A stretch of 62,540 nucleotides of DNA, counting the filler, from assembly GCA_964501035.1 (NCBI GenBank). It is 11 parts of 11 records of this genome, joined end to end, with 100 filler letters (N's around TTAATTAATTAA, not from the genome) between each part and the next. Parts side by side here need not be neighbours in the genome. Positions count along the whole stretch, not along the records: positions 30,504 to 36,050 come from CAZCRK010000080.1; 10 more parts are not named here. One strand, 5' to 3'. Made by a program: the position numbers and the translations under genes. Below, piece after piece: positions 1 to 62,540 of the stretch. Within the stretch, counting starts at the first letter, position 1, and every line of letters starts with the position of its first letter. Under the pieces are notes generated by a model. The model was not told the DNA's origin, searched no databases, and saw only the letters and a list, made by a program, of their open reading frames with translations.

Positions 1-3000
1 ACTGGTGGGTCATTTTGAGCTAAAACAGTTAAAGTAAATGACTCACTCGCCATATCTCTTTCTTGTTCATCATCTGCATAAATTGTAACAAGGATATCTC
101 CAAAATAATTTTCATCTGGATATACAAATAGAGAGTCGCCATTCACTATTGGTGTTGCATTTCCATCTACAAACGCTGTAAATACAATTTCATCACCATC
201 TACATCGTTTACTGAAAGTTCATACTCGAATGTTGAGTCTTCGAAAATACTTTGATCCTCAATTATGTCTATAATCGGTGCATCATTAACGGGAATGACT
301 GTAATAACAAAATCATCTTGATCTATAAATTCTCCATCAGAGACACTTAAGTTAACTAAAATATCACCGTACCAGTTTTCATCAGGTGTAATTAATAAAA
401 TATTTTCACTAATTGAAAATGTTGAATTACCATCAACCCCACCAGAAATATTTAAATTTTCTGTATCTGGATCTTCAACAATAATTAGTTGGGAATATGT
501 ATGGTCTTCATCAATAGTTTGATTGCTAGTTGATTCAAGTACTGGAGGGTCATTGATAGAATTAACGATTAATGTAAACTCTTGAGAATCTTCTAAAAAT
601 CCATCTGAAACTACAACGGATACAATTATATCACCGTGGAAATTTTCATCTGGGTAGACGGAAAGAAGTGTCCCTTCAACATATGCATTTGCATTTCCAT
701 CTATTCCAGCAGAAAAAATTAAATCTTCCGAGTCAGGGTCAGTAGCAGACAACTCAACTTCATAAAATGTATCCTCATCAATATTTGCATCAATTATTGG
801 TGCTAAAACTGGTGGGTCATTTCCTTCTAATATTGTTAAAACAAACTCATCTGAATCTTCAAATTCAGAATCAGTGACTGTTATTGAAACAAGTATATCT
901 CCTGTAAAATCTTGATTTGGTGTTATTCGTAATAGCTGATCATCAATTTCAAAAAGGGCATTTCCATCTACCCCACCAGAAAACTCCAAATTAACATTAT
1001 CAACATCTTGCGCTTCTAAAACATATTCAAATGGAATATCTTCAAATGATGTTTGATCTTCAATTTCAGTCAAAATTGGAGGATCATTTACTGCAGTTAC
1101 ATCAATCGACAACGAGTAAATCTCGCTTTCATTATTTTCATTTTCATTATCGTCGACCAATACATTTACAACAAGATCACCAAAATAGTTCAAATCTGGT
1201 GTAATATCTAAATCACTGAATGAATAATTATCACCTTCTAATACTAATAAATCATGTTCGTTTGGAAACACGTTATCTACGTCATTTACATCAAGATTTA
1301 ATAAATTCAAACTGAGTGTATTATCCTCTAAAATACTTAACTCAACTTGTCCTTCGATAACTGGTGCATCATTTTGTGGATTTACTGTTAATGTAAACAA
1401 AGCTTCGTCTGTCAACTCGCTATCACTTACTGTAATTGAAACTTGAATTTCTCCATTCCAATCAATCAATGGAGTAAGTGTTAACACATTTTCTACAATA
1501 TTTAATGTTGAGCTTTCATCTGTTTCAACTGAATATTCTAATTCATCTTCATCTATATCAAATGCTTCAATTACCCATGTAAAATCTTCATCTTCATTTA
1601 TTTCTTGGTTTTCAATTTCTTCAATAATTGGAGCATCATTAATTGGTGTTACAGTTAATGATAAAAACACCGATTCACTTAAACTATTAATAGGTTGGCC
1701 ATCATCTACCTGAATTTCAATTAACAATAATCCGTTATAGTTTTCATCTGGATACACTGTATTCTCGACAACGGAATAATTTTCACCCTCATTGATAACA
1801 AGTGTAAAATCATCAGGCCAATTATTATCCTCATCAACTACGGTTATATGAGATAATTCTAACAAAATGGATGAATCTTCATCAACATTTAAATTTTCAG
1901 TACTTACAATCTCTGGTTGAATATTATTACAGTTTCCAACCACTATAACTACTTCAGCTAATTCACTTTGTTGTGGGTCTAGTTGTCCATTAGTAAGTCC
2001 ATCGTCCACAATGTAATATTTTATTGTGTCATTGCATATAAAATCGGTATCAGGAGAATAAGTAATATTGGGAGGACTTCCTAAAATGATCCCATTTTCT
2101 GTTAATTGCTGGATATGAAATGTGAGATTATCATTCTCTACATCTTCACCAAATAAAATTATATCAATCGAAGTGTTTAAGGGTGTCTCAACAACTTGAC
2201 TTTGTGCAATTGGTGCATCATTCACTTGAACTACAGATATTTCAAATTCTAATGTATCAGGGGAGGCTCCATTTTCTCCCCCATCTTTAGCTAAAACTAT
2301 AACTTCTCCTGATGTTGTAATACCTTCAGTTGGCGTCCAACTTAACAAACCAGTTTCAGTAACTACAAAATCTACTGGACCCTGTATAAGTTCATACAAA
2401 AATTCTGTATCATCCACATCTTCTACTACCAACTGATGGGTCCACTCAATATCTTCTGTAGCTTCAGTATCAGGTACAGATACAATAATTGGTGCATCAT
2501 TTACAGGAAACACTAATATATCTAAACCAAATATTTCACTAGAGTTTGAACCATCACTTACAACAAGAGGAACTATCAAAGAGCCAAAATAATTGGATGC
2601 AGGTATCACCATATCTTCAGCAAGTGAGTAATTTTCTCCATCCATTAGTGTTAATACAAAATCCTCAGGATTACTATCTTCATCAACAATAGTTAAATCA
2701 TCTAATGTAATTTCTCTATTTCCATCCTCAGCGATTGAAATATTAACTTGTCCTGTAACTTCAGGGGGTTGATTTATATTAGTTACAGAAATTACTACCA
2801 CATCAGAATTTGAAATCCCATACGGGTCAGTTACAGTAAGCATACATGTAATATCGAGAACTTCATCATCCATTAATACATCTGGAGCTATAAATATAGG
2901 GTTTAAAATTGAATTATCATTATATTCTAAGCCTCCATAGTCTGACGTCCATTCAATTATTAGTACATCAATACTATCATCGTCTAAAACTTCACCATTT

Positions 3001-4913
3001 AATTGAACAGTAGCACCTTCTGATACTGATTGAAGAGTACCTGCATCGACTTGTGGAGTTTCATTTGGCTCATCTAATACGGTGATGACAATATCATCTG
3101 AATTGCTTCCACCAAAGGGGTCAGTTACAATGAGTGTAAAAGTATAATCACCACTTCCTTCTAAAGAATCCGTAAGGGATATTTCATTACTAACTAATTC
3201 ATTATCATAATACCACTCATAGATTAAACCATCTCCATCAGGGTCAATACTAAGCTCTCCATTTAGAGTAAAATTTTCAGAAGTTATTGTTAATGGGTCG
3301 CTGTCATGGGGAATTTGAACCGATAAATCATCCCCTGCATTTGCAATAGGCTCCGTATTGCTTTCTTCAAGAACAGTTACAATAACTTCATCACTATTTG
3401 ATGCCCCATAGGGATCAGTAACAACCAAAGTAAAAATGTAATCACCCACTCCAGATAATGTGCCAGTGTAAATTTGGTTAAGACTAATTGACTCACCATC
3501 AAAAAACCATTCATACTCGAGTGTATCATCTTCAGGGTCAGAACTATTTTCCCCACTCAAAATAAATTCTTCTGAATCCACGGTTTCTGGGTCACCATCA
3601 TGAGGAATGCTTGCCTGGATGTCATTTCCAGCATTTGATATGGGGGTTCCATTTGGCTCTTCCAATACTATTACATCAACCTCATCACTATGATTGGAAC
3701 CGTACATATCAGAAACATTAAGTACAATTGTATGCGTACCTGCCCCATCAAGTGTTCCAGAATAAATTGAATTATTTCCAATTATATTTTCGTCATACTT
3801 CCACTGATATGTTAACGCATCTCCATCTAAATCAGAACTACTATTCCCATTTAAAGAAAAATTATCAGAGGTAACTGTAAGCGGATCACCATCATGAGTT
3901 ATATTAACTTGAATATCATTGCCAGCGTCTGCAGTCGGAATGGAAACAAAAATAGAATTAGACAATGCAGATTCTTCTGTATTTTGAGCGGATACTGCAT
4001 ATTCATACAACACTCCATTTATCAACCCGTTATCAGAATACATTTCTTGTGAAACATCTTGGGTAAATATTTCATTTCCATCTCTATACACACGAAACTG
4101 AATTACATCTGCTTCGGTATGAGCATTTTCCCATTGAATTGTAAAACCGTCTTCGGTACCGCTAAATATATTCAAATTAATTGGAGTATGGTTTGCATAA
4201 CCAGGTGAACCAAATTCTTGCTCTCCGAAATCACCATCTTCCACAAGTGGACTATTATTAAATAAAATATCTGCTTGATGTTCACTAATTCCCCAGTTAG
4301 TTCCATCATCATTTAATTCAACGCTATTCTCTATGCTTGGATTTAATTTAAATTCAGTTGAATAGCCCCGTTCAGTGCAGAAATCAGTACAATCTTCACC
4401 GTTGGCTCCTTCATATTCTATTCTGTCAATAACTTGAGATTCAACATCTTGTAACTCAATAATCGCAGATGCATGACTTAAATTAGAAAAGTTTAACCAA
4501 TAGGCATTTTCTAAAACTTCTGCAGATTCAAATCCTTCTAAATATTCATCATGGGATTCATCTCTTCGAGGGTCATTTTCTGGGAGATAAATTAGACCTT
4601 CACTATCTGAAAAATAACCAAATTCACCGATGAAAAATGCATACGATTTTGCAGAGATTATGAATGATGATTGAATTTGAAATTGTGCAGTGTGGCTTAC
4701 TCTAAACATCCAATTTTGAAGATTTACATCATTTTCTGTAGTGTTAAATACTTCAATGTAATCCGGAAGTTCACCTTCAGAACGACCGAAAAATTCAGTA
4801 AACACAATATCTCCTGGAGATGTAGCAAAAACAAGTGATGAAAATACACCAAATAGAAAGTAAACCCATCTATTTGTTAATTTTTTAGTTAGTTGTGTGT
4901 AAATAGTTGCCAT
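1..4913 (-). CDS. Giant secreted surface protein/adhesin (>=1637 aa, 3' end outside window): signal peptide, lamin-tail-like domain, FN3-like, PKD-like repeats, many cadherin-like/Ig (NDAP/NDPP) repeats
   Basis: Absent from the ORF track (no stop in window). ATG at 4913 gives MATIYTQLTKKLTNRWVYFLFGVFSSLVFATSPGDIVFTEFFGRSEGELPDYIEVFN; the frame matches NDPPV at position 1. Recurrent PxANAG..PHDGDP and VNDAP..IDED motifs. Confidence 0.85.
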   Translation of the reverse strand, partial: MATIYTQLTKKLTNRWVYFLFGVFSSLVFATSPGDIVFTEFFGRSEGELPDYIEVFNTTENDVNLQNWMFRVSHTAQFQIQSSFIISAKSYAFFIGEFGYFSDSEGLIYLPENDPRRDESHDEYLEGFESAEVLENAYWLNFSNLSHASAIIELQDVESQVIDRIEYEGANGEDCTDFCTERGYSTEFKLNPSIENSVELNDDGTNWGISEHQADILFNNSPLVEDGDFGEQEFGSPGYANHTPINLNIFSGTEDGFTIQWENAHTEADVIQFRVYRDGNEIFTQDVSQEMYSDNGLINGVLYEYAVSAQNTEESALSNSIFVSIPTADAGNDIQVNITHDGDPLTVTSDNFSLNGNSSSDLDGDALTYQWKYDENIIGNNSIYSGTLDGAGTHTIVLNVSDMYGSNHSDEVDVIVLEEPNGTPISNAGNDIQASIPHDGDPETVDSEEFILSGENSSDPEDDTLEYEWFFDGESISLNQIYTGTLSGVGDYIFTLVVTDPYGASNSDEVIVTVLEESNTEPIANAGDDLSVQIPHDSDPLTITSENFTLNGELSIDPDGDGLIYEWYYDNELVSNEISLTDSLEGSGDYTFTLIVTDPFGGSNSDDIVITVLDEPNETPQVDAGTLQSVSEGATVQLNGEVLDDDSIDVLIIEWTSDYGGLEYNDNSILNPIFIAPDVLMDDEVLDITCMLTVTDPYGISNSDVVVISVTNINQPPEVTGQVNISIAEDGNREITLDDLTIVDEDSNPEDFVLTLMDGENYSLAEDMVIPASNYFGSLIVPLVVSDGSNSSEIFGLDILVFPVNDAPIIVSVPDTEATEDIEWTHQLVVEDVDDTEFLYELIQGPVDFVVTETGLLSWTPTEGITTSGEVIVLAKDGGENGASPDTLEFEISVVQVNDAPIAQSQVVETPLNTSIDIILFGEDVENDNLTFHIQQLTENGIILGSPPNITYSPDTDFICNDTIKYYIVDDGLTNGQLDPQQSELAEVVIVVGNCNNIQPEIVSTENLNVDEDSSILLELSHITVVDEDNNWPDDFTLVINEGENYSVVENTVYPDENYNGLLLIEIQVDDGQPINSLSESVFLSLTVTPINDAPIIEEIENQEINEDEDFTWVIEAFDIDEDELEYSVETDESSTLNIVENVLTLTPLIDWNGEIQVSITVSDSELTDEALFTLTVNPQNDAPVIEGQVELSILEDNTLSLNLLNLDVNDVDNVFPNEHDLLVLEGDNYSFSDLDITPDLNYFGDLVVNVLVDDNENENNESEIYSLSIDVTAVNDPPILTEIEDQTSFEDIPFEYVLEAQDVDNVNLEFSGGVDGNALFEIDDQLLRITPNQDFTGDILVSITVTDSEFEDSDEFVLTILEGNDPPVLAPIIDANIDEDTFYEVELSATDPDSEDLIFSAGIDGNANAYVEGTLLSVYPDENFHGDIIVSVVVSDGFLEDSQEFTLIVNSINDPPVLESTSNQTIDEDHTYSQLIIVEDPDTENLNISGGVDGNSTFSISENILLITPDENWYGDILVNLSVSDGEFIDQDDFVITVIPVNDAPIIDIIEDQSIFEDSTFEYELSVNDVDGDEIVFTAFVDGNATPIVNGDSLFVYPDENYFGDILVTIYADDEQERDMASESFTLTVLAQNDPP

Positions 4914-5006
4914 TATACCAAAGGATAATTTGCATTACCCTTTGGATTATATCAAAATGAACTCATCACAAAATTGATATTTTTTTCAAACTAATAATTA
5001 GGACTT

Positions 5007-6220
5007 TTAAAACTCGAGAGTTACACCACCAATAGGCATTGTTTTATACTGATATATTGCTTCTTTTGTCCCATTTTGATTATAGGATAAATCCCAAATA
5101 TTATTTCTATCAAAAATATTGATAAAATCAATAAATGTAACAATGTTAAATGTTTCAAAATGATATCTTTGTAAAAGCATAATATCAAATCGCTTATATG
5201 AATCGTAACGGGAAGCATTCCAATCTGCTCCCTCATCAACCGTCCAATCAAATAACTCGGGGTGGTATGTTTTTTTTGTATATGGTTTTCCACCCATGTA
5301 TGCATAACGTATAGTTATTTCAATTTCATCAGCTAATGGATTTAAAGGACCAAGTACATTTAACCACCACTTATCTCGAATGTCCCTATACCACTGTTTT
5401 TCCCATAAACGAGATTTCCAGCCTGCAATAAGTGTCAATTGATGTCCAAAATCATACTCGGAATCAATCCATATATTTGCCATAGAATTGTCATGAATTG
5501 AATGTGTATTGTTAAATGCATTTTGGACATTTTTGGTTTGACTTTTACTCCATGCATAACTCATAAGCCAATGCCAATTATTGGTTAGTTTTTTCTGTAA
5601 GAAAAACTCAATACCATAACTTCGTGCTTCACCTTCAGTTAGCCAATGATTTCTATGGCTTAATTCAACATCATTTTCATCGGGAGTGTACGTCCAATAA
5701 TATTTAGATGGAATATTGCCATATTCTTTATAAAATGTTTCAATGGATCCTTTAAAATCATATGCAAACAAATATTCTATACCAATTACAGCTTGATCTG
5801 AATACTTGGCTTTCATATTCTTATTTCTTCCTTCATTATCAACATACAAGATTATATAATTTGGATACTGATAATGACGTCCTGCACCACCATGGATGGT
5901 CGTAACCTGGTTTATTTTAAATTCCCAGTTAAATCGAGGTGAAAAAACTATTTCATCAGTTACATCAAAATAATCTGCTCTAAACCCACTCGAAATTTTA
6001 GTTCGTTTTCCAACAGGAAATTGTAATTGGACATAATTTGATAACTTAATAGAACCTTCTTTAATCTGAAAATCTAAATCTTTTTCTTGAGCATATAAAA
6101 TTGAATTAATTTCAGGAGTATCTATACTATCTGGAAAATCCCAATATTCACCATTCCAATATGTTGTATCATAAGAATAAATTGTATCTGCTTCAGCCCA
6201 TTCGTCATAATTTGAGTTAT
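5007..6220 (-). CDS. TonB-dependent receptor, C-terminal beta-barrel part (5' truncated by scaffold end)
   Basis: Frame continues upstream of the called ORF (SPRFNW...GAGRHYQYP). Motifs GEARSYGIEFFLQKK, YKRFDI, NIFDRNN; terminal aromatic residue (..GVTLEF). Confidence 0.85.
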
Positions 6221-6320
6221 NNNNNNNNNNNNNNNNNNNNNNNNNNNNNNNNNNNNNNNNNNNNTTAATTAATTAANNNNNNNNNNNNNNNNNNNNNNNN
6301 NNNNNNNNNNNNNNNNNNNN
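6221..6320. other. Artificial scaffold linker (N-TTAATTAATTAA-N); same linker at 12431, 18537, 24621, 30404, 36051, 41617, 46993, 52280, 57439
   Basis: Identical 100-nt spacer with stops in all six frames. Intervening scaffolds are 6110, 6006, 5984, 5683, 5547, 5466, 5276, 5187 and 5059 bp (descending). Confidence 0.98.
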
Positions 6321-6724
6321 GAAAATTCCCAATCAATTGGATTACTTACTAATTTATGTTTTACTGGATTCAAATGAATATATATTGGCAAATGTGTGTA
6401 GTAATATTCATCATCTAATAATTTAATATGTGACCTTCCCTCAAAAATAGTGCCTTTTCTCCCAATTTGCTTATTCAATGCTTGAACATATGAATTATTT
6501 ATGGTTTGGATAAACCTTGAAACCGAAATATTTGAATCTTGTACTACCATTAAATGAAAGTGGTTTGGTATTAAACAAAATGCAATTATTGAAATAGAAT
6601 ATTTTAGACTGTATTTTTGTAATAAACGCATAAAATATTGGTAATTTTCTTTTGTTAAAAAGATATTATTTTTATCAATCCCTCTATTGTATATATGAAA
6701 TGTTTGACCTAGTTCTGTGGACAT
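6321..6724 (-). mobile_element. REP-associated tyrosine transposase (RAYT, Y1/IS200-like HUH), 3' truncated
   Basis: FHIYNRG..IF, AFCLIPNHFHL (HUH), YIHLNP, DWEF motifs; adjacent REP-like hairpin. Confidence 0.85.
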
Positions 6725-6754
6725 TACGCTAAACCTTTCTTTTACCCTTTCAAA

Positions 6755-6787
6755 ACCCTTTCAAAGGTTTGAAACCTTTGAAAGGGT
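6755..6787. repeat. REP-like perfect palindrome ACCCTTTCAAAGGTTT-G-AAACCTTTGAAAGGGT, with partial tandem half-copies at 6732-6754
   Basis: 16-bp perfect inverted arms immediately 5' of the RAYT gene. Confidence 0.8.
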
Positions 6788-6793
6788 GTAATT

Positions 6794-8029
6794 CTACTTA
6801 ATGCTGAAACAGTTTCTTAAAATATTTTTTGCAGATTCTAGTTTGTTTTGATCATTCCCAAAAACTCTGCAAATTTCTTCGCCCGTATCAACAGTATCAC
6901 CACACTTTTTACTAAATTTTATTCCTGCAGAATTATCAATAGTATCAATTTGTGTTTTGCGACCACCACCCGCTTCAATGATGGCAAATCCAACCTGTTC
7001 AGTATTCATGGAGGTTATAGTTCCATCAGATTGTGCAGAAATAACCAATTCAAACGCGGGTGTATGCACACTGTTTTTTAATGAACCACCATGTGCCAAT
7101 ACCATTTTTTCGAAAACTTCATAGGCAGTGCCATCATCAATTACAGATTGCACTTTGGTTGCAGGCTGTTCAATTCCAGCTAATGATAACGCATCCATAC
7201 ATAATGTTTTTGTTAAGTCGATAACATCATTTGGTCCATTGCCTTGCAGTACATCTATGCTTTCTTGGACTTCACACCAAATTCCAGCTGTATTTCCAAG
7301 CACTTGATTCATATCTGAATAGTGAATTGCAATTTTCAATCCATATAATTCACCCACCTGCGATAATAAATTCCCCAAAGACTTGGCTTCATCCATGGTT
7401 TTCATGAATGCACCATTACCCACTTTAATATCCAAAACTAATCCTTGGATACCTTCCGCAATTTTTTTACTCATTATGCTTCCGCAAATAAGTGAGTTTG
7501 ATGCAACAGTTGCGGTTACATCTCGCAGGGCATAAATTTTCTTATCTGCTGGACAAATATCATTTGTCTGCCCTATAATAGAAACACCACAATCTTTTAC
7601 TATTTGTTTGAATTTTTGCAATGATATTGATGTTTTATACCCATGAATCGACTCCAATTTATCAAGAGTCCCTCCAGTATGTCCAAGTCCTCTTCCCGAT
7701 AACATGGGCACATAACAACCACATGCAGAAAGAATTGGTCCTAAAATCAAAGATATTTTATCCCCCACCCCACCGGTACTATGTTTATCGACTATAAAAC
7801 CGGGTAGGTGAGAAAAATCCAATTGAACACCAGAATGAATCATGGCATGCGTATATGCGAGGGTTTCTTGATGTGACATCCCATTTAAAAAGACTGCCAT
7901 GAGCCAAGCAGACATTTGGTAATCTGGAATTTCTCCATTGGTAAATTGTTCGACTAAGGTGTGAATATCAGTATCAGTATGTTCACAACTTTTGGCCTTT
8001 TCCTGAATAATTTCATATGGGAGTTTCAT
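6794..8029 (-). CDS. pdp: Pyrimidine-nucleoside/thymidine phosphorylase
   Basis: DKHSTGGVGDK, SGRGLGHTGGTLDKLESI, YALRDVTATV, SIMSKKIAEG signatures. Confidence 0.95.
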   Translation of the reverse strand: MKLPYEIIQEKAKSCEHTDTDIHTLVEQFTNGEIPDYQMSAWLMAVFLNGMSHQETLAYTHAMIHSGVQLDFSHLPGFIVDKHSTGGVGDKISLILGPILSACGCYVPMLSGRGLGHTGGTLDKLESIHGYKTSISLQKFKQIVKDCGVSIIGQTNDICPADKKIYALRDVTATVASNSLICGSIMSKKIAEGIQGLVLDIKVGNGAFMKTMDEAKSLGNLLSQVGELYGLKIAIHYSDMNQVLGNTAGIWCEVQESIDVLQGNGPNDVIDLTKTLCMDALSLAGIEQPATKVQSVIDDGTAYEVFEKMVLAHGGSLKNSVHTPAFELVISAQSDGTITSMNTEQVGFAIIEAGGGRKTQIDTIDNSAGIKFSKKCGDTVDTGEEICRVFGNDQNKLESAKNILRNCFSIK

Positions 8030-8544
8030 GGGGTATGGTCTTCTTTAAATTTATTTGCAAAGTCAATATAATGTTGGGCATTTTTCACATTATCGTGAAA
8101 CTCTGAATCACTCACATCCCGAACATATTTGGCTGGTACTCCCATCCACATGGTTCGGGGTGGAATAATTTTACTGGGTGGAACAACTGCACCCGCACCA
8201 ATGATTGCACCCTCACCTACTAATGCATTATCCAAAACGACAGACCCCATTCCAATTAAACACCTGTTTTCGATAGTACAACCATGCACAATTGCGTTAT
8301 GTCCGATAGTGACTTCATCGCCAATAATGGTGGGTCCGGTATCACTTGTTACATGGATTGTAGCATTGTCTTGAATATTGGTTCGTTTCCCAATGGTAAT
8401 CAAATTCATATCACCTCGTATGACTGTGCCAAACCAAATATTGGATTCTGACTGAATACTAACATCACCAATAATACTGACATTTTCAGATACAAATACA
8501 GATGGGTGCAAACTGGGGGTATTCCCTTGAAAAGTTTTAATCAT
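8026..8544 (-). CDS. Gamma carbonic anhydrase family (YrdA/PaaY-like) hexapeptide protein
   Basis: IRGD, NIQDNATIH, IGHNAIVHGC motifs. Confidence 0.92.
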   Translation of the reverse strand: MIKTFQGNTPSLHPSVFVSENVSIIGDVSIQSESNIWFGTVIRGDMNLITIGKRTNIQDNATIHVTSDTGPTIIGDEVTIGHNAIVHGCTIENRCLIGMGSVVLDNALVGEGAIIGAGAVVPPSKIIPPRTMWMGVPAKYVRDVSDSEFHDNVKNAQHYIDFANKFKEDHTP

Positions 8545-9778
8545 TTTCTACTTCATTTTTAGATTTAAAAATATGTAATAACTCAAATTGAAAGAACTGT
8601 TGTTCTCGTGAAATTGTGTAATACAAATATAGCCCTATTATTCCTAAAATTACATTGGGTAGCCACATTGAGGTTACCGGTGAGAGAAGCCCACGATCTG
8701 CAAATTCTTCACCCCCTATTAAAAATGCCCAATAAATAATGAAAAATCCCAAACTAAATGCCATGCTCANNNNNNNNNNNNNNNNNNNNNNNNNNNNNNN
8801 NNNNNNNNNNNNNNNNNNNNNNNNNNNNNNNNNNNNNNNNNNNNNNNNNNNNNNNNNNNNNNNNNNNNNCTCATAATGATCTAATTGAGTATTAATAATA
8901 TCTTCAGATTTACGGTGTAAAATATTCAATTCTGCTTCACTGTTTAAGCGATTATCAATCCGTTCCCGCACATTTTCTATTTTATCTTCAAAGGATGCAA
9001 TCTTTTTTCGTATCATTTCATAGGTCATTTCCCTATCACCTCGAATTTTACTATCACGCCGTTGCATTACCAAATTATCTACAGGAATGACCACATCATA
9101 ATTGTCAAAGTAAATTTGCCTGTATTCATCATTTTGTCCTGCAAGCTCATGAATGACCCCTTTTTGCAAATGAAGTATAACTCCATCATCGATGGTTTCA
9201 ATGGTTCCTGTTTCTGCAGTTATGGTATTTTTTGAAGATGTTTTGTCGGTGTTGAAAATGATAATATCTAAGAAAGTATCATTGTTTCGTCCACCTAGTA
9301 AAATGGTATGGTTGGGAAGTGCATCAATAAAATATCCAGAGTCAAATTCTAAATCGGGTCTTTTTCGACTAAAATCAGCAGATAATAATCGTGCTTTATG
9401 ATTCATTTCGGGGAGATACCAATTGTTAAATACTGTCATTAACATCGTGATTACAATACCAAAAACGATAGCTGGAAAAATTAATTTTCCATAACCAACC
9501 CCTGATGCACGCATTGCACCAATTTCGTTATCTGCTGAAAGTCGTCCATATGCCATCATGGTGGCAACTAATACTGCCATGGGCACTGCAAGGGCTAAAA
9601 TCCAGGCAAGGTTTAAGAAAATGTATTCAATTAAAAGTGAAAATTCTAATCCTTTGCCTAAAAATTTATCAATACTTCTCAATAAAAAATTTGCAAGTAG
9701 TACAAATAATAAGACAAACAACGCCATGATAAAAGGGGGCAAATGTTCTTTTAAAATATATCTACTTATCAATTTCAT
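8537..9778 (-). CDS. LptF/LptG family LPS export permease (internal N gap)
   Basis: LAVPMAVLVATMMAYGRLSADNEIGAMRASG motif; C-terminal WLPN TM segment. Confidence 0.9.
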   Translation of the reverse strand: MKLISRYILKEHLPPFIMALFVLLFVLLANFLLRSIDKFLGKGLEFSLLIEYIFLNLAWILALAVPMAVLVATMMAYGRLSADNEIGAMRASGVGYGKLIFPAIVFGIVITMLMTVFNNWYLPEMNHKARLLSADFSRKRPDLEFDSGYFIDALPNHTILLGGRNNDTFLDIIIFNTDKTSSKNTITAETGTIETIDDGVILHLQKGVIHELAGQNDEYRQIYFDNYDVVIPVDNLVMQRRDSKIRGDREMTYEMIRKKIASFEDKIENVRERIDNRLNSEAELNILHRKSEDIINTQLDHYEXXXXXXXXXXXXXXXXXXXXXXXXXXXXXXXXXXSMAFSLGFFIIYWAFLIGGEEFADRGLLSPVTSMWLPNVILGIIGLYLYYTISREQQFFQFELLHIFKSKNEVEND

Positions 9779-9823
9779 GTTTGGAATTTACCGAAAAGAG
9801 AACGTGTAAATAAAGTGTTTAAC

Positions 9824-12211
9824 TTAATTAATGATTGATTCTACAATCAAAACAATATCAGCAATATTGATAATACCATCGGAATAAACATCGGCTAATA
9901 TTATTTGATCAGATGTGAGTACCATATCAGAAGATAGAATATGATCAATCACCAAAATAATATCTTGAACATTTATAGTATAGTTTTGATTAACATCACC
10001 ATATTCTACATCAGTTAACCTCATGATATTAAAAGAACCAGGTTGCCAATTATTGTTACCCTCAAGAATAATTAACGGTTTTGTATTGTTTGTTTGTGAA
10101 TCTAAAATTTCAAATGTAACTGTATCTTCAATTTGACAATAATTTTCTGAATAGAATAAACCATCATCACCCATTGCAGGAACATCGGTATATTCACCAT
10201 TCCAAAATCTATATCCAACTAAATTACCATTACAATATGCGCATATAACTTCATCTGAATTTAAATCTTGACCATTACTAATTGTATTTTCAATCATAAA
10301 AAAAGATTGTTGCGTGGATTGATTAACAATTAAATCATCGCGTGTTCTAACATTATTTATTGGAACGTGATTATCTCTTACAGAAGTAGGAGAATTAAAC
10401 TCGAAACTAAACTCACTTTCAGACACAAACCAATACCCTTTACTTGGTTCAAATGTTTGTAAACTTCCATACCAATTGCCATCAATTTTTAACAATGCTA
10501 TTCCTTCCGAATATATAGCAGATAAATTTTCAAATACCGTTTCATCAAGGACGTCAAAAATCAACTGATTTGAATTAAATGGATATGAAATTAAATTCCC
10601 AGAAAGGTGAAGATTATACATGGGTGATTGTAGGACAGAACCCTGTAGTGTAAAGTTAGTAGGTTCAGATAAAATGCACCAATAACCAGAAGTATTTGAA
10701 ATATTTGTTAGCCTTCCCATCCAATTTCCACCATTCAAGTTGAGAGCAACCTCAGACTCACCTATTAACTGCATAATTGTATTATCAACTTCAGAAAAAA
10801 CATCACTAATCAGTGAATTTTCAAGCACAATATTAAAACTTATCAAATTTGCACCTTCATCTAATTGAAAATTCAAAAATTGACAATCATTTAGGGGGTC
10901 ATCATCGCATTCACCACATTCATCCGAATATCCACTTCCAAAGCAAACACCACACGCATCCATATCTGCATTATTTCCAAAACAAACACCGCAATTATCA
11001 GGCAATTCATCACCGCCCCAAACTCCATTGCAATCTTGGAATATTGGATTATTATTCCAAAACACTTCTAATTCATACGAATCATCGGGAAAATACTCAG
11101 AAATAAAAATTTCATACGCATTTAAAAAAGGATACATTTTTTCTAAATCACTAAAAGAAAATGATGCACCTATTGGATACAAGTTACTTGAGTTGAATCC
11201 TAAATTGTCTGGAATTATTGTATCCAAATCGATATCCAAATTCATATCTAAAATAATTTGATTAATATCAATTGATGGAACTATAACTGACCCATGATCT
11301 TGATTAACTTCAATTTCTACTTCATCACTGTATGGTGAAAAATATCCATTAAATGTTGGAATATCTACATTTGAAAAATTGTTTGAATTAATTACCCCTT
11401 CACAAAAACCAATCATTGAACCTATTGTAACATTGCCAAATGAATTATTATCTATCAATAAATTGCCATTTAGAACACCGAAAATACCTGCTGATACTTC
11501 ATACTCTTGATATAAATCAATGTGTAACAAATTACTCCAATAATCTGCATCCCAATCCAATTCATTCATACCATCTAATTCTAAACTTAAAATATATTCT
11601 GCAAGGTCAGATGGTGAAAAAACAATATTGTATAAATCATGGATATTGTTTCCAGAAATTGTAACATTAGAAACAAATTCACTTATTGAAATTCCGAATA
11701 ATCTTACATCATAGATTTCATTATTTAGAATAGAAATATCTGATGGAGTACCTTCTTGTGCAAACCCTGAACCATCTCCATAAATTAATATTCCATAACT
11801 TGCTGGCGAGGAGTTTGACGCATTGGGTAGTTTCATACCATGTATTACATTATTGGATAATGTTACAAAACGTGAACCTGGAGAACACGAAATTCCGTAA
11901 GAGGTTTGGTTATCACCAATTATCTCAAAACCATCTATCAATACATTTTGAGCAGAAATGTTAATTCCGCCATAAAACCCCGACGCATCCAAAAACGTTT
12001 CATCAGAAGCTAATAATGTCAATGGGGTATTGATTGAAATTGATTCAGCATACAGTCCACTTGAAACTAAAATACTATCATCAGAATTAGCATTTATAAC
12101 GGCTTCACTAATTGTAGAATAGAACGTATTTTGTGTAATGTTTTGAACATGTTGAGCATTTAGACTAAATCCAAAAATTAGCACGCATGTAAATATCAGT
12201 TTAAGCTTCAT
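9824..12211 (-). CDS. Secreted protein: right-handed beta-helix, DCxGxCxG Cys-rich repeats, GxNLIS repeats, C-terminal dockerin-like motif
   Basis: Signal peptide from ATG 12211 (MKLKLIFTCVLIFGFSLNA); STISEAV..GLYAESI beta-helix start; GDVNQNYTINVQDII..ADVYSDGIINIADIV. Confidence 0.8.
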   Translation of the reverse strand: MKLKLIFTCVLIFGFSLNAQHVQNITQNTFYSTISEAVINANSDDSILVSSGLYAESISINTPLTLLASDETFLDASGFYGGINISAQNVLIDGFEIIGDNQTSYGISCSPGSRFVTLSNNVIHGMKLPNASNSSPASYGILIYGDGSGFAQEGTPSDISILNNEIYDVRLFGISISEFVSNVTISGNNIHDLYNIVFSPSDLAEYILSLELDGMNELDWDADYWSNLLHIDLYQEYEVSAGIFGVLNGNLLIDNNSFGNVTIGSMIGFCEGVINSNNFSNVDIPTFNGYFSPYSDEVEIEVNQDHGSVIVPSIDINQIILDMNLDIDLDTIIPDNLGFNSSNLYPIGASFSFSDLEKMYPFLNAYEIFISEYFPDDSYELEVFWNNNPIFQDCNGVWGGDELPDNCGVCFGNNADMDACGVCFGSGYSDECGECDDDPLNDCQFLNFQLDEGANLISFNIVLENSLISDVFSEVDNTIMQLIGESEVALNLNGGNWMGRLTNISNTSGYWCILSEPTNFTLQGSVLQSPMYNLHLSGNLISYPFNSNQLIFDVLDETVFENLSAIYSEGIALLKIDGNWYGSLQTFEPSKGYWFVSESEFSFEFNSPTSVRDNHVPINNVRTRDDLIVNQSTQQSFFMIENTISNGQDLNSDEVICAYCNGNLVGYRFWNGEYTDVPAMGDDGLFYSENYCQIEDTVTFEILDSQTNNTKPLIILEGNNNWQPGSFNIMRLTDVEYGDVNQNYTINVQDIILVIDHILSSDMVLTSDQIILADVYSDGIINIADIVLIVESIIN

Positions 12212-12394
12212 TTTTTTGTATCCATTAACCCTAGCTAATTTACGATAAAACAACTCAAATTCAGCACTGTTTAATATCTCACTTTCGTTAATGTGATAAA
12301 TATCACAACAAGAATAATTATTATTGGACTATATATTGTTTGCATACCAAAACTATATACCCCTAATTTTCTTAGCTATTTTTTAGATGATATT

Positions 12395-12430
12395 CGAGGT
12401 GTAGCGTAGTCCGGTTAGCGCACCTGCTTT
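12395..12430 (+). tRNA. tRNA-Pro (probably TGG), 5' half, truncated by scaffold end
   Basis: CGAGGTGTAGCGTAGTCCGGTTAGCGCACCTGCTTT matches the bacterial tRNA-Pro acceptor, D arm and start of the anticodon arm; anticodon is cut off. Confidence 0.8.
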
Positions 12431-12532
12431 NNNNNNNNNNNNNNNNNNNNNNNNNNNNNNNNNNNNNNNNNNNNTTAATTAATTAANNNNNNNNNNNNNN
12501 NNNNNNNNNNNNNNNNNNNNNNNNNNNNNNCT

Positions 12533-12949
12533 TGGGAACTAGTTAGGGCTATTGATACAACATGGGGAGCACAATCCGGTATTTTCTACAAAGAATTATT
12601 CACTATTGCTCCAGGAGCTTTATAGATGTTTTCCTTCAGAGATGAACCAGATGTGTATAATAGTAAAATGCTAAGGGATTAAGGTGCCAAAACATTCGGT
12701 GTAATAGATGATGGAATCAAAAATTTAGATAACCTTGCGGTGGTTGTAGAACCTCTTAAAAAACTTGGATTATATCACAAAAAGAAAAACGTTGAACTAG
12801 TACATTATGATGTGGTTGGACAAGCTTTGATGAATACTCTTAAAATTGCTTTGGGAGATAAACTAACTCCAGAACTAAAGGAGTTATGGGGAGCGATTTA
12901 TACTATTGTTATGGGTGTTATGACAGAAGGTCTTTACAATGAAGAGTGA
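12533..12949 (+). CDS. Single-domain globin, eukaryotic, genetic code 6 (TAA/TAG=Gln), 5' truncated
   Basis: WELVRAID..IFYKELFTIAPGAL[TAG]MFSF..MLRD[TAA]GAKTF..LKKLGLYH..HYDVVGQALMNTL..TPELKELWGAIY; ends at TGA. Confidence 0.85.
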
Positions 12950-13280
12950 AACTAAGAATGATAATTATTTACTTATTTCATATTTATGAATATTTAATTT
13001 CTTAAAATTTGGAAAATTTAATTAAAAAAAATATTTTTTACAATAATATTTTTTTATCTTAAATTTTTTGAAAATAAAATAAAATAATTTTTTTATAAAA
13101 ATTTTACATTTTTACTAAGGATTTAAATAATTTTCATTTTAAATCAGAAAAAATTCAGAAAAATTTGAATTCTGGACCTAAAAATAGGTAAAAACAGTTG
13201 TAAAAGTGCGTTTATTTATTAAAATTAAACCAAATCAATTATAAATAATATATAAAACACACTAAATAAACAAACCAAAA

Positions 13281-14160
13281 ATGATCTAAATAAAAAACAT
13301 GAAATCTAAGTCCTTTAAATTGTCAAAATCGCCAATTTAATACCTAACTAGTTAGCTTATCAACACCCCATTCAAAACAAACACCGAAATTAAACACTCA
13401 AGAAGAAAATTAATTAAATCCATTAAGATGATTAATAATAAAAATGACCTAGGAATGAAGCTTCTTAAAGTTACATAAAATGCTATTAGAACTAAAAACT
13501 TAAATATTAAGAAAAGTCTGAAAGATCTAGAGGATGTTTCTTTTTCTAATAAAGATGTTAGACGTATCTTAAAATCAATTTTATTAAAAAGTCCAAGATT
13601 TCGAAAATAAAACGAAATCATGTATACCAGAAAATTCTTCTAGCATTTAAAAATTTTCAAAGACATGGAAAGATATTTAACAAAAGAACTCTGCAAAGAT
13701 CTTTACAAAGAAATATAATACGAGGAGAAATAAGCTGGTGAGGTAGTATTTTACGAAGGTGATATAGGTTAAAAGTTCTATATAATTATCAATGGAATTG
13801 TAGAAGTTTTGGAATCTACTCCTGAAACTCTTGGTAAAATTAAGTATCTTAGAACATAATTCACTCAACGCTAATACTAAAACCCTGAAGAAGAATTCGA
13901 CATCTTCGAAAACTCAAAGGTCATTAATACTCTAAAATCCAACGATTCCTTTGGTGAAATTGCACTAAGAAATAACGTTGCGAGAACCGCATCAATTAGA
14001 TGTCAAACTAAAACTCATTTGGCTGTATTTTCTAAAGAATCCTACAATAAAATTATCAATAAATACTATGATTACCTCTACAAATAAGAAATCAGAAATT
14101 TCCAGAATTTTGCTGTCTTTGAAAATTCCAACAAAGAATTCATTGAAAAGATGTTTAAAA
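13281..14160 (+). CDS. Cyclic nucleotide-binding domain protein, eukaryotic, genetic code 6, 3' truncated at chimeric junction
   Basis: About 290 codons with 13 in-frame TAA/TAG and no TGA. GEVVFYEGDIG[Q]KFYIIINGIVEV and SFGEIALRNNVARTASIRC form a cNMP-binding domain. Confidence 0.85.
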
Positions 14161-15281
14161 ACATGAATAAAGTCATCACGTATAAGGATAGGCTCTTCAA
14201 CAGGAGCATGGAGATCAAATTTCTTATTGATCCGATAACGCCCTACGGCACCAAGATCATATTTTTTAGTTGAGAAGAACATTTTTTCAATAAATTTTCG
14301 TGCAATATCTACTGTTGGGGCTTCTCCAGTTCGCAAATGTTGATATAAAAGCTGTAGTGCTTCATCCGAATTTTTTGTTGGATCTTTGCCCAACGTATTA
14401 GTCAACATTTCAACTTCCATTTGATTTGGATCTGCAATCACATGAAGTTCTTTAACTCCAGCTGCTTTTAGAGTTTCCAACAACTTATCAGAAATATTTA
14501 CACCCTGCTCGGCAATTACTTCACCAGAATTCTTGTCAACTACATCTTCTAGAATATTCTTACCAACTAATTTTTTGGTGTTTGATATTTTAACTGCCTT
14601 TGTCATTCCAAATGCTTCAAAAATATCTCTATCAGTTGAAAATCCTAAAGCTCTTAATAGTAAAGTAGCAGGAAATTTTCTACGTCGATCAATAATTGCA
14701 TAAATACAATCATAAATATCAGTGGTAAAATCAACCCAAGACCCCCTAAATGGTATTATTCTAGCTTGAAATATTTTAGTTCCATTGGGATGAAAGTTTT
14801 GATCGAAAAACACACCTGGCGATCGTTGCAACTGACTTACAATAACACGTTCAGCACCATTAATGATGAACGTACCACTTTCTGTCATAAAAGGTATATT
14901 ACCAAAAAATACATCTTGTTCAATATTTTGAACGTATTTACTTCTATCATCTTCATCAGTGATATGCAATACAAACCTTACCTTGAGCGGTAAAGTATAA
15001 GATATTCTCCTTTCTAAACATTCCTTAACGGTATATTTTGGCAAACCTAAAAAGTAATGTTTATACTCAAGTACGTAATTCCTGCGTGTATCTTCAACAG
15101 GAAACATATTTCTGAAAACGGCTTCCAAACCTTTGTTCTCACGTTTTTCTGGAAGCACATCTTCTTGTAGAAATTCTTCGAAAGATGCAAGTTGTATATC
15201 CAATAAATCTGGAATAGACAATGTTGTATCAATCTTTGAAAAACTACTTCGATTGATAGAAGAAGTGGATGTTACACCCAA
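14150..15281 (-). CDS. rpoB: RNA polymerase beta subunit, N-terminal ~375 aa, truncated by chimeric junction
   Basis: PDLLDIQLASF, GTFIINGAERVIVSQLQRSPGV, IIPFRGSW, YDLGAVGRYRINKK; TTG start with GGAGG RBS; downstream of rplL. Confidence 0.95.
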
Positions 15282-15355
15282 AGCGAGCGACCTCCTATTA
15301 AGTTATTAAACAGTTTATATGTGGTATTATTATGGATTGAAAAAGCGTCGGTTAA

Positions 15356-15733
15356 TTACTTAAGAGTAACTGATGCACCTGCTTCTTCTAATTTCTTTTT
15401 AATTTCTTCAGCTTCGTCTTTAGAAGCAGCTTCTTTAACAACAGATGGAGCACCATCAGCCATAGCTTTAGCTTCTTTCAAACCAAGTGAAGTAATTTCA
15501 CGAATCACTTTAATTACGTTTATTTTTTTCTCACCAACACCAGTCAGCTCAACATCAAATTCAGTCTTTTCTTCAGCAGCTTCAGCAACAGGAGCCGCAC
15601 CACCAGCAACAGCAACAGGAGCTGCAGCAGTTACACCAAATTTATCTTCAATATCTTTAATTAAATCAGATATTTCCAACATGTTTGCATTTTCTAAATA
15701 GGTTAATACATCTTTTCTTTTTAATTCAGCCAT
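15356..15733 (-). CDS. rplL: 50S ribosomal protein L7/L12
   Basis: [30 protein letters not shown]. Confidence 0.98.
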
Positions 15734-15757
15734 TTTCTTTTTCTCCTGGAATTTATC

Positions 15758-16279
15758 TTAGGATTTAGTGTTCTTTAGACTATCAAGTGTCCCCGCAAGT
15801 TTACTCATAGCACCATTTAATGTACCAGCCAATGTCGTCATAGGTTGGTTCAATGCACTTGCGAACTTTGCTAACAAAACGTCCTTAGTAGGAAGATTTG
15901 CTAATTCTTTGTATTTTTCAGGATCAAACAACTCACCTTCAAAATATAAACCAACCACCTCAAAAGCTTTATTTTCTTTAACAAAGTCTTTTAACACCCT
16001 TGCAGGAGCAGTTGGATCTTCTTTTGCATAGGCAATTCCAATTTGTCCATCTAAAATTTTATCAAACACACCTTTTTCATACCCTGCATTATCAGCAGCA
16101 ATTTTAGTTAATGTGTTTTTAGTAACTACGTATTCAATCGAATTGTCTTTGAATTTTCTTCTTAAATCAGTTGCTTGAGAAACATTCATTCCCGTGTATT
16201 TAGTGAAATAAATTCCAGAAGATTCTTTAAATCTTTTAGATGTTTCCTCAACAATTTGAATTTTTTGTGGTGTTGGCAT
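15758..16279 (-). CDS. rplJ: 50S ribosomal protein L10
   Basis: VVTKNTL, LANLPTK; operon position. Confidence 0.96.
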   Translation of the reverse strand: MPTPQKIQIVEETSKRFKESSGIYFTKYTGMNVSQATDLRRKFKDNSIEYVVTKNTLTKIAADNAGYEKGVFDKILDGQIGIAYAKEDPTAPARVLKDFVKENKAFEVVGLYFEGELFDPEKYKELANLPTKDVLLAKFASALNQPMTTLAGTLNGAMSKLAGTLDSLKNTKS

Positions 16280-16288
16280 ATTAATCCC

Positions 16289-16975
16289 TTATTGAACTAC
16301 ACTTGATTTATCAAGTTTTAAACCTGGTCCCATCGTAGATGATAAAGTGATTTTCTTTAAATAAGTCCCCTTAACTGCTGTTGGCTTTGCTTTCATGATC
16401 GCATCCATAAATGCACGAACATTATCCACAATTTGATTTTCATCAAACGATATTTTTGCCAAACCAACATGAATACCACCATCCTTATCAACACGAAATT
16501 CTATCTTACCTGCCTTAACATCTTTTACGGCTTTAGCAACATCATTCGTCACTGTGCCTGATTTTGGATTCGGCATTAATCCACGTGGACCTAAAACACG
16601 ACCCAATTTCCCTACTTCACCCATCATATCAGGAGTAGAAACGATTACATCGATTTCAGTCCAACCATCTTTAATTTTTGTAACATATTCATCAGAACCA
16701 ACATAATCAGCACCTGCATCTTCAGCAATTTTAACATTTTCACCTTTTGCAAAAACAAGCACCTTAACATCTTTACCAGTTCCATGAGGCATCGACACCG
16801 TACCTCTAACAATTTGATCTGCATGCTTTGGGTCAACACCCAAATTAACTGACAAGTCAACTGTTTCATCAAATTTTGCACAATCCATTGATTTTACAAT
16901 CGAAACTGCATTTTCAATATCATACTCTTTAAACCGGTCAACTTTTGCTAAATTATTATTATATCGTTTATTCAT
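16289..16975 (-). CDS. rplA: 50S ribosomal protein L1
   Basis: [30 protein letters not shown]. Confidence 0.98.
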
Positions 16976-16982
16976 TTAAAAC

Positions 16983-17408
16983 CTAACCTTCTACGACAAT
17001 GCCCATGCTTCGAGCTGTTCCTTCAATCATTCTCATCGCAGCATCCACATCAAATGCATTTAAATCTGGCATTTTTAATTCAGCGATTTCTTTAACTTGA
17101 GATTTTGAAACTTTCCCAACTTTTTCTCTATTCGGCTCACCTGAACCTTTTTTCAAACCAGCAGCATCAATCAACAAAGCTGCAGCAGGTGGCGTTTTCG
17201 TAATAAAAGTAAATGACCTATCTCCAAATACCGTTATTTCAACAGGAATTATGTTTCCAGATTGCTCTTGTGTTTTAGCATTGAATGCTTTACAAAATTC
17301 CATAATATTAACACCATGCTGACCTAAAGCAGGACCAACAGGAGGTGCTGGATTTGCCTTCCCAGCTGGAATTTGAAGTTTAATAAAACCTACAACTTTT
17401 TTAGCCAT
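16983..17408 (-). CDS. rplK: 50S ribosomal protein L11
   Basis: [23 protein letters not shown]. Confidence 0.98.
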
Positions 17409-17420
17409 TACTTATAATAC

Positions 17421-17951
17421 CTATTTTTCTAGTTCAACTTGAAAATAATCTAATTCAACCGGTGTTGGTCTTCCAAAAATGGAAACAACCACTTTCACCT
17501 TTTGCTTATCATCATTTACTTCTTCTACAAAACCAGTAAAATCAATAAAAGGTCCAGCAATAACTTTTACTGGATCATCTTTCTTAAATGGAGTCTCTAG
17601 AACTTCTCGTCCCTCTTTACGTTCTACTTCTCCAAAAATTCTTTTAATTTCATCTTCCCTTAAGGGAACAGGCAAACCGCCTTTAGGACCAACAAAATTT
17701 ATAACACCAGCTGCATTTTCCACAGCGTATTTTGTTTCCTTGTTCATATCCATATTTATCAAGATATAGCCAGGAAAAAACATTTTGTCGCGAATTCTTT
17801 TTTTATTATTTCGCATTTCAACGACTTTTTCATATGGAACAAATACTTCACCAACCAATGCACTCAATCCCATTTCTTCAACATCTCGTAAAATGTTTTC
17901 TTCTGTGTTTTTTTCTTTACCAGAAATAACTCTTAAAGAATACCATTCCAT
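17421..17951 (-). CDS. nusG: Transcription termination/antitermination factor NusG
   Basis: FFPGYILI, KOW motif GPFIDFTG, SIFGRPTPVEL. Confidence 0.98.
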   Translation of the reverse strand: MEWYSLRVISGKEKNTEENILRDVEEMGLSALVGEVFVPYEKVVEMRNNKKRIRDKMFFPGYILINMDMNKETKYAVENAAGVINFVGPKGGLPVPLREDEIKRIFGEVERKEGREVLETPFKKDDPVKVIAGPFIDFTGFVEEVNDDKQKVKVVVSIFGRPTPVELDYFQVELEK

Positions 17952-17958
17952 TATGGAA

Positions 17959-18159
17959 TTATTTACCCCCTAAAACTCGAGAAACTATTTCTGTCAACCC
18001 AAAGTCAATAGCGAATAAAAATATAGCAATCACAATTGAAAAAACACCTACCACCACAGTTGATCCAAACATTTCATTTTTAGACAACCAAGTAACACGT
18101 TTCATTTCTGTTTGTACACTATTAAAATATTCTGATATTTTTGCAAACATATTATTCAC
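17959..18159 (-). CDS. secE: Preprotein translocase subunit SecE
   Basis: EMKRVTW followed by a TM helix; between tRNA-Trp and nusG. Confidence 0.95.
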   Translation of the reverse strand: MNNMFAKISEYFNSVQTEMKRVTWLSKNEMFGSTVVVGVFSIVIAIFLFAIDFGLTEIVSRVLGGK

Positions 18160-18178
18160 ACACTCCTAAAGTAGATTG

Positions 18179-18251
18179 CAGGTGAGGTAGGACTCGAACC
18201 CACAACTCCCGGCTTTGGAGGCCGATGCTCTACCAATTGAACTACTCACCT
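18179..18251 (-). tRNA. tRNA-Trp (CCA)
   Basis: AGGTGAGTAGTTCAATTGGTAGAGCATCGGCCTCCAAAGCCGGGAGTTGTGGGTTCGAGTCCTACCTCACCTG cloverleaf; canonical position before secE. Confidence 0.97.
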
Positions 18252-18268
18252 ACTATTGAATAAAAAAA

Positions 18269-18433
18269 CTATTTAGTTTCTTTATGCAGTACATGCTTTT
18301 TACACCATCGGCAGTACTTAGTAAACTCAACTCGTTCAGGATGCAATCGCTTATTTTTTGAAGTAGTATAATTCCTACGCTTACACTCTTCGCAAGCAAG
18401 AATCACATGATTTCTTTTACTATTTCCAGCCAA
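18269..18433 (-). CDS. rpmG: 50S ribosomal protein L33 (zinc-ribbon C+ form), TTG start
   Basis: Hand translation [54 protein letters not shown]; too short for the ORF track. Confidence 0.95.
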
Positions 18434-18444
18434 TTACTATTTCC

Positions 18445-18536
18445 TTACTCAATAATTTCAGTTACAACACCAGCACCAACTGTATGACCACCTTCACGTA
18501 TAGCAAAACGAAGCTCTTTCTCCATTGCTATTGGGG
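18445..18536 (-). CDS. tuf: Elongation factor Tu, C-terminal fragment
   Basis: PIAMEKELRFAIREGGHTVGAGVVTEIIE-stop. Confidence 0.97.
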
Positions 18537-18974
18537 NNNNNNNNNNNNNNNNNNNNNNNNNNNNNNNNNNNNNNNNNNNNTTAATTAATTAANNNNNNNN
18601 NNNNNNNNNNNNNNNNNNNNNNNNNNNNNNNNNNNNGGAATTGCGGGACCGAATTGCTGAACTGCGGCAAAAGACAGAAGGCAAAGGATAAGTCTATAAA
18701 ATTTATTCCTAGGTCTCAGTATTGATCACTGATAAATCGTTGGTGTTTGTAGAAAATCCCTAGGCTAGGTTGTGGAGGGTGTCTGACTGTGAAGAAGAAG
18801 TGGAAATTATTCACAGGAGAAGATAGGTTGGTTTTTTAGTTTTCCAAAGTTTCTTTTATATAGGAATCTACTTCTTTATATGAAAGTTTGTTAATAGAAT
18901 TAACTATCAATTTAAGCCAATAATTTCGAGTTAAAATAATAAAGAATTTTTGATTAAATCAGGAAAAAATTATA

Positions 18975-19553
18975 ATGTTTTCAATTTTAAAAGAAGGTAA
19001 ATTATTTGACTATTCAAAAAATACTATATCTATGGTAGTTGATATACTTATTGAAGTTATTGAAAAAAATGAAAATAATTCAATAAAAATTTTAGAATGC
19101 GGTTCAGGAACAGGTAATGTAACACATGAGATTGTTAAATATTTACGACCATTTGACTCAATCAATTGCGTTGAAATAAACAAGCAAAATGTATTAAAAG
19201 CTAGAAATAAATTTAAAAAAGACGGAAGAGTTACAATACATAGAATGGATTTTTGTGACTATAAACAACCATTATCATATGATTTTATATTAAATATGAT
19301 ACCTTGCAATCCTATAATTTATCCATTAGACGAAATATGGGAAAAAGTATTACATTTTAGTAAAGATCAAGGAAAAATAGTTACTTTGCCGTATTGTGGA
19401 AACATAATGAAATTAATCCCTGCAAATAAATATTATAATCAAATTTTGAAACGCTGGTTTTATTATAATAGTTTAATCAATAAATATAAGTTTTCAACTA
19501 GAACAAGTTTAATCAATATTCCCCCCTGTTATGTAATCTGTTTAAAAAAATGA
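18975..19553 (+). CDS. Class I SAM methyltransferase, phospholipid N-methyltransferase (PmtA)-like
   Basis: ILECGSGTGNVT, VEIN, and C-terminal NIPP typical of the rhizobial PmtA-like family. Confidence 0.7.
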   Translation: MFSILKEGKLFDYSKNTISMVVDILIEVIEKNENNSIKILECGSGTGNVTHEIVKYLRPFDSINCVEINKQNVLKARNKFKKDGRVTIHRMDFCDYKQPLSYDFILNMIPCNPIIYPLDEIWEKVLHFSKDQGKIVTLPYCGNIMKLIPANKYYNQILKRWFYYNSLINKYKFSTRTSLINIPPCYVICLKK

Positions 19554-19946
19554 TTAAAGTGGGCTGGATCATGATTGCTTCAAATAATGAATGGCCCTAA
19601 TCATTGACATTAGCAGTGTTTTCTTAGAATTGCGGGGTAAACAAGATTTCATGAACATTCAAAAAAAGATTTTCAAATCGATTTCTGACCAAATCAAATC
19701 CAGAATCTTGAAGTAGAAGATTCTTCTCTCCATACAAAAGGAGTAAGGAGGGAAGAATGAATAGATGTGTCATTTGGATTTCTAATTGGTTGATTTAGAA
19801 GAATCCAATATTTAATATCAATCTATTTTTTTGCAAGAATTTGTAATTTTACTTGTGAAGTGAATGATTGCAAAGAATTAGGTAGATTTACTTGCGAGAG
19901 ATGATGGGACTGATTTTCAAACTTTTCAATTGAATTAGCTTACCTT

Positions 19947-20945
19947 TCAATTCAGATTCCACCATTTCCAGTAATTACTGAATTTAGAAAAAATTTGGAT
20001 CATTTCCCATAAGATTCTAGCGGCAACTAACAATCCATAGACCATAAAACAAATCTGTTGTTCATATTTGAAAAATGACTGAAAGATCAGAAACAGGAAG
20101 AGCACATAAATAAAAAGGTCTGGTTTAGGAATCTCTGTATCAAGAAGATGAGATTTCATGGATTTGAGTATGAAATCAGACGAATAGACATTGATAGCAA
20201 GAAAGGCAACATACCAACTTATTTGATAATAAATGCAAAGAAAGAGTAATATAGACCCCATCAAAAGGTAATGGATGAAAGACTTAGGTATGTGTTGCAA
20301 ACGCTTTATACTTCCAGCAACCGTATATATCACACCCAAAATCAACCCTAATAACAAAAATGCATAGACTGGCATGTCCATTATTGTGTATTCCAACCAA
20401 AATCTTTTTCCTTGAGATGTCAAAAAACTCAAAAGGATCAGGAGAATGATGACAACACCTTCCAGTGACCCTATTTTTCCAAAATACAATTCCTTTTTTA
20501 TACTCTGCTCCAAATAGGTCACAGTAAAGGCAACAAGGTTGCTCCAAATGGCTAAATAAAAAATCCAGTCAAGCTCGATTTGAAGAATTCGAAAAAAAAG
20601 ATAAATGATAATGGATCCGTTGAATACATCACTGTAATGGTCTAAAAATTCACCAAGGGGAGACCCCGTTCCAGTTATTTTTGCCTGTAGTCCATCAAAA
20701 TGATCAAAAATAACATAGATGATTATTACAAAAAAAGCGATAATGATTTCAGTATCATTAGGAGTATCGATGCCTATGAAATATAAAAAACAAGACCAAA
20801 TTACAACGATTGATACTAATGTTAAGTAGTTTGCAGGTACACCATAAGGAATATGACGATGAAGAACCGAAAAGACATTCTTATTTAAGAATGGCAACAT
20901 TATTGACTCATCCAAACACCTGTATTTATATGGACTCATAAACAA
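19947..20945 (-). CDS. CDP-alcohol phosphatidyltransferase, choline/ethanolamine phosphotransferase-like
   Basis: DHFDGLQAKITGTGSPLGEFLDHYSD signature; N-terminal YKY..D.S and ANYLT; multiple TM helices. Confidence 0.88.
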   Translation of the reverse strand: MFMSPYKYRCLDESIMLPFLNKNVFSVLHRHIPYGVPANYLTLVSIVVIWSCFLYFIGIDTPNDTEIIIAFFVIIIYVIFDHFDGLQAKITGTGSPLGEFLDHYSDVFNGSIIIYLFFRILQIELDWIFYLAIWSNLVAFTVTYLEQSIKKELYFGKIGSLEGVVIILLILLSFLTSQGKRFWLEYTIMDMPVYAFLLLGLILGVIYTVAGSIKRLQHIPKSFIHYLLMGSILLFLCIYYQISWYVAFLAINVYSSDFILKSMKSHLLDTEIPKPDLFIYVLFLFLIFQSFFKYEQQICFMVYGLLVAARILWEMIQIFSKFSNYWKWWNLN

Positions 20946-21090
20946 AAAATAGTAAATTGAAGAAATTAAAATAAATCAAATTTATTTTCCAGGAAGTACT
21001 AAGATTTACCTAATCTTTAACTTAGTTTTGGAAACACTCAGGATCTCAATTATAATATATTGAGCTTTTATCTATCAACAAAAAATATAA

Positions 21091-23505
21091 ATGTTTAAGA
21101 CTATTCAAAATATAAAATATCCACTCTTAATTACCCTTACAATCCAAATCTTAGGGTTAATTCATTTTACTATCGACAAAGTCCATAATTTCTTGCCCGA
21201 GGGGAATAATGAATATCTAGATGCGATTTATCATAATCGAACTTCGATTGAGATTTTATCCATAACCATTTCTAGTGTTATGATCTTAAGTATTTTATTT
21301 AGAAAAGAAAACAAATACCTCTTAACATTTATATGTGTTGTTATGGGAATTTTTGTCTGGGTAGGACAAGTTTGGTGGTTAGTATTTTTATACCCGCTGT
21401 TGCTTTGTTTATTAGGTAAATCCAACAAAAGCTGTGGAATTGAAAAGAATATGTATCATAAAGTTACTGTACTTGAACTTTATCCTTTGTCGACACTTGC
21501 AATAGTAGTGTTTTTTTCAGGTTTCTTCTTAATGACGATACAAATTCCATTCCCTCATGTGAGTATAAAACATTACTTTTATATTCAAAGTTTGTCCTCT
21601 GTATTAATAATGACTGGGCTACTTTTCTTCTTCCCGTTTTTTTGTGGATTCCATTTTTTACTAAATAAAATCGTAAAGAATAGAAATATCTTTGAAGGTC
21701 TTTTTCTGTTTCTATTACTTTTAATTTTGTTTGCATTTTTCTATCTATACTTTGCTAGAACTTTTGCTTCCTTTATTATTCAACTAAAACTAATTTCGGT
21801 CCCATTTATGATTTCCGGATTACTGTGCAATATTTTGTTACTTATTATTGGAAGGATTCAACTCAGTGTTTCTTTTTTTTCTCAACTAAATTCATTACAC
21901 AAAATCTTGACTCATAGTAAATTTTGGATCAAAGCTCCGATAATTATCTTTTTCTTCCGTGAACTTTATGGCTGGCTATACCAATCGGGTCAGAATCTAT
22001 TAATTGAATTCATTTATGATATTTTGAATGTTATTTTCCCATTTTTTTGCTTTTGGTTGGTATTAGGGATTATTGTTAGATTTGTAAAGCGAATTGGTAA
22101 CCCGGTTTTTTACAAATTAATAGCTACGATTTTAATAATTCTTGCTATAGTTCCAGGGGTATTTTTTTACAAAAAGAACTGGACTATTAATCTTGAATTA
22201 AACAGATTGACTTCAAGATTTTACACAAATCGAAGTAGAAATATTCTTAGTTCTATTGGACTAGATCTAGAGAGAGAACAGAGTGAAAAATTTCGGAATT
22301 TGAAAAAATCAATTAAAGAATTATCTCTTGAATCAAGACCTGATTTAAGAGATGTATTTAAAAATTTTTCAAAGAACGAACCCAACACAAAAGCCAATGA
22401 TTATTATTTAAACCCCCCAAATATTTTTGTTATTCTTTCTGATGCAACATATGCTCGGCGTCTTTCAGTTTATGGTCACTCAAAAAATACTTCTCCTGTT
22501 CTAGAAAAATTTGCTAAAGAAGCTGTAATTTTCAAAAATTTTTATTCCACAAGTTCCGCTACTTTTCAAGGTGTAGCATCATTATTTACTGGAAAGTATG
22601 TAGGGAATTACCCAACCTTGTCGAGTGAGACTAGAGATACACTTTGTTTATCATTCAAGAAAAGGAATTATAAATTTTTGCTTTCTACTGTAATCAATAC
22701 AGTTACTTTTTCGGATCAGGAATCTCACTGTCATCAAGAATCAGCATTGTCTTACCTCGGAACCAAGGATAGTGATTGGGAAAAAATCAAAGAAAATATA
22801 GAAGAATCGACCGACAGACCTATATTTGTTTATTTTCACCTACTTGGTGGCCATGATCCATTTGATTTACCGGAGGATGAGTTGATTTTCGGTAAGGAGG
22901 TAAAGGATATTTATGATACACTTCTTTTCAAGGCAGATAGAGAATTTGGGAATATTCTCGAGAGAATAAAAGAATTGGGTCTTTATGAAGATTCAATTAT
23001 CATTTTTTCTTCAGATCATGGAGTAGGTTTGGATAAGCACCGTGGTCTAGCTTCATATTCCAGAACTGACAATGCCAATCTTCAAATACCATTTTTGATC
23101 AAATTGCCAGGAGTTAATACATCCGAAGTTTCAAACATTTATTCTCTTATCGACGTAAGGCCTTCCTTGGAAGAGTTATTAGGTATCGAACATGATGAAG
23201 TTTTACATGGGATCTCTTTTGTGAGTGAATTAAAATTAAAAGAACGATACAAAGATAGATGTATTTTTGGCATTGCGACCTATCAAGAATTTTTCTCAAT
23301 GCAATGTTCAACAGGAGTCAAAATTATTTATCAAAGGGATTATGAATTTATTGATATCTTCAACTCATTTAATGATCCATGGGAATTGACTTCTTTGGTT
23401 AATGAATACAATGAAGAAAATTTTGAAATTTTAGCTCGTCCATTTGTAAAATTCATGGCTTATGGGAAGGATACCTATGCACTCACACCAGCAGGAATCC
23501 GATAA
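21091..23505 (+). CDS. Multi-TM protein with C-terminal sulfatase/LTA-synthase-like alkaline phosphatase superfamily domain
   Basis: NIFVILSDA, SSAT (Thr nucleophile position), GHDPF, IIFSSDHG, SLIDVRPSL; about 10 N-terminal TM helices. Confidence 0.85.
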   Translation: MFKTIQNIKYPLLITLTIQILGLIHFTIDKVHNFLPEGNNEYLDAIYHNRTSIEILSITISSVMILSILFRKENKYLLTFICVVMGIFVWVGQVWWLVFLYPLLLCLLGKSNKSCGIEKNMYHKVTVLELYPLSTLAIVVFFSGFFLMTIQIPFPHVSIKHYFYIQSLSSVLIMTGLLFFFPFFCGFHFLLNKIVKNRNIFEGLFLFLLLLILFAFFYLYFARTFASFIIQLKLISVPFMISGLLCNILLLIIGRIQLSVSFFSQLNSLHKILTHSKFWIKAPIIIFFFRELYGWLYQSGQNLLIEFIYDILNVIFPFFCFWLVLGIIVRFVKRIGNPVFYKLIATILIILAIVPGVFFYKKNWTINLELNRLTSRFYTNRSRNILSSIGLDLEREQSEKFRNLKKSIKELSLESRPDLRDVFKNFSKNEPNTKANDYYLNPPNIFVILSDATYARRLSVYGHSKNTSPVLEKFAKEAVIFKNFYSTSSATFQGVASLFTGKYVGNYPTLSSETRDTLCLSFKKRNYKFLLSTVINTVTFSDQESHCHQESALSYLGTKDSDWEKIKENIEESTDRPIFVYFHLLGGHDPFDLPEDELIFGKEVKDIYDTLLFKADREFGNILERIKELGLYEDSIIIFSSDHGVGLDKHRGLASYSRTDNANLQIPFLIKLPGVNTSEVSNIYSLIDVRPSLEELLGIEHDEVLHGISFVSELKLKERYKDRCIFGIATYQEFFSMQCSTGVKIIYQRDYEFIDIFNSFNDPWELTSLVNEYNEENFEILARPFVKFMAYGKDTYALTPAGIR

Positions 23506-23620
23506 AAGTGAGTTGATTTAAATAGTGAAAATTCTTGTTTTTCATACCTGTCCCACAGGCAAAATTTCTAATAAATATTTATATAGTAATATCAATGAGA
23601 TGGGCTCTCATTGTAAGATG

Positions 23621-23634
23621 TGGCGGAGAGGGAG
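23621..23634 (-). other. tRNA-Ser 3'-end remnant (CTCCCTCTCCGCCA), probable att core
   Basis: 14 nt ending in CCA, followed on the same strand by hairpin AATGAGA/TCTCATT (23594-23612); TATACCCCCA direct repeats at 23696-23717. Confidence 0.55.
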
Positions 23635-23943
23635 TCATCCACATTTAGACATTAAACTATTGATATTATATTATAAATATTTTACTATATGTAAATATAC
23701 CCCCATTTATACCCCCAAATGACACGCTCAATAGAATTATCATATTAGGGATTTCTGAGCTATTATTACGTCCATAATAATTGAGTCTTTTATCAAATAA
23801 GTAAATTGGATTTGGTCTTTGTTGGAATGTATCAAAGAACATGTGTTACCAAATAGTACTGAATTTCAGGGCTGATAGACACCTATATGGACACCGAAAT
23901 CCCCGCTCAGGATTCCTGTGTAGGAAATGTTGGCTTCGTCAGC

Positions 23944-24620
23944 TCAATTAACCTTAGCTTCAATTATTTTTTCAACTTCATTCCAAACTGCATCAACGCT
24001 GACATTTGTGATACATGGGGCGGGCTCGCCTTTTTTCAGTGGATAAATACACTTTGCATGGCAACTAAAACATGGCATTGGATAAGAAACAGTTTTTAAT
24101 ACAAGTTCTTCTCCGGCTAACTCCGGATACGGGAGAAAACGTCCAAAATCAATTCCTCCCAAGATACAAACAACCGGAGTCCCTACAGCAGCCGCAATAT
24201 AAACTGCACCTGTCTCACCGCTTACCAAAAACTTTGCATATTTCAGAAGTTCTGGTAATTCACCCAATCTTGTTCCAGCCCATTCCAGAGGTGCTTTTGA
24301 CAGGTCTTGTATGGAATTTGCCAGACATTTTTCATTTGGCAGACCGTCTAAAACACCTGTTAGACCAGTTTTATCAAAAATTCGATTGGCTATTTCAGCG
24401 AAAAATTCAACTGGCCATCGCCTTAGAGTAGCACCGGCGCCGGGAAACAACACATAGTATTCTCTATTTTTCCAGGTGATTGAGGATACAATGCGAGGAA
24501 ACTTCAGCTTAGGATAATCAACTTGATGTGATTTCCCCGATAATTGCTGAAAAAACTCAGCATTGCGTTCCAGTTCTGTCATCGGTTGGTCCAATGCAGG
24601 AATCAGTTCTGTGTGCCAGC
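23944..24620 (-). CDS. Glycosyltransferase family 9 (heptosyltransferase-like), 5' truncated
   Basis: FPGAGATLRRWPVEFFAE, VSGETGAVYIAAAVGTPVVCI, Cys-rich C-terminus CITNVSVDAV. Confidence 0.88.
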
Positions 24621-24720
24621 NNNNNNNNNNNNNNNNNNNNNNNNNNNNNNNNNNNNNNNNNNNNTTAATTAATTAANNNNNNNNNNNNNNNNNNNNNNNN
24701 NNNNNNNNNNNNNNNNNNNN

Positions 24721-25969
24721 CCGTAGAAGAGGTTAATATTTCAAAAGTATTACCCCATTTATCTTCAAGAACATTGTTGCTCTCATAATCTATATCGGTC
24801 ATCACTTTGCCTTCGGGTTCGTTTTCATATGTAACCAGGATAGTTTTTGCAACATCTTCTTGATTTATAACGAACAACTCATCTGAGGTAACGATACCAT
24901 CATTATTAAAGTCAGTGTAACTTTCAATACCATCCCAAATACCATTTCCAACATCCTCAGTTTCAGCAGCATCCCAAATTCCGTTACAGTTTCTATCTAA
25001 AAAAGATTCATTTAGGTCATAAATACCATCACCATTCATATCATCCCAAGGCTCAGCTGAATCTAACACACCATTACCTAGGTCAACAAATTCTTCACCT
25101 TCATCCCATATTCCATTGTCATTAGAATCGGTAAATGTTTCAGCAACTTCATCCCAAATACCATTATCATTACAATCTGTGTTTTCTCTGAAAAATAATT
25201 TATTATCACTTATTGAAACAACATCTTCAACTTCATATTCTGCTTCAAACACAAAATCAGTTTCTGAATATGTTTCAATCATATTTTCTTCCCAAACAGA
25301 AACATCAATAAACAGGGTGGAGTCCTGATAAGAATCAAAAAGAGCAGAATGAGAATAAGTAACAGTATAATCATCAACATAATCAATAGTTGTTTCTGGT
25401 GATAAAATCAATTGAGTAGATATATTATATCTAGATAAATTTGCATCTCCTTCCTCATTTGGAGTCCATGTTACTGTAGAAATAGTTTCTTGTGCAGATT
25501 TTCCCTCAGCAATAATAACTGTATCTTCAATTGAGAACTCTTCATCTTCCCCATTCCAAACCTCATTAAAGTTCATATCAGTGAAACTTTCATTTTCATC
25601 CCAGGTACCGTTTCCATTCAAATCAATATACGGTTCACCCTCTAAACGATCGGTAAAATCAGAATAATTACTAGAGTCTAAATAAATAACATGAAAGTCT
25701 GGAAAGGTTCTGAAATTTAATGTATCTTCTTCACCCCAAAGTAGAGGAGTCTCAATTTTTGCATTATTATATACATTATATCGAATATCAATATTGTCAT
25801 CTAAATCATAAAAATAATCTTGCAATTCATCTGTATTGCCATTGCCAACATTAGAGGCATTCAATGTATTAATATTAACTGTTTGATTATTTTCAATTAC
25901 TACAGGGTCTTCTTCACATCCAATAAAGATGAAAAATGAAATAAAAAGAAGCGAATATAAAGCTTTCAA
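24721..25969 (-). CDS. Acidic lipoprotein with DxNxNGxWD calcium-binding-type repeats, 3' truncated
   Basis: Lipobox FIGC; about 9 repeats of E.(F/Y/W).D.N.NG.WD. Confidence 0.8.
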
Positions 25970-26112
25970 AGTAAGTTCCTTTCAGAAAAAATTATGCGTT
26001 GCATTAATCAAAATATACTGCTTAGTGTTCAAAATGCATTTAAAATTCAGCTTTGAAAATACTTAACAAATAATATTGTGTTCAAGATAATAATATGTAA
26101 TTATTTTTTACA

Positions 26113-29100
26113 CTACTTCATTAAAATTATTTTGCGTGTGGTTTGGACTTTTTGAGTTAAAAGTTGAAGAAAATAAACACCACTTGGATAGTAATCAGCA
26201 ACCCAAATCATTTTGTACTCTCCAGATGACAATTCCCCTGAATATATTTCATCGACAATTTTTCCATGGATGTTTAACACATTAACTTCAACATCTGCAT
26301 GAATAGGAATTTGAACTGTAAAATATGTTGTTGGATTAAATGGATTTGGATATGCATTTGACAAACCAAACATTTCAGGCAATTCATCTAAATTTGATAA
26401 CTCAGAATCAATAATAAGACGAATTGTATCTGATGCTTCACTGTTAAAAATATCTTCAGCAGAAAGAATAATATTTGTTTCGCCAAATACACCTTGGTTA
26501 AAATCGATTAAAAGTGTATCGTTGAATATACTAGGGGTTGCCAATGAAACATCTTCAATACTAACACTTATTGTTAATGCGTCATCATTCATAATAAATT
26601 CATCAACATCATGAAACACGTCTGATATGTCAAATTCCATTGAAGGTGAATTTTGATATACGAACACATCATCTACTGGATTTAACACGATAGGTGCATC
26701 ATTTATGGATAGAACATCCAAAACAAATGTTGTTGTATCAGTTAATGTGTTTGATTCAAAATAAACGGTATCATCATAGGCAATAACTTGAATTTCAAAC
26801 TCACCATGATAATTTGCATGTGGAATAACAGTTAACTCTGTACCGTCAACAAAACATGAAACTGGAGCATCATCATCAACAGGTCGAGAGAAAAATATAA
26901 TACTATCATCATCAGGATCCGTAGCATTTAACTCAATTTCTAATTCAGTATCTTCATCAATAATTTGGTTTCCGATATCTGCAATTACAGGTGGGTTACC
27001 TAGTTCTTCAAATGTATTAATCGTTGCAAATTCAGAAGGATTAGATTCATATATTGAACCCAATATGTTGACGGCTGTAACTAAATATGAATATTCCATT
27101 TCAGTTTCGAGCGATGTGTCAATAAATTGTAAAGAACTAACATTTTCTTCTAAAATTACACCATTCCTATACACATTATACGTATCAGAGACCGATGCAA
27201 TACTCACATATTCTAAACCAAGTCCTGAAAACGAAACTGTTGGTGATTCAATTGCTGTTACCACATTTTGAGTACTAGAAAGCCAAACTTTGAAAAATAC
27301 ATTATTCCCTTCTGTAAACCCATTTCCAGACCCATCATCTTTACTTGCTGAAATTTGTCCATTTGGTAAAGGATATGTACCTTTGCCAACACATAACTCA
27401 CCATCATATACACCAATAACATCACCATCACTTAATGGTACATCTTCAAAAAATGCTTCCGTTATAATTATTGTCATTGGTTGATAGGGATTTCCCTGAT
27501 ATGCCAATTCAAACGGATCGGTTTCAAATTGTTCTGATTCCCATGCTACGTCAACTTGTCCATCAATAACATTATCAGTTCTACTAAACACTGTTAATTC
27601 TGCAGTAATATTTACAGGTGCGAATGGCGCAAGGATAGATGCTTGGCTTGTTGTGGTAGTGATATTAGAAATACCAGGCTCTGAAACTCCTAACTCATTA
27701 AAAGCACTAATAGAATAATAATACTCTGTGTCTTTTGCTAATCCAACATCTAAGAAAGACGTCGAGGAAGTCTCTCCAATATACACATTATCAAATCTAT
27801 AAACTTGATATGTTAAAGGAGTAGAGCCGGACGAAGCATCCCAGGAAATTGACACCTGCTGGTTGCCTCCAGTAGCCAGTATGTTAGTAGGAGTAGAAGG
27901 TGCCTCTGAAATATGTGTTATTACGCAATAAATATCTGTTAACTCACCAGAAAGTCCCTCACTATTAACACCCGCAACCGCATAACAATACTGTGTCACA
28001 TCTTCAAGATTTGAATCAGTGAATGATAGTCCACTAGAAGACCCAATAATATCACCCTCGTCAATATTGTTTGCATCGAAATCATCCGTAGTAATTCTAT
28101 AAATATCATAACTAACTGCATCACCCCCAACAGGATATCCATAACCTTCTGATGCCTCCCAAGATAAATCCACACTATTTTGATTTGCTGTTAAAGCAAA
28201 AGATGGAGGGATTGGTGGAGCAATTTCACCGAAGGTTTCAACATTTTCTAAAACTGATGGAGCAGACTCCCCGTAATCATTTACAGCAACCACGTTGTAC
28301 TGATACAATGTGCTATTTTCTAATCCCGTTTGAGTAAATGACAAATCTGTAATATCCTCAGCAATCAATAAGGCAGATTCATATACTCGATAAAAATCAG
28401 ATCCTATCGTTGAACCCCATGATACAATTATATTGTTATCGGGTGGATCAATGGTTTGAATCGGTTCTAATTCCACATTTTCAACCACTTCCGGTACACC
28501 TGGATTTGGCGGTAAAGTAAACTCAAAAACGAGTTCAGATGGGTCCGAATATCCCGAAGAATTGTGAGCTGTAACAGAATATCCAAATTCAGTTGAATTT
28601 AACAAACCAATATCTGTAAAAAATTGTTCAATATAATTTTCTGATGTTAACTCTACATTGTAGGACTCGTCTCCAACCACCCAAATTCTATCTAATAAAT
28701 AGTTAATTTCATCACCATCACCCGTTGGTTCAGGATCTTCCCAATCTATGTGAATTTGATTTTCACCTGCAGTTAATGTAATTATTGGCGTTCCAGGTTT
28801 AGTTAGAGCATTTTGGATATTAAAACCAGACTCTCCAACCACCGATACAGCTTGAATTTGATATGTATAAACAGTATTATTATCTAAACCTAAATCTAAA
28901 TAGTTACTTGGCTCTACCACTGCAATTTCTATATCATCTCTTAAAATTTTGTAAGAAATAGCTGGTGTTGATTGACCATCTAAATATGTATTGTAATTTC
29001 CATCAAAAGAGCTATTCCAATTCAAACTTACTTGATTACTTCCACCTGTTGCAGAAAATGAACTAGGTGTTGATGGTGCTACAACTTCAATTTCCATATT

Positions 29101-30403
29101 AGGAATTAATAACGCTTCAAAAACAGCTGAAATATTTTGACCACCTTCATTTGTAAACGTAGTAATATCAGCATCAATATCTACTTGAGCAGACTCTCTC
29201 CAAACCCTTACTTTGACTGAGTTTCCTTCTGTAAATCCATTACCAGACCCATCATCTTTAGAAGTGACAATTTCAGCAGATGTAAATCCTCCATCAGGTA
29301 CCGTATATGCACCTACACAAATATCACCATCGAATATTCCAATTTCATCACCTGATTCGAGTGGTTCGCCATCCCAATTTGCCGACCATACTTGAATAGG
29401 CATTGGTGAAAAAGGATTCCCTGACCAAACTGGTTCAAAATGTTCAGTTCTATTTTGATTGTTTTGAAACTCATGCGTAAATACAACATTTGACTCATTT
29501 ATTGATAAAACTTCATCATCATACACATTTACGTAATAGCCTTCTCCAGGGAACATACCTCCAATTGAATTCAATCCTGTTTCTGGCACATACACTTGAC
29601 CACCCTCGTTTATCACTTTAAATAATGAAACATTGTCCACCAATGATGAAAAAACATCTACAATATTTTGGCCATCTGTATTTTGGATTGGAAATGAAAT
29701 GATATTCCATCCTGCTGATAATTGTATATCTAAGGGTAAATCTATAATTCCTTGAGATTGAATATTTAACACTTGGTCACCATCAATTTTTAATAAATAG
29801 CCCTCACTGTTAAACCATTGTCCAATATTATCAGCCCAGGTTTGGTCTGGGTTTGGAAAAATTGCTGACCCTGTTTCATCAATCACCAACAGCATTTGGT
29901 CATGAATTGGGGTTAATATATCAAATAATGTTTCATCTATTGGATTCACATTGAGTGAAATCATATTCCAACCCGATGTTAAATCAATATTTTGCTCTAC
30001 ATATTCACAACAATCATCACATGCAAAAATAGCTGTTGGGTCATAGTTGGAAGCATTAGGGTCTAAACAACCAGTACATGACGAGTTATCTCCATCACAA
30101 ACATCACAATTATCAATAAAATTAGATTCACAATAAATGCTGTCATTTTCATCAGAACAATCTTCCAACCAACCTGTTTCAAGATATGCATCACAAACTT
30201 CTTGCTCAGTTAAAGGGTCACCATATTCGTCTAAGTCAGCATCATAACAAACTGTGATTATTTCAGCTGTTCCACCCCATTCACCAGTACAATCCTGCAC
30301 ACAATCATTTTCAGAATTATTATCACATGTTCCGCAATTATCTATATACGCATCACCGTCACATACTCCGTTACAGTCATGGTAATTTGAGAAACAATCA
30401 TCA
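26113..30403 (-). CDS. Large secreted protein (>1400 aa, 5' truncated): Cys-rich repeats, GWNxIS repeats, several FN3 domains, cadherin-like domains, C-terminal YPNPFNP sorting domain
   Basis: Frame continues upstream of the called ORF to the scaffold end; FN3 motifs (V.L.W..Y.VYR..Y.Y.V.A.N..GES); NAYPNPFNPTT..SGVYF..KIILMK. Confidence 0.88.
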
Positions 30404-30657
30404 NNNNNNNNNNNNNNNNNNNNNNNNNNNNNNNNNNNNNNNNNNNNTTAATTAATTAANNNNNNNNNNNNNNNNNNNNNNNNNNNNNNNNNNNNNNNNN
30501 NNNCATACACAGCCAATGCGGAGGAATAAACACAATAGGGTTTACACGAACGTTGGGCTTCATGCAAGTGAACCAATATCGAAAATTGTTAAAAACCTGA
30601 TTGAAACTTTTAATGGCTAAAGTTACACAATAGAAAAATATGGATTATTTTTGTAGT

Positions 30658-31935
30658 ATGAGTAAAAAATATACAGTGGCAAGTTTATTTTCTGGTTGCG
30701 GAGGTCTTGACTTAGGTTTCATTCAAGCAGGATTTGAGGTTGTTTGGGCTAATGACTTTTTTAAAGAAGCTGTTGAAACTTATAAAACAAATATTGGTAA
30801 CCATATCATTTATGGTGATATAACAAAAATACCTAGTTCAGAAATACCTGATAACTTTGATATTTTACTTGGTGGTTTTCCTTGTCAAGGGTTTTCTGTT
30901 GCGAATACTAAAAGAAGTATGGAAGATGAAAGAAACTTCTTGTATTTGGAAATGATAAGATTGATTAGAGACAAACGTCCTAAATTTTTTGTTGCAGAAA
31001 ACGTTAAAGGACTTTTGTCTATGCAGAAAGGTCAGGTAATGGACATGATACTGAATGATTTTAGAGAACTTGGTTATAATGTAGAATATCGCCTTTTAAA
31101 AGCATCAGAATATGGGGTGCCACAACACAGAGAAAGAGTTGTTATTATTGGAAATAGACTTGGAGTAAACAATCCTTTCCCAAAAAAAACACATGGAGAG
31201 GAATACAATTTATTTGATAATAATCTTAAACCTTTTGTATCTGTAAAAGATGTCGTTAATCATCTGACAGATGTTAGAACTCGTTTTTGTTCTTTTGACA
31301 TAGATGGTGTAACTATTCATAATCATAATGCAAGAACAAATGTTGCTGATAAATTTTGGGGGAGAAAATACAAAGTTAATCAACATGACGTTTGTGATTA
31401 TTTGAAATATTGGAGAAATAAGAGTGGATGGACTACTAAAAAAGTTGATGAGCATTTTGGATACGCACATACGGCTGGACATTGGTTTAGAAAAGATAAT
31501 AATTCAGGAAGTATTCCTAATCCCAAAGACTGGTGGGAACTAAAGAAAATTCTCGGGTTTGACGATAAATTTGATAAACTTGTTACAGAAATGGAACTGA
31601 AAGAAATCAAATTTGAACAATCATTAAGAATAAATAATTGGGAAAAACCTAGTGACACAATTACTGCAACAGGACCTGAAATTCACCCTAATAAAGAGCG
31701 AAGAATGTCTGTTAGAGAGTGTGCTATTATTCAAACATTTCCTGATGACTTTGTATTTAAAGGTAGTATAGGAAATATGTATAAGCAAATTGGAAATGCT
31801 GTTCCAGTCTTATTAGCAAACAGAATTGCAGTAGAAATAAAAAATGAGCTGGAAGTATTTAAAACGAAATCTCAAAAAGAAATTAATTTAAATGGAACGA
31901 AAAGATATAGAGAAATTAGAACAAAAGTATCTTAA
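30658..31935 (+). CDS. DNA (cytosine-5) methyltransferase of type II R-M system
   Basis: SLFSGCGG (I), GGFPCQGFS (IV), ENV (VI), QHRERV (VIII), RRMSVRECA (IX), YKQIGNAV (X). Confidence 0.96.
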   Translation: MSKKYTVASLFSGCGGLDLGFIQAGFEVVWANDFFKEAVETYKTNIGNHIIYGDITKIPSSEIPDNFDILLGGFPCQGFSVANTKRSMEDERNFLYLEMIRLIRDKRPKFFVAENVKGLLSMQKGQVMDMILNDFRELGYNVEYRLLKASEYGVPQHRERVVIIGNRLGVNNPFPKKTHGEEYNLFDNNLKPFVSVKDVVNHLTDVRTRFCSFDIDGVTIHNHNARTNVADKFWGRKYKVNQHDVCDYLKYWRNKSGWTTKKVDEHFGYAHTAGHWFRKDNNSGSIPNPKDWWELKKILGFDDKFDKLVTEMELKEIKFEQSLRINNWEKPSDTITATGPEIHPNKERRMSVRECAIIQTFPDDFVFKGSIGNMYKQIGNAVPVLLANRIAVEIKNELEVFKTKSQKEINLNGTKRYREIRTKVS

Positions 31936-32692
31936 CAAATACTATTATTTCTTAAAATTTGCAGAGGATGAACTCCTTCTTGGATTTAAATCTAAATATA
32001 AGATTAAAAATGACTGGTACCATAAATGGGATCCCAATGAAGAAGGTAAAGGAATATCTGACTTTGCAACTGGTGCTGAAAGAATCGTTTATTCACTTCT
32101 AAATGGGAAAGGTATTGGGCAACCAAATTCAGCACCCATAGGATCTGATTTGTTTTTTGAAGTAGATGACGCTTTTATCCACATTGATTTGAAAACAGTA
32201 CAAACTAGAAACATTGGAGATTATACGGGTGATATTTTTGTTGGGAATAACCAAAATAGCTACAATGGAAAACTGTTAGTTAGTAATAGAGAAAAAATAT
32301 ATGAAGAAGCTGCTCTGCCCCATTTTTACACCTTAGATGATGGTTCCCAAAAAATTTGCTTAACATATTTTATAACTATTCTATATGAAGAACAAAACTT
32401 AGAGATTTTAAATATCAATATTCTAAGTATGCCTAACGNNNNNNNNNNCGGAGCTTTATTCCCAATTTATGATAAAGATGTTTTAAAAGCAGGGAAAGTC
32501 TTATTTCCTGTGGGTAATCCTAAAAGAGACACCCACGCAAAATCTATTCGTTATAATTGGAAAAACAATTTAGATTACAAATTACTTGATAATAATACAA
32601 AAAGAATTAAGGTTGCTTATTTTAATGAAAATATGCCTGCTGAATTTAAAGAAAAACTAGGTTTAATTTCCGATTTGTATAAAGAACAATAA
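31892..32692 (+). CDS. Putative type II restriction endonuclease (PD-(D/E)xK; BglI/SfiI-like by inspection)
   Basis: Overlaps the MTase 3' end; GAE..GSDLFF..IHIDLKT..NQNSY catalytic-type motifs. Confidence 0.75.
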   Translation: MERKDIEKLEQKYLNKYYYFLKFAEDELLLGFKSKYKIKNDWYHKWDPNEEGKGISDFATGAERIVYSLLNGKGIGQPNSAPIGSDLFFEVDDAFIHIDLKTVQTRNIGDYTGDIFVGNNQNSYNGKLLVSNREKIYEEAALPHFYTLDDGSQKICLTYFITILYEEQNLEILNINILSMPNXXXXGALFPIYDKDVLKAGKVLFPVGNPKRDTHAKSIRYNWKNNLDYKLLDNNTKRIKVAYFNENMPAEFKEKLGLISDLYKEQ

Positions 32693-32701
32693 AGCACGAA
32701 A

Positions 32702-32833
32702 GCCCAACATTTTGTATAAGTAATGGCAGGTGATATACTAAATATCAAGGTTTGTAGCTCGTTCAAACAACTTAGCGGTTTGACGGGAAATTACCACGAA
32801 ATCTGCCACTACTCATACAATTTTCCGTTATTC
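32702..32833 (+). other. attC-like recombination site (~130 bp)
   Basis: GCCCAAC, arm TTGTATAAGTAATGGCAG (32712-32729) pairing with CTGCCACTACTCATACAA (32803-32820, 16/18), inner TCAAAC/GTTTGA stem, terminal GTT. Confidence 0.7.
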
Positions 32834-34030
32834 CCCTATCAACTCTCCATTTTTCATGACATTTAGGATTCGAGCTGAGTTAAGCCAATACGGTATCTCT
32901 TCAAGACAGTTAATTTCCCAAAATATCAAATCTGCTTTATATCCTTCTTGTATGAGTCCAGTATTAGATTCCAATTTTAGAGATTTGGCAGAATTATATG
33001 TTGATGCAATAAATGCTTCATCTACTGAAAGTCCGCAATATTGAGTTGCCAAAAACATAACCATTGGTATTGATTGTAGGGTACAAGAACCCGGATTAAA
33101 GTCAGTAGCAAGAGCTATATCACAACCAGCATCAATCATCTTTTTACCATTAGCATAAGTATCTTTACCCAAAAAGAATGTTGTTCCAGGCAATAAAGTA
33201 GCTATTACATTTTCCTGAGCTAAAGATTTTATTCCAATATCACTTACTGCCATTAAATGATCTGCAGAAACAGCACCAATTTCACCCGCAAGTTCTGCTG
33301 CTCCTGAATCGATAAATTCATCTGCATGAAGACGTGGTAGTAAGCCAAAAGATATTGCTGTTTCTAATATTCTTCGAGATTGTTTCACAGTAAAATATCC
33401 AATTTCACAAAACACATCACAAAAGACCGCCAATTTTTCTTCAGCAACTTGCGGAATCATTTCATTGCAAATTAAATCAATATAACCATTCGTATTATTT
33501 TTAAATTCGGGTGGAAAATCGTGCGCACCTAAAAATGTTGGAATGATATCTAATGAAGATGCTTCATTCATGCGTTTAATTACTCTTAGAGACTTTAACT
33601 CATCTTCAACGGTTAAACCATATCCAGATTTTGCTTCAATTGTAGTTGTTCCATGTCCCAAAAAGAAATTTACTCTTTCGATGGATTCATCAAAAAGTTG
33701 ATCTTCAGTAGCATTTCTCACTCCATTTATGGATGAAACAATTCCACCACCAGCATCTGCAATTTCTTCGTATGTTTTACCAGAAACTCGCATTTTAAAC
33801 TCACTTGCTCGGTTTCCATAAAAAACTGGATGTGTATGTGAATCTACAAAACCAGGAGTGAGTAATGCACCATCAGAATTGATTTCAATTTCAGCATCGT
33901 TTACACTTGGAGAAATCTCAATTATATGACCATCATCAATTAGAATTTCAGCATCAGAAATCGATTGCACTTCTTTAGTTTGAGGTGAATAAGTTACAAT
34001 TGAACCAATATTAGTAATTTTAGTTTTCAT
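32828..34030 (-). CDS. hutI: Imidazolonepropionase
   Basis: [30 protein letters not shown]. Confidence 0.97.
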
Positions 34031-35685
34031 TTTTTCATTGGAATATTAAGAATTCTATCTTTAGCAACATTAATTGCTCTTTCATATCCTGCATCAGCAT
34101 GACGTGCTACTCCCATACCAGGGTCATTGGTTAACACACGATTTAATCGCTCTTTCATCTCTTGAGTTCCATCAGCTACAATAACAACACCTGAGTGAAT
34201 TGCAAGTCCCATTCCTACACCACCGCCATGATGAAGGGATGTCCAACTTGTTCCGCCTGTTGTACTCAACAGTGCATTTAAAATAGGCCAGTCAGCAACT
34301 GCATCAGAACCATCTTTCATTGCTTCAGTTTCACGATTAGGTGACGCTACTGACCCTGCATCAAGATGATCACGTCCAATAACTATTGGAGCTTTCAACT
34401 CTCCGGAGGCAACCATATCGTTAATTGCTTCGCCAAACAGATTTCGTTCTCTGTATCCCAACCAACAAATACGAGATGGTAATCCTTGAAATTGTACTTT
34501 TTCTTGTGCCATGTTAATCCATCTATGAAGTGCTTTATCTTCAGGAAACAACTCAAGTACTTTTGCATCGGTTTTATAAATATCTTCTGGGTCTCCAGAT
34601 AATGCTACCCACCTAAATGGACCTTTGCCATCGCAAAATAAGGGGCGAATATATGCTGGAACAAACCCGGGAAAATCAAACGCATTTTCTATTCCTCCAT
34701 GTTCTTTAGCTTGGCCACGTAAATTATTTCCATAATCAAAAACGACGGATCCCATCTTTTGCAAATCCAACATTGCCTGACAATGTACAGCCATTGATTT
34801 ATATGACATTTCAATATATTTATCTGGATTTGATACACGTAATTGTGTTGCTTCTTCAAATGAAATTCCATGAGGTATATACCCAACAAGCTCATCATGA
34901 GCTGATGTTTGATCTGTTACAATATCTGGTACAATTCCACGTTTTACAAATTCAGGGAGAACATCCGCGGTATTACCTAACAAACCAATTGATAATGCTT
35001 CACCTTTTGCTTTTGCATCAAAAGCTAACTTTATTGCTTCATCGATGTCATTGGTGGATCTATCTAAGTAACGTGTTTCTAAGCGTCTTTTAATGCTGTG
35101 AGGGTCAATTTCGACAGTTATATTCACACCTTCATTCATTGTAACAGCCAAAGGTTGTGCGCCACCCATTCCACCCAATCCACCTGTTAAAGTGAGTGTA
35201 CCTTTTAAGGAACCATTAAAATTTTGCTGAGCAACTTCAGCCAACGTTTCATACGTGCCTTGAAGAATTCCTTGAGTGCCAATATAAATCCATGAACCTG
35301 CTGTCATTTGACCGTACATCATCAACCCTTTTTTATCTAATTCCCGGAAATGATTCCAGTTTGCCCAATTTGGCACTAACATTGAATTAGAGATGAGTAC
35401 ACGAGGAGAATGTTCATGGGTTTTGAATACTGCGACTGGTTTCCCTGATTGGATTAAAAGCGTTTCATCATTTTCTAATGTTTTTAATGTTTCTAAAATT
35501 GAATCAAAACAATCCCAATTTCGAGCTGCTTTTCCTAGCCCACCATACACAATGAGTTCATTTGGGTTTTCTGCCACATCAGGATCTAAATTATTTTGAA
35601 TCATTCTATAGGCAGCTTCTTGATGCCATCCTTTACAATGTAATGTGCTCCCAGTTGGAGCTTTCACGATTCGTGAATTAGCCAT
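34027..35685 (-). CDS. hutU: Urocanate hydratase
   Basis: [39 protein letters not shown]. Confidence 0.99.
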
Positions 35686-35763
35686 GTTGGTTCCTCAATT
35701 AATAATAAATAGAAAAAATGTAATCTCTGATAATTTACAGGGTTTTAGACTTTTGGGACTATA

Positions 35764-36050
35764 TTAATATTCGAAAGGATAACCCAGTGCATCATTCACG
35801 GGTTGAAACCAATCTAAGTTATATTTATGTGAATCATATGAAAAAATACTCACTCCTCTAAATCCATTAAGGCGAGTTAATAATACTTTATCTGCTGAAG
35901 ATTGAGCATCTTGATTATATGTTGCAATTCCCATAATGATTTTATCTTTATCTTCAGGTGATAAATTGTTTTTCATTAAATCAATACATGTATTGAAATA
36001 ATTAATATCTTTGAAATAATTCATAGGCACTGCAAAATCAAGTAACCCTG
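35764..36050 (-). CDS. C-terminal fragment of a TIM-barrel glycoside hydrolase-like protein (GHL10/DUF187-like)
   Basis: GLLDFAVPMNY..GIATYN..GVSIFSYD; truncated by linker. Confidence 0.55.
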
Positions 36051-36150
36051 NNNNNNNNNNNNNNNNNNNNNNNNNNNNNNNNNNNNNNNNNNNNTTAATT
36101 AATTAANNNNNNNNNNNNNNNNNNNNNNNNNNNNNNNNNNNNNNNNNNNN

Positions 36151-36245
36151 CCATCTCCATACTTCATTTCGTATGTAATATTGACATCTGCTTGCGCAAG
36201 CAAACAGGAAATAGCAATTAAACCAAACAAAATTCTATTTTTCAA
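36151..36245 (-). CDS. N-terminus of a secreted/outer-membrane protein, truncated
   Basis: TTG start overlapping the TlpA stop: MKNRILFGLIAISCLLAQADVNITYEMKYGDG. Confidence 0.55.
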
Positions 36246-36762
36246 TAGGTGAATCCTCAACTTTTCCTTCAAGTTTATTCAATCCTAAAATCTCAACAAT
36301 TTCTTTTTCTAATCCTATTTCATCCCCAGGGTTATATCCAACATGGCGTTTCAAAATAGTACCTTTAGAATCTACAATTAATATATACGGCATCACATTT
36401 CCACCCACTTTTCTAAATGCAGATGACTTAGGGTCAGACAATACAGTAAATGAATATTTCTGAGATTTTACGTATGCTTTCACTTTGGACATACTTCTTG
36501 GAGTATCCATGTTTATACTAACAATCTGAAATCCATTTTCAGCATATTTTTCAGCAAATTTGTTCAAATGTTTCATTTCTTTTTTGCACGGTTCACATGA
36601 CAATGTCCAAAAATTTAACAAAATAGGTCCTTTGGAATAAAAATCTGCCAGTTCAACTCGTTTTTTATTCAAATCCTTTAATTTTAAAGTGGGTAATTTT
36701 GAATCTTCTGCAATCAAACTTGTAGTAAGAAACATTGCAATAATAAGTAAAATTTTCTTCAT
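36235..36762 (-). CDS. TlpA/ResA-family thiol-disulfide oxidoreductase
   Basis: Signal peptide; LLNFWTLSCEPCKKEM. Confidence 0.92.
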   Translation of the reverse strand: MKKILLIIAMFLTTSLIAEDSKLPTLKLKDLNKKRVELADFYSKGPILLNFWTLSCEPCKKEMKHLNKFAEKYAENGFQIVSINMDTPRSMSKVKAYVKSQKYSFTVLSDPKSSAFRKVGGNVMPYILIVDSKGTILKRHVGYNPGDEIGLEKEIVEILGLNKLEGKVEDSPIEK

Positions 36763-36817
36763 TTCAATTCCTTTAACATATTTTAATAGGGGTAAAATTA
36801 CGCAATTATAGGTGTTT

Positions 36818-38095
36818 TTATTTGTTACTAAGTGTAACAGTTAAGTAAGTATCTAAATCTGATTCGTGAAAGAATTTGACTGTCATTTTAGTATAGTCTT
36901 CTAGGGTAGGTAAATCCATATTTAGAGAATAATCTGCTAAAATTGTTGACGTATCAATTGTTACTTGAATATTGTCTGGTCCGGGAGTAATTGCCAATAA
37001 AGGTGTAAACTTATGTTGGCGAGAAAATGAAACATTATGGGGAGTTAAATAGTCATATTTTTTCTCCCACGAATCCAAAATTATGGATTGAAGGGCTCCA
37101 CTTTTGGAAGAAAACATAATAAGCGGAATCACTTGATATTCCATGAGAGATAATTTATCTAATAGTATGTCATCAAACAAAAATTCTTCATTTGAAAATT
37201 GAAGGATAACGACTCCATTTTTGTTATCAAATTTTGAATGGGGTAAAGTCGTTAATAAATCTTGAATTAAATTACTTTTTACCGAATATTCTACGGGAAC
37301 ATTCAACTGTGCCATTGTATCATCAAACGGATCAAGTTCGGCTTCTAACTCGCCAATTTCAACATTATAAGGATTTACAAGAATTTGATTTAATAAAGTG
37401 ATTAACTGTTCTGTATTTTTTTCAATAGATGGGTAAGTTGGTTCAACCAAATCTTTTACATCAAAATCTCTATAATATCTATCTCCATATTGACCCCTGT
37501 CATTGGATGGATGGTTAATTGAAATATGAAAGTCAGCTTCAGCGGCCAAATTATCCAAAGCATGTACAATTGTTTGACGAGGTAAATTAGGTTCAATTTC
37601 TGTTTCGGTTGGTTGCGTTTCACGCTTGCTTATTCCCGAAGATTGGTCATCTCCGTCATCTATTAAATACGGATTCAAACTCTCTTCAATGGAAAACACC
37701 ATAGCGTTATGGATACATATTAAATCTTTATCCTGGCATGAGTACGATCGTTTCTCTAAAACGTCCCATGTATTGATATCTAATATTTCATACAAAACAA
37801 TAATTTCAGTACCATCAACTGTGAACTGACCATTAACTAAAAGTCCGCTGATTTTTTCTGTCTTGGGAGATTTAAAAAATGGAAAAAGTTCGCCAGCATA
37901 CGAAATAGTGATATCCTGTCTGAATGCAAAATTTTCCTTTATGAGGTCTGGTAAAGATTGCTGGAGATGACTAAACTCACTATTATTACTCACGTTTTCA
38001 AATTCCATCAATAATAAATTGGAATAGGATTTCCCAAACAAGGTTCCAAAATTGAGTAAAATTACTGAAATAAGTGTAAAATGCCGTAAAAACAT
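36818..38095 (-). CDS. Hypothetical secreted protein
   Basis: 425-aa ORF with signal peptide; N-terminal FENVS..LPDLI resembles TolB-N/CsgG-like domains (weak). Confidence 0.7.
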   Translation of the reverse strand: MFLRHFTLISVILLNFGTLFGKSYSNLLLMEFENVSNNSEFSHLQQSLPDLIKENFAFRQDITISYAGELFPFFKSPKTEKISGLLVNGQFTVDGTEIIVLYEILDINTWDVLEKRSYSCQDKDLICIHNAMVFSIEESLNPYLIDDGDDQSSGISKRETQPTETEIEPNLPRQTIVHALDNLAAEADFHISINHPSNDRGQYGDRYYRDFDVKDLVEPTYPSIEKNTEQLITLLNQILVNPYNVEIGELEAELDPFDDTMAQLNVPVEYSVKSNLIQDLLTTLPHSKFDNKNGVVILQFSNEEFLFDDILLDKLSLMEYQVIPLIMFSSKSGALQSIILDSWEKKYDYLTPHNVSFSRQHKFTPLLAITPGPDNIQVTIDTSTILADYSLNMDLPTLEDYTKMTVKFFHESDLDTYLTVTLSNK

Positions 38096-38146
38096 TGGTG
38101 AGAATCTAAAACATATTCAGCATTTTTTCAGCAGATTTTTTGTAAA

Positions 38147-38178
38147 AATAATGACGGGCTAAACAGCCCGTCATTATT
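38147..38178 (-). terminator. Rho-independent terminator
   Basis: AATAATGACGGGCT-AAAC-AGCCCGTCATTATT perfect 14-bp stem with T-run on the minus strand, 27 nt after the stop at 38205. Confidence 0.88.
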
Positions 38179-38204
38179 ACAATTATTAAACATTTCAATT
38201 TTGT

Positions 38205-41200
38205 TTATTTTAATAACATTATCTTTTGAATCTGCATTGAACTCGCAGATTGTAATCGAACAAAATAAATTCCACTTGGTTGCAGTTTTGCATCCCACAT
38301 CATTTCATAGTAGCCAGCGTCCACTAATCCATCTACCAGAGTTTCTACAAGTTGACCCTGTACATTGTAAATTTGAAGTGATACACGACTTTGTGTTTCA
38401 GTTGAATAATGTATTGTCGTTACTGGGTTAAATGGATTTGGATACACAGAATTTAAATTAACATCATATGGTAAGGTGTTGGCTTCATCTGTCAAACTAT
38501 TAACAAACAATACTGTGTTATTTTCCCAAGAAGGTACATTACCTACTAAATCAATGAGTTCACCTGTAGTTTCTTTAATAAGTTTGAAAGATGGAGTTTC
38601 TCCTTCTGTACAATACCCTACTGAATAAAATTGATTATCTGAACCCATTGAAGGAACATCAGTATTATTTCCATTCCACTCTCTTATACCTACAATTACA
38701 TCACCATTATATGCTACAATCCAATCCCCCTCTTCAGCAATATCAATTGATTCAATCATGTAAAACGCACATTTTGAGGATTGTGCAACTTCAAATCCAG
38801 AAGGAACTGTTTTTTCCACCTTAGAACGTGAAAAACTGGGTGCATTATAACTAAATGAAATATCTTCATTTGATTTAAACCAATATCCATTTCCTGGAAT
38901 AAAATGTGTTAAGCTACCAACCCAGTCACCATCTATCAGAATAGAAACTTCATTTTGTGACATCACACTATATATTGTTCCAACTACATCAGATGGAAGT
39001 GCATCTTGAATAGCAGAAGAAACATTGAATGGATATGAAAGTAAATTAGCTCCATATTGCAATTCATACTCTCCAGGATCAGTTGGATTTCCTTCAATAG
39101 TTAAAACATCACTTTCATTGAGTAATAACCAATAACCCGACCATTGATCTACAGATGTTAAACTACCAATCCACAGCCCATCATCAGTATATTGAGTTGC
39201 ATTACTTTCTCCAATAACACTGAATACATTTCCAGCAATTGGTTCTAAAATGTTAACAATTGTAGGCTCTTCAGGTAAAACATTGAAGCTTACCAAATTG
39301 GCTGCCATATCTAATGCTAATTCTTGAGTAAATGTGTAATCACAGCAATCATCACATGATATTATTGCTTCAGGGTCAAAGTTAACTGCTTCGGGATCTG
39401 TACAACCAGTACATGTGGAATTATCACCTTCACAAATCCCACAGTCGTCAAGTTCTGCAGAGCCACCCCAGTCTCCATTACAATCTTGAATACAGTCGTT
39501 ATCAGGGTCATCATCACAAACTCCACAGTTATCAGTGTATCCAGAACCAAAACAAACTCCACATTCATCCATGTCTGAATTATTTCCATCACATACACCG
39601 CAATCATCTATTTCGGCATCACCAAAACAAACTCCTGCACAATCCATGTCAGCATTTCCACCTTCACAGACTCCANNNNNNNNNNNNNNNNNNNNNNNNN
39701 NNNNNNNNNNNNNNNNNNNNNNNNNNNNNNNNNNNNNNNNNNNNNNNNNNNNNNNNNNNNNNNNNNNNNNNNNNNTGTCAGCATTTCCACCTTCACAGAC
39801 TCCACAGTCGTCAAGTTCTGCAGAGCCACCAAGTTCGCCAAAACAATCTGGATAAACATTGAGTGTTTCAGCTACATATTGAGTGTTTTCTGACCACGGA
39901 TACTCTTCTGAGGCAATTGCATTGTAAAACTCATTTTCTGAAGCATCATAAACTATAAATGTAGGAATATCGCCGTCGTTCATATATCCTTCTGAATACA
40001 ATTCACCATCATCACCCATTACTGGAACTTCGCACACATTTCCTTCACATTGTGAGGTATCCCATTTTCGTGAACCTACACATATATCACCATTAAATGC
40101 ACCAACCCAATCATCGCCTGAAAGTGGTGTTCCATCAATACTGGCAATATTAAAAAAGTAAAATGCTTGTTGGGTAGATTGAGTATATTGAAACAACTCT
40201 GGTGGTGAATCTTCTTCATATATGCAAGATCCATCATCAATAGTGGCTTCATTATCAAAGTTAATTGCAGTTGGGTCAGTACAACCAAAGCAGTCATTTT
40301 CACCAAAGCAAACACCGCATTCATCTATATCTGCATTGTTGCCATCACATACCCCACATTCATCTAGTTCAGACGAACCTCCGCATTCACCATTACAATC
40401 AATTTCTACGATACAGTTTCCATCACAATCATAATTTTCTTCAGGGTATTCACAACAATTATCACATTCTGCAGTTGCATCAGCATCGTAATTACATGCA
40501 GAATCATCAACACAACCCTCAGCTCCACCCCATGAATCATCTTCAATAAAAAATTCAAATGGAGTAAAGGCATTTCCAACTGTCATATCTGAAACAAAAT
40601 CCAATGTTTCATTTAAGCAATACACTTGATCTGTATTTGCATGGTAATATTTGAAAGTAATGGTTTCTCCAGATGGTTCATTACTAAAAAGCATTAAGTT
40701 AAATACATAATAATTAGTTGGTGGAAACAATAATCCATTTTGTACACCTCTTAATTCATCACCAACGAATCCAGCAAGCAAATCCTCTGAACCACCCACC
40801 ATATTGTCGTTTATATACACAGCTGCAGTCACTGAGCCATTATTTTCAAAATCGGGTGGATTTATCACCCATGTACTTGGATCAGATTCACATTCTGAAG
40901 GTTCACAAGATGAACCATCACCTCCACAAACACCGCATTCATCATCAGTATTTCCATAACAATCACAATCGCCTTCGGGAATATCTTCACATCCACATTC
41001 ATATACAGCACCTGGACCCTCACAAATACCACATTCATCCACTATAGCAGATCCACCACATTCACCACTACAATCTATTTCAACAATGCAATTACCATCA
41101 CAATCATAATTGAATTCTGCGAATTCACATGTTCCATCATCTATTGTTGCCGTATCATCGTAGTTACATGCGTCTAAGTCTGTACATCCGAACACTTCAT

Positions 41201-41616
41201 TTGACCCGCCTGATGAAACACCATGTAATTCAAGCGGTGCAAAACCATTACCAATTGTCATATCTGATATAAACTCATGTGTTTCATCTAAATCAATAAT
41301 TTCAGATCCATTAAAATATTTAAAGTTAAGAGTCTCTCCACTTGTAGCATTTGAATACACCATAATTGGAAAATAATAGTTTCCAGCTGGAGGAAAAAAT
41401 ATGGCTTCTTGTACTCCCCTAATCTCTTCTCCTACAAATGCTGATAGTGTTCCATCTGAAACCACTGCATCATCTATATACACATGTGCGGTTATTGAAC
41501 CGTTGTACTGATAATCTGGTGGGTTAACAATCCAATCAGATATATCATCTGTACCACCATTTCCACCACTCACACCATGTAATTCAAGCGGTGCAAAACC
41601 ATTACCAATTGTCATA
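38205..41616 (-). CDS. Large Cys-rich secreted protein with C-terminal YPNPFNP sorting domain (5' truncated, internal gap)
   Basis: GCTD..ACNYD..AT.DDG.C and DxCGVCxG repeats; repeated W..NPPD..NGS.TA domain; SVYPNPFNPVT..SGIYF..KIMLLK. Confidence 0.88.
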
Positions 41617-41716
41617 NNNNNNNNNNNNNNNNNNNNNNNNNNNNNNNNNNNNNNNNNNNNTTAATTAATTAANNNNNNNNNNNNNNNNNNNNNNNNNNNN
41701 NNNNNNNNNNNNNNNN

Positions 41717-42287
41717 CATGAGTATATTTTTGATTGATAATAGTATCAATTGCAATAGCCGTTTTACCAGTCTGTCTATCACCAATAATTAATTCACGCT
41801 GACCACGACCAATAGGAATCATAGCATCTACAGCTTTTAATCCAGTTTGCAGAGGTTCGGTAACAGGTTTACGTGATAGTACACCCGTTGCTTTTCGTTC
41901 AATTGGTAATGTTTGGCTACTCTTAATATCACCTTTACCATCTACTGCGTGACCAAGAGGATTCACAACACGACCAAGCATTTCTTTTCCAACACTTATT
42001 TCAAGAACTCGGCCTGTACGTTTAACAATATCACCTTCTTTAATAAGTCGGCTATCACCAAACAATACAATACCCACATTATCTTCTTCAAGGTTCATCG
42101 CCATTCCAAAAACACCGTTTGGAAGCTCAACCATTTCAGATGACATTACATTTTCTAAACCATGTACACGAGCAACACCGTCACCCACCATTGTAACTTC
42201 ACCTACTTCAGCTACATCAATGTCAACTTTAAAATCACTTAGTTGTTGTTTCAGTAACGATGCTATTTCGTCAGTTTTAATTTCCAT
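41717..42287 (-). CDS. atpA: ATP synthase F1 alpha, N-terminal part
   Basis: [28 protein letters not shown]. Confidence 0.98.
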
Positions 42288-42305
42288 TAACACTCCATTT
42301 TACAA

Positions 42306-42845
42306 TTAAGTTCGGGTTAACGAACTTCTGAGTTTTTCAAGTTTTGTAGAAACTGAGCCATCCACAATTGTATTTCCAATTCTAAATTTTGCACCACCTA
42401 AAATTTTAGAATCAACAATAGTTTCAGTTTCAATATCCTTGTTTAATTTTGATCCAATTTGTTCTTTAATTGAATTCAGGTCATCTGCAGAAATTGCGGA
42501 AGCAGTTGTTACAGATACCTTGACTTTATCTGATTCAGAATCACATACAAAATGAAACCGTTTCACAATATCTTCAAAAGAGGTTACATCGCCATTTTCA
42601 ATGAGGATTGCAAGAAATTCTCTTTCAAATTCTGTCGTTACAGATGCTAATACAGTATTGATAATTGACAATTTATCAGCCTCTGTAACTCGTTTGGTTA
42701 ACAATAGTAAACGAAACTCAGGAACATGCTTCATAATATCTAGAATTGAATTTAATCTAGTATCAAGTTCATGTAGCTGATTTGTTTCTACTGCAGTTGA
42801 ATATAACGCTTGGGCATATCGCTTAATATTGCGAACATTTTTCAT
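42306..42845 (-). CDS. atpH: ATP synthase F1 delta
   Basis: RYAQAL, ILGG..IGNTIVDGS. Confidence 0.95.
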   Translation of the reverse strand: MKNVRNIKRYAQALYSTAVETNQLHELDTRLNSILDIMKHVPEFRLLLLTKRVTEADKLSIINTVLASVTTEFEREFLAILIENGDVTSFEDIVKRFHFVCDSESDKVKVSVTTASAISADDLNSIKEQIGSKLNKDIETETIVDSKILGGAKFRIGNTIVDGSVSTKLEKLRSSLTRT

Positions 42846-43433
42846 TACGCTTTTCCTATGCCTTCAATTGTATCATCAACTAGTTTACGATTATCTGAAG
42901 AATCCAAGTTTCTTTCAATAATTTTGGAAGCCGCTGATAATGAAATATCAACAACTACCGATTGAATATCTTGAATTGCTTTTGTACGTTCTGCATCAAT
43001 TTGCTCTTTTGCTTTGACAATCATTTCATCGGCGTTTGCTTTAGCGGATGCTTCAATATCTGCTTTCATCCGTTCACCAGCAGCCTTCCCTTCAGCAACA
43101 ATTTGTTGGGCCTCATGTTGAGCTTTTTGAACTTTCTCTTCATAATCTTGAGAAACTTTCTCAGCTTCTTCACGCGCCTTTTCTGCAGCATCTAAAGATT
43201 CACGAATATCAGATTCTCTCTTATCTAGCGTAGCAATTAATGGTGCCCAGGCTTTTGCTTTCAAAATAATGAGGACAATCAGAAATGTAACTATTGTCCA
43301 AAGAAAAATCCCTGGATTTGGTATAATCCAACTGTCTAACCAATTTACCTCATGATGTATAGGTTCTGATGCACCGAATAGAATTGTATTAAATGAGACA
43401 ATCATCGTGAGAAATAAATATCTCATAATCATT
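42845..43433 (-). CDS. atpF: ATP synthase F0 b (start uncertain; N-terminal hydrophobic extension)
   Basis: PGIFLWTIVTFLIVLIIL..AWAP..LDKRE followed by coiled coil. Confidence 0.93.
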
Positions 43434-43447
43434 AATTTTCTCCTCAA

Positions 43448-43690
<243 letters not shown>

Positions 43691-43715
43691 TTATTTAAAA
43701 TATTGCAGTATTCAA

Positions 43716-43958
<243 letters not shown>

Positions 43959-43978
43959 TTATTTATATTATTTTCAAA

Positions 43979-44788
43979 TTAATGTTCAGCATTAATTGCC
44001 AAACCAATAAAAACTGATGATAACAAAGTGAACACGTACGCTTGAACTAAGCTGATAATAATTTCCAAAAAATATATTGCAGTATTCAATATAACAGAAA
44101 CAATACCAACTCCAGCAGAATGTAATAAAATAGGTAAACCAAAAATCGCTACCATACCAATATGTCCGGCTGTCATATTTGCACCAAGCCTTAAGGTTAA
44201 TGCCAAAGGTCTAATAAACATACCCATAATTTCGATGGGAATCAAAATCAACAGTACGGGTGCGGGGACATTAGATGGAATCATATGTTTCCAATACCCA
44301 ATAAAACCATGTTTCATTGATCCTGCCACTATAATTGCAAAAAAAGTAATGGTTGCTAATGCTACTGTAACTGCGAAATTCCCGGTTATAGTTGAGCTTC
44401 CTCCAGGGATTAGTTCAAAGATTGGAATTAATCCTAATATATTTGCTGTTAAAATAAATATGAAATAAGTGGTTATAAGTGGCAACCAGAAATTTCCATA
44501 TTTATCACCGATATTCGGTCTGATAATATCATTCCTAATAAATTCCATTAACAATTCATACAGATGAGACAATCCTTTAGGAGTTGCATCAATGTTCCTT
44601 CGATATCTTTGAGTCCCATAAAGTGCTAGGCATATAGTCAATCCACCAACAATCCAAAGCATAATGACATGTTTTGTAATTGAGATATCTATCCCAAATA
44701 AATGTAGTGGTACAAATATATGGGTTAAATCATTGGTGACATGATGCAAAATAATATCACCAAAGGATTCACTTTGATTAGCTGACAT
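43979..44788 (-). CDS. atpB: ATP synthase F0 a
   Basis: IILHHV, RPLALTLRLGANMTAGH, LVQAYVFTLLS. Confidence 0.97.
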   Translation of the reverse strand: MSANQSESFGDIILHHVTNDLTHIFVPLHLFGIDISITKHVIMLWIVGGLTICLALYGTQRYRRNIDATPKGLSHLYELLMEFIRNDIIRPNIGDKYGNFWLPLITTYFIFILTANILGLIPIFELIPGGSSTITGNFAVTVALATITFFAIIVAGSMKHGFIGYWKHMIPSNVPAPVLLILIPIEIMGMFIRPLALTLRLGANMTAGHIGMVAIFGLPILLHSAGVGIVSVILNTAIYFLEIIISLVQAYVFTLLSSVFIGLAINAEH

Positions 44789-45092
44789 GATTTATTTCTT
44801 TTAGTTTCAAAATTTTCATAGAATGAAATGCTTCCCAAAAATGGAAAATTAATAGCGTTGTCATTCCTGTTAATATTATTCCCAACTTCATTTCCGTATA
44901 AACCAAACACGTAACTAAAATACAAAGGCATCCAATGCTTAGCTTTATAAAGAAAAATTGAAAATGATTCCTGAAAAATTCTCCAGATTTATTATTAATC
45001 CAATTAAAGTAAATTCGATATGATATTATCAATAAACTAATTAATGTTATATTTTCAATTAAAAATATGATTTTTTTAAAATAATTTTCCAA
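44778..45092 (-). CDS. Small membrane protein at the atpI position
   Basis: Hydrophobic 104-aa ORF between the AtpZ-like gene and atpB. Confidence 0.55.
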   Translation of the reverse strand: MENYFKKIIFLIENITLISLLIISYRIYFNWINNKSGEFFRNHFQFFFIKLSIGCLCILVTCLVYTEMKLGIILTGMTTLLIFHFWEAFHSMKILKLKEINHVS

Positions 45093-45268
45093 AGTTCGTA
45101 CATACTCACTGTAACTCCCAGAAGTGCTCCAAATACACTACCCCATGGTTCAATTTCAAAAGACTGTCCTATTTTCATCCCTATCCACCAAAAAATAAAT
45201 AATGTTAATACCATTTGAATTCCAATACCGGAGTATTGCAACCAATCTGATTTATTATTGCTCTTCAT
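45059..45268 (-). CDS. AtpZ/AtpI family protein
   Basis: YSGIGIQM..WIG..PW..LLGV. Confidence 0.85.
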   Translation of the reverse strand: MKSNNKSDWLQYSGIGIQMVLTLFIFWWIGMKIGQSFEIEPWGSVFGALLGVTVSMYELWKIILKKSYF

Positions 45269-45281
45269 CTATGTTAAACAA

Positions 45282-45662
45282 CTATTCGGTAATAGATGAA
45301 CTTTTATCGATTTTACTTTTCCCTGTAACCATATGACATGCTCCGTCAAATTGAGCACCTTCTTCAATGGTTAAAATTGCTGCTTTTAAATTGCCTGATA
45401 AATGGGATGAGTTACCTAGAGTAACTTTTGCTTCTACTTCAACATCGCCCTCAACATCACCACTGACAATCGCATCTCGCGCATGAATGTTCCCTTTGAC
45501 CAATGACCCTTTAGCTGTCCTCACTGAACCTTTAGATTCAATATTGCCATACACTTTGCCATAAATCAACAGACTACCCGTTGCTTTCACATCACCGTGA
45601 ATTTCTAATTCCGGCCCAAGTATCGAGCTAACTTTATTATCACTTTTGTCTGATTGAAACAT
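45282..45662 (-). CDS. Bactofilin (polymer-forming cytoskeletal protein)
   Basis: SILG..I.GDV..G.V.GNI, LTIEEGAQFDG. Confidence 0.93.
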   Translation of the reverse strand: MFQSDKSDNKVSSILGPELEIHGDVKATGSLLIYGKVYGNIESKGSVRTAKGSLVKGNIHARDAIVSGDVEGDVEVEAKVTLGNSSHLSGNLKAAILTIEEGAQFDGACHMVTGKSKIDKSSSITE

Positions 45663-46335
45663 CTTTACCTTTATACTCTTTTATGACCTCTCTTGGATCG
45701 AGAACTCGATCTTGTTTCCAAATTTCAAAATGTAAATGAGGTCCTCCACTAACTCCAGAAGCACCCACACTTGCAATAGTTTGACCTTGGGAAACTTGGT
45801 CACGCATTGATACAAAATTTGTATCATTATGTCCAAAAACTGTAAAAAACTCATCACCATGATATAGAATTAACATATTTCCAAAATCAGTTGTTTCACC
45901 CGAAAACACAACCAACCCATTGGCAGGGGCTACAATATCATCACCAAATTGTGCGGCAATATCAACCCCAGGATGATATTCATCACCCTCTCCTATCAAT
46001 CCTTTAGTAATATAGCCCATTACTGGGGGTGTCTGTGGATAACCCGAAAATTGTTTCTTTTCAAGGAATCTCTCTATGGAATGACTGGAATCAAGCACAC
46101 CTGCAACATCTAAATCTTCAATAAGCTCTAACATTCTTGCATTACGTGATTTAAGTTGCATGGTTTGAATTAAACCACCATCGTTATTCATAGCAAACAC
46201 ACCAAAAATGGCGAGAAAAATGATTGCTATTCCAAAAAACAGAGCCACTTTAATACCTAATGAAGATACATGAAGCATTTTTGTATGATCATTATTGTTT
46301 GTGGTAATTAGTATTGTGTAATTTTTATTTTTCAC
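45640..46335 (-). CDS. M23 family metallopeptidase
   Basis: HPGVD, GHN, GPHLHFEI. Confidence 0.93.
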   Translation of the reverse strand: MKNKNYTILITTNNNDHTKMLHVSSLGIKVALFFGIAIIFLAIFGVFAMNNDGGLIQTMQLKSRNARMLELIEDLDVAGVLDSSHSIERFLEKKQFSGYPQTPPVMGYITKGLIGEGDEYHPGVDIAAQFGDDIVAPANGLVVFSGETTDFGNMLILYHGDEFFTVFGHNDTNFVSMRDQVSQGQTIASVGASGVSGGPHLHFEIWKQDRVLDPREVIKEYKGKDVSIRQK

Positions 46336-46452
46336 ACCAAGTACAGGCCCGAAAATTAGGCATATATTTTAAGTGATACCAAATATTTTTTCTATAATTA
46401 AATATTTTTTTTCTATAATTTTTGGTAACTTAATAATATATTAAAATTTATA

Positions 46453-46992
46453 TTATTCCAGTGAAGTGAGCAACTCTGTTAATCGTTCAAGCTCCTCTTG
46501 GGAATGGAAGTTTATTTGGATACTACCTTTTCCACCTCTTGTTTTTTTGACTACCACTTTTGTTTGCAAAGAATCCCTTAATTCACCTTCAAGTTGTGTT
46601 AATATTTGATTCTTTTTAGGAACTATTGTTGTTTTGGTTTTTGTGCTGGGGTCAGCATTCATTTTTTTGATAATTTCTTCAATTTGCCGAACCGATAATT
46701 TTTGGTTCAAAATTTTGTGAAAAAGCATCAACATTTGTGTGGACTTTTTTAATCCTGCTAAAGAGCGAGCATGGCCAGCTGAAATTTCACCACTTTTTAA
46801 ACTGGTTTTTATTACTGGAGGAAGTTTTAATAAACGCAATTTATTGGAGATTTCTGGACGACTCTTTGATACCTTTTGAGCAATCTGATCATGCGACATT
46901 CCAAACTTGCCACTCAAAATAGCAAAACCCTCTGCTTCTTCAATTGGATTCAAATCGACCCGTTGCACATTTTCAATGAGTGCAAGTTCCAT
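46453..46992 (-). CDS. parB: Chromosome partitioning protein ParB, 5' truncated
   Basis: ALIENVQRVDLNPIEEA, KSRPEISNKLRLLKLP, ISAGHAR. Confidence 0.95.
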   Translation of the reverse strand: MELALIENVQRVDLNPIEEAEGFAILSGKFGMSHDQIAQKVSKSRPEISNKLRLLKLPPVIKTSLKSGEISAGHARSLAGLKKSTQMLMLFHKILNQKLSVRQIEEIIKKMNADPSTKTKTTIVPKKNQILTQLEGELRDSLQTKVVVKKTRGGKGSIQINFHSQEELERLTELLTSLE

Positions 46993-47092
46993 NNNNNNNN
47001 NNNNNNNNNNNNNNNNNNNNNNNNNNNNNNNNNNNNTTAATTAATTAANNNNNNNNNNNNNNNNNNNNNNNNNNNNNNNNNNNNNNNNNNNN

Positions 47093-47222
47093 CAATTAGA
47101 TAATAAATATTTTCTGGACTAGTTATTAAGCAGGCATCAAAATTATACTCTTCCATTTTAGAACGAACATTGTTAAGTCTATTTTCATGCTCCTCAGGTG
47201 GAAAATAACAAAAACCCCGCAT
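47093..47222 (-). CDS. M24 peptidase/creatinase-like N-terminal fragment
   Basis: FPPEEHENRLNNVRSKM..DACLITSPENIYYL. Confidence 0.75.
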
Positions 47223-47242
47223 AAATTAATTATAAATTTTAA

Positions 47243-48028
47243 CTAATAATCTCTAAAAAGAGTTCCATAACCATCAATTTTATCATCTATTCCAGCCATT
47301 CGTAGACAGTTCCACATCATAGATTGATTACTGGTTACAACAGGCTTGCCTGCTGATTGTTCAATTTCTTCAATAACATCTAAAGTACGTAAAGCCCCGC
47401 AACTTATAAATATTGCTTGAGCATCAGGATGGTCTACAGCTTTTGCAAATTTGGATATGAAACTTGGTTTTACACTAGTTATTTGACTATCATATGTTAG
47501 ATTTAATCCTTGCACATTTAATAATTCAAATCCTTTATCTTCAAGATATCTTGTTTCAATAGTATTTATGTCATCCGTATAAGGAGTGGCCATAACTATG
47601 CGCTTAACTGAAAGAGTTTGTAAAGCTCGTATAGCGCCAGTAATCAGCGTTGTAGGTTTTCTATTTGGATTTCCCTTAAGAAGTTCTTTTTCTACGTTTT
47701 CTTCTCCAATAACTACACTCCCCGAAGTACAAGCATAGCAAACAACTTTTAGATCAAATTCAGGCATAAATTCTTTTGAAGTTTCTGCTAAACTACTTTG
47801 CATAGAAGCTAAGTTTTCTACTGTACACCCAACGGGCATTTTTGATCTTACAAAATGTGTTTCAACTCCTTCGGGGGCCAGTCTGGTCATATCTCCTTCA
47901 ATTATTGTTTCATTCTGTATAAGTATGAAACCAATTCTCGCACGCCAAGCTCTACTTTCATCAAATTCTGTATCCCATTTTTTTGATTTAATAAAAAATT
48001 CGTTATTTTTTTTTGCAGTTAAATTCAT
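47243..48028 (-). CDS. Asp/Glu racemase superfamily, maleate isomerase/EutA-like
   Basis: YACTSGS, ATPY, FISCGALR, KPVVTSNQ. Confidence 0.9.
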   Translation of the reverse strand: MNLTAKKNNEFFIKSKKWDTEFDESRAWRARIGFILIQNETIIEGDMTRLAPEGVETHFVRSKMPVGCTVENLASMQSSLAETSKEFMPEFDLKVVCYACTSGSVVIGEENVEKELLKGNPNRKPTTLITGAIRALQTLSVKRIVMATPYTDDINTIETRYLEDKGFELLNVQGLNLTYDSQITSVKPSFISKFAKAVDHPDAQAIFISCGALRTLDVIEEIEQSAGKPVVTSNQSMMWNCLRMAGIDDKIDGYGTLFRDY

Positions 48029-48152
48029 AATATTATTCCACTATTTTTCTTTATTGCAGCCTATAATATATTATATTAAAACACAAGCTGTGTGTATAAC
48101 ATGAAGTTTTACTTCTGCATTTTACAATGAAAAATATTGATAGGCTTATAAA

Positions 48153-48431
48153 ATGTTAATACCTTGTCCGTGGTGTGGTTACAGAGATGACGCAGAGTTT
48201 TCATATGGAGGAGAAGCTCATCTAGAAAGACCTAAGGATTCGTGTTCAGATAAAGAGTGGAATGAGTATATCTTTATGCGAAAAAATATTAAAGGTGAAT
48301 ATAAGGAACGCTGGAATCATAGCAATGGATGCCGACAATGGTTTAATGCAATTCGCGATACAACAACAAACACTTTTCTGAAAATAAGCAAACCTGGAGA
48401 GAATTACACTAATATAGAAAATGATAATTGA
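48153..48431 (+). CDS. soxD: Sarcosine oxidase delta subunit-like
   Basis: IPCPWCG.R...EFSYGGEAH..ERW.H..GCRQWFNA.RDT. Confidence 0.93.
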   Translation: MLIPCPWCGYRDDAEFSYGGEAHLERPKDSCSDKEWNEYIFMRKNIKGEYKERWNHSNGCRQWFNAIRDTTTNTFLKISKPGENYTNIENDN

Positions 48432-48435
48432 AAGA

Positions 48436-49023
48436 ATGACTAATTTATCCAATGGCATAAGCCCTTTAAGAAACTTAACTAATAAGTATCAAGATTCAAC
48501 AAAACCAGATCCTTCTGCATTTTTAATGAAAGAAAAATTATTTCTTGGTAAAATTTCTTTATTTGGAAAAGAGGATTTTTTTTTTGAAAAAATATCAAAT
48601 AAATTTAATATTGCCCTGCCTACATTGCCAAACACAACTACAACTAATGATAAAATAACAGCATTATGGCTATCTCAAAAAGAGTGGCTCATAGTTGTAA
48701 ATCCTTCAATAAATAATGAAGAAGTTGAATCATTGCAAAATGAAATCAGTAATACTCATTCTCTTGCAATAGATGTAAGTGATCGCTGGACAACAATTAA
48801 TATATCAGGAAATAAAGTCATAGACGTTTTATCTAAAGGAACTTTTGTTGATTTGGATAATTCAGTTTTTGGAGCAGGGGCATGTGTTCAGACTACATTA
48901 TGGACTGCCAATGTTATTATTTATAAAATTGATTCAAAACCATCTTTTGATTTATTTGTTGATAGTACTATGGCAACATTTCTCTGGCAATGGTTAGAAC
49001 ATTCTTCAAAGGAATATATATGA
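48436..49023 (+). CDS. soxG: Sarcosine oxidase gamma subunit-like
   Basis: LP..PNT, LWLS..EWLI, DVSD, DL...F..G.C.QT, FLWQWL. Confidence 0.85.
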   Translation: MTNLSNGISPLRNLTNKYQDSTKPDPSAFLMKEKLFLGKISLFGKEDFFFEKISNKFNIALPTLPNTTTTNDKITALWLSQKEWLIVVNPSINNEEVESLQNEISNTHSLAIDVSDRWTTINISGNKVIDVLSKGTFVDLDNSVFGAGACVQTTLWTANVIIYKIDSKPSFDLFVDSTMATFLWQWLEHSSKEYI

Positions 49024-49598
49024 GTGAAATATTTAAGAAAAGAACATTNNNNNNNNNNNNNNNNNNNNNNNNNNNNNNNNNNNNNNNNNNNNNNNNNNNN
49101 NNNNNNNNNNNNNNNNNNNNNNNNNNNNNNNNNNNNNNNNNNNNNNNNGACCCTGTATTTTTGTGTTTTTGTGCAATTTGTCATTTTAAACAATTAAAAA
49201 TTGGATACGATCGTCAATATTACGTAGGTGAAATATCTGATGAGCATGCTCGAATTTATGAAATTGCTGTTGAAGCACAACAAGCATCTATAAAAGAAAT
49301 GAAGCCTGGAGTTACTGCTGAACAAGTTAATGCTGCTTCGGATGAAGTATACAAAAGTCATGATATGGGTTTTTGTTATCGTACAGGGCGGGCTGTTGGA
49401 TATTCATCACTTGAAAAACCAGAATTAAAGAAAGGTGATAAAACAATCTTATCCGCTGGTATGGTTTTTGCAGTAGATGGCGGAGTAACTATTCCAGATA
49501 AATTTGGAGCTCGAATAGGAGATACAATTTTAGTAACTGAAAATGGATCAGAATGTATTACTGAATATCCAAGGAATGAACCAGTAATTAAAGGATAA
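49020..49598 (+). CDS. M24 family peptidase/hydrolase (large internal gap)
   Basis: ATGA overlap with soxG; YRTGRAVG, GMVFAVDGG, GARIGDTILVTENG.E.IT.YPR. Confidence 0.8.
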   Translation: MSEIFKKRTXXXXXXXXXXXXXXXXXXXXXXXXXXXXXXXXXXDPVFLCFCAICHFKQLKIGYDRQYYVGEISDEHARIYEIAVEAQQASIKEMKPGVTAEQVNAASDEVYKSHDMGFCYRTGRAVGYSSLEKPELKKGDKTILSAGMVFAVDGGVTIPDKFGARIGDTILVTENGSECITEYPRNEPVIKG

Positions 49599-49608
49599 AA
49601 AACTTAAT

Positions 49609-50859
49609 ATGCGTTATTCAATAACAAGTCTTGTTCGCAACGCATTTTACAATCACAATAAATGGCCTCTAGCCTGGCGGAGTCCAGAACCAAAATCAAG
49701 TTACGATGTAATTGTTGTTGGAGGTGGAGGTCATGGATTGGCAACAGCTTACTATCTTGCAAAGAATCACGGTATTAACAATGTTGCAGTTCTAGAAAAA
49801 GGCTGGCTTGGCGGAGGAAATACTGGAAGGAATACTACAAATATAAGATCAGATTATTTAACTCCTGAAGCAACTGGTTTTTATGGCTTCTCAGTTGACT
49901 TGTGGGAAACATTATCTCAAGATTTAAACTTCAACCAAATGTGGTCTAAACGAGGCGTTGTTAAGATAGCTCATGGTCGAGCGGAATATCGTCAATTGGT
50001 AAGAAGGGCGAATGCACTACATATGGCTAATTTGGATTATGAAATGTTGACCCCAAATCAGTTGAAAAAAATGATTCCAATACTTGATACTTCTTCTCGA
50101 CCACGATTTCCAATTATTGGAGGAGTTATTCAAAGAAAAGCTGGTATTGCTAGACACGATGCAGTTGCTTGGGGCTTCGCACGAGCAGGCAACTCTTTGG
50201 GCGTAGATATTATACAAAATTGTGAAGTATTAGGTTTTAAAATTAATAACAACAGTATTGAAGGAGTTGAAACAAATAAAGGATTTATTCAATCAAAAAA
50301 AGTTGCAATAGTTGTAGCAGGTCAATCAAGTCATTTAGCTGATATGCTTGGTGTCAGATTGCCAATTACTACATTTCCTCTCCAAGCATGGGTTTCAGAA
50401 CCTCTAAAACCTTGCCTACCTTCAATGGTGGCATCAATGGATTATCAATTTTATGTTAATCAATCAGATAAAGGGGAGTTAGTTATAGGGGCTGATCGAG
50501 ATGTTTATACATCTTTTCAGGCAAGAGGCTCTATTAGACATCTTAAAAATGGTCTAGCTGGAATGATTGAATTATTTCCAATATTTAGCAGACTTAAAAT
50601 GTTACGCCAATGGGCTGGAAACATAGACGATACACCTGATCATAGTCCACTAATGACTAAACTACCTATAAACGGAGTCTATTTAAATGGAGGATGGGGT
50701 ACAGGTGGTTTTAAAGCAACACCTGGTTCAGGTTTTGTATTTGCAGACACTATTGCACATGATCGACCCCACCCACTTGCAGAGCCTTTTAGTTTAAATC
50801 GTTTTGAAAAAGCCCGTCTGGTAGGCGAGCATTTGGCCGCTGGTGGCTATTCATCATGA
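49609..50859 (+). CDS. soxB: Sarcosine oxidase beta subunit family
   Basis: VGGGGHGLATAYYLAK, GGGNTGRNTT, ARHDAVAWG, GWGTGGFKATPGSG. Confidence 0.95.
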   Translation: MRYSITSLVRNAFYNHNKWPLAWRSPEPKSSYDVIVVGGGGHGLATAYYLAKNHGINNVAVLEKGWLGGGNTGRNTTNIRSDYLTPEATGFYGFSVDLWETLSQDLNFNQMWSKRGVVKIAHGRAEYRQLVRRANALHMANLDYEMLTPNQLKKMIPILDTSSRPRFPIIGGVIQRKAGIARHDAVAWGFARAGNSLGVDIIQNCEVLGFKINNNSIEGVETNKGFIQSKKVAIVVAGQSSHLADMLGVRLPITTFPLQAWVSEPLKPCLPSMVASMDYQFYVNQSDKGELVIGADRDVYTSFQARGSIRHLKNGLAGMIELFPIFSRLKMLRQWAGNIDDTPDHSPLMTKLPINGVYLNGGWGTGGFKATPGSGFVFADTIAHDRPHPLAEPFSLNRFEKARLVGEHLAAGGYSS

Positions 50860-52279
50860 AAAAACAAATATTTCGTAACTCAACAGGAGGTCATATTGAT
50901 CGTGAAAATATAATTTCTTTTTCTTTTAATGAGCTAAAACTTAATGGTTATGAAGGGGATACACTTGCATCAGCTTTAATAGCCAATGGTATTCATTTAA
51001 CTAGTCGTAGTTTTAAATATCATAGACCCAGAGGTATTTTTTCTTCAGGACCAGAGGAACCTAATGCATATTTACAGGTTAAAGCTGGTAATTTTGAAGA
51101 GCCCAATGTTGCGGCATCTTTAATTGAGATTTTCAATGGATTAGAAGCTAGGAGTTCCAATTGCTGGCCTAGTGTTAATTTTGATTTAGGCGCAATAAAC
51201 AATATTCTATCCCCGATTTTTATTGCTGGTTTTTATTATAAAACTTTTATGCATCCTCGTCGGTTGTGGCCTTTTTATGAAAAATTAATTCGCAAAATGG
51301 CAGGCGTTGGAACTATACCAGCTGAAAATGATACTGAGAAATATGAAGAATATAATACGCATGTCGATATAATTATTATTGGTGGTGGCCCATCAGGCTT
51401 GACAGCAGCTCTTTCGGCTTCAAGAAATGGTTTAAAAATTCTTTTAGTTGAAGCAAATAAAGATTTAGGCGGTATGTTGTTGAGCGATAGTGATCAAGAA
51501 ATTGAGGGTAAATTATCTAAAGATTGGATTGCAGAAACAATTAAAGAATTAAAAGAAAATAATAAAGTACGCATACTTAATCGAACTTCTATATTTGGAT
51601 ATTATGATCACAATTTATTACTTGGGTTAGAAAAATGTAATGATCATTTACCAATTGAAAAAAGAAAAGGTTGTGGACAAAGATTATGGCAAATTAGAGC
51701 TAAGCAAGTAGTAATAGCAACTGGATCTCATGAGAGATCTTTAGTATTTGCAAATAATGATCGACCTGGGATTATGTTAGCATCAGCTGCAAGAACTTAC
51801 GTTAATAAGTTTGCGGCTCGACCAGGCAAAAATAGTGTAATTTTTACCAATAATGATTCAGCTTATTATACAGCTGAAGATCTTTTGAAAAATGGTGTAA
51901 ACGTAATAGCAATTGTCGATACAAGGAACAAGAAAGGTTACATAGCAGATACTTTAAAGAATAAAGGAGTTGAAATTATTCATAACTCAGTAGTTGTTGA
52001 TGTGAAGGGATCAAAACATATATCGGGAGTAATGATTTCTAAATATGATCCTACTATAGAGAAATTGAATTCGAAAGAAAAATTTAGAAATATAGATTGT
52101 GACTTATTATGTGTTTCAGGAGGGTGGAATCCAGTAATTCATTTACATTCTCAATCTGGAGGCAAACTGAAGTATAACGAAGAGTATGCATGTTTAGTTC
52201 CAAAATCTTCATTACAAAAATCACAAGTTATTGGATCAGCCAATGGATCATTTGCTTTACAAGATTGTCTTCAAGAAGG
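50856..52279 (+). CDS. soxA: Sarcosine oxidase alpha subunit family, 3' truncated
   Basis: GDTLASALIANG..RSFKYHRPRG, AGFYYKTFM, FANNDRPGIMLA. Confidence 0.95.
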
Positions 52280-52430
52280 NNNNNNNNNNNNNNNNNNNNN
52301 NNNNNNNNNNNNNNNNNNNNNNNTTAATTAATTAANNNNNNNNNNNNNNNNNNNNNNNNNNNNNNNNNNNNNNNNNNNNATGACAATTGATAGATAATTC
52401 AACCAGAATCGATTCATTATAACTCTCATT

Positions 52431-54311
52431 TTATTTTGTTCTTTGTTGATTAGTTAAAAAAGAATAGATGTTATTTAATAATCTGATCATCAATTCTTCA
52501 TCTAATTTGGATTTATACATTTCCTCATAATCTATTATAGTGTTTCCATAACCAGTTAAGTTTGCTTCAGATTCATTTGTACCCCGGACTATTTTTTCAA
52601 GTAATAACGATTCACCTCTATTAAAGTAATCCTTAACCCAGTTTCTATTCTCCAAATAATCATTTATATCGGTTTGTGAAATCGCCAATCTGAAAACGAA
52701 TGGTCTCTTTTTAATACTAACAATTGAGCCAATTTGTTTACGATCATAAACAAGTGTGACATACCGAGAGCCTGATTTCTTATATTCTAACTGATTATTT
52801 CTATACAATTCCGATTGCATAAACACATTTTTTAAAAAATCATTACGTACTTTTTTATTTGGTTCACCATTATTGTTTTGAAACAATGTTTCAACCAAAT
52901 ATTCTCTTGGCCTTTGTGTTGTGCTCACATTTGTCATTTTGGCAAGTTCCATCATCGTAAGAACAGGCTCCATTTCTTTGGAGCTTATTTGGCCATCGCT
53001 ATTTTTATCCAATAAAGAAAAAAGAGTGTCAAAAAATGTAGAGATATTGTTCTTTACGGCATCTTCATCAGGAACTCTTTCAAATAACCTTTTTGCTTCT
53101 GGTAAAGAATTAAGATAATCCCAGCTCTCTAATTCAGAAACTGTATCTGCAGTAGGGTTTTTTGCTAGATAGGAAAATAGTTCAGGCCAGGCAATCTGCA
53201 TACAAATCAATGCATAAAGTACAAGCATATCATTTTTTTCAGGAGTTTTTGAAGAGAACTTTGTTCTGATATCATCCAGAAGTTTTGCATAATTCATAAC
53301 TCTTTTAATACTTCTTGGATTTCTACCCACTGTACAAACTGTAATATTCCTAAAAAATCCAATATCTCCATCAATTAATCCGGACTGTTTTTCCCTGAAT
53401 TGACCTTCTGACTTAAATTGGGTATAATTAATTTTGGTAATCAAATGCATTAAATATTGATCAATATCATAACTTGAATTTGGCATTTCAAATGGCAACT
53501 GAATAATTTTATCAAAGAATGATTTACCACTTGTTTTTTGAAGATCAACACCAAGTTTTTCTGCCATTCCCATTTGAACAACCTCATAATCAACAGCTAA
53601 TACAAAAACGCAACCAGGGATATCCATAAAATTTTTAATGGACTCTAACAACTCCAAAGATTTAATTGGTTTTACTCTATCTAAATCATCAATAAAGATG
53701 ACAACCCTATTTTTTGGCTCTTTTTTCTCTGTCCATAACTTCACTAATGCCTCAAACTGTTTTTTAAACTGAAACATTTGGTCTGCTAGATCTTCATATA
53801 CTTTATGTTCTTTACCTTGAATCTTATCTGCTACCTCACCAACATTTACGTTAACCCCTGGTACTTTGACAGTTACTGATTGTATTACATTCCATAGGGT
53901 TGAACTTGCATTGTCAAATTTTTCTTTTAAACTATCATTCTTTTTCCCTATAGCCGGTCTGTCTTCCAGACCATCTTTCACTTTTTTTGTGAGAGCTTCA
54001 ATACACGCAAGTCCTAAATATTCATCCTGACCAAATTGAGAATATGACCAAGTATTAAAATCAATCTTTATACAATCAGAATGGGTGAGAATACCCTTAA
54101 TTAGATTCATTAAACTTGTCTTACCAATCCCCCAATCACCTTGCAAACCAATAGTCATTGGCGTATCACAATCCTCGATGAAAGTAGCTAAAGCTTGTGC
54201 ATAAGGGAGGATACCAATAGTATCTTCATCGATTTCTTTTGCTCCTTTTAATCCCTTTATCCTTTCAGGGGTTTGTACTGGTATATCTTGTAGTGATGCT
54301 TTAATTGCCAT
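52431..54311 (-). CDS. KAP family P-loop NTPase with an EF-hand loop and uncharacterised C-terminal domain
   Basis: Walker A TIGLQGDWGIGKTS, Walker B VVIFIDDLDR, FFDKIIQLPF, NPRSIKR; DKNSDGQISSKE. Confidence 0.92.
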   Translation of the reverse strand: MAIKASLQDIPVQTPERIKGLKGAKEIDEDTIGILPYAQALATFIEDCDTPMTIGLQGDWGIGKTSLMNLIKGILTHSDCIKIDFNTWSYSQFGQDEYLGLACIEALTKKVKDGLEDRPAIGKKNDSLKEKFDNASSTLWNVIQSVTVKVPGVNVNVGEVADKIQGKEHKVYEDLADQMFQFKKQFEALVKLWTEKKEPKNRVVIFIDDLDRVKPIKSLELLESIKNFMDIPGCVFVLAVDYEVVQMGMAEKLGVDLQKTSGKSFFDKIIQLPFEMPNSSYDIDQYLMHLITKINYTQFKSEGQFREKQSGLIDGDIGFFRNITVCTVGRNPRSIKRVMNYAKLLDDIRTKFSSKTPEKNDMLVLYALICMQIAWPELFSYLAKNPTADTVSELESWDYLNSLPEAKRLFERVPDEDAVKNNISTFFDTLFSLLDKNSDGQISSKEMEPVLTMMELAKMTNVSTTQRPREYLVETLFQNNNGEPNKKVRNDFLKNVFMQSELYRNNQLEYKKSGSRYVTLVYDRKQIGSIVSIKKRPFVFRLAISQTDINDYLENRNWVKDYFNRGESLLLEKIVRGTNESEANLTGYGNTIIDYEEMYKSKLDEELMIRLLNNIYSFLTNQQRTK

Positions 54312-54412
54312 TTTATTGATCACGTTTATTTTGGTTAACAATTGTAATTATCGATTCGTTTTTCAAATTATTTCAACTCAAACAAAACTATTATCCCTTT
54401 ATTTCACATTCA

Positions 54413-54855
54413 TTTTAACCAGAGGCGTTTCATTTTATAACCTGCATTATAGCTTTGTCTTACATTAATAATAAAAATACTGCTGCGGCTGCACCAGACA
54501 TTCTGCCCCCTTCAACAGTAGCTATGACAGTACCATAAGAACCACTGCCTTCACGAACTTTATTTCCGTCAACAGTAGCTATGACATTGCCATAAGAGCC
54601 ACTGCCTTCACGAACTTTTTTTCCATCAACAGTAGCGATGACATTACCATAAGAACCACTACCTTTACGAATTTTTTGACCATCAAAAGTCATAATGACA
54701 TTGCCATAAGAACCACTGCCTTTTCTTACTTTTTTACCATCAACGGTTAAGATTACGTTACCATAAGAGCCACTACCTTCACGAATTTTCATCTTTATTC
54801 TCCTTTATTTAACCTAGAGGCGTTTCATTTTATCAATACCATTTTCTTTGTCTTA
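54413..54855. repeat. Pair of ~50-bp imperfect direct repeats (54413-54462, 54808-54855) flanking the 110-aa gene
   Basis: Shared TTTAACC, AGAGGCGTTTCATTTTAT (18 bp exact) and CTTTGTCTTA (10 bp exact). Confidence 0.85.
54460..54792 (-). CDS. 110-aa protein of five 19-aa repeats plus a hydrophobic C-terminal helix (5-fold beta-flower-like)
   Basis: K(I/V)R(E/K)GSGSYGNVIxT(V/F)DG x5 (57-bp period); AAGGAG RBS; tail GAAAAVFLLLM. Confidence 0.8.
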   Translation of the reverse strand: MKIREGSGSYGNVILTVDGKKVRKGSGSYGNVIMTFDGQKIRKGSGSYGNVIATVDGKKVREGSGSYGNVIATVDGNKVREGSGSYGTVIATVEGGRMSGAAAAVFLLLM

Positions 54856-54861
54856 ACACGC

Positions 54862-55470
54862 TCACCAGCCAGTATAGTCATATTTTCCAATAACATCTGA
54901 TAGCCCTCTTAAATCAAATATAGCAATAATGGGACTGTCACCGTATGGTGTTACTTTAAATACTGCCTTTTCTGCTGCTTTTAACTTTGAAATAAATTCT
55001 ATATTGTTTTTTGGATAGAATGTAGCCTTACTATCCGTTGACATTGACCATTTTGAAGTGAATGCTTTTTCACTTCCAATTCGCATTAAAACCATTGCTT
55101 CGCTTCCAAGATAATCGTCCCAATTAATAAAAACTTGTGACTTGCCACTTTGGTAGCGAAGAAACAATGTAATGGGTTTGCCCCAAGTACTTTTACCGCT
55201 TTCTGATCTAAGAATTGCATAAAATGTTTTCGTATCATCTATGGGGTTAATTTCTTCATTTACTATCCAGCCATACGTTTCATCCCAATTTTTATCGTTT
55301 GAATCCTCCTCGCTTGAATTAAAGTTTTTTGCTAATTCGTCGTAGCAAACTAATCTTGCTAAATCACTTTTTAATTCGGCACATTCACCAAGTTTTGATG
55401 TTAGGTTTGAATCATCCTGAGAAAACCCAATATGAAAAATGGAAAAAATAATCATCATCAATTTTCTCAT
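54862..55470 (-). CDS. Secreted protein, TagO/VasI (type VI secretion-associated family)-like
   Basis: Signal peptide; CAELKSDLARLVCYD; W.V.E.INPIDD; W..STD..ATF; TPYG.SPI.A.FDL.GL. Confidence 0.7.
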   Translation of the reverse strand: MRKLMMIIFSIFHIGFSQDDSNLTSKLGECAELKSDLARLVCYDELAKNFNSSEEDSNDKNWDETYGWIVNEEINPIDDTKTFYAILRSESGKSTWGKPITLFLRYQSGKSQVFINWDDYLGSEAMVLMRIGSEKAFTSKWSMSTDSKATFYPKNNIEFISKLKAAEKAVFKVTPYGDSPIIAIFDLRGLSDVIGKYDYTGW

Positions 55471-55865
55471 AATGAACTCCTAATGTGAATGAATAAAGGA
55501 TGTGAAATATTTTGGATGCACTGCCCCTGACAGGGAATTTCTTCTCTGTGAATCCGAGGAGAACTATATGTGAATGTATATTCCATAAGCATCGACCAAA
55601 TCTTTTTAGTATATGCTCTGCTAATTGATTTTAATTCAGATGGTTAGCTTAATGCAATAAAAAGGATGGGACTATCTGCTTAAAGGCGATATGTAAAAAA
55701 GTGTGAGCCTCTACTGGGTATGCACCCCTGTACCGATATAAAGTACCTAATCATGGATGCGGGGGTCTATACTGCAACTAAATAGATCCTACTAAACCAA
55801 ATTGGAATCGACTTAACCGGAAATAATAAACCCCCAATTCTCGAATAAAAATGAGGGTTTATGGA

Positions 55866-55884
55866 TAGTAGCGGGGGAAGGATT
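55866..55884 (-). other. tRNA-fMet 3'-end fragment, copy 2 (att-like)
   Basis: AATCCTTCCCCCGCTACTA followed by hairpin 55826-55862. Confidence 0.65.
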
Positions 55885-55916
55885 GCCTCATCCCTAAGGG
55901 GATTTCACCGGTCTAC

Positions 55917-55935
55917 GTCCCGATGCTATCGGGAC
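55917..55935. repeat. REP-like palindrome GTCCCGAT-GCT-ATCGGGAC
   Basis: 8-bp perfect arms lying between the two tRNA fragments. Confidence 0.65.
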
Positions 55936-55977
55936 TCCGGCTTGAACTCGGTTCTCATCCATTAACCCCATAAATCA

Positions 55978-56003
55978 AAAATGGCCTCTTTCGAGACCAT
56001 TTT
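55978..56003 (-). terminator. Rho-independent terminator after tRNA fragment copy 1
   Basis: AAAATGGTCTC-GAAA-GAGGCCATTTT followed by T-rich tail. Confidence 0.8.
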
Positions 56004-56008
56004 CGCTT

Positions 56009-56028
56009 TAGTAGCGGGGGACGGATTT
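56009..56028 (-). other. tRNA-fMet 3'-end fragment, copy 1 (att-like)
   Basis: AAATCCGTCCCCCGCTACTA begins 3 nt after the SPFH stop. Confidence 0.7.
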
Positions 56029-56031
56029 GCA

Positions 56032-57024
56032 CTATTTTTTACCTACCCCTGAAAGCATATCTTTAATTCCACCAATTGAACTCAATACACCTGTCGCTTC
56101 GTATGGTAAATACACAACTTTATTATTTTGACCTGAAACCATTTCTCTTAATGTTTCTATATAACGAACGGCAATCAGATAATTTGCAGGGTCACCTTTT
56201 GTAGCTGAAATTGCTTCTGTTATTCTATCAATTGCTTCTTTTTCGGCAGTTGCTACTTTAATCCGTGCTTCTGCTTCTCCTTCTGCAATTAAAATTGCCG
56301 CTTTTTTCTCACCTTCTGCTTTGTTTATTTCAGATTCCTTAACTCCTTCGGCTTCCAGAATAGCTGATTTTTTCTTTCCTTCTGCTTCCAAAATTGCTGC
56401 ACGCCGATCCCGTTCAGCACGCATTTGCTGTTCCATCGCTTTTTGTATTTCAGGCGGAGGGGTTATATCCTGAAGTTCTACGCGATTCACTTTTACGCCC
56501 CATTTGTCCGTGGCTTCGTCAAGTATACCACGGAGTTTCGTATTGATGACATCACGAGATACAAGACATTCATCTAAATCCAATTCACCAATTACATTAC
56601 GAAGAGTAGTTTGTGTCAATTTTTCAATTGCATTAGGGAGATTTGCAATTTCATATGTTGATTTAACCGGATCAGTAATTTGGAAATATAGCATTGCATC
56701 AATTTCAATTGTTACATTATCCTTTGTGATCACATTTTGCCTTGGGAAATCAAATACTTGTTCACGGAGATCAATTTTATTTGTCATTTTTTGAGTCACG
56801 ATATCTGCACCAGCTATATCTGTTGTCCTGTATCGCCAAAAAATGCTTCTGGACTTATCAAAAATGGGGATGATGATGTTTATCCCGCTTTCAAGAGTTC
56901 GGTTATATTTACCCAATCTTTCAATTACCATTGTTTCGGCTTGTTGAATGATTTTAAATCCACTCGCTACAAAAATAATTACAAAAAGTGTAGCGACAAT
57001 AATAATGACTAACATTGCATCCAT
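56032..57024 (-). CDS. SPFH/band 7 (stomatin/QmcA-like) protein
   Basis: IERLGKY, VITKDNV, TTLRNVIG, QMRAERDRRA. Confidence 0.95.
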   Translation of the reverse strand: MDAMLVIIIVATLFVIIFVASGFKIIQQAETMVIERLGKYNRTLESGINIIIPIFDKSRSIFWRYRTTDIAGADIVTQKMTNKIDLREQVFDFPRQNVITKDNVTIEIDAMLYFQITDPVKSTYEIANLPNAIEKLTQTTLRNVIGELDLDECLVSRDVINTKLRGILDEATDKWGVKVNRVELQDITPPPEIQKAMEQQMRAERDRRAAILEAEGKKKSAILEAEGVKESEINKAEGEKKAAILIAEGEAEARIKVATAEKEAIDRITEAISATKGDPANYLIAVRYIETLREMVSGQNNKVVYLPYEATGVLSSIGGIKDMLSGVGKK

Positions 57025-57025
57025 T

Positions 57026-57438
57026 TTATGCTCCTTTATTTTCTGTTGAGGAAACGAATAGGGTAGATCCTTCTACCTTGTTTACTTTGATTAAATCACC
57101 TGTTTCAAATAATTCATCATTTTCCGAACGTGCTCGCCAACTTTCGCTACCTATTTGCACCCTACCTGTATTTTCAGAATTATTTATATTTTCGGTTACT
57201 TTATAATTATTGCCGATGAAAGCATTTACACCTGTTTCTCGTTGATCATCTAATTTGTGAAAATACTTATTATAAAATGGTCGAATTCCGAAGAAGACAA
57301 CCATACTGACGACTGAAAAAGCGAATAACTGAACTTTAAACTCATAGTCCCAATAGGCAAAAAGGCTTCCGCCAAAAGCACCAATCCCAAAACTCGCTAA
57401 AAGAAAGCCAGGTGTAAATATTTCAGCTATCATTAAAA
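57026..57438 (-). CDS. NfeD family protein, 5' truncated
   Basis: AEIFTPGF.L, GRVQIGSESWRA, VEGSTL.V; paired with SPFH. Confidence 0.9.
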
Positions 57439-57538
57439 NNNNNNNNNNNNNNNNNNNNNNNNNNNNNNNNNNNNNNNNNNNNTTAATTAATTAANNNNNN
57501 NNNNNNNNNNNNNNNNNNNNNNNNNNNNNNNNNNNNNN

Positions 57539-58891
57539 GAAACGATTGCAAATGCAATTGAAATTGAACCGGGTTCGTCCACTAATTATTATCGATTTAT
57601 TACTCATTTTGATAAAGTAAATAAGCTCATTTCAACGTTGCGAGAAACGCCTGAAAATGAATGGACTGCTACCGATTCTTCACTTAGCATCTTGTTGCAA
57701 CGGTTAAACTACATAAATGCAGATAGATTTTCTCAATCTGTAAAATTAATTCCAGAGATGACTTTAACGGATACAGAAGAATGGCTTTCTTTATGGGAAT
57801 TGATGGACGGGCGCATGTTATCAGATTCCCAAAAAAAATTAATTGAGTCACTTGAACAGTATATTTCTGCCCGTTTAGATAATAATACCCTTGCAATGCA
57901 ATTAGCTCTCAACAATTATCAATCAACAATTGTTGATTTACCTCATGCAATTCCTGAAAAAGAAATATTACAAAAAGAAGTATGGAATAATGAAGCAAAC
58001 CTGTTTTACAACAGTTTGGCATTCTATTTATTAGCATTTATCATATTGGCTATTAGTTGGTTAACCAAGCCAGTTTTGTTACGTAAAATTGCATTTGGTT
58101 CATTAGTTATTGGGCTTCTACTTCAAACGTATGGATTATATCTACGTATGATTATTATGGGTCGTCCACCCGTATCAACACTGTATGAAACCATTGTTTT
58201 TGTAGGTTTTATCGGAGTTATTTGTGCTGTGATGATTGAATACTATAGAAAAGATGGCTTGGGGATTTTTGTTGGAGTTGTTGTTGGATCAATTTTTCAC
58301 TATGTATCTTTTGGGTATGCAGCTGATGGAGATACGCTTGGAATGTTGGTTGCAGTATTGGATTCAAATTTTTGGCTTGCAACACATGTTACTACAATAA
58401 CAATTGGATATGGAGCTTCGATTGTTGCTGGTCTAATGGGACATATATATTTGGTACTAGCAATTGCTAAATCTGAAAATACAACTAAACTGAAAGAAAT
58501 TTACAACAATACGTTTGGAATCACCATATTAGCTCTTTTCTTTACTCTGTTCGGTACAATCCTCGGTGGTATTTGGGCAGACCAATCGTGGGGTCGTTTT
58601 TGGGGATGGGATCCCAAAGAAAATGGTGCTTTGTTAATCTGTATGTGGCAATTACTTATGATTCATATGCGGTTAACAGGGTTGGTTAGGGCACCTGGTT
58701 TTGCATTAGGCATGGTATTAAATAATATTGTAGTAGTTATTGCCTGGTTTGGAGTCAACCTTCTTAATGTTGGGCTTCATAGTTACGGTTTTGCTAGTGG
58801 AGTTGCAATGAATTTAACCATCTTTATTACATTTGAAATTGTAACCGGCTTCGCAACCTATTATTGGGCAAAATCTAAATTACGTTTTTAA
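57539..58891 (+). CDS. ccsA: Cytochrome c biogenesis protein CcsA/ResC-like (system II), 5' truncated
   Basis: GRPPVSTLYE, WLATHV, WWD domain GGIWADQSWGRFWGWDPKE, GLHSYGF. Confidence 0.92.
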   Translation, partial: ETIANAIEIEPGSSTNYYRFITHFDKVNKLISTLRETPENEWTATDSSLSILLQRLNYINADRFSQSVKLIPEMTLTDTEEWLSLWELMDGRMLSDSQKKLIESLEQYISARLDNNTLAMQLALNNYQSTIVDLPHAIPEKEILQKEVWNNEANLFYNSLAFYLLAFIILAISWLTKPVLLRKIAFGSLVIGLLLQTYGLYLRMIIMGRPPVSTLYETIVFVGFIGVICAVMIEYYRKDGLGIFVGVVVGSIFHYVSFGYAADGDTLGMLVAVLDSNFWLATHVTTITIGYGASIVAGLMGHIYLVLAIAKSENTTKLKEIYNNTFGITILALFFTLFGTILGGIWADQSWGRFWGWDPKENGALLICMWQLLMIHMRLTGLVRAPGFALGMVLNNIVVVIAWFGVNLLNVGLHSYGFASGVAMNLTIFITFEIVTGFATYYWAKSKLRF

Positions 58892-58991
58892 TTGTTAGGA
58901 TAAAGTAGGTGCACCTACTCAAAAAAATCAATCATTGCTCTAAACCTATAACTTCTGTAATTTCACCCCTTATAATTCATGGAATAAATAT

Positions 58992-60038
58992 ATGACACTA
59001 GATGATTTATTGCGTAAAACGGTAGAATTAGAAGCCAGTGATTTACATATTACAGTTGGAAGTCCACCTCGAATACGTAAAAGTGGGAAATTGCTCTCAG
59101 TTGATTTACCACCACTTACAGCGCAGGAAGCAGAAACTCTTATTTTTTCGCAAATGAAAAAGTCTATTCAAGACGAACTCAAATCTGGACATGAAGTTGA
59201 TTACTCTGTTGGTATTCCTGGATTAAGTCGTTTTAGAGTGAATGCATATTATCAACGGGGTGTTTTGGCATCTGCATATAGAAGATTGCCTTATGAAGTT
59301 CCAGAAATAGACACATTAGGGTTACCAGAATCAGTTGTGAATTTAACGGATCACCGTAAAGGTCTTGTGCTTGTTACAGGAGCAACCGGAAGCGGAAAAT
59401 CAACTACACTGGCAGCCATGGTCAAGCAAATTGCCTCGGAAGTTGAAGGGCATATTATAACAATTGAAGACCCCATTGAGTATTTATATCAACATGATTC
59501 TGCTTTAATAAATCAGAGGGAAGTGGGGTTAGATACAGACTCCTTTGCATCAGGTTTACGTTCTGCTTTGCGACAAGATCCAGATGTTGTTGTAGTTGGT
59601 GAACTACGTGATATGGAATCAATGCAGGCTGCACTTACTATTGCAGAAACAGGTCATTTGGTTTTAGGCACTTTGCATACCAATACTGCATCAGGAGCAA
59701 TTACTCGATTAGTTGATGCATTTCCACCTAATAAGCAAGATGTAATTCGTATGAATTTATCACTTACCTTACTTGCTGTAGTAACTCAACAGTTGGTTCC
59801 AAATTCCAATGGTGGTCGATCTTTAGCATGTGAAGTTCTTATTGCAACTCCAGCAGTTAAATCTGTAATTCGCGAGAATAATATTCATCAGATTGATAAT
59901 TATATTTTAAGTGGAGCAAAAGATGGAATGATTCGCATGGATGATGCATTAAAACATTTATTCCAAGATGGACAGATATCACGCGATGATGCATTACATT
60001 TTGCAATTAACCCCAATCAACTAGACGAACATATTTAA
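58992..60038 (+). CDS. pilT: Type IV pilus retraction ATPase PilT
   Basis: ASDLH, GATGSGKSTT, TIEDPIEY, ALRQDPDV, AETGHLV.GTLHT, AVKSVIRE. Confidence 0.93.
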   Translation: MTLDDLLRKTVELEASDLHITVGSPPRIRKSGKLLSVDLPPLTAQEAETLIFSQMKKSIQDELKSGHEVDYSVGIPGLSRFRVNAYYQRGVLASAYRRLPYEVPEIDTLGLPESVVNLTDHRKGLVLVTGATGSGKSTTLAAMVKQIASEVEGHIITIEDPIEYLYQHDSALINQREVGLDTDSFASGLRSALRQDPDVVVVGELRDMESMQAALTIAETGHLVLGTLHTNTASGAITRLVDAFPPNKQDVIRMNLSLTLLAVVTQQLVPNSNGGRSLACEVLIATPAVKSVIRENNIHQIDNYILSGAKDGMIRMDDALKHLFQDGQISRDDALHFAINPNQLDEHI

Positions 60039-60053
60039 CTTTAAGGATAGAAT

Positions 60054-62131
60054 TTGACTGCACTCCAATTAGTTCGCACCATTTTCATCGGTGTCATCAC
60101 AATAATTGTAATATATTTGATGAATACAAAACTTGACAGTATTCCACCACTCGGGAAATTTTTAGACCCATTTCATGGTTATTTAGCATTAGTGGGAAGC
60201 GACACACTCCCAACCAAATTTCCAATGTTTGATGAGTTACAATCGCCAGTTGATGTTGTCTGGGATGAATATAGAATTCCACATATTTTTGCAGAAAATG
60301 ATAACGATTTATATTTTGTACAGGGATATGTCATGGCAATGGATAGATTATGGCAGATGGAATTTCAAACCCATGCTGCAGGTGGAAGAATGTCAGAAAT
60401 TGTGGGCGAAAAGGCCATAAAGTTTGATAAGTTTCAACGACGAATTGGAATGCGTAGCTCTGCACAAGCTCAACTTGATTTAGCGATGCAAGATTCTGAA
60501 ATCACTATGATGACAACATCTTTCTCAAATGGTGTAAATGCATATATTGAATCTTTAGACGCTGATAATTATCCCATTGAATATAAAATTTTAGATTATG
60601 CACCCGAAGTATGGACACCCCTTAAAACATGTTTGCTTTTGAAGAGTATGGCNNNNNNNNNNNNNNNNNNNNNNNNNNNNNNNNNNNNNNNNNNNNNNNN
60701 NNNNNNNNNNNNNNNNNNNNNNNNNNNNNNNNNNNNNNNNNNNNNNNNNNNNATGAGAGTAAATCAGAATATTTGTTTGATGGAGAATGGATTCAAACTA
60801 CATCTATGATTGAAGAAATTAAAGTACGTGATGAGGAAACTATTTACGATACGGTAATATATACCCATCATGGTCCAGTAGTTTGGGAAGAAATAGATCA
60901 AACATTGGCTATGGGAAAATATAGTTTAAAAAATAATGTTTGTCAAACATCCATTGGTCGAGCATTGCGTTGGTTAGCCCATACACCTGCAAATGAAATG
61001 CGTACATTTTACGAGTTAAATAGAGCAAAAGATTATAATGATTTTACTAAAGCCCTTCGTCACTTTACATGCCCAGGGCAAAATTTTGTGTATGCGGATA
61101 TTAAAGGCAATATTGCGATTTGGCACACAGGTAATAATCCTGCAAAATGGGAAAAACAGGGTATGTTTATTAGTGATGGGACCAATTCAAAATACGATTG
61201 GCAAGCCACTATTCCACATGAGCAAAAACCCCATATTAAAAACCCAGACAGAGGGTTTGTGAGTTCTGCAAATCAACATCCTACGGATGAAAACTATCCT
61301 TACTTTTTAGCAGAATTCTTTTGGCCATCATTTAGAGGACATCGCATCAATGAACGGTTGAGTGAGATGCAAAGTGGAAATATATTTGAAGTCCTTTCAG
61401 TTCAGATGGATAATACAAACATTATGGCAAGGCGAGTAACTCCACATCTTATTGAATCTCTTTCAAATTTTGAGTTAAATGATGCTGAAACAAATGTGTT
61501 AAAACATATAACAACTTGGGATTACAGCTTTGATCATAGCTCTATTGGTGCAACTATTTTCCAGCAATGGTTTGATGCTTTAGAAGTATTGGTTTGGAAA
61601 GATAATTTTGGCCTAGATGATGAACAATATATTTGGCCATATTCCAATAAACTTGCTGAACTTATTCAGTTTGAACCAAATTCTAAATGGTTTGATATTG
61701 ATACAACCGATGCAATTGAATCCTTTAGTGATTTGTCTCAATTAGCATTTACTCAAGCAGTGCAAGAATTAACAAACAAGTTTGGGGAGATTGATGATTC
61801 ATGGCAATGGCAGTATGCTCGAGGAACTGATATTCGCCATCTTGCTAAAATTCCTGGTTTTGGAGACATTGGAGTTCCTACTGCAGGGGGTTCATTGGTA
61901 CCTAATGCTACAGGAAAATACTTTGGTCCATCATGGCGATATGCTGTTGAAATGACCGAAACCCCCAAAGCATACGGAATTTATCCAGGGGGACAATCGG
62001 GATACCCAGGAAGTAAGTATTATGATAATATGGTTGATGATTGGAGTATCGGAAAATCGTACCCACTCATTTTTAGTAATTCTGCATCTGATATTCAAGG
62101 TCATATAAGTCGATTTGGAGGAAATAAGTGA
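60054..62131 (+). CDS. Penicillin acylase family Ntn-hydrolase (S45), spanning an N gap
   Basis: IPHIFA, QGYVMAMDRLWQM; THHGPV, QNFVYAD, SANQ, GPSWR, YPGGQSG. The catalytic Ser region falls in the gap. Confidence 0.92.
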
Positions 62132-62451
62132 AATACGGAATTATAGGTTTAATTTTATTTGGAGTGGCTCTATTATGTCCATGGTGGACACTTGGTATTG
62201 TGATGTTCGTTGTTGGATATCAAAGCAAAACCAATCAAGAAGCAATGATTGTAGGAATTTCACTTCCTCCCCTCATTTGGTTAATTATGTTTGGTATTAG
62301 ATATGTGTCAGGAGGAGAGTTAATACTACAACGAGTTGCGGATATGTTCAATTTACACTCGGCTATTTGGCTAGTTTTAGCTAGCTTAATTGTACCAGCA
62401 CTAACCGGTTTTTTAAGTACTTTGTTTGGATATCAGTTGCGAAAATTATAA
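62128..62451 (+). CDS. Hypothetical membrane protein
   Basis: Hydrophobic 107-aa ORF overlapping the acylase stop (GTGA). Confidence 0.7.
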   Translation: MKYGIIGLILFGVALLCPWWTLGIVMFVVGYQSKTNQEAMIVGISLPPLIWLIMFGIRYVSGGELILQRVADMFNLHSAIWLVLASLIVPALTGFLSTLFGYQLRKL

Positions 62452-62463
62452 AAGGGAATTATT

Positions 62464-62540
62464 ATGAAAAAATGGTCCGGATGGCGACCTGAATACGCAA
62501 ATGAAAAATATGATGTTATTATTATAGGCTCTGGAATGAG
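62464..62540 (+). CDS. FAD-dependent oxidoreductase, N-terminal fragment
   Basis: MKKWSGWRPEYANEKYDVIIIGSGM Rossmann start; runs off the window. Confidence 0.7.
   Translation, partial: MKKWSGWRPEYANEKYDVIIIGSGM

Follow-up and report, generated by a model that had tools for sequence, protein, structure and literature searches.

A type II restriction-modification gene pair as a probable integron-type cassette behind the remnant of a short recombinase gene in a marine Neomarinimicrobiota genome

Does a restriction-modification (R-M) gene pair that is flanked by inverse copies of a short box, and that ends at the very stop codon of the neighbouring hutI gene, constitute a mobile cassette of the kind handled by integrons and, if so, which enzyme moves it? 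The question is raised by a locus on contig C80 (5547 bp, base 1 of which is position 30504) within a window of 62,540 nucleotides--that is, the whole stretch of DNA that was analysed, in which contigs of one assembly (GCA_964501035.1, termed here G000) are strung together with N44-TTAATTAATTAA-N44 linkers. The assembly comprises 1.87 Mb at a G+C content of 34%; the nearest named relatives of its hutI gene are in Neomarinimicrobiota MAGs, and the host is a marine (seawater) member of the Neomarinimicrobiota. Single-stranded cassette recombination is held to be enabled by the IntI-specific domain of the integron integrase together with extrahelical bases of the attC site, an imperfect palindrome of about 57-141 nt; canonical attC sites need such bulged bases, and integron surveys define integrons by the IntI-specific domain. 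The reading favored here, which is considered probable, is that the R-M pair is one mobile integron-type cassette, the first and only one at an attI-like site of a small chromosomal platform located between mraZ and hutI.

The first gene of the pair is clearly identified by profile matches as a C5 cytosine methyltransferase (MTase): it matches PF00145 (1.8e-87), TIGR00675 (274.6 bits) and the PADLOC model MTase_II (9.7e-106), its best solved relative is M.HaeIII (2.4e-53), and its open reading frame has an alternative start at 30640. The assignment of the linked gene as a restriction endonuclease (REase) is weak: a PADLOC REase_II match (1.5e-8) suggests it, Pfam and PDB sequence searches returned no match for it, and a full-length homologue from L102 matched nothing among PDB sequences below E 0.1; the MwoI/BglI/SfiI-type enzymes that a language model picks out as look-alikes are a lead only. 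The ten N letters at 32439-32448, which fall within the REase gene, are a spurious scaffold gap; one contig from a public sequencing run (X3) reads across it with 12 letters left out, so that the reading frame is kept. Relatives of the pair occur at 60 loci in many phyla, and in the 46 of these that are evaluable the REase gene is linked to the MTase gene on the same strand, with the MTase upstream. Both elements that define a type II R-M system, namely an MTase with catalytic motifs and a linked endonuclease, are therefore present here, the second weakly so. As in type II systems with an M.HaeIII-like C5 MTase, the G000 enzyme matches PF00145 and TIGR00675 over its full length and the gene pair is conserved; unlike at the G000 locus, however, in most related loci the pair is not a cassette, convincing cassette ends being found in only 4 of the 46 evaluable loci. 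The motif TATTTTTG just upstream of the MTase, which we take to be of the TAnnTTTG type, may be the cassette's own promoter element; the GTATTTTTGTA..ATG context in which it lies recurs in L102.

The sequence features described in the initial annotation--among them the boxes GTTGGGCTTCATGC and GCACGAAAGCCCAAC, arms that pair at 16 of 18 positions, and TATTTTTG--were all recovered at their positions (Table 1). From these, the cassette would extend from the TT at 30553 to the G at 32827, with the 131-nt attC-like site as its 3' end. Its two end boxes share an exact 8-bp core (AGCCCAAC/GTTGGGCT) and, with one mismatch and one indel allowed, remain complementary beyond it. The cores are of the attC type: RYYYAAC is represented by GCCCAAC, and GTTRRRY by GTTGGGC (30552-30558), which becomes the R' box in the circular form of the cassette. 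As the site is now arrayed, its R' is GTTATTC, a hybrid with the end of hutI; the final G of the site is directly adjacent to the stop codon of hutI, as had been proposed. The hutI gene itself scores above the cut-off of TIGR01224 (427.3 bits versus 298) and is matched in 38 of the 41 genomes searched (G000 and 40 relatives); hutU, beyond it, is a housekeeping neighbour outside the element.

Table 1. Features of the R-M locus, in window positions (a slash marks the crossover point)
Feature	Position	Strand	Remarks
attI-like docking site, 3' part	30504..30551	+	extends leftwards onto C6, where it follows the recombinase remnant's stop codon
Cassette 5' boundary, R' box GTTGGGCTTCATGC	30552..30565	+	crossover G/TT between 30552 and 30553; complementary to the cassette's own R'' box
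Motif TATTTTTG, TAnnTTTG-type (presumed)	30646..30653	+	4 nt 5' of the MTase ATG (30658)
C5 cytosine DNA methyltransferase, type II	30658..31935	+	PF00145, TIGR00675, PADLOC
Putative type II restriction endonuclease	31892..32692	+	overlaps the MTase 3' end; PADLOC REase_II; stop codon TAA 32690-32692
R'' box GCACGAAAGCCCAAC	32694..32708	+	core GCCCAAC 32702-32708; opens the attC-like site
attC-like site, ~131-nt family	32699..32829	+	R'' box, 3-4 nt spacer, L'', conserved loop, L', TTTTCC, G/TT
L'' arm TTGTATAAGTAATGGCAG	32712-32729		18 nt, part of the attC-like site
L' arm CTGCCACTACTCATACAA	32803-32820		18 nt, part of the attC-like site
Spacer TTTTCC + G	32821-32827		3' crossover G/TT between 32827 and 32828
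hutI (imidazolonepropionase)	32828..34030	-	stop codon TTA 32828-32830 abuts the cassette's last G
hutU (urocanase)	34027..35685	-	Urocanase_N, Urocanase and Urocanase_C Pfam domains

By the G000 locus alone the flanking inverted repeat is not significant: the best gapless stretch of complementarity between the flanks scores 9.5, a score attained in 52 of 500 shuffles. That the repeat is real emerges from comparison with other DNA. On the top strand the 18-nt arms form 16 Watson-Crick pairs and leave two mismatches, which on the bottom strand are G.T pairs, giving pairing at all 18 positions there. When folded as a linear hairpin, the site gives weak statistics (z = -1.5 for the top strand and -2.6 for the bottom strand). 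With the cassette ends brought together as they would be in a circle, folding of the bottom strand yields -25.5 kcal/mol (z = -4.7; an energy matched by none of 200 shuffles), with pairing between the two end boxes; the top strand reaches -22.2 kcal/mol. The bottom strand is likewise the more stable one in six of the eight attC-like sites folded. The site thus has the length of an attC palindrome, an R box followed by a spacer and an L stem, and a favored bottom strand. Its L stem has no extrahelical base, which holds for the whole site family: the family's consensus stem is continuous over 17-18 bp and includes two G.T pairs. An Rfam scan of 30504-33000 with E up to 10 gave only chance-level matches.

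Whether such sites occur elsewhere was a point on which the cassette interpretation had been made to depend. Within the G000 assembly, neither exact search nor blastn-short nor nhmmer turned up the hairpin or its boxes anywhere but on C80, apart from weak nhmmer matches on C7 (E 0.0098) and C1 (E 0.47). Beyond it, the hairpin is 85% identical over 124 nt to L102:1676-1798, where it lies 5' of a homologous R-M pair; nhmmer with the G000 site finds L188:5476-5604 (E = 1.5e-13); and a 22-nt hairpin arm is present in at least 120 metagenome contigs. Among the 80 arm-bearing metagenome contigs fetched, 53 retain the 3' arm, in almost every case at one fixed offset. A length of 131 nt is seen in 34 of the 43 sites collected; the sites are conserved from end to end, and G000 is a typical member. 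Judged by this conservation, the hairpin is a member of a strongly conserved family of attC-like sites of about 131 nt.

What identifies these sites as cassette ends is the covariation of their boxes. In an integron cassette, as in G000, the R'' box recurs at the 5' end of the same cassette as its reverse complement. Among the metagenome contigs, the 10-mer preceding the hairpin has a GTT-starting reverse complement upstream (with at most one mismatch and within 4 kb) in 46 of 65 evaluable cases, versus 2.9 when the boxes are permuted among loci. L188 and L128/L200 can moreover be walked cassette by cassette with matching boxes. (A crude whole-genome scan for the same logic returned 45 low-quality matches, which were discarded; it missed C80 because it scored top-strand pairs.)

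The same covariation is seen in the R-M cassette itself. Homologous R-M cassettes were found in four other genomes, with end pairs that differ from one cassette to another and that match within each: GTTGGGCTT / AAGCCCAAC in G000, GTTAGGC / GCCTAAC in L102, GTTGCCAGC / GCTGGCAAC in L093, GTTGCAAGA / TCTTGCAAC in L053, and GTTGCCAGC / GCTGGCAAG in L099. At greater length, the 5' boxes read GTTAGGCTTTATGC (L102), GTTGCCAGCAATGC (L093 and L099) and GTTGCAAGAAATGC (L053), each matched by its own 3' box. In L093 and L053, too, the R-M cassette is the first behind a recombinase or an attI hairpin; in L102 it sits within an array, behind another cassette. Comparative evidence thus argues strongly for the earlier proposal that the MTase-REase pair is an integron-type cassette, with G/TT cores and an attC-like site whose first box pairs with the cassette's 5' end.

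The DNA to the left of the cassette, 30504-30551, had been taken for the right arm of a preceding attC, implying further cassettes. It corresponds instead to the stretch that separates a recombinase stop codon from the GTT in L117 (..ATATACACGAAC/GTT), to which it is about 73% identical by eye, and related docking sites occur in L123, L150 and L188; a 22-mer from it had no match in the metagenome contigs. These likenesses mark it as an attI-like docking site of a family of short recombinases, which leaves the R-M unit as the sole cassette, in first position, and does not imply any others. Contigs C6 and C80 overlap by 55 identical bp, the end of C6 being the start of C80; the assembly contains 70 end matches of this length (counted from both sides), and the C6-C80 join is a graph overlap at a branching node rather than one continuous contig. 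On C6 an 89-aa open reading frame aligns to L116 residues 1-23 (65%) and 211-278 (84%), from which the recombinase gene upstream of the docking site, on the same strand, is concluded to have lost about 187 codons internally and to be dead in G000.

Intact members of this recombinase family match NF040815 (241 bits, cut-off 220) and score 185-219 bits (212 among them) against the integron integrase model TIGR02249, for which the cut-off is 265. The spacing between their KDR and HxLRH motifs is about 56 residues, versus 95 in the canonical IntI of a relative from the same genus (G001). On these profile scores and spacings the intact relatives of the G000 remnant are Xer/XerA-like and have no IntI insertion, and an adjacent integrase that carries the IntI-specific insertion and exceeds the TIGR02249 cut-off, as in a complete integron, was not found in G000. 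The bulge-less arms of the site fit such a neighbouring recombinase. The family is linked to cassette arrays, which its members head in co-orientation: two or more cassettes follow a short recombinase at 7 of 35 loci, versus 0 of 66 and 0 of 35 controls. (Only calls of at least two cassettes were used, single-cassette calls being unreliable, since 12 of 66 and 13 of 35 controls gave them as well.) In a quick tree of 30 recombinases canonical IntI proteins form their own clade, and the array-linked enzymes are not separated from the conserved Xer of their lineage.

A search for tyrosine recombinases, which the initial annotation had called for, thus found the Xer-like remnant on C6; it also found part of a canonical IntI (its N-terminal 189 positions, 237 bits) where contig C31 ends. 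The best surviving alternative, considered unlikely on balance, is accordingly that the R-M pair represents a standard integron cassette for which canonical IntI is the enzyme (a CALIN remnant or lone attC), the Xer-like remnant being irrelevant to cassette recombination. Full canonical IntI genes are indeed present in G001, G003, G043 and G058, the last being the L102 genome (442-452 bits, the 3' end facing a contig end); the attI of these IntI genes (..TATATACATG/GTT) resembles the L'/core part of the 131-nt sites; and the cores of the G000 site fit RYYYAAC and GTTRRRY, its length being within the attC range. What speaks against this alternative is that the docking site 5' of the cassette is of the short-recombinase type rather than an IntI-type attI, that sites of this family follow short recombinases in both L188 and L299, that none of 80 metagenome loci has a recombinase closer to IntI than to the short type, that TIGR02249 is matched above its cut-off in none of five array-holding genomes, one of which is a complete 6.1-Mb chromosome, and that the site has no extrahelical bases. 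Because a canonical IntI is encoded both in G000 and in the L102 genome, the short recombinase is only a candidate for the enzyme that moves the cassette.

Natural populations provide a further view of the cassette boundaries. At the left core, contigs from four public runs depart from the G000 sequence after 30554 (X3) or after 30558 (X1 and X2), and a 3884-nt X4 contig ends at 30554; that is, the departures fall right after GTT or GTTGGGC. At the right core, contigs depart after 32829 (X4) or 32831 (X3). Depth over the site reaches 62 in X3 and 143 in X4. Among the public-run contigs, which as contigs only cannot show absence, none joins the docking site directly to hutI and, with the same limit, none of those listed spans the attC-hutI junction with 31 letters on each side; the alternative junction sequences do not occur in the G000 assembly. 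In G001, which has no R-M pair, mraZ faces trxA/trxB and hutI faces a dockerin-like gene, the G000 orthologue of which is on C10. No empty site at hutI was found in relatives and, since the neighbours in G001 differ on both sides, none could be compared. The cassette may have recombined into a secondary GTT of the chromosome, or the platform as a whole may merely adjoin hutI.

It is conceivable that the whole block--recombinase, docking site, R-M pair and hairpin--is a small integrative island that entered between mraZ and hutI as one unit and whose repeats are attachment scars, given that G001 has neither the block nor the mraZ-hutI adjacency and that homology between the two genomes stops about 130 bp before the recombinase remnant. 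This is improbable, more so than movement by canonical IntI: the repeats enclose the R-M pair only and not the recombinase, the R-M unit recurs with matching boxes in four other contexts (in L102 within an array), and the population variants have their junctions at the cassette cores. An island origin could hold for the platform as a whole, and the reading of the R-M pair as a cassette would be unchanged. That the hairpin is a mere bidirectional terminator, with a flanking inverted repeat due to chance, can hardly be credited: it agrees with the weak single-locus statistics, with the hairpin's place between convergent genes and with the lack of another copy in G000, but no T-run follows the stem, the 131-nt element keeps its sequence and length across many unrelated contexts, the preceding box covaries with the upstream GTT box (46/65 versus 2.9), and the L102 element lies upstream of the R-M pair instead of at a convergent gene end, by which the idea is refuted as far as comparison can do so.

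If the R-M pair is an integron-type cassette, its movement may be pictured as follows. In a circular, single-stranded cassette, whose junction from cassette end to start would read ..TTTTCCG/TTGGGCTT.., the first box of the site (..AAGCCCAAC) would pair with the cassette's own 5' end (GTTGGGCTT..), and the 18-bp stem would form beside this end-box pairing. A tyrosine recombinase would then recombine the bottom strand, in this folded form, with the docking site as double-stranded DNA, the crossover being at G/TT and the outcome precise insertion or excision of the cassette, as in integrons. In G000 the cassette is probably frozen in place, because the adjacent recombinase is dead, unless an enzyme acts in trans, such as the canonical IntI of which an N-terminal part is seen on C31. 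It counts against the cassette reading that, with this recombinase dead, the G000 copy may never have moved in this genome. While in place, the cassette would supply type II R-M defence, probably from its own promoter. A broader proposal can be made tentatively, at somewhat less than even confidence: short Xer/XerA-like recombinases that lack the I2 insertion of IntI, and that are widespread, may perform true integron-type recombination between a folded attC and a double-stranded attI at G/TT, using bulge-less sites in which the active strand is marked by G.T/A.C asymmetry and by an unequal spacer.

In comparison with known integrons, the G000 element shares the G/TT cores, a cassette 5' end that is complementary to the opening box of the cassette's own 3' site, a site of attC length that is imperfectly palindromic and folds better on the bottom strand, a docking site directly behind a recombinase gene, and a defence cargo. 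It differs in that the adjacent recombinase is without the IntI-specific insertion and falls below the TIGR02249 cut-off, and in that its site has no bulges, asymmetry arising only from two G.T/A.C positions and the unequal spacer. Its co-orientation with the recombinase gene has a counterpart in the 'inverted' chromosomal integrons, in which intI and cassettes are co-oriented (Cury et al. 2016, PMC4889954; Ghaly et al. 2022, PMC9668308), and another report describes R-M genes as over-represented in integrons (10.1101/2024.07.02.601686).

The closest published system, as far as the available passages describe it, is rAID-1 of gut Bacteroidales, in which a XerD-family tyrosine recombinase heads, on the 5' side, an array of short co-oriented accessory genes, and in which conserved motifs, described as reminiscent of integrons, follow the recombinase stop codon and separate the genes (Ross et al. 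2019, 10.1101/471110). The G000 family shares with it the 5' recombinase, the co-oriented genes, the conserved motifs and a defensive cargo. By the criteria given in that source, the recombinase is at least 44% identical to BF9343_RS08045 and at least two co-oriented genes of low G+C follow it (10.1101/471110). The G000 locus differs in several respects from what those passages describe: rAID-1 resides in Bacteroidales and carries orphan immunity genes, whereas G000 is a member of the Neomarinimicrobiota with a two-gene R-M cassette, and its recombinase is only a deletion remnant. Two co-oriented genes do follow the remnant and form one cassette; at a genomic G+C of 34% the G+C criterion is non-discriminating. 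The passages on rAID-1 give no crossover point, folded site or box covariation (10.1101/471110, PMC12247911), and the more recent of these sources calls the mechanism of rAID biogenesis open (2025, PMC12247911). Among open-access papers and bioRxiv preprints, judged by title and the start of the abstract, none was found on an attC-type mechanism for Xer-like recombinases.

Taken alone, G000 has a modest practical meaning: one frozen defence cassette next to a dead recombinase gene. What extends beyond it is a full cassette footprint beside a recombinase family that lacks the IntI domain, on sites that lack bulges, in marine and sediment bacteria outside the groups with known integrons or rAID-1 clusters, together with a complete R-M system that travels between phyla as a single cassette. 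The 131-nt site, known from over a hundred metagenome contigs, and an intact recombinase, for example the L128 enzyme, form a testable pair with which to ask whether cassette capture needs the IntI insertion. If the tentative proposal regarding short recombinases is true, that insertion would be unnecessary for cassette capture; platforms with short recombinases would then either represent the state from which integrons evolved or have been invented a second time, independently of them; they would extend across the FCB group and further, unseen by searches based on IntI, and the G000 R-M cassette would be one of their mobile defence modules.

The assembly studied here (G000) comprises 1.87 Mb in 167 contigs at 34% G+C, and the closest named relatives of its hutI gene are Candidatus Neomarinimicrobiota (Marinimicrobia) MAGs, which places the host in that phylum, within the FCB group. 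The window is a chain of separate contigs rather than one chromosome stretch; because the contigs are joined by linkers, gene adjacency across linkers is meaningless. (Runs of 100 N inside contigs, at 8770-8869, 39676-39775, 49049-49148 and 60653-60752, are distinct from the linkers.) Contig C80 (5547 bp; 30504-36050 of the window) carries the restriction-modification (R-M) locus; since C80 starts at 30504, the large ORF to the left of this contig edge is part of a different contig.

All of the sequence features that the initial annotation had described for this locus were found in their places, and they are listed in the table together with those of related loci. The methyltransferase has M.HaeIII as its best relative of solved structure, and the ORF that overlaps it is best taken for a type II endonuclease; this ORF has no match in Pfam or PDB, and its likeness to MwoI/BglI/SfiI by language-model features is a lead only. 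A 10-N gap within the endonuclease gene (32439-32448) is crossed by one contig from a public sequencing run (X3) with 12 letters missing; hence the flanks overlap by ~2 nt, the gap is a scaffolding artefact and the endonuclease frame is kept. The motif TATTTTTG (30646-30660), a putative promoter element, sits 4 nt 5' of the methyltransferase start codon ATG and is retained by the cassette copy of a second Neomarinimicrobiota MAG (L102:2148-2163). A promoter this near the start codon would yield a leaderless or near-leaderless mRNA; the cassette may carry its own promoter.

Features of the R-M locus, of the related locus L102 and of canonical integron integrase (IntI) genes; positions are those of the window unless a contig or locus is named
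Feature	Position	Strand	Evidence or remark
Linkers N44-TTAATTAATTAA-N44	6221-6320, 12431-12530, 18537-18636, 24621-24720, 30404-30503, 36051-36150, others		
5' box GTTGGGCTTCATGC	30552-30565		seen in sequence
C5 methyltransferase	3' of GTTGGGCTTCATGC		PF00145 1.8e-87; PADLOC MTase_II 9.7e-106
Putative type II endonuclease ORF, overlaps methyltransferase	stop codon 32690-32692		PADLOC REase_II 1.5e-8
Box GCACGAAAGCCCAAC	32694-32708		after endonuclease stop
Hairpin arms, 18 nt each	32712-32729 and 32803-32820		
TTTTCC-G	32821-32827		after second arm
hutI stop codon TTA	32828-32830		convergent gene; TIGR01224 427 bits
ORF-less mini-cassette	L102:1794-2057		GTTGATGTGCC, ~60 nt, own inverse box GGCACATCAAC, then a palindrome of a different type (~190 nt)
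Arms of ~190-nt palindrome	L102:1869-1884 and 2044-2059		
Canonical IntI, full	G001:C2:41-982; G003:C22:36303-37244; G043:C52:5-916; G058:C16:622-1563		
Canonical IntI, N-terminal 189 positions	G000 C31:4-570	-	237 bits on TIGR02249

Related hairpins do occur beside other genes. When the C80 region was compared by blastn with 60 loci encoding relatives of the endonuclease, the hairpin was found once, in L102 (85% over 124 nt), where it is placed upstream of a homologous R-M pair; a profile built from these two hairpins then retrieved a third copy, in an Ignavibacteria MAG (L188; E = 1.5e-13), and the 22-mer of the 5' arm occurs exactly in at least 120 metagenome contigs, 53 of the 80 fetched keeping the 3' arm at a nearly constant offset. 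Length is exactly 131 nt in 34/43 collected sites, stem and loop are conserved, and variation is confined to the 7-10 nt ahead of ..AAC and to the bases that come after GTT. The G000 hairpin is a typical member of this family and, as had been remarked from the start, is without extrahelical bases. A 22-mer from the stretch preceding the G000 cassette has no match in the same metagenome contig collection.

At the single locus, complementarity of the flanks is weak evidence alone, an equal stretch arising in 52 of 500 flank shuffles, and for the linear hairpin z is -1.5 (top strand) and -2.6 (bottom strand). Both arm mismatches read A.C in the top strand but G.T in the bottom one, so that 18 continuous pairs form on the bottom strand only. 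With the two ends of the cassette brought together in a circular form, a fold that the initial annotation had proposed, the bottom strand reaches -25.5 kcal/mol (z = -4.7; 0/200 shuffles) and the end boxes pair. Across loci, metagenome contigs that extend 800 nt or more upstream of the site were compared: in 46 of 65, the 10-mer before the site has a reverse complement starting with GTT no more than 4 kb upstream, with one mismatch or none, as compared with 2.9 when boxes are dealt among loci. Such covariation would be expected only if both ends pair together, and it suggests that the site works as the folded single strand of a circular cassette.

Individual loci can be read in the same way. 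L102 is by reading a cassette array: its first unit starts GTTATGGGCAAGTTA and ends TAACCTGCCCATAAC followed by the hairpin and G; a very small unit with no ORF runs from GTTGATGTGCC to GGCACATCAAC and another palindrome; and its R-M unit starts GTTAGGCTTTATGC and ends GCAAAAAGGCCTAAC with a degenerate copy of the site. L188 is likewise walkable by cassettes (GTTGTGTGTC ... AACACACAAC-site-G|TTAGCGGGC ... GCCCGCTAAC-site-G|TTAACACC). Among the 46 of 60 R-M loci that could be evaluated, a GTT 9-mer occurs with its complement in 10 (4.7 expected), and the cassette ends are convincing in four (L053, L093, L099, L102). Homologous R-M cassettes carry distinct matching end pairs, namely GTTGCAAGA/TCTTGCAAC, GTTGCCAGC/GCTGGCAAC and GTTAGGC/GCCTAAC, that of G000 being GTTGGGCTT/AAGCCCAAC.

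The search for IntI (TIGR02249) that the initial annotation had called for gave two partial matches in the genome, both at contig ends. One of these is the end of contig C6, whose terminal 55 bp recur unchanged at the start of C80; because the assembly has 70 such 55-bp contig-end matches (counted from both sides), this overlap is a graph adjacency at k = 55. On C6, mraZ (on the other strand) is followed on the cassette strand by an 89-codon ORF ending 118 bp before GTTGGGC. This ORF aligns in two parts to a 278-aa recombinase (L116), at residues 1-23 (65%) and 211-278 (84%), and is hence a dead recombinase gene, minus ~187 internal codons. Its relatives score 241 bits on NF040815 (XerA-type; cut-off 220) and 212 bits on the integron-integrase model, below the cut-off of 265; having ~56 residues where the canonical IntI of a same-genus genome has 95, they are without the IntI insertion (and are termed here short recombinases). 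The stretch conserved 3' of short-recombinase stops ends ..ATACAC(G/A)(A/C)AC|GTT, beyond which loci diverge, and C80 opens with a 48-bp copy of it. Thus 30504-30551, initially taken for the right arm of a preceding site implying further cassettes, is instead an attI-like docking site, with the R-M unit as its first and sole cassette. In L093 and L053, too, the R-M cassette comes first behind such a docking site. Array-linked recombinase genes are often remnants, of 59, 77, 96 and 139 codons in four other loci (L117, L123, L150, L188) and with an internal deletion on C6, all of which retain the docking site along with the 3' end, a pattern suggesting that the enzyme gene often decays while site and cassettes persist.

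A simple cassette walker, run on recombinase loci that reach 2.5 kb or more downstream, called at least two cassettes in a row in 7/35 loci, and in 0/66 controls of upstream DNA and 0/35 of reversed downstream DNA; single-cassette calls are unreliable (at least one in 24/35 real loci versus 12/66 and 13/35 controls). In locus L128, part of a complete 6.1-Mb Draconibacterium-like chromosome, an intact enzyme of 296 aa is accompanied by at least five cassettes. None of five genomes with such arrays has TIGR02249 above cut-off, one having a 142-aa IntI fragment. A recombinase gene is present in three of the 80 metagenome loci that carry the 131-nt site, and in no case is IntI a better match than the short type; contig L299 is arranged as recombinase, attI hairpin, G|TTATGGGCA, cassette, AGCCCATAAC, 131-nt site, G|TTAGCACC. 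Canonical IntI is also present in the lineage, with full genes in four relatives (442-452 bits on TIGR02249); every such gene, in G000 and these relatives, points its 3' end to the edge of a contig. G003 and G058 share, just after the IntI stop, an attI that ends ..TATATACATG|GTT and precedes a first cassette, so that the lineage has 'inverted' true integrons besides the Xer-type platform. A quick tree left the array-linked enzymes unseparated from the lineage's conserved Xer. As the lineage has both, either the short recombinase or canonical IntI may move the 131-nt sites.

The same-genus genome G001 differs from G000 on both sides of the block from recombinase to hairpin. The cassette may have entered a secondary GTT at the hutI stop codon, or the platform may have been in this place all along. 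hutU comes after hutI. In many of 30 relatives' loci (L003-L030) the gene convergent with hutI has, by eye from the DNA, a repetitive dockerin-like/calcium-binding-like C-terminus; its G000 orthologue lies on contig C10 among other genes, which indicates that the hut neighbourhood was rearranged. Four public seawater/brine runs (X1-X4) contain 63-78% of sampled words of the hairpin-hutI stretch, and their contigs were aligned with 30504-34030, where they show that other junctions exist, not their frequency. At the left core contigs depart after 30554 (X3, two contigs) and after 30558 (X1, X2), and a 3884-nt X4 contig matches 30504-30554 only; at the right core two X4 contigs depart after 32829 and X3 departs after 32831, and one X4 contig joins at 32700 from other DNA. 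The branch after 30558 accounts for the assembled C6 ending precisely at GTTGGGC. Word depth over 32746-32863 reaches 62 (X3) and 143 (X4), that of hutI being ~6. No contig of the four runs joins the docking site directly to hutI. The X3 alternative after GTT (AGCACCAATT..) starts like the cassette behind the L299 site: the cassette start TTAGCACCAATT.. occurs behind a G000-type docking site (X3 brine, after 30554) and behind a 131-nt site in an unrelated metagenome contig (L299:2619 onwards, numbered in the orientation of the arm pattern). Shared sequence of this kind hints at a cassette pool common to several environments.

With integron cassettes the unit shares its anatomy; yet two defining features of integrons fail, the neighbouring enzyme being without the IntI domain and the site without extrahelical bases. 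In the literature, domain-less recombinases are rare near attC (50/18,808) and judged not IntI (Cury et al. 2016, PMC4889954); archaeal integrons have a putative attI directly downstream of intI (Ghaly et al. 2022, PMC9668308); and R-M genes are reported to be over-represented in integrons, small restriction systems (types II, IV) being prevalent there (10.1101/2024.07.02.601686). The nearest published system is rAID-1 of gut Bacteroidales, in which a XerD-family recombinase is followed by co-oriented arrays with intergenic repeats reminiscent of integrons (226/423 genomes; 10.1101/471110); a 2025 follow-up, in the passages drawn on, still treats the mechanism of its biogenesis as open, and neither 'integron' nor 'attC' appears there (PMC12247911). 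Among open-access papers and preprints, by title and start of abstract, no paper was found on a crossover point, folded site or box covariation for the short recombinase family.

The core of the earlier interpretation, an R-M pair as an integron-type cassette, holds. The locus is a frozen single-cassette platform of a Xer-type integron-like class that is known but poorly understood; new for this class are the host phylum and the cargo, and the 131-nt site is a widespread, sharply defined attC type.
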